Made by a program: the position numbers and the translations under genes | Part shown: positions 1-64,000 of the stretch, in pieces | Layout of the letters: each line of letters starts with the position of its first letter | Numbering within the stretch: position 1 is the stretch's first letter | The notes under the pieces: model-generated | Seen by the model: the letters and a program-made list of their open reading frames with translations, nothing else | The model's database searches: none | What the model was told of the DNA's origin: nothing | Source of the DNA: Epiperipatus broadwayi | Taxonomy: Eukaryota > Animalia > Onychophora | DNA: 64,000 nucleotides | Direction: 5' to 3' | NCBI GenBank assembly: GCA_028023455.1 | Contig: JAQFVV010000008.1 | Location: 5,146,001-5,210,000 of the forward strand

Positions 1-347
1 ATACTCTTTTGTCCAAAATCTACTTTTAATTCCTATTTTGGTTTGACTATAGATATTCAAATGTTTTTTCAACCCCCCCTCCCCACAATTATATTAAGAA
101 TGGAATGAAATTGTAATTATATTGACATTATTAGCTTTTTCAAAAATATTGTTTATAAATATCAAAATATATTAATTTTACTCTATTTTAGCCATTTCCA
201 TTGACATTTTTATTTTTTCTTACAAAAAACATAGTTTTCTTAAGCAAAAAAAAACAACAAAAGAACATTTTCTAATACAGTTCTTAATATTCATGTTTAA
301 TAATGTTATCACTCTTAGGGAACTTTTATAATAATTATACTTTAAAA

Positions 348-830
348 TATAGGGTATATGAGCACAGACTTTCACACGACCCACCACTCTCCACACCATC
401 TCATAACACTGATACACTTGAACACATATATGTTGAAAAAATAAATAATCACCAATATATTTCATGCTAAACCAGCAATCATCAGTTGGTCCAGATTATC
501 AACTCTACGCATATATCCTATAAGTGCTCAGATATATATTAAGATAGCCAATCCTCATACTTTAATGGACAGGCTTCAGTCTACTCCACACTCCAACTCT
601 TCAACTGCCCATCCAATTGAAAATATAATGATGAAATGGTCAAAGGCCACCCTGAGATTGAGATTCTTGTCACACCCATGTTGACCTAAGGTCAATCTGA
701 CCCCTCTGTATAGGACATAATCCATTTAATACATATACAAGGGATGGGCAGACATCTGTACTCTGTAATAACTGAAACACACAGGCTTATTATATACCTG
801 TGTCTATATAATAAGCCTGTGTGTTTCAGT
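348..830 (+). mobile_element. Penelope-like element 3' fragment (GIY-YIG C-terminal remnant, pLTR-like tail) bounded by a 19-bp direct repeat (probable TSD)
   Basis: TAATAATTATACTTTAAAA at 329-347 and 831-849; remnant peptides RVYEHRLS and DTLEHIYVEKINN resemble the PLE endonuclease end; 455-690 aligns by eye with 33040-33270. Confidence 0.55.
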
Positions 831-832
831 TA
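769..832. repeat. Perfect hairpin, 28-bp arms, 8-nt loop
   Basis: 769-796 is the exact reverse complement of 805-832. Confidence 0.95.
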
Positions 833-2421
833 ATAATTATACTTTAAAAGTACTGTAAACGAATATAATAATTTTTGAATGGTCTGAATTATACTTTTTT
901 TTTAATAATAATTTTCATTCAGTTTTGTTTCTTTAATGATAAAATATGATATTGATTTCCTTTTTTTTTTTTTTTTTTGCAATATCCAATTTTTTGTAGT
1001 TGATAGTTTACAAATGAGAGAACAGATGTTTTCTATCACCAGTTAATAAATCCTTTTAATTTATTTCTGCATATTCTCTATCTGAAATTAAATCATTCAT
1101 ATGTTTACATCTTTTTATCACTACTTTGAAATCTTAAATTTTTTGGACATTTGACGAACAGCATATATATATGCTCTTGATTTTAAAACTTGAATTAGGT
1201 CTTTTGCAGTAACAAAAAAAAAATTATATAGTCTGTGACTGATGAAATCACTAGACATTTGAAATCCGAAGTAACTTTTGAAAGAAAAAAATACCGTTCC
1301 AATAATTAACCAAAGTGGGTTATTTATTGCTGTTGTTCTTTACTTTTTTCAAATAGGAATCTGGATCGACCACTTGTCTATCATACCAAAATACAATGAA
1401 CATTGCTTTCTAATAAATCTTAAACATAAGATACTATAATACATTTTACTAATAACAATGTAATATCACTTTATTCTTTCAGTTTACTTATTTCTCAATA
1501 CTAATGGAATTTATTGAAAATTTGAGCAATAAATGCATATCAGATGGAGAAGAAACATAATAATCATTTGCAGATAAGTTGCTTTTTGCCTTTATCAATA
1601 AAGATTTGGATTTCAAAATTGAACTAATGTAAATATGTACCTGACAGATACTTATTAATTCTTTTATTTATTAAACATTTAACATATTTTTTTAAAAAAA
1701 GATGCAGTTAGAATAGAATTATTAAAATATATAGTTGCTGATCTGGCAGTTAGGTTCAAAACTTTGAATTTCAGGAAGCAGTCTAAAATTAGTTCAAATG
1801 AATCTCATGTACTTATTTATAATGGTAAATGACACAGACAATGGAGGTATAGGTTAAACTGCATTACCATTTGATAAATGCTGGTTGTATAAGTTTTTAG
1901 TAGATGATATTTTAATTGATAAATAAAATCTCTTATTAATAAATTGTGTTAAAGTAATTAGAAAATAGTAGAAAGGTACCATTATTCATAAAATTGTAGC
2001 TTTTGATTTATGATTTTTTGAATTTTTTAAGTCAGAATTTTTTCAACTTAACATATATTTCCTGCTTGTTTTTTATGCTATGGAAATATATAGAATCATG
2101 ATAAAAGGTAATCAGTGTCTGCAGATAACAATAATGATTTTACTTCTATTTTTATTGACTTATGAATAAATACCAAAAATCCATGATGAAGATTTCATAT
2201 TATTTACATTCAGTGATCTCATTATGTTACTAAGCCATAAATTTTCCATTTATATCGATCTGAACAATTTTTCTATACTTTATTTTATCCCATTTATCAA
2301 AACATTACAACTAACTGAATCTTAGACAAAATGTTTGTATACACCAAAAATTATTATATAAATTTTTGTCCAATCTTATAATCCTTTATAAATTTATTTA
2401 AACATACATAGAATATGTAAG

Positions 2422-2546
2422 TAATATTTCCTAAGGCTGTAAACCTCAAGAATATGCATGTAAGCTTGTGGTTGAGACCTGTAGAGGTCTCTACCTTCAC
2501 ATTTTCATGTGCATATTCTTGAAGTTTACAGCCTTAGTAAATATTA
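2422..2546. mobile_element. Foldback MITE-like element, copy 1
   Basis: 37-bp terminal inverted repeats with 2 mismatches (2422-2458 / 2510-2546); internal GAGACC...GGTCTC; termini resemble those of 42876-43040. Confidence 0.7.
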
Positions 2547-4469
2547 TAATCCTTTAGTAATTACATCTTGATTTGACCCAGATTGCATAGTGAGTATTTT
2601 GATTAAGCATACTGAGTAATGTTATACTTCTTTTACAGACCAAGTAAAATTTTAATAAAATAAAATTGAAGTGTTTTTTTTTTCCTAAATTTATAATACA
2701 TGTTTATCTTTAGGAAATAATTTAATTAAAACATCAGATTCTGAATTTTGAAATATTTAATTATTTTATTTGAGTCTAAAAGTGTAAGTGGAAAAAGTAT
2801 AAATGATTAAATAGAAACTTGTGGAATTATCAAAACTTTAAATAGAAACTGGAAAAATAGAACTTATATTTTCTAGAGATCAATTATAGTATTAGCATAG
2901 AATTTATTATTAGTAAACAAATGTGATACTGGTGTTAGTAACGAGTAAACAACATATAAATTAATAAGATGAAAACTATTTCAGAACAATTAGGTTCATT
3001 AAAAAATGAATCTTCAAATAAATATCAACTATAACATGTTCACAAGAAAACTGGCAGCCAATCAGATCATATGATTAAAAACTGATAATTGTGTTCAATA
3101 GCAATTACTGCATATTCTATCATGCCTATTCCCTGTTGAGAACCAAAAAAATTGGTTTAATATAGCTCAGAATTTTATACGTTTAGAATTTTTTCAAGTA
3201 AATAATTCAAAACCAACTCAGTAAGATAATAATCTTCACTATTCAGCAGGGCTTATCACAAGACTAGGAATACCGACTTCTATTTTCTGTACTTTTTATG
3301 ACTATATTCAAAAATCAATTAAAATATTTTAAAATGGTGAAATGAGGTTTAAGCTTGTCACATGACTAAATAGTAAATATAATATACATAATTGATAGAG
3401 TTTACAGAAAAAATATTTTTCATTTTAAAAATACATTTTTAAAAAAATCCCAGAAAAAAAAATTAGCAAAAATATTAAAGTACTGAAAATAAAATTGATT
3501 TTGTTTATTAAATAATAAAATCCCACCCCACCCCATGTTATGCATTTTCAGCAATGTTATTTCATGAATAAATGTAAATATTAATTTGAAACAGTGCTAC
3601 CAAGAGGGTTAATTTTCAGTTAGCAATAGACACTATTAGTTCTATCAAATAATAAGTATAAAATAGAATTTAAATGATAAATGGCTAATTTCTTGAGAGG
3701 TTGGGTGATGTTCAAACACATAATTAGTGTGTGACTTTTTTGGTACTATTTTTAAGTGCAGTGTTTGTTTCAGAAACGTTTAGCTTTCAAATCCAGAATT
3801 GTCATTGTTGGGCTCAATTTAGAACTATTAAAGTTTATGATATAACTTCTTTGCATTGAAATTCTTCTGATAGTTCAATAAACAATAATTTATTTTTTAA
3901 TAGTAATTTTAAAAAAATATTTCCTTTTGTTTGTTTCTATTTTTTTTAATCATTTTTAAGATCTGCATGACTTTATTTATAATTTTTTGGGGGATCAAAA
4001 TGCACTATATAATGATGAAACCTCTCTCTTCATTCTAGAAGTCAAAATGTAAGCATTGGCTGAATCAGTGGAAACTAAGATAGTAGAATAATTTGATATC
4101 CATGAATGTTTTGTAACTACTTTTCACCAGACAGAAAATAGCGACGTGATATAATAAAATACAGATTTTTTATTGAAATTAATAATCTATAAACTAATGA
4201 ACACACAAAATCTGTTAGCTACTTTATCTCTCTTTTTGTTGTTTTAAAACCTCCACAGCTTCTAAAATTTCAAACCCATTTTAATTTCTATCATATTCCC
4301 ATAATATTTTTATTATCCATTAAACAACTTTACTTTTAAAATAATTTTTATCATTAATCAATCCAACATAAAGCTGAAAGAACTGACTTAATTATTTCTA
4401 AATTTTTCAAAAATTAATTAGTTCTAATATTTTTAAATTAATATTTTCACCATTTTCTTTAGATAGTTT

Positions 4470-5990
4470 GATTCATATGTATAATAAATTATCTCTTTAA
4501 ATTGTAAATAATAAATATATATGTATGTATTAAACAGAAAACCAATCTTAAAATAAATATTAATAGCTGAGTGGCTTTCAATATTGTATAACAAACTCAT
4601 AGTTAACAAACTATCTAAACTCAATGATTGAAATTACAGAGCATGCTCAGTGGAATGCTAGTATATCTCTGATTAATAATGTTTTACCCTTACCAATAAA
4701 CCATGTCTCCTTCACATTTTTTTTTCTAATAATACATACCACATAATTTTTCTGAATATAAAACTCATGTCCAATATTTTTCTTATGATTAAAGAAAACA
4801 GAATTTAATTTAGAATCACATTTAGATTGTTTATATTGACATATATGTTGTTTAACTGCATTGACAAACTTTATCTCCCCATAGTAAACCACTCCACAAC
4901 CTGGTCTCTGGCACACAACAGAATAAACAACTTGATTTTTATCAGCCTGATGTAATTTATCCTTATAATTATTAATCAATCTATTAAAACACAAAGAAGA
5001 CCTAAGACCAACTTTAAAATCTTTATGTAGCACTTTTTCCAATTTCATATATATATGTTTGGAACATAATGCAAAGAAATCCATTTTTTATTATTTTTAA
5101 TTACAGACTTTATTTTAAAATTCTTATAAAACAATCTTCAGTGCCTATATAATAAACTCTTTATATACCCTACACTTACCAAATCCTTAACTCTCAATAT
5201 TCTGCTTCCTAACCCCCTAAAATTTGCATAAATATAAATTATAATACAAAAAAACTTTAAACTCTGACAGTTTACACTTTAAATGATTTCATGACAAAGG
5301 ATGTACAAAACATCTCACATTTAATAGCTTAATAATAATTTTATAATCTAACTCATTAGAGTTTCTAATTATATACACCTCCAAATATTTAAGCACTTAT
5401 TATTCTCAAACTCAATCATTCGGATTAAAATTAAATTCTCACTTAAACTTGTAAATATATCCTCGATTATCTTTCTTAGACCATATACAAACACATCCAT
5501 CTACATATATTCTATATATAATATCATATTCTTCCAGAATTGGCTTTATAACACACTCCTCAATCTCCAATACAAGCAATCTATGAATAACACCATTCAC
5601 TACCAACCCCATCAGTCAACTCTTTTTCATATAAAATAAATATCCATTATTAATTCATTTAAACATGTCAATAATTAATTTAACTTTACACACCTCTGTA
5701 CTATTTCCAAACAACCTTTTCTTAATAATGTTTATAGATTTAAAATGGCCAACCAATCTATATAATCCACATACATTTGGCAATGCCATAACATAACCAT
5801 TCATAATCTTAACAGAATTTAACATATGTGCAAAATCAAATGTAGATTTAACAGTAATTTCACCAAAGCCCAGTAACTCTTGCAATCATCTAGCCATCAG
5901 TTGAAATGATTTATAGTAATAATACCCATTAAAATCAATGATCAGCTTAAGAGGAACATTTTCTTTATGCAATTTTACATTAGCAAACTA
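4470..5990 (-). mobile_element. Decayed Penelope-like element (RT + GIY-YIG), left arm of inverted pair 1
   Basis: RT remnants KLHKENVPLK and KSTFDFAHMLNSVKIMNGYVMAL; ORF 4647-5084 with VVYSVVCQRPGCGVVYYGE (GIY-YIG-like). Confidence 0.85.
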
Positions 5991-6151
5991 ATGTGGAACA
6001 ATGTATAATACAATAATCAATCTAAATAAGATTGAAACAAACAACTAATTATAATTACAATTCTTTAATTATTATATATTAACTATATAGTGTAACAAGA
6101 TTGTGGATAAATAATTTTTATATTCAATATTTGACCATTATATGTAAATGG

Positions 6152-6477
6152 GGAACAATTGCAGCAGAAGGTTAAATCTTCAAATATTTCTTTCTAGGAA
6201 ACATTTTGCCTATATCTGGATGTAAAAACAGTATTACTAAAGTTAATTTCAAATTATACTTCTCAAATCTTTTAAATTTTAATTTATCAATTTGTTGATT
6301 TATTTTATCATTAAACACACACATCCATTAAAATAAAATTTAAATGTAAAAGATTTGAAAAGTATAATTTGAAATTAATGAAGGATACGTTTATTATTGC
6401 TGTTTTATGTCCACATATAGGCGTAATGGTTACCAGAACGGGATATTTGAAGATTTATTCTCTTGATGCAATTATTT
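6152..6477. repeat. Imperfect inverted repeat (about 130-bp arms) at the centre of PLE pair 1
   Basis: 6152-6279 aligns to the reverse complement of 6342-6477; spacer about 60 bp. Confidence 0.8.
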
Positions 6478-6494
6478 CATATTTGATTTAATAC

Positions 6495-7750
6495 TAAATT
6501 GCAGAAAGAAAAAGTTCACCTTAGGCTGAAGATGGATTTTGGTGGATGTTATTATTTTAAAATGTCTCAACTTGTAGCGAGATGGTTTCACAAGTTTCTG
6601 GGTTTTTATAGGATTACTGTTAGACTTAATACAAATGTTAAATACTACTAAGATTGTTGATGGTTATGTTATGGCATTGCTGGATGTATGTGAATTATAT
6701 GGATTGCTTGACTGTTTGCAATCTATAACACTTGTTAAAAAAGGTTGTCGGGAAATAGTATAGAAGTCTGTAAAGTTAAATTTATGAGTGGTGTTATTTG
6801 TAATTTGTTTGTATCAGAGATTGAGGAATGTTATAAGACCATTGTTGGAAGAATGTTATGATATTATATATAGAAGATAATGTGAATAATGTATTAGTAT
6901 ATAGTTGAAGAAAGGTAATTAAGGATATGTTTACAAGTTTGAATGGAAATTTAGTTTTAATGTGGATGATTTAAGTTTGAGAATAGTATGTCTTTAAAAT
7001 ATTTGAATATGTGTGCAAATAAATACTGCTGTCAGTTTGATTATAAAATCATTAAGTCATTAAATGTGAAAAGTTTTGTGCATACTTTGTCATGCACTCC
7101 TTTAAGGTATAATCTGTTAAGTTTAAATGTTTTCTATATCATAATTTTTATTTGTGTAAATATGAGGTGTTTGATTTGGTTTAAGTATGAGATATAAGGA
7201 GTTTTTATTATATAGGCATTTAAGATTGTTTTATAAAAATCTTAATTTCTGTTGTGATTAAAAGTAATATAGAATGGATTTCTTTAACTTATGTTCCAAA
7301 TTTACATGTGAAATTGGAAAAAGTGGTGTGCAAAGGTTTCAGATCTTTGTGTTTGAATAGACTGATTAATACTTCTAAGGATAGAGTGTATCAAGCTGAC
7401 AAAAATCAAATTGTTTATTCTGTTGCATTCCAGACACTAGGTTGTAGAGCAATTTATTATGGAAAGCTGAAGGCTAGTTTGTCAATGTGTCTGAGGCAGC
7501 ATATGTACCAGTCTAAAAAATCTAAATGTGATTCTAGATTAAATTCTATTTTATTGAATCACAAATTTTCAAAAAGTTTTGTGATATGTAGTGAAACAAA
7601 TGATAGAAAGAAGATGATGAAGAAGGCATGGTTTATTGCTAAGAGTAAAAATATTATTAATCAGAGACATACTAGCATTCTACTGAGCATGCTTTGGAAT
7701 TTTAACCATTAAATTTAAATAGTTTGTTTAAGTTTGGTTCTCTCTTTATC
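6495..7750 (+). mobile_element. Decayed Penelope-like element (RT + GIY-YIG), right arm of inverted pair 1
   Basis: ORF 7254-7712 (QADKNQIVYSVAFQTLGCRAIYYGK...KAWFIAKSKNIINQR) is homologous to 4647-5084; upstream RT remnants are collinear with the left arm. Confidence 0.85.
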
Positions 7751-10700
7751 TTAATCTGTTTATTGCCCCTTCCATTTCTATTAAATACAATAAAAGCAAA
7801 AAAATGGGGTTTTTTAATTAATTCTACATTATGTTTAATCATAACTGACTATATTAATAAAAGATAACTATTATGCAATGTGATTTTAATAATTATTAAA
7901 CTAAGTAAGAACATAGTTGTATTATCATTATTTGCATAATTAGCTAGAAAGGCAAAAATGAATTTTTCAGAAGCCCTTTGCACTCCTACCTAAAATTTAC
8001 TCAATAATTTTAGCTTTCAAGTGATGAGATATATATTTTTATTAACTGCTAACCAAAAAACTCTCATGATGTGTGGCATTAAAATTTATCATGATTTTAA
8101 TAGCTTACTGCAATTTGTCATAGTAAGAACTTTTTTGCCATACTTATCTCTCATTGTATAGATTGATGTTATTGAAAGTCATGGTAAATTTGACTAATGA
8201 AAGCATTATATGTATTTTTAAATAGTAATTGTGCAACAAATATCAAATTTCCTGAAGATTTGAATCATTAAATCATTTTCATTAGTTTAACTTGTAATGT
8301 TTATTGCAATCTAAACAGTAATTTAACAAAAGTAAAATATTAATTCAAGATTCTGTTGCTATATTATATTTTATTATTATCACTATCTTCATCATATCAA
8401 ATTCTGAAATATCTTTTATAATGTCATATGTCAACAATCATATGAGTACATACTAATAGATCTAAAATGTTTAGTAAACAAAAGTTATACAACACTGAAT
8501 GGAATTTCATTCTTATATTTATCATTGTAGTAACTTAGACTATTAATGATAGTAGTATCACTTTTGTTTATGAAGCATTTTAAACATAATGATATGAAAG
8601 TTATAGTATTATTGCTATGTGATATTATAAGATGGGAAAATTCATAATTTATTATAAAGTATTTATTGCAAAAAAATTTATAATATTACTTATTGGGAAT
8701 GACATAGATGTTTCATAACATTATTTAAAAATGAATATTGAGTGACTCTGCCTTGGGAACATTAATTGAATCTATTTAAAATAGGTGTTGAATATATCAC
8801 TTATCAAAAATAATAAAGTTTTATCAAGCATTAATTACTATGTATTATCACAGAGTGAATTCATGATAATGTTCAATAAGAGTGAATCCTTAGATAACAT
8901 TACTGTTTGAATTCTTTTTAATTTTATCAAATCCTCACAATAAACATAATTCTTTTATGCTTAATACTTAAATAATAATAATAACGTCATTCAGCATAGT
9001 GTCTTAAAATAATATAATTATTTTTAATTTAAAATTCTAAATTCCAAAGTGATGCTGAAATAAATGAACATTTAATTTAACAAAACTGATTTTAATTCTA
9101 TAACACATATTTATTATACCAATTTGCATGGTGTGATCTGGCTTATTAGTAGAGTGATAAAGTCAAAAGTTCTTAAAATGAAAACTCTATTCATCACTTG
9201 TGATGTATTAACATCACATGATCTCCTAAATGATAAACTATTCAATTTATTAATAATAATATTAAATAAATATTGTTATAATCCATGTAAGATATCAGTA
9301 ATTAACATTATATTATTATATACTATAAAATATGGATACACACAGTATATAAATTACTTGTATTTGACTAGACATTATATCAGTTTTGTTATATTACATA
9401 TGACAATGTATATCTAGTAATTTAATATACATATAGCATTATTAATAGTCAATTACTGAATTGTTTTAATTGTTTATTTCCATCTATTTTATAGTTATTT
9501 TCTTCTTTTAAAATCTAGAAAATTAATATCGATCAAAATACAATGAGTTTTCTATGCTTTTAATTTACTTTACCATTGATATTTGATAGTTCTGAATTGA
9601 GTCAGCAATGATAATTCTGTATTTGGAAATTAAATGTCATTTGAAAAATTCTATTTAAAATAATAAAAAAAGACATACATTGGTCATCATATTCTGTATG
9701 TTACTTCGTATTTGAACATTAGCTGACTTCTCAAGAAGTTAACCATTTATTCAAAAGATTATATCATATTTTTGCAAGATAAACTATAAATTTTGACTAT
9801 TTCTTCCTTTTGTTTTTCATTTTTCTCTTTTTTAAATATTTAGTTATGCTCTGTGAAGTTCACCATAGTGATAGCAGATCTTTTTTTAGCTAAATAAAGT
9901 ATAAAGATTTAAAAACTCTTATTTGACTCATCAAATATCTATTTCCACTGAATAAATTCTTCTTCTTCTAATATTCAATTAATTTATATTTGATATTTAC
10001 TAAAACAAACTCTTCTACTTTCTTCTTCTCATGTATGAATTAAAAGCTACAATCCACTCAATGTCACTTGATTCTAAAATCAACTTCATAATGTGATTAA
10101 TCAATAGAATCCATAAGTGCTAATCAGTTTCTCAAAGATAAGTGCATAAAGTATTAGAATTAATAGCTTTTATTAAAATACAATATGTTTTCTGTGCTAT
10201 ACAATATTTTCAGGGGAAGGAAATATTTGATTTGGATAACATCATCTCTGATAATGTGTCTCATTCACAGAAAACTTACTCTTGGTTTAATAAAAATCAT
10301 TTTACATAACATCATTAATTTCTTCTTATGTTAAAGAGTCAAAAGTACCTACAGTTAACAAATATATAGATTCATAAACTAGAATCATTTGTAAAGCACC
10401 ATTTAAGTAGACTGGCATGATGTGAGATTGATTTGAAAACTTTAAATCATTAGTTTCAATAATTAAATAAATAGAAGCAAAGGTGGCTTCTGAATGGATG
10501 TATACAATCTAATGTTCCTTAATGAAAAGAACCAATAACTAAAAATTAATCTGGGTTCACTTTAATTCTATCATCTAATGTTTGTTATTTACTCATGCTT
10601 ACATTGATACCTGTACTATAAAGTGATATATAGCATGTTACTGTGGTTGATGTATTATTCTTGATAACACGTTTAGCCATTCACATCATTGTTCAAATGT

Positions 10701-11371
10701 TCTAAATAGTTTAATAGTCACAAATAATTCACCAGTTTGGTTTTAAACTTTTTATAATTTTATTGGAACATTTTTGATAAATGTGTAACTTTTAAATCTA
10801 ATTATATAGAATATAAATAAATCACATTTTATACCAAATTTGATGTGAAAAGTTTGGAATTGGTATTGTGATTTGATTTAGCACAATTGTTTATTCTTTC
10901 CTAATCTTAATAATGTGATGTGTCATGTCATTTTGAAATTTCTTTGGGTTTATAATACCTTTTTAAATTTTAAGTCTCTCCTGGGATGAATATGATATTA
11001 TTTGATAGAAGTGTAACTACTAACTTTTTTCATTATATAATAATCTATCCTATGGTTAAATAAAATATCTAACCCATAAAAATTTTGACAGAAGTCCTGA
11101 TAATTCATAATATTTTATTTAAAAAAATATCATAATGTATAAATTTTTTAATTAGTTTTAGATATGTTGAGACATTATTTTCAATGTTGTCTAATGATTC
11201 CTAAAATTGTAAATGTTTTATAATTTAGATATGATTTTAACAAATATTTTTCCAAGATATTTTTTACATTCCAATAACCATAAAAAATACTTTTTAGTGC
11301 CTATTTTCGCTCAATCAGAACAGAGATTGGAATGTAGTTAATTGCATCCAATCACTTTTTCGGTGAAATGT

Positions 11372-11498
11372 TTCTTAAACACTTCAACAATACTATTTTT
11401 ACAGTTTTGACTGTCCTGCAGTCATCATCAGAGCTCTAATGATGATGACTACAGTACAGTCAAAACCGTAAAAATAGTATTGTTGAAGTGTTTAAGAA
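11372..11498. repeat. 127-bp near-perfect palindrome built from a hammerhead/pLTR-like fragment
   Basis: Arms differ by 3 substitutions and a 3-nt indel, centre AGAGCTCT; each arm reads (C/A)TGATGA-T-GACT(G/A)-loop-CAGTC-AAAAC outward. Confidence 0.85.
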
Positions 11499-14400
11499 GG
11501 TTGGAAATGGTATGATATGTAAATATAAAAATCAATTCATAAAGAAAAGAAAAAGGAAATGTCTTTTTATAAGCTTTTTTCAATAGTTGTTTTTCAAGTA
11601 TAACATTTAGAAATGCGCTTGATTTATAAGAGGATCACATTGTGTAGCAATTCAGTAATTATGTTTATGTATTTTTCCAAATGAGCAGATTTCATAAAAT
11701 TTTACTTCTGAAAAATGCTGAAATTATTATGTATCCAATTATCATTTGTGCTTGATAACTTTGACTTTTTAATTACATTTTTAAAATATCCGTTCTGGTA
11801 ATATGACACAAAAAAGTTCAGATATTGAACAGCTTCTTTTTTCCCCTCCTATGAATATCTTTGACTCTATAAATAATGAAAATTTAAAACTTTAAAATTG
11901 ATAATAGATTTAAAATGTCGAATGAAAATATTAGTAAACCTAAATTCACCTTTAGGAAAATTTTACAGAAACACAACAGCATAATTTAAATGATTTTTAT
12001 ATATTTATTTATGTGTGAATGTGTGTATTTGATCACAGTGCATGTAGGTCTTTTTGTTTTAACATTTTGTCTGAACTTTTTAATTCAGTTTAGGTATTCT
12101 ATAATTCTCTATGTTATTGTCTCTGTCTTTGTAATAAAATTGATTCCTTCAGGCTAATATTGTTATTATTATTACTATACATTAAAAAGCACAATTCACA
12201 ATTTATGTTTGTTTGTTTTTCTAGGCAAGTCTTCATTAATAAAATTTTGTTCTCTTCAAATGTTAAGCTCTACTGTTTGCTTTTAAGTACTCTTTAAATT
12301 GTTTATTAACATACTCCCCTCCCCATCCAATTTTCATTCTGTTTTAATATTTTGTTCAATTTGATTTATTAAGTATTTTTTGAATATTTTGAATTTTTTT
12401 AAAAGTTTTGATTCTGTGCTTATAAAATAAACTTCTATCAGTTAAAATTGCTATAAATGCTGTTATATATCTAAGTTCATCTTATAAAAGTAAAATGATT
12501 AGACCAAAGATATTCTATGTCAATTAAATGGATGATTTCTTTACTTGTTTTACATTTTTGAAAACTTCTTTTTATAAATATTTTCTTTTCATTTTTCAAG
12601 ATATATATTTGCTTGTTCCAGCAAGAATAGCTTAAGCATCTATGGAAGAGTTTTTAATATTATACAATTTTTCCTTTCATTGCTTATTGTTTTATAGTAT
12701 TTTTTTTTACTTTCAAAGTCTTTTTTTTTTCAAATACTTTTTTTACAATTTTTTTTTTTTTTTTTTGCTATTGTTATTAGTTTTCCTTTTGATACTCTCA
12801 AAATTCAGACCTGCTTCTTATTATATAACTTTTCTGCCAAATATATATTTGTAAATGTAATTCTCTGACCTCCATTATTTTTTGATATGATGATTTTAGT
12901 TGTTTTCATTATTTTTTGTTTAGATATTTTTGCTGCTTTTTTTATTTCCATTCATATATGTAATCCTTGCACTGTTTCACATTTTTAAATTTAGTGTGAA
13001 TACAGTCATGTATTTAAAAGCATTTCAATATCTAAAATCAGACATTTTTATTAGCACAAACATTTTTTTTAATTGTACTGAAAGTTTTATTTTAGATTTA
13101 TATTAATGTTTGTGACATCTGCTATTGTTTTATTGGGGTTTTTTTTTCATTTTTTATTGACATTTTATATTTGTTTCCACTTAAATCAATACTCCAGGAT
13201 TTTGCCTATAATATTTGACAGTTTGATAATATGAACTTGTTTTTCCATAACAGGAACAGATGAAAAATTATATTAAAGATATTAGGCAGTATCTTTGTTT
13301 ATTTTTATCTTCTCTCCTTTTTTTGTTTTATTTTGTCATATAGATTTTTTTATTATTTCTACATGCAATGTTTGTTCTTCTACCTTTTTTCATTATTTTG
13401 CCATTATTATTTTTTTTATTCAGCATTTTTTTTCATTAGTTATATAGATAAATCTTTATTTTATTATCTTGAATGTATGTTAATGAGAATTCAGCTTCCT
13501 AGTCATTTGTCAACTTTTTTAAAAAAAATTATAATTGTATTGAACATTGCTTATATATTCAGTCATACTATTTTTTTCTATGTTTTATAACCTATGTATT
13601 TAAAAGGAATGAAGTAGTCTACATCTGTTAAAACATTCTGTTCATCTTTCATCAATATACAATTTTTAATATCATATGCAAATTTGTCATCTTCTATTAA
13701 ACACAAAGATACAAAGGCTTACTGTTTGTTTTCATTCTATTCACTGGCATTGACTTCTCATTAAAAACTGTATGAATTATTTTTCATTTGTTTTTGTGAA
13801 AATTAATGATCTTTAGGTGCCAAAATAACTATCTTCATTCATTTAGCTTTAGAAAATTTAGCAATTTTTTTTTAAAGTAATGACCATGTATTTACTTCTT
13901 TGCTTTGTCTATTATTAATATTTATAAATATGAGTGAATTTATTAAAGAATTTATATATATCTTTAGTATTTTCGTTTTTTACTTTCTTGGCTTCTAACT
14001 TAAAAATGTATTAAATAAATATTTAGAAATATGTATGTATTTAATTTGACTATTATAATGAAAGTTTATACTAATTTTTTAAAGTTAGTTTTAAAATGCC
14101 CCAATAATAATAACTTTTTCATTCATGTACATATATTTTATAAGTATTTAATTATTATTGTATTTATTTTAAAATTGTAACACATTATTTTTGATAATGC
14201 TCTTTAATTTTTATAGTTCAAAAACGATTTAACTATGGAATGTCACATGTTTGTTTTTCCATTTGTTAATTAACATAGAATGTCGTTTTTAAATCTTGCC
14301 AAAACTTTATCCAAGATTCTTTCTAAACTATTGCACAATAAAAATTGTGTATTTAAATACTTTTAGCAACATTAATTAAATTTCATTTAAACTATTAATA

Positions 14401-15589
14401 ATTTTAAATAATCATGTATTATTGAAAAATATTTTAGCTATTTACATAAATTTTAAAAAAAAAGTGTGACTATTTGGTGAAAATTGAAACGATAAACAAA
14501 TGCACTTTCACATTTGAAGTCAAAGAAGTTATATAGTGGATTAAATATTTTTTTATGTTTATATAAAATTTAACAAAATATTTACTCCACTGTTTAATAA
14601 AGTTTTTCTACTAAGTTTCTTTTGAATGTATGTCAATGATACATATGGAACAAAGAGAAAGGGAGAAAAATGTTATCTATTCACTTTTTTTTTCTTTTTG
14701 ATTTATTTTTTGAAAATATTCACAGTTTTCGTTTGCTGTAATAAATATTTCATTGCATTCTTTTATTTAAAAAAATATTTTACTTTAAAACTATTTAAAA
14801 AATCTAAAGATAGAATTTTTTTGAGATAACATGTAACAAAAGTTTAGACTTACAGCTTAGTTCTTAAATCCTATCATTTTTACCATGCTGGTTTTGAATT
14901 TATTCTTAACTATTAAAATGTTTTTTAACCTTTTATTATTTTGCTATACTTTTTTTTATATAGATAAAAAGAAAAAGAAAGTTTGTCACAATTTTTTTGT
15001 TATAATAAAAATATATACTATAAAACTTTTAAACTTAACACACATTAAAACACATAACTAAAAGCATTTGAAAAGGGGAAAATTTCCCTAAGATATATTT
15101 TTAGTTGAAGTAGTCATCTTTATCTGACCTGCTCAAATTTTTAAATTACTACAATTCAATTTGCTATTTATAAATAATAAATTATGATGGTGAAGACGTT
15201 AGAGATGTGATATTGGCCAATTGAAATGACAATCATTAAGCATTGCATCTTCAGACATCTGTTTTAAATTTGCATAGTATAGTTTTTTTAATATATCTAA
15301 AATATCGCATATGAATATTAATAAATAGAAAAAAATAGAGTAGAATTAAATTAATAACAGCATACTTGTATTTAATAGTAGTTATATTAATCTTTAAATG
15401 TTATATATAGAGCTCTCAAAATAAGCTCTTAACAAGCTTTGAGAATATTCCCAACACCAGACTGGTTGTGATATCTGACTTGATTTTTTTATAATTAATC
15501 TTTAATAATTTTTAAAGTTTATATATAGGTTAAAAATGATATAATAGTCTCTAACAATAAATAATTAATAATAATTGCTAATATATATT

Positions 15590-15800
15590 AATGTATATGT
15601 TAAACAAAGAATCAATCTTAAAACTAATATTAATAGATGAGTGTACTTTTGGTACTGTATATACCAGTCTCATGTCTAATGACTATAAACTCAATGATTA
15701 AAATTCCAGAGCATGTTCAGTGGAACACAAGGTCATCTTTGATTAATAATGTTTTCACTATTAGTAATAAACCATATCTCCTTCATCTTCCTTTTCTTAT
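15590..15800 (-). mobile_element. Penelope-like 3' end fragment (same family as 4470-5990), left arm of pair 2
   Basis: Aligns to 4520-4710. Confidence 0.8.
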
Positions 15801-16034
15801 CATTCATTTCACTATTACCATATAACATTTTTAAGAATAAATAATATTACATTCAAATATCAGCCTTTCAAGCTAATTGAGCACATGCCTTTTGAGAGTG
15901 TTAAATAAATGAATACTTTCCTCTTCAATCCAAGATATAGTATTTATGCAGGAATAAAAAGGATCTCTTATTCCTACGACTCAAATTCTTTTATATGAGC
16001 AAATCTGAAGTACTGTTGAGAAGAGAGTGAAAGA

Positions 16035-16290
16035 TGATAGAGGCATGGTTTATTGCTATGTGTAAAAACATTATATCAGAAATATACTAGTGTTGCACTA
16101 AAAATGCTTTGGAATTTAAATCATTGAGTTTAGATAGTTTGTTAGCCATGAATCTAGTATACAGTAGCAAAAGTGTGCATGATTATTAATATTCGTTTTA
16201 AGATTGGTTCTCTGTTTAACACATATATATGTGTGTGTGCGTGTATGTGTGTTTACTATTTACAATTTAAAGACAGCTTATATTTATTTA
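16035..16290 (+). mobile_element. Penelope-like 3' end fragment, right arm of pair 2
   Basis: Aligns to 7620-7750 and to the reverse complement of 4470-4710. Confidence 0.8.
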
Positions 16291-17059
16291 TTTTATTATA
16301 TAGAGATAGACTTACTGTGAAATGAGAGCATTTAAGAGATATGGCATTTGTAAAGGGAATTATAATCAAATAATATTTTATATTAAATTGTCAAGATGTC
16401 ATTTTTATTTATAAATAATAGAAAAATATTGTTTTCAACAATAATATATTTGAAAAGTAGTTTTGATAATTTACAATAGGTAGTATCTAGTAATAAAGTT
16501 TATATCTGAGTATTGCATCATATTTTTGGATGTTGATATTTATTTAAATATATTTTTCTTTGTAATACATTTTTTGCATAACTTATGATTTACTGTTTAA
16601 TATAAATATAACTTTATCTTATTTAATATTTTTTTAAAATTCTGATGCATATAAAAAGATAAAACAGCAACTGTATATAATATAAAAAAATTGTCTTGAT
16701 TTAAAAAGTTATGTCAAAAGTAATATATTGTTTGAGTAAATGGTTAATTTCTCTTTTTTTGAATGATGAAAACTCTTGTAATTTATGCGTACTTTAAAAG
16801 AAAAAATTTGATTTAAAATATATAAAATACATTTAAAATCTATTCACATCTATCTTAAGCAAAACATAATGCTAATCCATTACAACCAATACACTTTAAT
16901 ATTGTGTTACGTGGATGTATCGACATATATTTGTAGTGATATACTCATAGTAAAATATTGAAATATAATTCATTATCTATTTCTTTACTTTAAACAATAA
17001 TTGCAATAACAGTTCAAATTTTTTATTACTTTTAATATTAACTTATGGTTATTATTGTA

Positions 17060-17720
17060 TATACGAAAATAAGAAAGTAATACTAAAAATAAATGCTAAA
17101 AAGATTAAAGTGATGTTCAATGGGTTTTCTCAGCAAAAAATAAAGACTGATAATCATAAATTAGAAGAAGTTAAAACTATAAATATCTTGGTCAAATTAT
17201 TACTACAGATGAAAACATAATGGGTTAAATTAATTATAGAATTAATCTTGTATGGCATACTTTTGCCAGAAATAATTTAATATTAAAAGGAAATATGAGT
17301 CTGTGTTTGAAAACGAAGACTTTAATAGTGTTTTTTCCAGTACTTATTTATGATCTGAAACTTGGACATTTAATACAAGAGGTAATATGGAGACTTTAGA
17401 CAAGTCAATGAAAAATGAAGACATTGTGATGAGTAACAGGAATAGATCGAAAATGGAATATTTTGGTGAGAAGATAAACAAGTGTCAATCATTGAAAGAG
17501 TTTAAAAATTGAAATGGAGTTGGACTGGACATATTCTAGGAGATATAATAATAAATGAAAATCTGAAATCTCAAACTGGATTGCAAGTGATTGTAAAAGA
17601 TGTAGAAAGAGAGACCATATGAAAAGAAAATTTGTTGGTGTGATGTGGAGAAGAGACACTATGGATTGGAAAAACCGGATTAAACTTGGAGAGACTTTTC
17701 ATTCTAAAATAGTTTGTAAT
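17060..17720 (+). mobile_element. Decayed RTE-clade LINE, 3' part of RT
   Basis: Broken frames giving KINAKKIKVMFN, INLVWHTFARNNLILKGNMSLCLKTK and a WIASDCKRCRKR-like C-terminus. Confidence 0.75.
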
Positions 17721-19149
17721 TTGCTGAAAATGATATATATTTATATTAAACTTAGATTATTCTATTCTACTCACACATTATCTTATTAATAATTATGAAA
17801 AAATATATTTTAAAATAGATTTATTGGACATCATTATATGAAGTAATGTTTGTCTGATGGCTTGGTATGATGACATTTTACTTGTAATTATATGTTGAAT
17901 TATTTCCATCAACAGGCCAAATTGTTAAATATTTTTTTACAAAAATTCAAACTTTATTTATATTTTCATGAATACTTTCAGCAGCTTGTAATGAGATATA
18001 AGTTAATTTAAATAATAAAAGTTTTTCAGAAGTAGTATTATCTTCTTTTCTTCATGGGTTGTTGATTTAACTAAACCCTGCCTATCACTTGAATTTGACT
18101 TATGACCTTTCAGTGCATAAATTCTGGATTTAAGGTGAGTTTCTAACTGATTATTCTATCATGGGAAGCAATAAAAAATTCATATACTTAATATAAGAGA
18201 ATTTTTGGTTTCCCTATTTTTTTTTAAGTAAGGTTAATGAGTAGTTTCCAAACATTATGGATTATCATACTAATTTAAATTATAGAATCATTTTCTAGTG
18301 TCATGTCAACAACTTCTTTAAATTTTCTTTTTGTTGCTTTCTGCCCAATATACTTGGATTTTCCCTACATCCATTGATACATGCATAATTTACTACTATA
18401 AATTCATCTGTTTTTTTCCTCTCTAATCATTATTTTGTATTTTCTTAACTATTTTTCTATGAGATTAGTAATTATGAATATCACTGAAACTAACTAGTGG
18501 TTATTAAAAAACAAATTAAAAGAAACCAAAACAATTATTAGAGAGAAAAAGCCAGATGTTTCTAATAAACATATATTCAATTTGGAAAATACAAGATATT
18601 AGGCAGAGAAAAGACAAAAAAAGTGATTAAAAGTTTATTTATGCCTGGAATATCCCAATTAATGCATTACATGAATTTCTTATCTTATTATTAATACTTG
18701 CACAAGATACAGTAATTTGACTTACTTACTTTACTTCAATAAGCTTGATAAAAATATATAAAAGAGAAATTTATGAGGCACATTGTTTACAATAAATCAT
18801 TTTTAACAAAGAGGTATCTACAATTAACATAAAAACTTAGGTCACCAAAAAATATATATACTTGCTTAGTTCTAATCTTGCAAAACATTACAAAAATTTG
18901 TTTTTTGTTATAAACTCATGTTTTAAATCTTAATTTTTATTAGTCTGAATAGTATAAAAGGTTTAAAATGCAAGATAATCCTGCCAATAGCAAAGAAAAT
19001 CAATTGAGAATCTGGATGTGATGCAATAATATCAAAACATTTCCTATTGTTTGACTGAGGTATATAAGTGACATATTTGTCATTTGGCAACATAGTAAAG
19101 ATAAAGTGAAATATTTTTATCATATTTAAATAATATCCATCTAAATATT

Positions 19150-20090
19150 ATCTTTATTATAGGAATAGAATCTGATGGGAAACTTCCTTTCTTGATGTTC
19201 TTGTTTCTGTAGCCAAAACACTATTTACCAGAACAACTAACTTATCAAATAGATTGTATCAAGAAGAAAAAATACATCATATAAATAATGTATTATTAGG
19301 TAATGGTTATAATAAAAGGATTATAAATTGAGCCTTATTTCAAGCTAAAAATACCAAAAACAAAAAGAAAAAAACAATTATTAGGATTTGTAGTCCTTAT
19401 ATAAAAGGAACAACTGACTGTATTAGACATATTCTAAAATGCTACAAACATAAAGATAGCATATACTCCTTATCAAAAAAATAGTAATCTTTTAACCAAG
19501 CTTGAAGATTCAATCCCTCTTGAGGCTCAAAGAGTTTATGAGACTTTATGTAGTGTTTGTAAGTTTTCTTATATGGGTATAAGCAATCATCACATCAGTA
19601 GTAGAAGGGATGAACATGATAATGTAGTGAAGCAACATCATCATCAGCAATTCTATGGATTAAAGTTACAATGTTGATTTTTCTGACAACAGAATCCTAT
19701 CAGATGTGAAAAATTATGCCAATGTAAGATTAGAGAAGCTATTGAGATACTAAAAATGCCAAATTGTATCAACAAATGTGATGACACATGTAAACTTCTT
19801 CATACTTGAAAAAAAGAAAAACAAATTACACTGAAGATTCTGAATTTGTTATTTGTTGTCTATTTTTTTAATTTATTTGTCATTTTGTTCAATTTTATAT
19901 ACCTGTTTTTTCTAGTTGTGAAACCTTAACAATTTTACAGTCTCTACAACTATTTTCATAGACACTGTTTACAGTACCTCTACAATTATATAGTATTCAT
20001 TTTCCAATTGAGGCTTGTGTGATCAAATTGAAACATTAAAATATCTAATTAAAATCTTACCTGGATGAACCTGCAAAATATATATATATA
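19150..20090 (+). mobile_element. Decayed Penelope-like element (RT C-terminus + GIY-YIG + 3' tail into (TA)n)
   Basis: IESDGKLPFL, SPYIKGTTDCIRHILK, VYETLCSVCKFSYMGISNHHISSRRDEH motifs. Confidence 0.8.
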
Positions 20091-20739
20091 TAAGAATGGA
20101 TATAATAACATTAACATGAATATCTTTTATTTAAAAACTTCTATTATTCAAATAAAATTTCAAAGGTGTTCTTTAACTTTTTACAATATAATTAAGAGGA
20201 CCAAACTATTTTCTCCCAGTTTATGATTCTATATGTTTAGCAAGGATTAACATTAAAATGGATCCCTTGTATTTTTAATCCTTGCTAATTATACTCATTA
20301 TTATTTATTTATAGATAATGTTCAGTAAATATCTACCAATTCCTAATTTTTTCCAATCTTAATCTAATAATTCTAATTTATAGCAAAATTCTAATTATCC
20401 TTTTAAAAAAATTACATAGAATTGTTAAGCAAAAAACTGATTTCAACTTTAGGTAAAAAAATTAAAAAAAAACAAAGAGAATTAATCTTTAAGATATTGA
20501 TTTGATTTATTACTTGAATTATGATTATAAAAAATTGAACTCATACAAAAAATATATATTGTATCATAAAGTTTTAAATTATTATTAATAAAAGTAATTT
20601 TTACAAAATATAGAATTTATTTATATATAAGAACTACTGATACTAAAATTTATGCTTCATTTCATTTTTATAGAATTTCGATTTGTAATGAGAAAGTAAA
20701 AAAAATCTATTTTAAAATTCAAAAAATGCACAAAACTGG

Positions 20740-22180
20740 AAAAACTAGGGATTTTGGCTTAATGGTGCTCAGCTTATTAGGGCATATAGTCCAATATTAG
20801 ATTTCAGAAAAAGTTTCTATTCCTTGTGATAATTTAGTTGCAAATTACTATTAAAAGACCAAAATTTTCTTCTTAGGGACTTTAATACATACATTACTAC
20901 AAATGATAGAGTTTATTCAGAAGTTCGTCGAAGTACAGAACAGCCAGTTGTCATTGAATTTTTTTGCAACACATGGATTCGCTACAAAAAGCCATAGATA
21001 TGAATACATTCAAAATAATGACATTTAATAAAATATATTATAGTTAAGAGTCAGAAGGCAAAAAAACTTTGCATTAAATAACCATCTACAAGTAGAAATT
21101 ATTGAACAGATCATAAATTAATACACTCCAAATGCATATTGTTGGACATATTATAGATTAGTATGCTAAAAGATTAAAATGATTGCCACATTAAAAATGA
21201 TATCTTATTCCAATTATATTCACAAGAAAATGTATGCTTATTCTTGATTATATACACTAAATTCCAATAGATATTTACCCAAATTGTAAATTTGAATCTC
21301 CAAGATTGTATATCACTGAAGTATGGAATTTAAGAAAATTTAAGGATACAAGTAAATATAATCTTAAGTTTACTTAAAAGGAAACATGACTGTTTTTCTG
21401 ACTATGATATTATTATTAATGATTTGATTAAAAGGAAATGTATGACTTTCCTTTGCTTAGTAGAATAATAAATTAAATGTGGAACTTCATAATAAATGCA
21501 GAATTTAGAGGCAGAAGTTAATTAACTGATAAGATTTGAAAATGATTGGTGGATGAAAACTGCAAAGGAGATACAGATTCACTAATCATGACCATTCTAG
21601 ATTATTTTTTAATGCATTGAAAATAATTTATAGTTTTAAAATAGTATCATAATCCCACTGAATCTAGCATTAAATATTTTATTACATGGTGACAATAATG
21701 CTTTGAAATAGATGGAAGTATTTAATCTTTTGAATAATGATATAAAAATCGATTTAATAATATATCCATTTTATCTACTCATTTACATTTGGACAAAGAT
21801 ATACAGCTTATTAATGTTAAAACATCTCTTTATAATTTTAAAAAAAAAAGTGGTTTGTTAATCCTGATGAAATATTTTGGCAAAGTTTTGCAAAATGGTG
21901 ATGATATTTTAACATCAAAAATATTTGAATATTTTAAAACTATACATGATCTTAATGATGCTTTATTGTTCCAATTTTTAAAAATAAAATGAAAAAGTAA
22001 GATTGCAGTAATTATCATGGAATATCATTATTATCCATCACAGCAAAGGTATTTTCAAGTATTCCATTGAATAAATTACTTCCAGTTATATCAGAAGCAG
22101 TGGAGTGTTAGAAAATCAAGAAATACTATAGATATAATTTTTGTCACCAAAATACAAAAAAACTATCAGAAACTAATGAA

Positions 22181-22233
<53 letters not shown>

Positions 22234-23010
22234 AACCTTTCCCCCGACAAGGGCACAATATATATATATATAATGATTTATTCAAGGTACTTAATTGAAC
22301 AAATATGTAGCATTAATTGAAATTGATTGTCCATAAAAGTTTATTTCTACTATACAATATCTTTATGATGAGATAAAGGAAAATGTTATTACTATAGGTA
22401 AAAAAAATCTGAGCTATTTGAAATTAAAATTGGCCTTAAACAAGAATGTGTACTGACTAGAATATTGTTTTAGATGATTATGACAGTTGTCACCAGAACT
22501 GTTTGTAGATGACTTAATGGATTGGGTATTAGAATACAACACAATTTGTTGATGGAATTTTTTAATATGAATTAATTAAAAGACAAACATAAATTTCATC
22601 TTTTTGGATTTTGAATTTACAATACCTCATGATTGTACTATCATTTCTATTTAAATGATAATTTACAGAAAGTATTTAATGTATGAAAATACAATATTCA
22701 AAAGCTTTAGTTTAGTAATTAATGTTCAAAAATCTCCAATCGTTTATCAACCATTGAGAAAGAAAAATCTTTAACAATTTTTATCTTTGATGGTTATCAA
22801 TTTAAGGTATAAGCCAATTGAAAATCTTGGTAGCTTTTTAAATAAAAGAAAACTTGGATGTTAAAGTACAACACAGTTCTAATATGCTGCCATATTTATT
22901 ATGTGAAAATGAGTTTGAATATAGGCATTGGAAAAATTGCATTCAAAGATGCTCTATAAAATTCTAAAATCAAAATTGGAAAAGAATAAACATCCGTATG
23001 CTGCTCTTCC
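20740..23010 (+). mobile_element. Decayed RTE-clade LINE ORF2 (APE + RT), interrupted by (TA)n
   Basis: QLIRAYSP, LRDFNTY, TDHKLI (APE); DCSNYHGISLLSITAKVFSSIPLNKL, SELFEIKIGLKQECVL, LPYLLCE (RT) across many stops and frameshifts. Confidence 0.85.
22183..22272. repeat. (TA)n microsatellite containing a 27-bp TG...CA insert (22231-22257)
   Basis: Direct reading. Confidence 0.9.
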
Positions 23011-23298
23011 ACCAAATAATAATCACAAAATAATAATAAATTCTTTACAACAGTTATATAATTGATAATCATTTTATACATTAAAAGCCTTTTAGCATCT
23101 GCTTTGATGGCCTTTTCAAATGTTACCAATCTATTTAATGTTGATGAATTATTTCAGATATAAAACCATCCAGTATCCAATAATGGAATTAAAACAAACA
23201 ATAACAATATAAATAATTAAAACAAATCAAACCCTCATATATAAATTTAATAATTACAAAATAATTGACTATCTCATAATAATCCATTAAATAAATAT

Positions 23299-23315
23299 TA
23301 CATTCATTTTTATAC

Positions 23316-23361
<46 letters not shown>

Positions 23362-23378
23362 GTATAAAAATGAATGTA
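23299..23378. repeat. Palindrome with 20-bp arms around a (TA)n core
   Basis: TACATTCATTTTTATACAAT (23299-23318) / ATTGTATAAAAATGAATGTA (23359-23378). Confidence 0.9.
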
Positions 23379-24696
23379 TATATATATCATCTTATATAAT
23401 AAATGTTAACCAAATTTATAGAAGTCTTGTAAATATTCATACAATTATTCAAATTATTTTTAATATAGTATGTTTATATTGTAACAGTAGCTGGGTTCGA
23501 ATATGGATAAGGCAATAATGATTACAAAAAAGTGTTTATTGCGATTGTTATTTTGAATTAAATTAATAGATGTGAGAAAATTTATAGATATTCATTCAAA
23601 CCCTGTTACAAAAGAGTGCGAGTGAAATACATTAACCATTTAAAGGCATGAATGTATACATATATATTTCTTACACGTGTTGTGATGTTGCATAGAATTA
23701 ATTACTAACAGATAGATTTGTATGTGAAAATGAAGAGAAGCAGTTATGTGCAGAGTTGTATTTTTATATTTTTTTTCATTTTATGTATTTTTGTTGTTTA
23801 TTATCATAAGTTATAGTTATTTAAATAATGTCATTAGTAGCATGTTTCTTAATGAAAGCAAATTAAAATATATAAGGCTGGAGAGTAATAAAAGGGATTG
23901 CAAGTTGTGCCATGAGCAATTATAGAGAAAGAAGTGCAGAAAGTAAATTTTAAAAAAGTGATTAGATTAATTAATAAAAATTAATAAGAATGAACTCCAT
24001 CCAAATGCTGGGGTAAAAGAATCATGTGGATTCATTAAACCAGCTCAGTTTACAGCTATTTTGTGACCTGCCTGACCTTTATCTATGGAGATTTTAGCCA
24101 TCTATTTCAAGCAAGTGAAATGATCACCAAACTCCAAACAGTAAGATCTTTTGTGCAATCAATTTTAGAATCATCTACCTAACCTCTAGGATGGATTATA
24201 AAAATTTTATGGAATCTTTCATCATCTTCCAGACCAACAATTCTCACTAGGACAATCACCATTGTAATACTGTAAGCTTACAGATCATCAGCCTTAAACA
24301 TGTGAATGTTCACTCTCAAATAAGGTAACTTTGACTTTCTCTATATATATTAAATGAACATATAATAATAAATTAAGAAAGATGCACTTTGTCCCAACTT
24401 AAAGAAAGTAATTATAGAAATAGATTAAATCATTTAATAAATACACTCTTTCTTGAATGTGTATATTGATATTATATATATGTATCAGAATGAATAAATC
24501 ATATGTTTGAGATATTAATATATACATGTATTAATAAATCGTAGATATTCATGACCATATGTTTCTAAAAGAAATAAAATAATAAGATTCGTGGGGAGAT
24601 AGGAAAATTATAAAAGTATATAAATGATGTTTCTTTGTAAGATAACCTTCCCTTCATTCTCCCAATAGACATTGTCTCTCAGACCTTGAGATTGAA

Positions 24697-25200
24697 CTAG
24701 TCTGGATAAGGCACCCAAAAAGGGTCCACTGGACCTTTTTTTTGTTTTTGATGGGTATAATTCTTATTAATTGATGAGATTGGTACTTGAGATTGGACAT
24801 GTTCAGTGCTCATAAATATCATGGGTAGACTGTTAAAATATATTTGTCTTCTTTTTGGATCTTTAATGTAATTTAAATATATACTATTTTTTGTGGCATC
24901 TATTCTATGCCCATATTTCAAGTAATGAATGTATAATGCAGATTTATCATCTCTTCTTATAATTGCATTATTATGTTCTTTGGCTCTTACCTCTAATTGT
25001 TTTCCAGTATGCCCAAAATAAATCATTTTACAAATTTCACATGTAATTTTATATACAATTTCTTTTTTGTACTGTATGTCATCTCTTAACCTATAATTAC
25101 CTATTAATTTATCAAGATTTTTACTATTTGATTATATAGCTGTTATAAAGAATTTATGATTATTTTCTGACTATTAAACTCTAAAAATACAATATTAATC
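24697..25200 (-). mobile_element. Penelope-like GIY-YIG endonuclease remnant
   Basis: ORF IYFGHTGKQLEVRAKEHNNAIIRRDDKSALYIHYLKYGH is a typical PLE GIY-YIG second motif. Confidence 0.85.
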
Positions 25201-25299
25201 ATCATAAAAGACATCAAAGTGTTCTTAAATTTGATGGAGGTATACTATAAGATATACCATTATAAAATCACACCTTCATTGGATTGAATATGTGAAATA

Positions 25300-26209
25300 A
25301 ATGGACTGTATAAAATTTTAAAAAAAGATTTATAATGAACTTGAGTTTGTATTTTAGAAGAGAGGCAGATCTTTAAATTACAAGGATTATTTCAAAGATT
25401 TACTAAAGAAGTGCTGTACTACTTGCTTTCATGGGATGATATGGCTATGAATAATCTTGAAGTCTTTCGGAAAGAAAAGTTTGTTGCAGAAATTAAAAAC
25501 AATAAAATGATGGAACAGCATACTCTATATGAGAAATTATTTGTATAATCATTGCAGAATTCATCTCTTAATGCTTGGTGGGGATGGGTGGATTTTTCTG
25601 TTAAAATTAGAATAGATATATTCATTTGTGAATGTTTGTTGATGATGATGATTAATTTAAAAAACTCAGAAGATAAAGGATTTACATTGCAATTATTAAA
25701 CAATATTTTTAAAATGCCACTTCATCAATAAAGTTTCATAAAATTAGTGAAAAAATTTCAAAGTAGTAAGAGATTTGCAACAAAGGTATATTCAATTTTT
25801 CAAAAGTTATTTCTTAAGCAAAAGATTTTGCTGCTCTTCTGTTGTAATCTCGATGAGAGATATAGGGAAGTTACTTGTTTTAGTTCTCTTTTGAGTAGAT
25901 GTGAGAAAGAGAAATAAAATATATTCATGGGGATCTAAAATTAAAAGTTTATGTATCTGAAAAGAGCATAAGCCATATCACACCAATAAAGCATAACAAA
26001 TTAATGGTCAAAGCCTAATTGAGACTTCTCAAATGCAAATTTTTTATTTATGTTTTTGATTATTATTCAGATTTTTAGATTGCAAATTATTTGTACTTAG
26101 ATCTCTACAAAAAAGATCAGTCAATTGTTTATAAATTGTTAGTGAAAATGTTATAGAGCAGAGACCTTACAATTCTAATAGCACCCGGACCTCATGTTTG
26201 AGAAAACTG
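25300..26209 (-). mobile_element. Possible decayed hAT (Charlie/Buster-like) remnant with terminal GTTTGAGAAAACTG
   Basis: Terminus resembles Charlie-type ends and is followed by CTCTAGTG (NTCTAGAN-like target); weak dimerisation-domain-like peptide in ORF 25419-25703. Confidence 0.35.
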
Positions 26210-26586
26210 CTCTAGTGGATTCTTATCAAAGTAACTAAAGTAGATACTTTTTATTATAAATTATTAAGATATCCTTTGTAATCAGCATATTCCATATAGT
26301 TTATAGATTAAATAGTTAAAAATTCATGGAGTTTAGTTTTATATTACATCATTAATGCTTATCGTAGTGAGCATTTTACATTAGTAGTTTTAGTACTAAT
26401 GTTCATCTGTATCACATTGTTCAAATTATTACGTGTATGTGTGTGTAAATTTCTTTAAATAATAATTATAATGTTTTTTTTTTATATAAAATAAATTATC
26501 TAAAATTTTTGAAGAAAATTATTTATTCTAAATAATGATTAAATTTTAAAGTGATTAATTTATAAACATTAATACTGTTACTTTAT

Positions 26587-26667
26587 TTATTAAACAATTC
26601 AAAACAAAACAACACTCTCCATATAGTAGTGCCATCTTGTGTTGTTTTGTTTTGAATTGTTTAATAA
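26587..26667. repeat. Perfect hairpin, 29-bp arms, 23-nt loop
   Basis: 26587-26615 is the exact reverse complement of 26639-26667. Confidence 0.95.
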
Positions 26668-29600
26668 CAATTATTGTGCTAGTATGAGATAGTGATCATG
26701 TGATGTTTAGTGGTTACTTTATTTATATTCATAATAACATTTCATTAATTAAATTGTTAAAAATATTTTTTTATTTTCATGTGAATTTTCTTTAAATTTA
26801 TATTATCAATATTATTAAAATATTTGCAATATCTATAAGTGATGTTATGAGTATTAATATCTTACGGTTCCAAATGCTAAGTGTAATAGTAATTTGTTAT
26901 TTTAATTTTGTTCATAGATTCATGTACAATTGTAACTTTAAGGTTACAATAAAGTTATCCTATTTTTCAACAAAGAAATCGGTCAATACTTAATACGGCA
27001 AATAAAAGAAATCATTTTTACTTTCACTTCTTTAAATAAACCTTACAATTAAATTAGATAATACTGTCTTTTTTTTTAAATATATACTTAACCTAAGGCA
27101 CAACACATAACACTGAATAAATAAATAGAAAACGTTTCTTCAATTTATTACTTTCTCCAGATTATTACTCTGGGTTTTTTTTCAACTTCAGCTCGTCTTG
27201 TTGGTAATTTGATTCTGTATTATCTGATTCTAAAAATGTTATTACCGTAAATGAAAATTTGGAAAATAAAGAAAATAAAAATAGTTTATATATACTAAAG
27301 CGTATATATACATTATTGTAACTATAGGCTTCATTTTCTATTGTTGGTTTGAAACGTAAATTTTTGTTTAATGTATTTATTTTAATTTCAGGTATATTGA
27401 CACAAATATACACACATATTTATACATAATTCTATTAGTTGTTATAATATTGTAAGTTAAATTAATAAACCAAAAACAACACACATAACTTTTCGAATTT
27501 TTATTGATAATTTTGATGGGTATTATATTATGCGTGCGCGCGCGTTTATGAAAACCATTTGTTTTTGATATATTTTATCTTTTTATTTATTTCAAAGAAT
27601 AACAAAAGCAAAATGATAATAACATTCTTCAACTATTTACTTTGTATAAATACTCATATATAGGATCGCATTGTAATGTATTTAAAATTTTTGTTTATTT
27701 TTATCGGATAATAATTTAAAAGAGAATAATATGGAAAAATTATTGCAAAACTCAAAAACGGAAATTCTAGAAAGAATTCATATGGAAATTCCTGAAAGAT
27801 GAGCCTTAATTGGATTGTCCTTTGTTAATTGGTTGAAGTTAAAATATTCACATATTTTTTTTTACAAAATATTAGTTTAACATATGCATATGTAAATATT
27901 GGAATTATATATATTTTTTTTTTCAGATTTATCTTAAATTGTACTTTCTAAAAGATAAGATAACTTTTTGCTAATAATTTTAAAAGATTTCAAAAAAAAA
28001 AGATTTTTATTAATTGCATAAATATTTAGTCAACATTCCATTGCATATAAGCACTTGTTAATAATGTCCAGTATGAAACAGGATTCATTTCCACTCACTT
28101 TAAGCATTTTTGAGAATCTAATAGTATAGCATACATTTTGATACTTCGGTTTCATCAAGAAAGTAATTATCAGTCATAATAGGTAATACAGAATGCAAAA
28201 CAAATTTTAAATTTGGTGACATGTGAGTTTTTTAATATAATTCATTTGTGTCATGTTAAAGTCTAGCATAATAACAAATACAAAGTCCAAATGTTTTATT
28301 AAATATTTAAAATATTTACTATATTATAATTAATAAAGTTTTTAATGGTATCTAATTTGAAAGTTAAGGGTTATTAACTGAAAGTAAAATGACTTAAACC
28401 ATCAAAACAATGGTCTTTCCAACAGTCACCAAAGAGAAATTGTAGAGAAAGTAAAATATCAAAATGATGGTCTTTTCAACAATCACCAAAGAAAAACTGT
28501 AGAGAAGAAACTATATGTATTAGTCTTCCCAACTATTTGGGGTGAGAATTTTAGTTTATCTTCATTTATCCTCTAGTTAAGATACTCTTTTTCAACCATT
28601 AACTATATTTATTGCCTAAGAGGAAAAAAAATTTAGCCTGTTTGAAACTTAATATTAAACCTAACAAACAGATATTTCTTCAACCATCAAATAGAAAAAA
28701 GAAAATTGATAAAAACAAAACAGATATGCATTTCAGTTATCAGATGAGAAATAAATTTGCCAATAATAATAATAATAATAATGATGATGATAATAATAAT
28801 TTAATTTAATTAATTTATTAATATTTCAACAGTTAATAAAACCATTTAAAGATATACATTACAATTTAAATATTTGATAAAGTAATTGTTGTTTCCTCAA
28901 CAAATGTCTTTAGATCTACAAAAAATATATCAATGTCATTAAAAAATATATTATAAAATTTGGTAGTCTATATAATGCTGCCAAATATAAAGTTTCACAT
29001 TTATCTTTATCAATTGTAAATAATTTTTTTATTCCTTAAATGTACATGAGGAATTCGTTAATATTTTTGAAATACAATTATGTAACAAAAATTAATAATA
29101 ATAATCCATCACAATAGAAGGATTTTCAATCCATTTTTATATAGAATTGTGTGATCTTCCTGCTTGTAGAAGTACATTTTATGATCCAATTACTATTATG
29201 CTATGACAGATAAAACCTGCTTAATCTTACATCACTTATCCATCATATCAATAAATGCTATGAATTAAAATTATCATGCCACCAATAGTAATAATCCTTT
29301 ATATATAAACCATAAACAACATAGCAATTGAAACAAAATGTGATATTGCACCCAAGCAACCAAGCATCCAGAGTTCCCTGAGTTGGAATTTTGTTACATT
29401 TCCATTCTTAAATAAATCCACTTATACAAAATCTTACAATTTTAAGGACTTGCATGTTTTAGTAAATTAACAAACCTATATTATCATAAATAAATAAAAA
29501 CTTATCATTATTGATTAATAAAATATAATTAATGAAGTATAAATTTCAAAAATTTTCCCAGGTTCAATTTTTCAAAATTCAAATTCTAGTAATAAGTAGT

Positions 29601-29753
29601 GTAAGTAGATGCTATTATGTCTTTCATCTAGAAGTACAAGATGCTGAATATTTTTCAAGATAAGGAAAATTTAAAAAATCTTTAATCTTCATCTCATAGT
29701 TAGTGAGAAAAATGATTCTTATATATACATGTGTGTGCACATGCAAAATTGGA

Positions 29754-29758
<5 letters not shown>

Positions 29759-29836
<78 letters not shown>
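29759..29836. repeat. (TA)39 microsatellite
   Basis: Direct reading. Confidence 0.95.
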
Positions 29837-29841
<5 letters not shown>

Positions 29842-29944
29842 CATAAATGTCTGGAAGTCACTATTTGACTTTACTCTAATGAGAAATTTGAGAGAAATTA
29901 GAAGAACTGTTGTGTATAAATATATGACATTTCTGTTAATTCTT

Positions 29945-30040
29945 ATCTTTAGCAGAGTGTTGCCTTAAATTTTATTATTCAAGATTTTAAAGGTCCAGGT
30001 TCAATTCCCATGCTAGTACTATCACTGGCCAAGTCATCAA
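29945..30040 (+). mobile_element. Possible tRNA-derived SINE head remnant
   Basis: TAGCAGAGTG (A-box-like) followed about 45 nt later by GGTTCAATTCC (B-box). Confidence 0.35.
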
Positions 30041-30763
30041 CAACAGAAGCAGAGAGGAAAATAATACCATTAGAAATAGATATTTACTAACATGTGTACT
30101 ATTTTAATAGTTGAATGTAAATGGAAAGTTTAAACTAAGTTTTTTTTTTTCTAAAATCATTCAATATTTAATGTTAGATGACAGAAATAGTCCAACACAT
30201 GACTTTTATTAAATGCTATTATTATACACTTTCAGCCAAACATAAACTGATATTTGAATCCACATATGGGTATTAAGATATTTAAGATAATATAATAAAT
30301 TTTCACCTGATAATAGATTACTTGTGTTTATTTGTATATTTATTAAAAGACTGTAATTTTCAATTAGGGAGTTAATATACAAATTAACAAAGCGTATGCA
30401 ACACTTGAAAGAGAAGCTATACCGATTCCAAAAATTGTTATGCGCTAAGTGCTTTCGAGGCCATTTGCCTCATATTCATAGCGGTAATGTGAGATGCAGA
30501 ATGAGGAAATAGGGTAAGAAAACAAAGCGGTATGCAAAAACGTATGCAAATGAGCTAAATAGTCCAACGTTTGGAGACGTCAAAGCAGGTATCATGTCTG
30601 TGATATTTGTAGGGTGAATTGATATTGTATATGCATAATATTATTAAATATGTAATTTCTGGTTTTGACATTTAAGAGAATATTTTCAAATCACTTTCAT
30701 CCATAATGTTTTTGTTAGACTCTCAAGGAATTTCAAAATGATTATTTATATTTGCAATCTCTG

Positions 30764-30797
<34 letters not shown>

Positions 30798-30818
30798 CAT
30801 ATATAAATATATATTGGT

Positions 30819-30858
<40 letters not shown>

Positions 30859-30939
30859 AAGATAACCAATGTAGCATGTATGTAAAAAAAGATAAAATAA
30901 TTACAGTACAAATAGAAATATGGTCTCATTTTTTGTGAT

Positions 30940-31400
30940 TTTAGGACTATACTCACATGGAAGAATTTATTTCTAATTATTTTAAGATCCATGTAAGTGG
31001 ATAGTTATAAATAAAGTAGGTTTAATATAAATACAACCATTTCCAACATTGTATACATTATTACTGCTTTTAATAATCCAACAGAATACTATCAATGCAC
31101 TTTCCTCATCCCTATTTTTGTTCAGAGTGCCAAGTAAGTGTAAATGATCATTTATAATAGCAACCTTACTTATAAGTATATACAAGAGAGAGAATAACTA
31201 TACAAACATTGTGAATATTGTCTTGAAGAAAGGATTATTTTTGTATTGATTTCCTAACACATACTGATTGCTTTTTTGGCTGGTAAATTTCAAATCATAG
31301 TATTTATAAACTGCACTATATATTGCAGAATTTAATCTTTTCTTAAGCCAACATTCAAAATGTTTATATACTGTAGTTACAATTAGCATAAGAAAAGATT
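30940..31400 (-). mobile_element. Decayed LINE APE endonuclease fragment related to the CR1-like LINE at 48-53 kb
   Basis: GCIYIKPTLF matches GTIYIKPTLS of ORF 49920-51146; NRDEESALIV sits at the GGGVLI position. Confidence 0.45.
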
Positions 31401-31632
31401 TAAAAAAATGTATTAAAAGAGAGAAAATACTAAATACCTTTTTGTTGATTGTTAAAATATTAAAAATTACATCATATCATTCTGTTTAGTAATCAAAGTG
31501 AATATTATAAACACACACAAGTAAAACAGTTATGATTATGGTGCACAGCATTAAAAATGCATTAAGCTGAAAGGAAAAGAAAAAAACATATAAAAAAGAA
31601 TAATTTTACTTTTCATAAAGTATGTCTACATA

Positions 31633-31670
<38 letters not shown>

Positions 31671-31800
31671 AAACTTATTACATATAACTGATGAAGTTTA
31701 AAAACATTATTACAACACATATATAGATATAAAATAAAGAACATGCCAATATTTTTAAACCAGCTTATTTTATTATTTTTTTTTTATTTTTTTATTTTTT

Positions 31801-32300
31801 TATATGATAAATGCTATAAGAGAAAGCATGCTCTTTATTATGTATTAGTAAATACAAGCTATGTAGGTCATGTGATATGTGACTTGGTTATATTACTATT
31901 ATAATTTTGGCTATTGAATCTTTGGCTATATTAAACTTCTAAGGCTATTAATATATGGAGTATCTGAATTTAGTTCAGGTCCATATAACTATTTTAGTTG
32001 GAGAGCTCAATTTGAAGACATTAGATGTCTGTAAGTTTCAGATCTTCTTAATAGTTCTTCACTAGAGGTAGTACTTTTGAATCTGGTGTTTTAAATCCTC
32101 ACTGAAAAGACCCATAGCTTGAAACCATTCTGGGGATGGAGACAATTATAGATAAATATTTGAATGCTTTCTCTTATAGGATTTACCATCTAAAAAAAAT
32201 AATAAATATGCCTGTTTAGAAATATTGGTATACTCTTTATTACATATTGGTAAATACAAACTATATAGATCAAGTGGTATGTGACTTGGTTTTATATATA
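31801..32300 (+). mobile_element. Old diverged copy (about 1.15 units, 402-bp period) of the 409-bp hammerhead repeat family
   Basis: Collinear blocks TAAATACAAGC, TATATGG, CCATATA.CTAT, TTTGAAGACATTA, CACTGA..ATAGCTTGAAA.CAT..TCTG; direct repeat 31831-31895 / 32233-32295; ends in (TA)n. Confidence 0.8.
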
Positions 32301-33039
32301 TAAGTATATGTTAAAATAATCTTTAAAATTCCCACTGCAAAGCAAAAATCTTTCCATTACCCCACTACAAAAAAATAATTATAAAGAAGACAATACTAGT
32401 CAGGGCTAGTCAAATTGTAAATGCTGAGATATTACATTTATTTTATTTAGTTTGATTCTCTAATAAAAATAACCAAAAATCAACTACTATCTATTAATTA
32501 TAAGTCTACTTTAATGTCTATATAATTTTTAGCCAAATTAATTTGCATCAATATTATTTATTTTTCAGTTATTTTTTTTACTATTGTAATGAAGTCTTTA
32601 TTTTTACAAAAAAAATATTCTTTTTTTTTTTTCTATATCATTTTTTTTTCGATAGCCCAAGAAATTGATAATGAATATTGAATTTCAAAAAATTCAATAT
32701 TCATTATCCATTTATTTATTATCTATTTATTGTTTTTACACATTCATCTGGGTTCTTTGATCCTAAAACTAAAAAAACAATAGAAAATTCTCCATTTCCT
32801 TTGTTTTTTGAATTTATCATTTATTTTTTCTGAGTCAATAAAACAATGGATAGAGATTTAATTGCATATTAGAAACATATTTTCTCAATTGGCAAAAAAA
32901 ATAAACAATTATATATTTTGGTTATACTGAATATTTCTTATATCTGTAAGTAAAGGGACATTCATTCTCCACTTTATCTCAAGCAATCGATCCATCTGAT
33001 TACATCCAAGAAAAAAAAATAGATGATCATTAATATATG

Positions 33040-33270
33040 TATTTCGTGAAGAACCGGCACTCATCAATTGGATTAGATTACAATCTCTCACACATATATA
33101 CAATCAGTTTTCGATGTACATTAAGATAGTTAATTCCTTAAAGTTTACTAGACAGGCTTCAATCTTTTCACTCTTCCAATTATTCAACTGTCTATTTCAC
33201 TGATGATGGAACGCTCAAAGCTCTTGTTGGATTTGATATTGTAGTCATACCTCATACCCATGTAGACATT
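33040..33270 (+). mobile_element. pLTR-like fragment, same family as 455-690
   Basis: Shared blocks ATTAAGATAG, GACAGGCTTCA.TCT, TTCAACTG, CCCATGT.GAC; contains CACTGATGATGG. Confidence 0.6.
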
Positions 33271-35189
33271 TTAATACTTAAAAATTTAGATGGAATTTGT
33301 AAATTGATCTTACATGCCGGTAAACAACATTTTTTTTTTTCTGGGAATCTTATTTTATGACTACATAAAAGCAAAGACTGTATGTAAACAAGTAATAACA
33401 ACTAATCCTTCTTGAGACAAACTTTTTCTCAGAATTCCGTATAAAGAAATAAAATCAATCTTTCAAATTACATTCGTGCATATACATATATATATATATG
33501 TTTGTATATATTCAAGCACATCTTTTTAAGATTTGGTATTGCAGGAATAAATAATCATTTTAACTGTCAGATATTCTGACAAAACGAGGGAGTTACAAAG
33601 ATATTGTCAGCACAAACCAAGTCATATCCATTGTTTTTCATTTAATTTGAAAGTGCTTTCTTCATTAATAACTCTCTATATAAATTAAACAGACTGTATA
33701 AGGATAAAGGTTTTGTTTCGTGTTTTTTTTTAAGGAATTTGTTATGGGTTCGTTAATCTAATCAATAGCTGATTAATAAATATTTTAGCAGGTTTTTTTA
33801 TTAAAAAATAAAATTAAATATCTATTTAGTCACCTAAATGTATAATCAATTAGATTAATTATAAAAGTGTTACCTAAAATCATTTCATGTTCCGCCTGAT
33901 TTAGATAACAAATCATTGGCCTTTAAATACAGTAATCATTCCACCATGAAATCCCATCACACTTATAAATAGAGTACAGTATACCAAAAAGATAGATAGA
34001 TCTATTACTTTCTCTAAATATAACTTTTTAATAGCAGGAATAAGATGAAATAATGCGGAAATACTGAAAAAAAAAAACCAGCGAACTCTTTATAAATTAA
34101 CTGTCAGGAAACGTAAAATGTAGAATTTTCCTTTTTTTAAAATAATTTTATTATTAAATTTTTATTATTATGCTATATATTTTTTGTTTTCTAATGAATA
34201 TAAACATTCATCTTGCTAGATTTTTTTTTTTTTTTTAGCGAAGTTTTGTTTTAATTTAAATTTATTTTTTGTACTTTTCACATTTTTTTTGTAAAAATAA
34301 ATTTCATACACAAAAAATAATTCTTATATAGCAAATTTAATGAGAAAATGGCATACTTTCATATCATATTTCAATTTTTTCATTTAAATAAGATATAATA
34401 TAATATTAAATTCACTCTTGCAAGATATATTACGGAATATATAATTTCACTAAGTGTTATAAAATTATATTTCATTTAAATAAAAAAATAGAAATATTAT
34501 ATAAAATTATGCCATTTTGATTTCCATATTATTTACTGTAGAATAACAATCCTAAAATTAATATTTAAATTATTATTTTTTTTGCTAAATATGAGCAATA
34601 ATAGATTGTCAGGAGAATCCACTTGCTCAATGACAAATAGACCCTGTGGACTCCTGATGAAGTAGCCTCCCTTAACAATTGAACAATAAGATGAAAAGGT
34701 TAATGACTATTTTAGTAGTTTGAAAATGTAAAGGTTGTTACTGTATTATTACTGCATGCAACTGAAATTTGTTGTATTACTATTTTATTAAAATCATTTT
34801 TGAGGATATTTTATATTTAATAATAAAATAAATAATTCTGAAAAAAATTATTATGTGAAAGTGATATATTATTATACAGACATAATCTATTTATTGTGAC
34901 TGCATGCTGAAGTTTAATTGAAAATCCCAGCATGCAATTGAATTCAATTTTGCAAAGACATCAAATATTCTTTGGTGCATATGATTTAGTTTAATGATGC
35001 TTTGTCAGCTCTTCATCTCATATTTATTGCATTTTATTTATAAAAACTATGTCTTGAATTAATAATTTTATATGCCATAGTCCTATGCTCTTTAATTAAA
35101 ATATAATGTATTTTCTTTCATTTAAAAAAATTAGTAGTAATTAGTAAATATATTGAAGGAGCAGTTTCAAATAAGTAATAATAGTTGTA

Positions 35190-36570
35190 TTAATATGTTG
35201 GATTATTTCCATCAACTAATATTAAATATTGAATGTCTTTAGAAAAATTGTTTAAATTTTCTTATTACCTTCAACTGTTAGTAATAGCACACAGATAAAT
35301 ATCTACACATTTTGAGTGAAATTATTCTCCATTTTTCTGAATATGGACCTTTGGATTTTTGAATATTAAGTTATTACTATAACCAACTGAGCCATTTTGC
35401 CAAAGGCAGCACCCAATTGATATTTTATATACTTATCTATAAGGTTCTCCTGATTTCACCATTTCTTAAGAGCAAAGTTAATAAGTGGTCCCAAACATTT
35501 TGTATAGACCCATTACATTGTTATTAGCTATAGTCATGTGAGCAACTTTTTAGAATTTCTTTCTTTCTTTGTAACTTCTTTTTTCTATCCAATATTTTTA
35601 TATTTTTCCAATCAAACATATGTTTATTGGTACATGCATGGTTTGTTACCACATGTTTTCTTTTTTTTAATCATCAGTTTGTGCTCTAGTAATTGATGTT
35701 CAATGAGGTGGTTGGACTCACCTATACCACACCAACATGGTATTTTATAGATGCAGTTTTTGCTTGTCAGAATTTCATGTTCAGACTTTGTAGATGCTAT
35801 AATTCCTTGCAATGTGGTATGAATGAGTTTCAAAAGCTGTTCTGATATTAGATTGATTACAGATTTTCTTTAATTTGTTTGTTATTCCTGTCATGTATGT
35901 ATATACTATTGTACCAATGATTATTTTTTATTGTTCTTTTCATTACCTCTTTAAGGATTTCTTAATGATAGATGATGGATAACTATTCTTCATGGGAATT
36001 TATTCTACATACATCCTTTCTTTTTCCAAACCACTGGTTTCTAAACAAACTCTTTTTGTTCTGTTTTATATAGTATAATTTCTATATTTTATGATTCTAA
36101 TATGATTGGATATTTATATAAAGTATTTTATTATATGTTTGGGTTTTCTATAAACTGTAGTTTTGATTTTGTCATGAGGGAGTCTTGTCACAAGAACATC
36201 TAAAAATGCCAATGTTTGTGCTTGTTCAGATTCTATTGTGGATTAAATTGAAATGATTATGTAATTGGTGTGTTTCCAGAATGTTTGTTATAGCGCCTTA
36301 TCATGTGGCCATAGAACAAATATATCATCAACATAGCTAAGTCAAACTTTAGATGGATATGGAATAGTCTTTATAACTGTAATCTCAAGTTCTTCCATGT
36401 ACATATTGCTAATCAGTGGAGTCAGTAGTGAGTCCATAGCCATCATTTGATTTTGCTGGAAGAATTCTGTGTTGTATTGGAAATATGTTGTTATTATGAA
36501 CAATGTTAATAGTTCCTTTATAGTATTCATAGGAAGAGTTGTTCTAGTTTGTAAGATATTATCATGATTT
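35190..36570 (-). mobile_element. Decayed Penelope-like element (RT + GIY-YIG + 3' UTR), left arm of pair 3
   Basis: QQNQMMAMDSLLTPLISNMYMEELE (RT motif), FLDVLVTR, KNCIYKIPCWCGIGES (GIY-YIG). Confidence 0.85.
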
Positions 36571-37099
36571 AATCATTTCTTATAATATGCAATGCTTCTT
36601 CACATGGTACATTCATAAATAATCATTCCAAACCAAATCTTACCAATATGTCTTTTTTTTTTAATTTTATCATTAATTCTACAAAGTGCTTAGCCTTCTT
36701 GACAAAAGGCTGGGTCTTGTATGCCAAAGGGCTAAGTACTTTGAGAAGAAATCTTGATAAATTTTGGCAATGTGAATTTCTAGAATAATAGGTCTTAATG
36801 GAACATGGTCCTTATAGATTTTAGATAGACCATAAAAAATGAAGAATTTTGATAACATATTATGTTAATTTACTTTTTTCTGGATCAATGAAGTATGTGA
36901 AATACTTTCTCAGTAATGCTTGTAATATTATTTTTGTATTTGGTATTGAATTTTTGCCCTTTTTTATATTGGCCTGCTATAAGAAGTTCTTGTATTTTGT
37001 TGTCCTAGTAATCAGCTATATCCATTACAACAATCACATTGCAGGGAGAATAATTATAGATTTATGTACTTTGAGAAATTTGATTGTTTTCCTCTCATC

Positions 37100-38035
37100 A
37101 TAGAAACATAACCAAAAGAGGTTTGTTCAGAAACCAGTGATTTGGAAAAAAATGATATAAAACAAAATCCCATAAATAGTTATCCATCAGCTATCATTAA
37201 GAAATCCTTAAATAAACAAAAAGAACCACCAAAAGAAAAATAGTTATTGGTATTATATTGTACCTAAACATACAAGAAATAGCAGACAAATTAAACAAAA
37301 TCTGCAATCAATATAATATCAGAACAGCTTTCCAGAGTTACATCACACTATGAGAAATTCTGACATTTACAAAGCCTGAACTTGAAATGTTGAAATTCAA
37401 AAACTGCATTTATGAAATACTGTATGAATGAGGAAGGATGTATATTGGTGAAAACAGTCACCTCATTGAAAAGTGATTGTAAGAAGACAAACTGATGAAT
37501 AGAAAAGAGTAAATGTATATGTCTAAATAGCAGATCATGTATGTACCAATGAATATATATGTTCAACTGAAAAATTCCCAAAACATTTGATAGAGAAAAA
37601 AGGTACAAAGAAGAAAATTCAAAGGAGCTGACCACATGATAATAACAAATAACACCATAAATCAACCTAGTGTGACTTTACATAATGTTTGGAAACCACG
37701 GATCAACTTTGCTCTTAAGAAAAAGTGGAGAAATCAGGAGGAACCTTATAAATAAATATATGAAATTTCTACTGACTACTGTGTTTGACAGAATTGGCTC
37801 AGATAGTTTGTATTGTCTTAATATTCAAGAATCTAAAGATCCAGATTTGATTTCCATTCTACTTCTATCACTATTTAAGCCAGTGACATCTAAAGAAAAG
37901 CTAAGAATACTAGCATTCAAAACTTAATGTTTACTAACAATTGAATGTAATTGGACAAATTAAATAAAGTTTAAAAAAAATTTCTAAAGACATTCAATAT
38001 TTAATATTAGATGATGGAAACAGTTCAACATATGC
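37100..38035 (+). mobile_element. Decayed Penelope-like element, right arm of pair 3
   Basis: Collinear with the reverse complement of 35190-36050, including TTTCTAAAGACATTCAATATTTAATATTAG.TGATGGAAA near the 3' end. Confidence 0.85.
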
Positions 38036-38429
38036 AAATAACACCATTATCATAAACCCTCAGGCAGACAATAAGTAATCATACTTTTTATTTAGACCAT
38101 AGTTAAAATTACTGTGATTATTAAAATTCATATTACTAATAGATCCAAGTATAAAATATATTTCCATTGTCATGATTTTGTGTAGAAGGGTGTTATGTAC
38201 TTGTAGCAAAAATACTTGCTGCTGTTTTATAGAAATTTGCTACAATATGCTACAGCAGTTTATAAACAAAATGCATAATACAGTAACATATAATGGTAAC
38301 TTATTATTATCAAATGCAAATGTACAAATAGTGAACTTATAGCAATTGCTAGATTTAACATTTAATTGTAGCTGTTCACTTTTCCTACAAGGAGTATTTT
38401 TAATTAAGTTTTAATTTCAGCAATGTTGC

Positions 38430-40930
38430 CCCTACCATAATCAAAAGGAAAAAATGTAAATCTGGACCACTGAAATACAAAGAACAACAAAAAGCAGAAA
38501 GGCAGGAATCATCCAAGTTATATAGATCTTTCATCTACTCAATGTACAGTTCATAAGAAATAATCCAAAAGAAAAAAAGCAATGCTCATAATGTTGTTGC
38601 AATAACTTGTAGATTAAAAAAAAACAAGAAATATATATTTTGAATATATAAGAGACAAATATAAATGTGTCTTTTGCTTTTCAAATCAAGACTAGTACTT
38701 TTATCTGGCTTCATTGATTCATTATCTGTAACATCTTTATGAATCAGATATATATTCAGGCATAAATGATTTGGTTTCTGAAGTAGATCCTGTAAATTAA
38801 CTTACAAAAGAAAATGAAAGATCTGTAGAATCTTTGAATATCCATCATGAACAAATCTAAAACAATTTGTTTGCTGAATCTATTTCATCAACTTGATAAT
38901 TTTCCATTTGATGATTATTTACATGAGAGGAAAATTATGAATGATTCAGGCCAAAAACCTGATTCATATATAGCAAATTAAATAAGTACTTATATTGTTC
39001 ATACTGTTTGACCTTTGAGTTTTCAGCACTTATAATTCATTACCCTTTATATCTGGCTTTAATAACTACTGGTATACTATCTAGAGTTTGTCTTTATTTA
39101 AATTGACAATAACATATAACAAACATGTCCAGCAATGATAGCATCTGGATTTTTTTAATTTTCACTAATTAAGGAGAAAGAAGAATTGAACAAAATAAGT
39201 ATTATGATGAGGATTATATACATTATAAAATTGTTAGACAAGCAAGTACTTCCCTTTTTGAAATCATGGAATACTCTGGATAATAAGATTTTGTATTATA
39301 ACATTTACTTTTAGCTGCAGTACAGGTGATAGAAAAATATGGCTCATTTATGGGCAACTTAGTCTACACAAAAAATCAATTGACTAAAACAATATAAAAA
39401 TGCTCAATATAAAGGCCGTGAGAACTTGTTACATGTTAAACAAACAATTTTTAAAATGAATATTAATCATAAAAATATAATTTTGTTCAAATTTATTCAA
39501 CACAAAATAATTCAACCATTAATCAGTTTAGCATTATTAATCAGTATGTCCTTAAAGCTAATATATGTAAACCACTCTCAGTTATGTCAAGTAATGGTGG
39601 TAGCCAATAAGAACTTTTTTGTCTATTAACTGAAACATTTTAGAATCTTAAAATTGATTCCAAAAAATGTTTATCAGATTGTATGGATGGAGTTGCAAAA
39701 TACCATGGTCAGAATAAGGTTTAAAAAATAAAATTACTGATGTGACCGATGGATTCCATGTATAGTGTTATCAATGTGTCTTGAATTTGATGATAACTGC
39801 ATGCCTACAGTTTCTTTTTTTATGTTGCACAAAAATTTAGCAACCTTTGTAAAAATATTGTATGAGAGAATAGCTGTATGGATCAAAGGTGTTGGAAAAC
39901 CTCTGGGACAAAAGAAAATGAAATAATTAAAACTAATTACTTAGACACAATGATCTAGAAAATTCAGTGTAGCATCACTATATGTAAAAGTTTTGGAAAT
40001 GGTATCAGTATTTTTGTAAATCTATTGAAAAGTTTGTCAGTGATACAATATTCAGGAAAAGTTTGATACAGAAACAAAACAAGAAGCATATGTTTCGGTT
40101 TAAAGTATCTTAAAGTGTGAAACAATGCTGACAGCATTTAATTGCTTGTGTATATTTGAAACTACAGCCCTTGTTATTAAGTTGTTGAGTGGTTTAAATC
40201 TGTTATTGTATGGAGTTTAGTAAAATCAATACAACAAAGTTGAAGGAATGGTTAAGAACATTTGATAACACTCATGGCAAAGCATTGAAACTTGTAAATA
40301 AATATAATGACAAAACTTCCCAGTTGAATATGAATAAAAATCAAATTCTGAAAATAGATTCTTTGAAAACAACATTACTAGGTAAGAGGCATAGAAAGTA
40401 AAAAAGAATGTCAGATAAAAGAAAAGAAATTCCTCAGATTTTCTAACTGATTTTTGAATAAATTTTTTTAACCTAAAATGGATCCCCTTGTTCAGTCACT
40501 AAATCCATATTTTGTATTAATGATTTATTCCACTTAAACCATAAACTTAATGCAATGAAAAGCCTTGAAGATGAATCATTGAAAGGTTATTATTAAGCTA
40601 TCTACAAATCAGCAAAGTAGTAATGATGTTGTGTTGTTTTTAATTTTAATGTTTTAAAGCTACTGCTTAATGGGTGGTGAAAATATAGATTCTAGTTACA
40701 ACAACTGTAAAATTTGTAGTATTTTTTTATTGAGTGTAGTAAAGCTTTTGGCATTCAACAGATTTTATAATAAGGATATAGCATCCTTTATAAAGTGATC
40801 TGCACACTACAAGTTTCTTTGGGTTCAATGTGAGATAAGAAATTTACTGCCTGAGAACTTGTAATCATATATACATATATTGCTATCCAGTGAAAAGAAA
40901 TTGTTTGTTTAATTGAACGCAGAAGCAATT
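38430..40930 (+). mobile_element. Decayed hAT DNA transposase remnant (TTF-type zinc finger + RNase H-like core)
   Basis: FIYSKLNKYLYCSYCLTF (TTF finger), GFNNYW, MDGVAKYHGQNK, WIPC, GKRHRK.KRMSD remnants in the expected order; TIRs not found. Confidence 0.6.
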
Positions 40931-42316
40931 ATTTATAAGATCACATAATTACCTACGAGTCTAAATGATTACTTTTGATTTAATGAATTGTATGAAATAT
41001 GCTTCTGAATTACCTATTAATGTGTAAAATGTTTAATTGGAGTAAACTATCATTAAAATTTTAATAAAGTAATTTAAAAATCCAATTATAACAATCTATA
41101 CTACATTTAATATTTACCTTATATTGCCAATAATATCTACAATTATTTAACAAAAATTTTAATAGTATTTGTTTGTTACATATGATTTTTTTTTTAATTT
41201 TATTTATTTCTTATAAAAATTAAATAGTAGTCCTATAGTTGTAGGTGGACCCCCTTTATTTCCTGACAACCTAATATTTTTAGATCTAGTCCACTATCTG
41301 CAAGTGTAGAAAATAAATGAATTACTTAGCCTAATCTTTGCAAATAAGTTGACCTGGATCAGGTCTATATTATGGTTATTATTCTTGTTTTTCTATATAT
41401 AACATTATATATATCTAATTGTGTGTAAATCTGCATTTATAAATTAATACTTAGCAAAAAATATTTGACTGTTTTCTTAGATATTCACTTTTTTTTTAAA
41501 TCAGTGAACCATTTATTTCTGACAAATTAATTCCGGCATTAGATAAGATAGGCATTTAATATCCAGAGAGAAAGTTTAGTTGTTTTTTTTTATGTGCAAG
41601 TTCTTGAAATGTCACTATCCAAGATATTTTGCTGTAATTAATTTTGAGAAGTCAAGTACTTGATTTTCCTCTGTGCTCAAGGTGTGTTGCAAGCTTATTT
41701 AAATTTAATAAAAACTTTTTTAAAAGAAAGTATTATATATACTTCTATATAGTTATATAATAAAATTCTAACTTTCACATAAAGACTTAATTTTATTTTC
41801 AAGTTAAAGATCAAAAGATTATTTTTAATAATATTGGGATTCAATTTATTGCAAATTTAAACAAATGAAAAATATTTAGTAATATTTGTATATATAGATA
41901 TTGTCCAATTTTAAACAAAGTTATATAATTAAATACTTTATTTGTAAACGAAACCACACTTCTATGAAATAGAGTATAAATTGCAATTTTATTTTATTTT
42001 ATACATCAATCTTATTCTTCTTAATAAAATCTTATCACCAATTACTCTTATTTTTTCTTCATATAATTTTATTTAATAGTGTATTAAATGTTTTTGAATG
42101 CATTTTAAACAGTCGATATCAGTGTCTATAAACAGAATGACAAAAATTAAAAACATTGCTCATTGCACACTTCGTGATGAAATGCAATCAATTACGAACT
42201 ATATATAATTATAATATAGTTTACGTACTTACATTCTTAAAAATTATTATAAAATTAAAATTGTAATATTAGTTAAGACAATAAAGCCAATTAATCAAGG
42301 CTTTAATAGGTTTATA

Positions 42317-42614
42317 AATGTAGATAATAACAATCAACCGTTAAGCTATTAATAATCATCTTTATTGTTAAAGGAAGTTGCCTTGACTACATGTTGAGAT
42401 TGTTGATATCTTAAGAGTTGATTGTTATCATTTACATTTGTGGGTTGCCTTGACTACAGGTTGAGATTGTTGATAGCTTAAGAGTTGATTGTTATCATTA
42501 ACATTTGTGGGTTGCCTTGACTACAGGTTGAGATTGTTAATAGCTTAAGAGTTGATTGTTATCATTTACATTTGTGGGTTGCCTTGACTACAGGTTGAGA
42601 TTGTTGATAGCTTA
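42317..42614. repeat. 67-bp minisatellite (about 3.5 copies, 42377-42614) preceded by an inverted partial copy (42317-42358)
   Basis: GTTGCCTTGAC at 42377, 42444, 42511, 42578; upstream segment is the reverse complement of part of the unit. Confidence 0.9.
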
Positions 42615-42875
42615 GTACTAGTTATTTAATTTTAATCACATATTTATAAAAAAATTAGTACATTTGTATATTAATATCAAATGAAAGCATAAGTCACCTT
42701 ATAGAATGTATATGCCATCAGAGAAAAGAAAAACCAGTGAAAATAATTAATTTTTAGAAATTGTGCTTATTTATCAAGTTTATTTAAGCAATATTCTACT
42801 AAAATAAAGGCTTTAGTAAATAGGTATGTTCTATGTTATGCATGGTTGTGAACCACTAATTTACTATACGCATAT

Positions 42876-43040
42876 TTTAAAGTAATATATATTAAGGCTA
42901 CAACCTTAAAACTATGTGCCTAAAAAAGCAACAGTAGGGACCTCTGCAAATCTTTAACACAAGATTTGCAGAAGTCCCCAATGTCATTTTTTTCAGGCAC
43001 ATAGTTTTAAGGTTGTAGCCTTAATATATATTACTTTAAA
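42876..43040. mobile_element. Foldback MITE-like element, copy 2 (46-bp perfect TIRs, whole element self-complementary)
   Basis: 42876-42921 / 42995-43040 perfect inverted repeat; inner CTGCAAATCTT...AAGATTTGCAG stem. Confidence 0.8.
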
Positions 43041-43554
43041 GTAATGAGAATGCACTTTATAAATATAATTATTATACAGGTATTTGTTAATTTAATGTTT
43101 AGCTCGTAAAATTTTTAATAATGCTGAAAATATGAAATTCTGCCATAGTAATATCATTGATAATTATGTAATTATGATGCTTTTTGCCCATATGAAGATA
43201 AGTTGTACTTATTTTCTTTGTTAAACCCTGTGGTGTTTAGTATAATTGTTAGTGTCAGATTTTGGAATGTGAGATCTTTGGATTGATTCCAGTTTTAGTT
43301 TTTCCAGTGTCTGAACTTATTATGAACTCTCAAGCCATAAAACCATTGAATTAAGTATTATTTTTTACTATAAAAAATTAATTTGTAAATATTTATTTAT
43401 TGATAATGTTTCTATAATATTTATGCTTTGCTTTCTGTTTTATAGTTAAAGGTTGTGACATTTAGTTTGTGCATGTTATACTTCATTTGGCTGGATTGTT
43501 TGTTGCTGATGTTGATTCTTGATTTAATATTTTCCAAATACTTTTCAGTTTATG

Positions 43555-44366
<812 letters not shown>

Positions 44367-44677
44367 GCTTTCAAAAAGGCATTTTATTGATTCTATAAAA
44401 GGTTACATTAAAAGTGGTTTACATAATTTTGGTATATACATTGATTTATTCTGTTACATAAAAAATGAATATTTGAATGATATAGTTCAATTTATGGCTT
44501 CTTGAGTTGTTTGAACTTTTGTGACTTGAATGAATCCTTAAAAAAATCATAATAGTTGATGTATAAGTTGCTTTTTTGATCTTTTTGCTGTTTATAGCTT
44601 GTATGCATATAATTAAAAATCTGAGAAGCTATTGAAAAAGTTTTTCTCTAGTATTTTTTGTCAGATACTTAGTGTTG

Positions 44678-47588
<2,911 letters not shown>

Positions 47589-47898
47589 GCTTTCAAAAAG
47601 GCATTTTATTGATTCTATAAAAGGTTACATTAAAAGTGGTTTACATAATTTTGGTATATACATTGATTTATTCTGTTACATAAAAATGAATATTTGAATG
47701 ATATAGTTCAATTTATGGCTTCTTGAGTTGTTTGAACTTTTGTGACTTGAATGAATCCTTAAAAAAATCATAATAGTTGATGTATAAGTTGCTTTTTTGA
47801 TCTTTTTGCTGTTTATAGCTTGTATGCATATAATTAAAAATCTGAGAAGCTATTGAAAAAGTTTTTCTCTAGTATTTTTTGTCAGATACTTAGTGTTG

Positions 47899-48126
<228 letters not shown>

Positions 48127-49836
48127 CATTCTTCTGTAAATGCTATAGCTGGTCAGCTTATTCCTGATAAAGATGGTATTCCAGATGTTACCTTTTGTCA
48201 TGGTTGTTCTTTGATTATTTCTGATATGGCCATGAGGATTAAGTGTTCTGGTCAATGTCAGAAGTATTTTCATTTGTCTTGTACTAAGCTGTCTAAATCT
48301 GATGCTATTATTTTTCAAACAATTGGTAATGGATTTTTTAAATGTCAGGCTTGTAATAATATAACTTTAAATATGAAATTTCCAGATGTTGATAATGAAC
48401 TTCTTGATGAATTGGTAATAGATAATGACTCAACAGAGTCATTGGACAATAACATCATGGTTTTAGATTCTGAAGACAATGAGTGTAACTTGGTCAAACC
48501 TATGGTCTCTGAGGGTCATATTACTAAGGAAAATTCAGATTTGATAATAGTGTCTTCTTCTGATAATACTTCAGTTCAGATTGTTAGGGAAGATTCTCAT
48601 GATTCTAGTGAATTAAATAATATTTCTAAATCTAATACTAGATTATCAGATTTTGTGGAGACAGGTGTTAATTCTACTATTGCATCCACAGGAATGTTTG
48701 AGTCTTTTTCTGTTGATTTAAACTGCATGGATAAATGTGTTAATGATATCATTTCACAACCTGAACATTTTACTTTAGAGGTTTTACAATCTTGTTCTAT
48801 GTCTCTAATTCATTCTCTAATTATTAAGATGTCTCAACTTTGTAATAAATCATTGAATTGTTCTTCTAATTTTTGCAAAGGTATTCAATGCTCTCTTCCT
48901 TCTGTCAAGTCAACTTGTTTTTCCAAAGTGAGTTCACATAAAACCAGAATATTTTACAATAAAAATTTTCATAATAAATATCATGAAAAGCATGATACTA
49001 GTAATAATATTAGTTTATATGCTAGAAAGAGTTACAATAATATAAAAAATGTTGTACACCATAATACTGGTTCAGAGTCTCAATCATTTGTTGAGAAAGA
49101 TAAAACTTGTTATGAGACTGGAGTCAAAGATCTAGGTTCTTCTATAAATCATAGGGATGATTTACTTTTCAAAAAACACATTAAAAGAAAGAATGATTTT
49201 GGGCAGAATATTTCTAAAGAGAATGAGAAACTTGGGCTTAAAGGTCCAATTTCTTATAGAGGTCCTAATAATTCTAATGCATCTTATAAATGGTGGCCTT
49301 ACAGTTCTGTTTCATCAATATATTCTTCTAATACCTCTTCTCCTTTTCAGCAATTTTCTAATAGAAAATTATCAGTTAGGCAGCTTGGTAAACAGGATAG
49401 TTTACCCCATAATTTTAGACTATATTCAAATAAATTTTTTAATAAAAAATTTAATAATTATACTTCTAATTTTGGACAGGATATTTCTAAAGATAGTGAA
49501 AAACTTAGATTTAAAGATCCAATTTCTTATAGAAGTCCTAATAATGGTAACGGTTCATTATTAATTAAGGATAATGATAAATATTATAAATATTTGGTAT
49601 CAAATTTGCCAGTAGATGCTAATTCTTCTGATGTACAGAGATTTTTGGAAGACAAACTTCAGGTTAAAGTCATATGTATTAAGATTAATATGTTTAATTC
49701 TAATATTAGTAGTTTTTTTGTTTCAATTTCCAAACATAAGCGTTTGGAGTTTATTTCGAATCATTTATGGCCTTGCGGTACTACATTAAAAATTTTTTAT
49801 GGCTCTTTGGCTAGTTCATTAATACTTTCTGATTAA
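48127..49836 (+). CDS. LINE B ORF1p: N-terminal PHD finger and C-terminal CR1-type ORF1 domain; 5' start not present
   Basis: CHGC-x10-CSGQC-x3-HLSC...CQAC (Cys4-His-Cys3); C-terminal LVSNLPVDANSSDVQRFL...SSFFVSI...LWPCG. Confidence 0.85.
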   Translation, partial: HSSVNAIAGQLIPDKDGIPDVTFCHGCSLIISDMAMRIKCSGQCQKYFHLSCTKLSKSDAIIFQTIGNGFFKCQACNNITLNMKFPDVDNELLDELVIDNDSTESLDNNIMVLDSEDNECNLVKPMVSEGHITKENSDLIIVSSSDNTSVQIVREDSHDSSELNNISKSNTRLSDFVETGVNSTIASTGMFESFSVDLNCMDKCVNDIISQPEHFTLEVLQSCSMSLIHSLIIKMSQLCNKSLNCSSNFCKGIQCSLPSVKSTCFSKVSSHKTRIFYNKNFHNKYHEKHDTSNNISLYARKSYNNIKNVVHHNTGSESQSFVEKDKTCYETGVKDLGSSINHRDDLLFKKHIKRKNDFGQNISKENEKLGLKGPISYRGPNNSNASYKWWPYSSVSSIYSSNTSSPFQQFSNRKLSVRQLGKQDSLPHNFRLYSNKFFNKKFNNYTSNFGQDISKDSEKLRFKDPISYRSPNNGNGSLLIKDNDKYYKYLVSNLPVDANSSDVQRFLEDKLQVKVICIKINMFNSNISSFFVSISKHKRLEFISNHLWPCGTTLKIFYGSLASSLILSD

Positions 49837-49919
49837 TTTCTTTTGCCCATATTGTCCTTTATTAACATTTTTTTTTCTCTCTCTTGATTATTGTTTGTTT
49901 TTATATATTTTTTGATATT

Positions 49920-51146
49920 ATGTTTGGAATTTATTGTTTTTATATAAACATTCGTGGGATGAGAACTAAGACTGCAAAAATTAAGCAATTCTTCAGTTCT
50001 GAAAATTTTGATATTGTTTTTATTTCAGAAACTTGGCTTACTCAACACATTTCAGATGAGGTTTTTATGGACAATAGATATAAAGTACTTCGAACAGATA
50101 GATCTTCTGATGTTGCTTCCAAGGGTGGAGGCACGCTCATTGCTTTTAAATGTAATTTTATACATAAGTATATTCCTATTTCATCATCATCTTGTGAAGC
50201 TACATGGTGTAAAATATGTTTGAAAAATAGTGTCAAAGTTCTTTTGGGTACTATCTACATAAAACCAACATTATCCTTTTTAGAGTTTAATGAGTTTCTT
50301 TCTATTCTTGAAGATTTTTTAATCAAATATGAATCATATATACTTATTACTGATGATTTTAATATTCCTGATTTATATTTAGGTACTACTATCATAGATT
50401 CAGTCTCTTTTTCACCTAAAGCATTGAGAATGATTTGTTTTTGCAATTTGTTAAATTTAAAACAATTTAATCCATACACCAATTTTAATGATCACACATT
50501 GGATTATATTCTTAGTAATTTTCCTACAATTGAATGTTTAACTACTACTTCTCTTCCCTTTTCCATTGATTTGCATCATCCTCCCTTAGAATTTTATATT
50601 AATATTAAATTTAATAGACTTTGTCCTTTTAAAATTATGAAGAGAAACTACAAAAAAGAAAATTATTTGGGTCTTTGTTTACAATTATCTAATTTTAACT
50701 GGGAAAAATTGTATTCTTCATCTGATGGAGATTTCTGTATGAAGTTTTTTGAACAATCATTTAGTGAACTAATTGACAAATACATTCCTAAAGAAAAAAT
50801 TTTAACTAACCATTTTCCTCTCTGGTTTTCAGTTTCTCTTAAAGAAATTATTAAAAGGAAATCATTTCATCATCGTAAATATTGGAAAACTAAGGACTTA
50901 AATTATTATAACAATTTTATTAATTATAGAAGATTGTCTAAGGTTATATATTATAGAGATTTTCAAAAATTTATACAAAACACTGAAAATCATATTTCTG
51001 ATAATCCTTTGCAATTTTGGTCTCTGGTTAAGGTTTTAGGTATTACAAAAAAAAAATTACAGAGTAATAATTCTAATCTAGCCGCAGATGATTTTTCTCA
51101 TTATTTCTCAGAGCTTTTTAAACATCTCAGTCTTTTACTAATTTAA
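49920..51146 (+). CDS. LINE B ORF2 part 1: apurinic-like endonuclease
   Basis: YINIRGMRTK, FISETWL, DRSSDVASKGGGTLIA, DDFNIP (GDFN position), TLDYI, DLHHPPL. Confidence 0.92.
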   Translation: MFGIYCFYINIRGMRTKTAKIKQFFSSENFDIVFISETWLTQHISDEVFMDNRYKVLRTDRSSDVASKGGGTLIAFKCNFIHKYIPISSSSCEATWCKICLKNSVKVLLGTIYIKPTLSFLEFNEFLSILEDFLIKYESYILITDDFNIPDLYLGTTIIDSVSFSPKALRMICFCNLLNLKQFNPYTNFNDHTLDYILSNFPTIECLTTTSLPFSIDLHHPPLEFYINIKFNRLCPFKIMKRNYKKENYLGLCLQLSNFNWEKLYSSSDGDFCMKFFEQSFSELIDKYIPKEKILTNHFPLWFSVSLKEIIKRKSFHHRKYWKTKDLNYYNNFINYRRLSKVIYYRDFQKFIQNTENHISDNPLQFWSLVKVLGITKKKLQSNNSNLAADDFSHYFSELFKHLSLLLI

Positions 51147-52666
51147 CTGAAAATAATTATCTAGTTGAAGAAAGAATAACATGTGATTCATTTATTGAAT
51201 CTGATGTTGTTTTTGCTATTAAGCAGCTTAAATTACATTCTAGTGTGGGCCTTGACAATATTCCAGCTTTCATTTATAAAGGATGTGCTGAATACATTAC
51301 TTCTCCTCTTTTGCATATTTTTAATTGCTCTTTAGCAAATGGTACTTTTTCTACATCCCTTAAAATTGCTAAAGTTGTTCCTATTTTTAAGAAAGGATCT
51401 AGAGATTCGGTAAGTGACTATAGGCCTATTTCAATTCTACACACTGTTGCTCGAATATTTGAAAGATGTTTATATAATAAAATTATCTTGGATGTCTCTA
51501 AGGTTTTGGCACCAGAGCAGCATGGATTTTTGCCTAATAGGTCCATTGAGACAAATTTGCTAACTATTTTTGATCACATTTCAAATTCAATTGAGAATCA
51601 ATCTAGGTTAGATGTTGTTTATTTTGACATGTCCAGGGCTTTTGATAGAGTTAATCATAAAATTCTTCTTCAGAAGCTTTGTAGGTTAGGTTTTTCCAAA
51701 TTATTAATTAATTGGTTTAACTCTTTCCTTAAGGATAGAATGTCTTGTGTGAGGTTTAATAATAAATTGTCATTACCATATTATTGCTTCACTGGGGTGC
51801 CTCAAGGCAGTGTTCTTGCACCTTTATTATTTAATGTATACATTGATGACCTAAAAACATGCATTAAATTTTCACATCTTCTATGTTATGCAGATGATTG
51901 CAAAATTTTTAGGCATATTTATTCTACTAATGACTGTTTTTTACTTCAAAGTGATATAGATAATTTCTTGAATTGGTGCGAATGTAATTATATAGATATA
52001 AATATGGATAAGTGCTCCATTGTCTCTTACTCTAGAAAATCTGAAATTTTAAGGTTTTCCTACTATATTGGTGATTCTAAAATTATAACAAATGATCATC
52101 AAAAAAATCTAGGAATAATATTTTCCAATAATGGGTCTTTTCATAATCACATTAATTTTATGGTGAATAAATCTCTTAAAATTATAGGAGCTATTTACAG
52201 ATATGGAAAAGCATTTAATAAATTTACAAAGATTAAACTTTTTATATCCTTAGTTCTTCCCATCTTGGAGTATGGTTCAATTATATGGAGTCCTCATAAC
52301 AGTACAGATATCATAAGAATTCAGTCTGTTTTTGACAAATTTGCAAAATTGAATAGTTTAGGTAATGAACACTATATTGATTTACTGCTGAGACGAAAAA
52401 CAAGAGATCTCAAGCTTTTTCATACATTTATTTCCCAGAATATTTCTGTATCTAATTTGCTTTCTAATTTAGGTATTAAGAAACAGAATTATAATACTCG
52501 TACTCACAATATTTTTGAACTGAAAATTTGTAAATCTGATGTATTAAGATTTTCCCCTTTATTTCGTTTACCTAGAACTTATAACAAAGATTTTGGTAAT
52601 GATGATGTTTTTAATCTGGATTTTAAACAATTCACTAAAGTCCTCATAAAAAAATATTATCCTTAA
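51122..52666 (+). CDS. LINE B ORF2 part 2: reverse transcriptase, separated from part 1 by a 1-nt frameshift at 51120-51122
   Basis: Frame open from 51122; DYRPISIL, QHGFLPNRS, YFDMSRAFDRV, GVPQGSVLAP, YADD, LEYGSIIWSP. Confidence 0.95.
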   Translation, partial: TSQSFTNLTENNYLVEERITCDSFIESDVVFAIKQLKLHSSVGLDNIPAFIYKGCAEYITSPLLHIFNCSLANGTFSTSLKIAKVVPIFKKGSRDSVSDYRPISILHTVARIFERCLYNKIILDVSKVLAPEQHGFLPNRSIETNLLTIFDHISNSIENQSRLDVVYFDMSRAFDRVNHKILLQKLCRLGFSKLLINWFNSFLKDRMSCVRFNNKLSLPYYCFTGVPQGSVLAPLLFNVYIDDLKTCIKFSHLLCYADDCKIFRHIYSTNDCFLLQSDIDNFLNWCECNYIDINMDKCSIVSYSRKSEILRFSYYIGDSKIITNDHQKNLGIIFSNNGSFHNHINFMVNKSLKIIGAIYRYGKAFNKFTKIKLFISLVLPILEYGSIIWSPHNSTDIIRIQSVFDKFAKLNSLGNEHYIDLLLRRKTRDLKLFHTFISQNISVSNLLSNLGIKKQNYNTRTHNIFELKICKSDVLRFSPLFRLPRTYNKDFGNDDVFNLDFKQFTKVLIKKYYP

Positions 52667-52862
52667 TTTCATGTGATATATTGCCCTTTTAATTATTTGT
52701 GCATTTTATTGTTTTTCTATTTTATTGGTATTATTATTTATTTATTTTTTTGTATTTTTAATGCTTATTTAGATTTGTATATGATAATGAAATTGCTGTG
52801 CAATCTATAATTGGCTAAATGCTGTTGATATGTACATTAAATAAAGAATTGAATTGAATAGA

Positions 52863-53090
<228 letters not shown>

Positions 53091-53109
53091 ATATGCAATG
53101 TGTACAACT

Positions 53110-54260
53110 GCAATATGATTGTAGATATAATATTCCCAAGCACTGCAATTAACAAAGTCATACATCAAGTATCTAAATGATAAAAATTTTCAAATGATTG
53201 GCAATAGTGATATTGATGCTTAAAAATGGGATGTTAAAAAATAAAGACATACTGTCTTTCATAACTTTTACATGAAGTTATTGTAAAATTTCTACAAAGA
53301 AATTTAGATTCAAGTTGGCAAAAAATCAAGCTAAATTTAAAAGTGAGTACTATATATTAAAATAGAAGTTATAGAAAATATCAGAAGGTGTGAACTACTA
53401 TAATTTATTGAATTTATAAGTTATAAGAAGGTTGATTCTATAAAAATTTCTGATATCATTAAATGTTTGGAATATCAAAAACATAGAGCCGAGATATTAT
53501 CATGTTCTTGAGAATATTTATCAAAATACAACAACGATTACACCATGTTTTGACACTAATAAGATTAATTTAGATAATGTGTTAAAGAAAGTATTTTGTT
53601 TTTCCAACTTTTTTGAAGCCGTTATGCAGGAAATATTTCACTGAGTAAAAAATAAGTACTGATTACTAATAGCATTTTGTAACTAATTGGGTTATTTTCA
53701 CAAATAATGTTTAGAAGCTGAAGCTTTAGGAAATATCATAAGAACTATCTGATGAAAGAAAGGAAGCAGCTTTTAAGTCTTAAGTTAATATTCAATAGCT
53801 TTTCAAAATTAAGTAATAGAAATTGATAATAATGAATTATGAGTAATTAAAAAAATTAAATTTGAAATAGAATGCCTTTAGTAGAAGTAACAATATTTTT
53901 TTAAAAATTGATCTATGCACTTGAAAAAAGTTTTATAATTGGTTTTAATGATTACTATAATAATAATATGAAGATAATAGATTATATAGCAAAGTAAAAA
54001 CAGAGGTGCATTGGAATTAGGAAGAGGTCTAAAGTAAAATACATGAAGTAGAAAATAAATAGCTGTCTCTGACATCATAAAGAGAATTAAGCTGCGAAAA
54101 TGTGTCTGGAATAGATATGCACTAGTAAATTTATTAAAATGATATGGAGATATAAAGCTATAAATCAGATATGTTGAATTAAAAGAAATTGAATTAAATT
54201 CCAAAATCCTTCTATTATCAGTGAACCGATCAGATGCACATGATGATGATGATGATGACA
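53110..54260 (+). mobile_element. Decayed RTE-clade LINE RT and 3' end with (GAT)n tail
   Basis: NDW, NQAKFKSEY, FISYKKVDSI, FEAVMQEIF, VSDIIKRIKLRKCVW remnants; TGATGATGATGATGATGA tail at about 54241-54258. Confidence 0.7.
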
Positions 54261-56249
54261 TTACTCTGCTTATTATAGCCAGAAAAAAAGTAAAATTTAA
54301 TTTAACATTATTTTTCAAAATAAAATTCCTTTACATTTTCAACTTTTATTAATTTTGAAATGCATTTTTTCCAAACGTCAAGTAAATTTGTTATTATTTA
54401 TAAAATAAAAACAGCAGAATACGTTTTGTTTGAAGAAGAATGGCCTAAGAAAAAATTATCTTTTTTTAATGTTTACTTTTATAAGTGTTAATTTTGTTTA
54501 ACATTATTAAATATTTTTATTTGTATGAGTTTTAAAATTAAATTTGTATTGTAATTTCTGTGGAAGTTTTCGTCAACAAGCAGTAATTAATAACCTACTG
54601 AGTATTAACATTATTGAGTAGCCATAATTTCTGAGTTGGAGAGTCAACAGATGAAAATTTTACGATTGTTGTCTGTTTTGTGCTATATGTTATCCAAATA
54701 TTCATTTCCATAATGGACCAAAAATAATTATTTTCTTTTTTAAACTTTAGTTTTACGTTTTCTGCTTAATATTTTGAAAATATGGAATACATCTTTTTTG
54801 CTTTCAAAGTATAGGTTTATATATGCATTCCGAAATTACTTATGTAATTTCTATTAATAAAAGAATATCCATTTATATCATTGGTATAGTCATCATCAAT
54901 GGAAAAGCTAGAATTTTTAGGTCATTAGGCAGAACTAAAATAGGCCTTTTTAAGTATTTGTAATATATGCTTAATGTTTTTTTAAATATAAACAATAACA
55001 AAAACATGTAAAAGCCAATGACCCTATGCATTGTCTTGGTTTGATTTACAATGGATATACCACTGGTTAGCATATTTAACTGTCATGCCCTTGTGACCTA
55101 ATAACAAAATTAGCATTAAGTTTAGCAATTTTTCAGGGTCCAAATATATTCGATATTTTTCTCTTAGGTAGTGTATTTATAAGCAACTCATATAACCTTT
55201 AAATTATAAGAATCATTTCATATATATATTGAACACCTTACAATTTCTTTATTTGTCTTATTATTTAAGTTAACAGTTACAAATGTTTAATTGTCTATCT
55301 TCTTTCGTCATTTTATCTTATTGCACAAAAATCATAGCCAATTTTAAAAATATATATTATTTTATGAATAAACAGTTTAAGCATTGAATTATTGGTTGGT
55401 AAATGGAACTTATAGTCATTCAACTAAAAGATAAAGCAAGAAAGAAAAACTGTTGTATATTAATTGAGGCAAATCTATTGTTTTTTAGCATTATTAATAA
55501 AATATGGGAAATTTCTCACAATATTTGTAAATTTCCTTGGCATACAATATATACAAAAAAAAGACAAGATCATTTATATCAAAAAGAAAGTCAGTAATAA
55601 ACTTACTTGCAAACTCATGCGTCCATATCTTGGCAGATTATGTTGTCAAATGAATATATTTACATGTATTAGGAGTTATTTTACCATTTAAATATACACA
55701 TTATTACCATATATAGTGATCATCAAAGAGTGATGGTGTATATTAGCTAATTAAATTTGCAATTACCACTACTCTGATATATCATTCTTAGTATATTGGA
55801 ATAAATTTCCTTAGAAAAACCAGCACTTATAATTCATAGTAGGTAAGTTCAAATAATCTTGAGAATAACTATACTGTTGTTGTCACATTATTAACTGAAT
55901 AATCAATTTACTACCATGTATAATAATTACCAGTTGTGAGATAATTTTATACAAGCTAATTAACATTTGCACATTATCATTACTGTGATTATATGATTCT
56001 CTTTACTTACTGTCTTTAGAGCAGAGAGAATTCTTTTGGGAAATTTGTAATAGTGAATAATAGAGGAACATATGGTAATTATTTACCCATTACTATTAGT
56101 TGTTTTATTTACACAACAGGACAATAATTATTTCCTTCTTTGCTTATTTCACATCCCAAAATAAGAAGAGTTTACAACTAACCATGTTTATTTAATCATC
56201 TCAACATTGCTAGATAAATTGAGTGAGCTCTCTGTAGTTCTGTCTCCAG

Positions 56250-57350
56250 AAAAAAAAACATATTGTAATTGGTATTTTGGTAGTTTTCCACTTCTTCTGC
56301 TGCCAGGAATCTTAATTGGGCAATGCTTCTATGGCTGGTGCTGATGAAGTTGGGCATGGTCTAAATCTTATAACTGCTACTCTCTGGAAGTATTAGAAAG
56401 ATTTTCTGATAGTCACCTCTCAACAGATTTAATCAAAATGCAATTGATATATACAACATCTATTAATCTGACTTTCTGATGTTTTCATTATTAGGAAATG
56501 GTCACTTCTTCTAATGCTACTTTTGCTGGAATCCAATACTGACAGCATCTAAATAATATTTTTATCTCTATTTGAAGTTTTTATAATTTTTTGTATCATT
56601 TTTAATGTATTATTTAGGCTTACAATTACATAACTTAGTTTTCAGAATGTGTTTCATTAAAATTTCGATTGATTTATTATGAACCATTGATAGAGAGCTA
56701 TCTGTTGTACCAACAACATTCTGCTAAGCCATTCCTCCAATCACTTGCAGCTGTTTTTTTTTTTTTGGGGGGGGGGGGTGAGTTTTCTTCAGAATCCTAC
56801 ATCTTTCATTCAGTCTGTCTATTGCTTATGAGATGTAATATTGGTGATATGTAGAGGCTGTTTCATTATTGAAACAATAGCCCTAATACATGGCTGATAT
56901 TTTTTCACTGTTTAATGATGGTCTGATGTATTAAAATATAAATCATTTGTAACAGTGAGAAAATTTTTGTCTTTTCATGAACTAGAATGATCATTGTAAT
57001 TCTTTTACTCAAGACTTAAATCTTGTTTTTGTAGACAGGTTTTTGTTAATTTGATGTTCCTGATAGGGATGAGTTTATGATTCTACATTGAATCTATAGC
57101 AAGTCACAAAACATCTGACTTAACTAGCATCTTCATTTTACTAAAAATTTACATTTAAGTAAAAATTTTATTAGTGGGCTCTTGACTGGAGAAATATCCC
57201 ATAAATATGCATTTATTTTTAATGGCCTGTGTTTGTCTTTCTCACTCAAAAGGTTTTGTATAAATTTTTTAGTTGTTAAGTGGTCACTTTATGGACATCC
57301 ATTTTTTCAATAACTGAAACCCCTAGTCATTTAACAGTGCAATGGCATTA
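56250..57350 (-). mobile_element. Probable heavily decayed LINE ORF2 fragment
   Basis: GFQQK and DVVYI remnants in RT order on the minus strand; weak. Confidence 0.4.
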
Positions 57351-57796
57351 CTTTAATATGATTGCCATTTTTAAGCCGATTATTAATTATTTATTTTTAT
57401 TTCAAATTCAGTTACACCTATTGAGTATATAGCAATAAGAATTTCTTTTATCTCCACATGTTGCATTTTGAAATTGTACACATTCAGAAAAATAGCATTT
57501 TATTATGTTGTGTAAAGTATGCTGTGGAATATTTTTTAATACTATATATATATGTGTGTGTGTGTAATATAAAAATCAATATCTTTTGAATATACACTAA
57601 AAGAATATAATTTATATAAATTGTACTGTATTTTGATATATATATTGATTTGTATATTACATATATTGTGAAACGAATACAGATATCAAACTTTATATAT
57701 ATATCCACAGATGGCGTCCTACCAAAAACACCTATCAAGCGTATATTTCGTTTACATAAACGTCAGAGTAGTTAGTATTCACTATCTCTAACTATA

Positions 57797-57854
57797 ATTC
57801 CACTTTCAGATCATGATTTCAAGCTATTTGCTATCGTCAGTGAAAGACAGGAAT
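57797..57854 (-). ncRNA. Minimal Type I hammerhead ribozyme
   Basis: Reverse complement of the motif at 58483-58540. Confidence 0.8.
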
Positions 57855-58205
57855 AAAGAAACTAGATCTAAATACAAACTCTGAGCGTTTATGAAACAAT
57901 TTCTATTCAGCTTGCAAGCGTGAATTTTTTAGACACGTAATGTCTTCAAACTCAGCATAGCAAACCAGATAGCTATATGGGTCTGATCTCAGTTCAGCAT
58001 CACCATATAGTAGAAGCCTCTGCAATCTATATCATTGCAAGAAAGACCTCAAAGGTACATTTATGATAAACAAAAATGCAAGTTAAAAAACTTGCTAACG
58101 CTTGTATTTATGTCCACAGATGGCGTCCTACCAAAAACACCTATCAAGCGTATATTTCGTTTACATAAACGTCAGAGTAGTTAGTATTCACTATCTCTAA
58201 CTATA

Positions 58206-58263
58206 ATTCCACTTTCAGATCATGATTTCAAGCTATTTGCTATCGTCAGTGAAAGATAGGAAT
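58206..58263 (-). ncRNA. Minimal Type I hammerhead ribozyme
   Basis: As above; one substitution in the helix I internal loop only. Confidence 0.8.
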
Positions 58264-58482
58264 AAAGAAACTAGATCTAAATACAAACTCTGAGCGTTTA
58301 TGAAACAATTTCTATTCAGCTTGCAAGCGTGAATTTTTTAGACACGTAATGTCTTCAAACTCAGCATAGCAAACCCATATGCTGAGTTTGAAGACATTAC
58401 GTGTCTAAAAAATTCACGCTTGCAAGCTGAATAGAAATTGTTTCATAAACGCTCAGAGTTTGTATTTAGATCTAGTTTCTTT

Positions 58483-58540
58483 ATTCCTGTCTTTCACTGA
58501 CGATAGCAAATAGCTTGAAATCATGATCTGAAAGTGGAAT
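58483..58540 (+). ncRNA. Minimal Type I hammerhead ribozyme (predicted cleavage after AUC at 58528)
   Basis: Helix I CUUUCA/UGAAAG plus AUUCC/GGAAU; core CUGACGA; helix II AGC-AAAUA-GCU with U.U at its base; GAAA; helix III AU-CAUG-AU; C17. Confidence 0.85.
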
Positions 58541-58889
58541 TATAGTTAGAGATAGTGAATACTAACTACTCTGACGTTTATGTAAACGAAATATACGCTT
58601 GATAGGTGTTTTTGGTAGGACGCCATCTGTGGACATAAATACAAGCGTTAGCAAGTTTTTTAACTTGCATTTTTGTTTATCATAAATGTACCTTTGAGGT
58701 CTTTCTTGCAATGATATAGATTGCAGAGGCTTCTACTATATGGTGATGCTGAACTGAGATCAGACCCATATAGCTATCTGGTTTGCTATGCTGAGTTTGA
58801 AGACATTACGATCTAAAAATTCACGCTTGCAAGCTGAATAGAAATTGTTTCATAAACGCTCAGAGTTTGTATTTAGATCTAGTTTCTTT

Positions 58890-58947
58890 ATTCCTGTCTT
58901 TCACTGACGATAGCAAATAGCTTGAAATCATGATCTGAAAGTGGAAT
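58890..58947 (+). ncRNA. Minimal Type I hammerhead ribozyme
   Basis: Identical to 58483-58540. Confidence 0.85.
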
Positions 58948-59298
58948 TATAGTTAGAGATAGTGAATACTAACTACTCTGACGTTTATGTAAACGAAATA
59001 TACGCTTGATAGGTGTTTTTGGTAGGACGCCATCTGTGGACATAAATACAAGCGTTAGCAAGTTTTTTAACTTGCATTTTTGTTTATCATAAATGTACCT
59101 TTGAGGTCTTTCTTGCAATGATATAGATTGCAGAGGCTTCTACTATATGGTGATGCTGAACTGAGATCAGACCCATATAGCTATCTGGTTTGCTATGCTG
59201 AATTTGAAGACATTACGTGTCTAAAAAATTCACGCTTGCAAGCTGAATAGAAATTGTTTCATAAATGCTCAGAGTTTGTATTTAGATCTAGTTTCTTT

Positions 59299-59356
59299 AT
59301 TCCTGTCTTTCACTGACGATAGCAAATAGCTTGAAATCATGATCTGAAAGTGGAAT
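59299..59356 (+). ncRNA. Minimal Type I hammerhead ribozyme
   Basis: Identical to 58483-58540. Confidence 0.85.
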
Positions 59357-59707
59357 TATAGTTAGAGATAGTGAATACTAACTACTCTGACGTTTATGTA
59401 AACGAAATATACGCTTGATAGGTGTTTTTGGTAGGACGCCATCTGTGGACATAAATACAAGCGTTAGCAAGTTTTTTAACTTGCATTTTTGTTTATCATA
59501 AATGTACCTTTGAGGTCTTTCTTGCAATGATATAGATTGCAGAGGCTTCTACTATATGGTGATGCTGAACTGAGATCAGACCCATATAGCTATCTGGTTT
59601 GCTATGCTGAGTTTGAAGACATTACGTGTCTAAAAAATTCACGCTTGCAAGCTGAATAGAAATTGTTTCATAAACGCTCAGAGTTTGTATTTAGATCTAG
59701 TTTCTTT

Positions 59708-59765
59708 ATTCCTGTCTTTCACTGACGATAGCAAATAGCTTGAAATCATGATCTGAAAGTGGAAT
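59708..59765 (+). ncRNA. Minimal Type I hammerhead ribozyme
   Basis: Identical to 58483-58540. Confidence 0.85.
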
Positions 59766-60116
59766 TATAGTTAGAGATAGTGAATACTAACTACTCTGAC
59801 GTTTATGTAAACGAAATATACGCTTGATAGGTGTTTTTGGTAGGACGCCATCTGTGGACATAAATACAAGCGTTAGCAAGTTTTTTAACTTGCATTTTTG
59901 TTTATCATAAATGTACCTTTGAGGTCTTTCTTGCAATGATATAGATTGCAGAGGCTTCTACTATATGGTGATGCTGAACTGAGATCAGACCCATATAGCT
60001 ATCTGGTTTGCTATGCTGAGTTTGAAGACATTACGTGTCTAAAAAATTCACGCTTGCAAGCTGAATAGAAATTGTTTCATAAACGCTCAGAGTTTGTATT
60101 TAGATCTAGTTTCTTT

Positions 60117-60174
60117 ATTCCTGTCTTTCACTGACGATAGCAAATAGCTTGAAATCATGATCTGAAAGTGGAAT
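60117..60174 (+). ncRNA. Minimal Type I hammerhead ribozyme
   Basis: Identical to 58483-58540. Confidence 0.85.
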
Positions 60175-60525
60175 TATAGTTAGAGATAGTGAATACTAAC
60201 TACTCTGACGTTTATGTAAATGAAATATACGCTTGATAGGTGTTTTTGGTAGGACGCCATCTGTGGACATAAGTACAAGCGTTAGCAAGTTTTTTAACTT
60301 GCATTTTTGTTTATCATAAATGTACCTTTGGGGTCTTTCTTGCAATGATATAGATTGCAGAGGCTTCTACTATATGGTGATGCTGAACTGAGATCAGACC
60401 CATATAGCTATCTGGTTTGCTATGCTGAGTTTGAAGACATTACGTGTCTAAAAAATTCACGCTTGCAAGCTGAATAGAAATTGTTTCATAAACGCTCAGA
60501 GTTTGTATTTAGATCTAGTTTCTTT

Positions 60526-60583
60526 ATTCCTGTCTTTCACTGACGATAGCAAATAGCTTGAAATCATGATCTGAAAGTGGAAT
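60526..60583 (+). ncRNA. Minimal Type I hammerhead ribozyme
   Basis: Identical to 58483-58540. Confidence 0.85.
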
Positions 60584-60934
60584 TATAGTTAGAGATAGTG
60601 AATACTAACTACTCTGACGTTTATGTAAATGAAATATACGCTTGATAGGTGTTTTTGGTAGGACGCCATCTGTGGACATAAATACAAGCGTTAGCAAGTT
60701 TTTTAACTTGCATTTTTGTTTATCATAAATGTACCTTTGAGGTCTTTCTTGCAATGATATAGATTGCAGAGGCTTCTACTATATGGTGATGCTGAACTGA
60801 GATCAGACCCATATAGCTATCTGGTTTGCTATGCTGAGTTTGAAGACATTACGTGTCTAAAAAATTCACGCTTGCAAGCTGAATAGAAATTGTTTTATAA
60901 ACGCTCAGAGTTTGTATTTAGATCTAGTTTCTTT

Positions 60935-60992
60935 ATTCCTGTCTTTCACTGACGATAGCAAATAGCTTGAAATCATGATCTGAAAGTGGAAT
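60935..60992 (+). ncRNA. Minimal Type I hammerhead ribozyme
   Basis: Identical to 58483-58540. Confidence 0.85.
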
Positions 60993-61199
60993 TATAGTTA
61001 GAGATAGTGAATACTAACTACTCTGACGTTTATGTAAACGAAATATACGCTTGATAGGTGTTTTTGGTAGGACGCCATCTGTGGACATAAATACAAGCGT
61101 TAGCAAGTTTTTTAACTTGCATTTTTGTTTATCATATATATATATAGTAGCAGTTTTTATCAGTTTGCGAAATAAAAGATAAACATATTGACAAAAATT

Positions 61200-63200
61200 C
61201 TTAATGCCTGTAATGAAAGCCAAGAATTATTGGTCTATTTGGGAATAGTTTATTTTTAGCCCTAAGAAGAGTGTGTAACATAAATGTAATGTAAGAATCA
61301 TTTTTACCTATGACTGTTCTGACATATATTGGTGAAGTGCCACATATAAATACTAATTGCAATCTAAGATTACAATGGAATAGTCCTTTCACATTGAAAT
61401 ATTAACATTTGAACTTGTCAACAGTTTAATAATGTTCAATAACTTACATCTTTTCAGCTATTTTATTTAGTAATTGCTATAATGGTTCAGCTGAGTATGT
61501 TTTATTCTAAATAAAATTATAATCATATTTCATGAGTCCCAGAACAAGACTCTTTCTGTTTATGGAGGTTTGGCTCTCTAAATGACTTTTGTTGGAAAAA
61601 CTTAGCCTGCTCTATAACTTTAAAGCCAAGAAAAGCTATTCTTTTGTTTCCAACCTATTAGAACTTAAACATCAACATTTAGCATACATTTATCAAAATA
61701 AAATATAGTCTAGATATTCCAGTTGCAAGTTGATCAACTATTTTTTTGAGTTTATAAATGACAATTTCTAATGCTCTGTGGCTTCATCATCTATGATAAT
61801 TGAAGGTAGAGATTGTTGAAGTCTATTTGCAAAAACACTCTGAAGAAGAATAACTACCAAATAAATGTTTTATTTGTAATGAAATAATAATCCCTGATAA
61901 GATATATCTCATGACTACTTTAAATAATCACTATTGTATGAGGAATCCATTTAGAATTAGATTTAAATTTATTTTCAACTCCTTACTTTAGTTCTCAAAG
62001 CAAATACTCACAGAGCTCTTAACTCCATAATCTTATATTCTCAGTTCAAAAACTGTGGCATATTATTTTTTAAAATGTTAGTCCAGTAAAGCCTTTTTTC
62101 ATACTAATTAAAATTATGGCCCATTAAAAGAAATCAAATGTAATTGTGTTCAGAATCTTTCTGACTTTACTTTTCTGTCTTCTCCAAGAACATGATTAGC
62201 TTATTATCCTGATCATAGATTTTTGAAGTCAGCTGGAGGTCCATCTTTTGATCTCTACTTGTCTTTACCCAACAGTTTTTTAAAGTAATGGAGACTGCTG
62301 AGACATTACCAATCTAAATTGTTGTTGAAGTGCCAATAATGACAATTAGTAACTTGAAGGTTGGACTTTTGTTTGCTCTTTAACAGTTATTACATTTGTC
62401 TTGCTTAACAGCTGTTAATTTGTTTTTTATATATATTCACCTACATTTTTTCGACAAAGTGGCATATTTTATGCAGCCTATATAATAACTGAAATGATAA
62501 TTTGTCTTCATATGTTATCACTGAATGACTGCTTAACCTTTAGTCCAATGATAATAATTTTTCTTGCTTACATAACAATAATTCTTTTGACTTTTTTATT
62601 TTAAAATGACAATAGATTCATGATTTATCCATTACCCTGGTTTTTTCTAAGTCCTGATTTTAGTAAGAGTACAGCTTTTTTTCAGTGTTTTTTATCTTAT
62701 GGATATATGTGAGATGGCTGATACAAATTCTGTCAATGTTTACAAGAAACTCAATTGTCAGTTTGTAGGCATTCATACCACATGTGAACTAACCCTCTAA
62801 CTTTTCAGTGAGAAAATCTTAAAATTATGGTAAATTCCTCTTGGTTGCAAAAGTTAAACATACCTTTTGCATCTTAATTAGAATTTTTAGTTAAAGAACT
62901 TATTTAGAAAACTTGGAGCCTTACAAAAAATTAACTTAGGGGAATGACCCTAACATTGCTTGTTATAATATAATCTGATAAATTACAGACCCACACACAT
63001 TTAGTTCTAACTATTTTTAGAGTCCATGAAAAATTGAAATTTGTATAGATAAAGAGGTTAGTTTCCCAGGAACTCTGAATCAAATTCTTCAAGTGGTCTA
63101 TTCAAGTCATGGTAACACTTTCAAGTCTAAATGCAATATACTAAGGCTGGTGCTGTACATCAAATTATTTTTCAATCTCAAATAATGATATAAATAGATT
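61200..63200 (-). mobile_element. Heavily decayed non-LTR retrotransposon ORF2 (APE to RT C-terminus)
   Basis: EFDSEFLGN (APE start), VFANRLQQSLPSII (RT), LRLQLVFICGTSPIY (RT C-terminal) remnants in the correct order. Confidence 0.5.
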
Positions 63201-64000
63201 GATAAATATTGTTAACATATTTTAGGAATTTATTCAATTTAGAAATATTAACAAATACATTAACCTCACACAGCATTTATTAGACTATTTGATATATAGT
63301 AAACAAAAAAAACAAGATTATTTAGGTCAGAGAGAAATCACTAATAAACTCCTTCATAAACCAAAAGTTCTGTGTCACTGCAGCTACCATTGCCACTTGA
63401 TTTATGGCCCCTTGAGTACTTATATATTGATATTCACATTTTTACTAATGTATACTAATCATACATTATCTGTGTAATGTCATATACTAGCTAATTATAT
63501 TTTCTCATTATCGCTATTGTAACTCTACAAGGATTTACTTCTTTTATTATGTAATTATATTAACAGCATTCATTTGCTTCAAAAGAAAATAGTAGACTTA
63601 ATTCACTTAAACAATAACTAATTGAGTAATTCTTTCAACCTAAAAAAAGTCATATTCCTAGCTCTCAAACTTTGTGGCTAAGTTTAATTCAGAGAAAAGC
63701 ACAAAATTTGATAACTGATAGTTAATATATAAATTAGTTGATTTAGATATTCCACTTATGGGATAAAACAATACATAATTTTTTTTTGTTTATTGTGTAG
63801 GTATTGTTAGCAATGAATCATATCTTTTTAAAATTGTTTTTCCAATCATTGCATTCTTCATACACTTCTTTAATATTACATATATTAAAACTATTGCAAA
63901 TTCTATTTCATGTTCCAAGAACACAGACTTCACTTTAGGATATTTGTTGTAATTATAGCATACACTGACTATGTCTTAATATGGCTTTCAATGTTACTTT

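Follow-up and report, generated by a model that had tools for sequence, protein, structure and literature searches.

A two-armed array of a 409-bp hammerhead repeat in Epiperipatus broadwayi: a probable non-LTR retrozyme insertion with the anatomy of a Penelope-like element

Near the right end of the window we analysed, a 64,000-nucleotide stretch of contig JAQFVV010000008.1 from the onychophoran Epiperipatus broadwayi, lies a 409-bp tandem repeat with hammerhead ribozyme motifs, and the question it raises is whether this is a satellite or a mobile element and, if mobile, what machinery put it there. Non-LTR retrozymes of animals are tandem repeats of about 150-450 bp with low GC content and a type I hammerhead in each unit; they are non-coding and occur as dispersed copies, they give rise to unit-length linear and circular RNAs, and they co-occur with Penelope-like elements (PLEs) (PMC7229834). 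A first-pass annotation had read the repeat as such a family, and that reading is supported here by a constrained type I hammerhead, by mobility and by an insertion anatomy of PLE type. Most probably the locus holds a recent insertion of a non-autonomous animal non-LTR retrozyme, placed by PLE machinery, and the element is clearly a new example of this known class rather than a new class. It agrees with the sequence description of retrozymes in unit size, GC content, a hammerhead per unit, lack of coding capacity, dispersal and co-occurrence with PLEs.

Tandem Repeats Finder reported a period of 409 bp with 99% matches over 58378-61136, and the units, which are 99-100% identical, represent a young, non-coding repeat family. 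The repeat had initially been described as one head-to-tail array of about 8.4 units; the unit and the similarity of its copies were borne out, but the copies form two opposed arms. The left arm (57704-58375, minus strand), delimited by blastn of the unit, inverted-repeat pairs I1-I9 and alignment of the flanks, comprises 1.64 units, and the right arm (58378-61136, plus strand), delimited by Tandem Repeats Finder, inverted repeats, blastn and reading of the flank, comprises 6.75 units. Direct reading, inverted repeats and blastn all place a head-to-head junction of two filler bases at 58376-58377, where 5'-truncated arm ends at unit positions 373 and 380 are joined and where the flanks form a near-perfect palindrome (inverted-repeat pair I6, with 433-nt arms 9 nt apart). 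On the outside, direct reading identified remnants of a (TA)n target microsatellite at 57694-57703 on the left and at 61137-61147 on the right, and the limits originally proposed, 57704 and 61135, lie no more than 1-2 nt from the actual ends of the element. The two outer 3' ends are of different types. The left arm stops at the short type, at unit position about 226-230, reading ...GCCATCTGTGGA and then TA repeat with no tail, while the right arm stops at the long type, at unit position about 277, reading ...TTTATCAT(A) and then TA repeat. Comparison of ends across insertions defines a 47-nt tail at 61090-61136 on the plus strand, in which the hairpin GCAAGTT-TTTT-AACTTGC (61103-61120) precedes a run of T; the opposite outer end has no such tail.

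By blastn of the unit, the element is built solely of unit copies and has no LTR, PBS or PPT. The GC content of the repeat is 35%, and the observed/expected CpG ratio is 0.75 in the array versus 0.19 elsewhere in the window, the count of 77 CpG per 3432 nt agreeing with the roughly nine CpG per unit in a CpG-poor background seen at first pass. The longest open reading frame wholly within the repeat is 49 aa from a TTG start or 30 aa from an ATG start, in keeping with the claim that the unit has no coding capacity. The element encodes neither a reverse transcriptase nor a GIY-YIG endonuclease and, as no open reading frame exceeds 49 aa, it depends on a PLE and is not one itself.

The 32-nt core motif has nine exact occurrences, with none expected, and each core is intact, as the first-pass annotation had said of its nine copies; they do not all belong to one array, since two of the nine lie on the minus-strand arm. 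A motif search placed the consensus copy of the minus strand at 57797-57854 (C17 at 57809; 93.4 bits on a model of the motif) and the second at 58206-58263 (C17 at 58218; 90.2 bits), the latter differing by a single change in the bulge of helix I. The first plus-strand copy, at 58483-58540, was found by the motif search, the full RF00163 model (27.6 bits) and the motif model, and is followed on that strand by identical copies at 58890-58947, 59299-59356, 59708-59765, 60117-60174, 60526-60583 and 60935-60992. All nine 58-nt regions scored 90-93 bits on a model of this same motif. Across 58483-58540 the order is distal helix I, bulge, helix I, core, helix II, GAAA, helix III and C17, and this C17, at 58528, coincides with the predicted cut after that position. 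Direct reading and the RF00163 alignment both identify CUGACGA, GAAA, the A15.1-U16.1 pair and C17 in the H17 position, and the alignment covers all six helix I pairs together with the CUGACGA and GAAA core. Three helices surround this core, helix I being the open one.

Comparison with the Rfam hammerhead models gave a divided result. The isolated motif matched RF00163 (Hammerhead_1) over its full length with 27.6 bits (E=1.6e-5), below the Rfam gathering cut-off of 34, a curators' threshold and not a biochemical criterion. Across the whole window no Rfam family reached the gathering threshold, and over 57600-61300 no hammerhead match appeared at E<=10; Rfam returned spurious miRNA matches only, and those at 58376-58377 arise because the junction flanks are palindromic.

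Only one pair in the ribozyme is non-standard, the U.U at the helix II base (10.1-11.1), and cleavage may be slow with a helix II this weak (3 bp plus the U.U). Modelling predicts a dimer through an 8-bp helix III at -25.0 kcal/mol, versus 2 x -10.0 kcal/mol for two separate motifs. A unit folded from cut to cut has a z of -4.96, with helix I closing the molecule in the predicted fold. From the published biology of the family, transcripts of the array are predicted to cleave themselves after C17 (at 58528 and the matching positions of the other copies), and probably do so most readily when two hammerheads pair through the palindromic AUCAUGAU helix III. There is a precedent in the axolotl, whose HHR_Amex2 ribozyme has a U.U at the helix II base and a 2-bp helix III; its monomer cleaves at 22% per hour, and dimers do better (PMC7229834). 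The present ribozyme shares with HHR_Amex2 the type I hammerhead, the tetraloop-capped 2-bp helix III, the U.U at the helix II base and the expectation of working better as a dimer, and its repeat resembles the axolotl retrozyme Rtz_353 (Cervera and de la Pena 2020, PMC7229834), by description rather than by sequence, in consisting of tandem non-coding AT-rich units (350 nt in the axolotl versus 409 nt here). The axolotl paper has no inverted, head-to-head or target site wording, and the two-armed, TA-targeted anatomy of the 409-bp element is not described in it (PMC7229834). Retrozymes of coral (Acropora) and mussel (Mytilus) are similar in being short dispersed tandems with a type I hammerhead each, in co-occurring with PLEs and in having a unit RNA predicted to be highly self-paired (PMC7229834); in those animals a single motif is enough for efficient cleavage and northern blots show the circles, whereas for the 409-bp element cleavage and a circularised 409-nt RNA are predictions. 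Newt satellite 2 and Schistosoma Sm-alpha, which the first-pass annotation had named, are the classical repeats, tandem or dispersed, with type I hammerheads, and are similar by kind only.

The first-pass annotation had staked its reading on constraint on the core and helices relative to the rest of the unit; checked across genome copies, the ribozyme is less diverged than the remaining unit and its pairs covary. Of 235 genome copies sampled, about 206 show no difference across the motif. An older subfamily, B, which is 13% diverged, retains a 55-nt identical run spanning the ribozyme and differs at 2 of 58 positions inside it versus 47 of 229 outside (Fisher p=0.0014). In contigs from three public runs, representing two organisms and of uncertain library type, the only ribozyme site polymorphic at 10% or more was N7, the free core position (1 of 38 variable sites, p=0.02).

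The same genome also holds a sister family with units of 410-428 nt (loci L031, L032 and L036-L040), which is collinear across the unit at about 54% identity overall, with blocks that by eye are about three-quarters identical. Its ribozyme has the same design, with 5 bp in the distal helix, 3 nt in the bulge, 6 bp in helix I and a helix III that is palindromic, and its ribozymes likewise stand in minus-then-plus order. At the helix II base it has a canonical G-C where the 409-bp family has U.U, and it scores 31-40 bits on RF00163. A model built from the 409-bp-family motif alone retrieved the canonical hammerheads of the sister family over their full length (23-38 bits). Of 17 pairs compared between the families by hand, seven had changed on both sides with pairing kept, one had changed on one side and one was broken. 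In a model alignment with the sister family, 93.8% of cells paired versus 80.2% after shuffling (0/500), thirteen pairs were altered on both sides versus 7.9 in shuffles (0/500), and covariation was 0.437 versus 0.216 shuffled (0/500) and 0.04-0.15 in slid controls, a signal that comes essentially from two lineages in an alignment fitted to the model. We take these comparisons to show, at the level of sequence, that the type I hammerhead fold is under selection and structurally constrained. The window contains a further relative, at 31849-32290 on the plus strand, which sequence comparison identified as an old and decayed one with its nearest affinity to the sister family; the core of its ribozyme is dead, with CUGAAAA in place of CUGANGA. 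Because of this core, and because helix I has suffered a deletion, we rejected the relic as proof of compensation in helix I; between the two families themselves the compensation is real.

Comparison of the unit with the genome, which had been suggested at first pass, gave 337 matches from the 40 candidates scored out of 752, on at least 45 contigs. At all 16 insertions examined the flanking sequence was unrelated, and (TA)n abutted both sides save for one end masked by an N gap. The family is mobile in this genome, and one recent insertion probably lies at this locus. By blastn the head-to-head, two-armed build is found at nearly every locus, and it is present in all 15 insertions that could be read at both ends, the one in the window among them. 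Each arm has its ribozyme-sense strand directed away from the centre. Each of the 15 readable insertions has one short and one long end (p=3e-5), with the 47-nt hairpin tail at exactly one end (15/15). The outer 3' ends are constant, each at one or other of two CATAAAT sites that lie 47 nt apart, and the inner 5' ends are variable. The position of the central junction differs among insertions; most junctions overlap by 1-7 nt, and seven of the 16 are near-symmetric, within 34 nt (p=0.011). Arms reach 12 units in complete insertions and at least 20 in one incompletely sampled array.

We considered whether the inverted arm could be an assembly artefact such as a chimeric or hairpin long read. 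Palindromic tandems are hard to assemble and PLE structures do trouble assemblies (PMC8557442), but the build repeats at about 16 loci with distinct junctions and arm lengths and recurs in the older subfamily as well as the sister family, and both (TA)n end types are present in contigs of run X3, from a separate study of one of the two organisms; we regard an artefact as extremely improbable. Nearly as hard to credit is an ordinary satellite amplified at the DNA level, by unequal crossing-over, reintegration of extrachromosomal circles or fold-back, with the hammerhead a passive relic. The repeat is tandem and its unit is of satellite-like size, and the near-symmetric junctions (7/16), together with two private variants common to the innermost units of both arms at locus L052, hint that copying of DNA played some part at the centre. 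The fixed, non-identical outer ends, the variable inner ends, the strict (TA)n and the unrelated flanks at 16 loci speak against this origin. A passive relic would moreover decay at the pace of the remaining unit, in contrast to the pair-preserving two-sided changes and lower divergence of the ribozyme.

The anatomy that distinguishes the retrozyme insertion from a satellite is that of a PLE. Published hallmarks of PLE insertions are partial tandems, an inverted 5'-truncated copy and a 30-40-bp tail at one end, and the Naiad and Neptune PLEs are biased toward (TA)n targets (PMC8557442). The element at this locus shows 5'-truncated tandems with an adjoining inverted copy, bears a tail on one side only and sits in (TA)n, and is in this respect like the Naiad and Neptune insertions (Craig et al. 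2021, PMC8557442), with their head-to-tail tandems, inverted 5'-truncated copy, one-sided tail and (TA)n. Because insertion goes into (TA)n, any target-site duplication is hidden. It differs from PLEs in having many-unit tandems rather than one partial copy, in the length of the tail (47 nt versus 30-40) and, from Naiads, in having a canonical hammerhead, which they lack (PMC8557442). The two-armed form also invites comparison with another retrotransposon. Ostertag and Kazazian reportedly described in 2001 a twin priming of human L1 that yields inversion with 5' truncation. In L1 twin priming two cDNAs arise from the two target strands, with outward 3' ends and a microhomology junction, as a minority outcome on linear mRNA. 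The outward-facing 3' ends and the microhomology junction are alike; unlike in L1, the two-armed build is the rule in the 409-bp family, which has two defined, putative priming sites and multi-unit arms.

How a PLE might build such an insertion can be outlined from these features. The PLE endonuclease would nick both strands of the TA repeat, and each 3'-OH would prime reverse transcription on the retrozyme RNA through TA/AUA microhomology, a target-primed, 'twin' priming. The reverse transcriptase would then copy several unit lengths, most simply by circling a unit-length RNA circle, and the two cDNAs would be united centrally by microhomology. In a bolder form of this outline, to which we give somewhat less than an even chance, each insertion would be born in one event as a multi-unit two-armed array: a PLE that targets (TA)n would reverse-transcribe a single unit-length RNA circle in rolling-circle fashion from twin primers, the unlike ends (CATAAAT sites 47 nt apart, one-sided tail) recording two different priming or resolution steps. 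Variants private to a locus can occupy all units of both arms (G322A in 12/12 at L054, T185C in 14/14 at L057), which suggests that satellite-like arrays can be created by a single retrotransposition event. Some arrays are mosaic (at L059, A333G is present in units 4-9 and absent from units 0-3) and are therefore not explained by copying one circle alone. Variants that flip the hairpin loop occur in single units, and one variant sits in unit 2 of both L043+ and L047+ and another in unit 2 of both L041- and L042-. Contigs from the runs show unit-to-unit joins, which are compatible with either tandem DNA or circles.

A PLE helper could also act without an RNA circle, on a linear, uncleaved multimeric transcript from a source array or by template jumping of the reverse transcriptase, as happens for PLE pseudo-LTRs, with the hammerhead serving some other PLE role, for example the trimming of upstream read-through; we think this unlikely, though a serious alternative. 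Autonomous PLEs form partial tandems without known circles (PMC8557442), the mosaic arrays and the recurrence of variant units at equal distance from the 3' end across loci fit such a scheme, and a weak ribozyme would leave multimers intact. Arms of 12 and at least 20 units, however, far exceed a pseudo-LTR, the simplest account of locus-private variants in every unit of both arms is repeated copying of one unit-length template, and coral, mussel and axolotl all have documented circles from elements of this class (PMC7229834).

The first-pass annotation had pointed to many Penelope remnants nearby as the possible helper lineage. Within the window we could verify one decayed GIY-YIG endonuclease relic of a PLE (24700-25131, minus strand; Pfam GIY-YIG E=9e-4, below cut-off), which is not an obvious helper. 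Its downstream region does not end at the (TA)n near 23376, since in 39 other copies the match stops about 60-105 nt short of the TA repeat. PLE relics are abundant in the genome, some in similar minus/plus pairs, and a first look gave 65,411 candidates; among the best 150 of these there was no intact helper PLE and the longest open frame was 397 aa, and by sequence the sampled PLE lineage looks dead. At L048 a PLE fragment with reverse transcriptase and endonuclease adjoins an array, and its 3' UTR appears to end at (TA)5; as a single case we did not accept it as evidence for a helper, and this 3' UTR had no similarity to the unit at E<=1e-5 and no Rfam hammerhead. The anatomy of the insertion is stronger evidence for the helper than the Penelope remnants nearby.

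PLEs are thought to mobilise animal retrozymes. According to a 2020 review, the sequences of animal retrozymes show no motif that reveals the helper (PMC7761336), and a 2026 preprint argues the link between retrozymes and PLEs from co-occurrence and pLTR similarity in vertebrates. The present family adds a different kind of helper evidence, an integration scar found at every insertion sampled, in which tandems and an inverted arm truncated at its 5' end go together with a tail on one side and a (TA)n target. It also provides a second animal example of the weakened U.U hammerhead known from axolotl, a variant that selection maintains. Being young, abundant and uniform, the element lends itself to assays of cleavage, circularisation and retrotransposition. 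If the single-event reading is true, it would make the family a natural read-out of PLE integration and a direct structural proof of the retrozyme helper.

To resolve the layout of the 409-bp repeat, we combined repeat analysis with a blastn search using one unit (window 58815-59223) as query. The first-pass annotation was right about the coordinates and about nine copies of the motif, but its single tandem array of 8.4 units proved to be two opposed arrays lying head-to-head: a minus-strand array of 1.64 units (57704-58375) and a plus-strand array of 6.75 units (58378-61136), joined at 58376/58377 by two filler bases. Tandem Repeats Finder gave a period of 409 bp with 99% matches over 58378-61136. 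Nine mismatch-free copies of the 32-nt motif, which runs from CTGACGA through the cleavage triplet, are present (seven plus, two minus), where shuffles predict none. GC content is 35% in the array versus 25% in the remaining window, CpG observed/expected is 0.75 versus 0.19, and the largest ORF inside the repeat is at most 49 aa. Across the units (~3,380 nt), ~10 positions depart from the family consensus, seven of these through C>T or G>A changes, which fits a very recent insertion in which decay by deamination is under way. The palindromic junction (58326-58420) also gave sub-threshold matches to four miRNA precursor families (MIR5743, 52 bits, plus others); we rejected miRNA genes here, as these matches are artefacts of the perfect hairpin. 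If transcribed, the junction could yield a long hairpin RNA.

At the scale of the window, Rfam returned no hammerhead match. Searched in isolation, the motif aligned with RF00163 (Hammerhead_1) over its full length (27.6 bits, E=1.6e-5), but below the gathering score of 34 bits. All six helix I pairs and the CUGACGA and GAAA core were present, loop 2 (AAAUA) resembled the family consensus, and the sole non-standard pair was a U.U at 10.1-11.1. Read by hand, the motif (58483-58540) consists of a distal helix (AUUCC/GGAAU), a UGU bulge, helix I (CUUUCA/UGAAAG), the core, helix II (U.U plus AGC/GCU), GAAA, helix III (A-U and U-A, capped by CAUG) and C17 at 58528. In the axolotl ribozyme HHR_Amex2, too, helix III is 2 bp long and closed by a tetraloop, and helix II has a U.U at its base; the monomer cleaves 22% in an hour, the dimer much better (Cervera and de la Pena, PMC7229834). 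These are exactly the two oddities of the 409-bp motif, and the element's ribozyme appears to be a type I hammerhead of this weakened U.U kind. Its helix III segment, AUCAUGAU, is palindromic, and a double hammerhead formed by pairing this segment between two motifs is predicted at -25.0 versus 2 x -10.0 kcal/mol. The 409-nt cut-to-cut RNA is predicted to fold far better than shuffles (z=-4.96), with helix I holding its two ends close to each other, the geometry that would be expected for ligation into a circle.

Four observations, from an older subfamily, a sister family, covariation and polymorphism, indicate that the hammerhead motif is under constraint, and because of them we do not see the freely drifting core and helices that the first-pass annotation held would count against its reading. 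The older subfamily (~13% diverged from the young family, period ~408) retains a 55-nt identical run spanning the ribozyme, and its differences fall at 2/58 positions inside the ribozyme versus 47/229 outside (Fisher p=0.0014). The sister family, abundant in the same genome, has units of 410-428 nt collinear with the 409-bp unit and a canonical type I hammerhead (31-40 bits on RF00163). Between the young and sister ribozymes all core bases are retained, and of 17 pairs seven are altered on both sides with pairing kept, one is altered on one side (U-G to U-A) and one is broken (G-C to U.U). A covariance model built solely on the motif of the 409-bp family matched the sister-family ribozymes full-length at 23-38 bits. 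In the alignment that this produced (38 distinct rows), which is fitted to the model and whose signal comes essentially from two lineages, 93.8% of cells were paired versus 80.2% in shuffles, 13 pairs showed two-sided changes versus 7.9, and the covariation score was 0.437 versus 0.216 (each 0/500 shuffles), with slid-partner controls at 0.04-0.15. Finally, we mapped contigs from three public runs, representing two organisms, onto one unit. At a threshold of ≥10% of depth, the only variable site in the 58-nt ribozyme was N7 of CUGANGA, with 37 others outside (p=0.02). N7 is the one free core position.

Contig depth on the 3' half of the ribozyme was roughly 10-50x that of the remaining unit, so this module is common to many more repeats. 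In contigs of run X2, from the second organism (B), depth over 58886-58997 (the ribozyme and ~50 nt downstream) was ~3 to 50x that of the remaining unit, and 58950 T>A was near fixation; a far more abundant repeat in that organism has just this module in common. Separately, three sister-family loci (L036:1501-1573, L038:1501-1571 and L039:1501-1571) gave an unusually long Hammerhead_1 match of 71-73 nt in Rfam. The ribozyme 5' half is repeated there ahead of a complete motif, and in L038 and L039 the match lies close to the switch of ribozyme orientation from minus to plus.

The 5.6-Gb genome contains numerous arrays of the unit: scoring just 40 of 752 candidates gave 337 matches, spread over at least 45 contigs. 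We excised 20 further loci for comparison with the window array. In nearly all examined loci a minus-orientation arm comes first and a plus-orientation arm second, an order shared by the older subfamily and by the sister family. The ribozyme sense runs from the centre outward in both arms, which puts the RNA-sense 3' ends on the outside. These outer ends fall at two fixed unit positions, nominally 234 and 283 (~226-230 and ~277 after trimming bases attributable to flanking TA), and the unit sequence at both sites is CATAAAT. In all 15 insertions whose two ends could both be read, the ends were of different types (p=3e-5), so only one outer end carries the 47 nt that separate the two sites. This tail, at 61090-61136 in the window, contains a 7-bp hairpin with T runs after it. 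Every insertion examined is flanked by (TA)n on both sides, with unrelated sequence further out, and in contigs from a run of a different study these TA junctions recur as loose ends. Inner ends lie at a different unit position at every locus; arms with a defined outer end are 1.4 to 11.9 units long, and most central junctions have a 1-7 nt overlap. Centres are near-symmetric in 7/16 insertions (L041-L058 and window 58376/58377), the arms stopping ≤34 nt apart in the unit (binomial p=0.011); such junctions may represent cDNA ends joined via local hairpins in the unit. At one locus, L052, two private variants are common to the innermost units of both arms. Together with the near-symmetric centres, this is a hint of frequent joining of the centre through local hairpins, or of some arm-to-arm copying at the DNA level.

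Variants private to a locus are present in each unit of both arms. G322A is found in 12/12 units at L054 and is absent from the other copies in a set of ~215, T185C in 14/14 units at L057 and 7/7 at L058, and T382A in 9/9 units at L056. Both arms were therefore copied from the same template variant, and the multi-unit arrays arose during insertion, not by later growth. The simplest reading of these sequences is that the template would be a unit-length circle copied repeatedly, as in the published retrozyme model (PMC7761336). Some arrays are mosaic, and single units in several arrays carry a flipped tail-hairpin loop (TTTT to AAAA) or an 8-nt insertion at unit 251-273 (e.g., L043:6746-7162, L047:5747-6153, L041:3215-3631 and L042:3184-3600). 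In some cases the variant lies at an equal unit distance from the 3' end across loci. This points either to an error hot-spot at the hairpin or to heterogeneous multimers as templates. Because of the mosaic arrays and flipped-loop units, we allow some room for a Penelope-like element (PLE) helper acting without an RNA circle, on multimeric linear templates or by template switching or jumping, although we regard this as unlikely and favor the repeatedly copied circle.

The 409-bp element carries a PLE integration scar. PLE insertions are peculiar in being often 5'-truncated, in their partial tandems and in having an inverted 5'-truncated copy located at the 5' end and a tail of 30-40 bp at one end only, while Naiad and Neptune are strongly biased to (TA)n, which masks target-site duplications (Craig et al., PMC8557442). 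The element shows all four structural hallmarks yet has no ORF; lacking RT and EN, it is not itself a PLE. PLE relics are plentiful in the genome, some in minus/plus pairs, and a helper PLE was not found among those sampled, whose lineage is decayed. On contigs C6244, C21, C6242 and C6218, copies of the PLE endonuclease relic form minus/plus pairs separated by 1.1-2.5 kb, in a head-to-head order matching the retrozyme arms. The genome also offers a single example of a PLE 3' end associated with TA, in a fragment at L048:10-1531 with an RVT_1 ORF, then a 284-aa ORF of weak GIY-YIG similarity, and a 3' UTR apparently ending at (TA)5; ~350 bp downstream of this fragment, a retrozyme insertion lies in a different (TA)n.

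Elsewhere in the window, a (TA)n tract at 23320-23420 lies between perfect 19-nt inverted repeat arms (ACATTCATTTTTATACAAT and its complement). It is not the terminus of the upstream repeat family, because that family stops ~60-105 nt earlier, and it may mark two elements inserted tail-to-tail in one microsatellite. Within 43486-53189, LINE-type reverse transcriptase ORFs (RVT_1 at 46000-46785 and 51122-52663) lie between trinucleotide microsatellite tracts whose translations are poly-N, poly-I or poly-L.

On all features that could be tested, the 409-bp element belongs with the metazoan non-LTR retrozymes, in agreement with the original reading. Inverted arms are described neither in the 2020 retrozyme paper (PMC7229834), where the word 'inverted' is absent, nor in a 2026 retrozyme preprint, where it appears solely in the reference list, and according to a 2020 review no motif points to the retrozyme helper (PMC7761336). 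For this reason, the insertion anatomy is a useful addition to what is known of retrozymes rather than a new kind of element.
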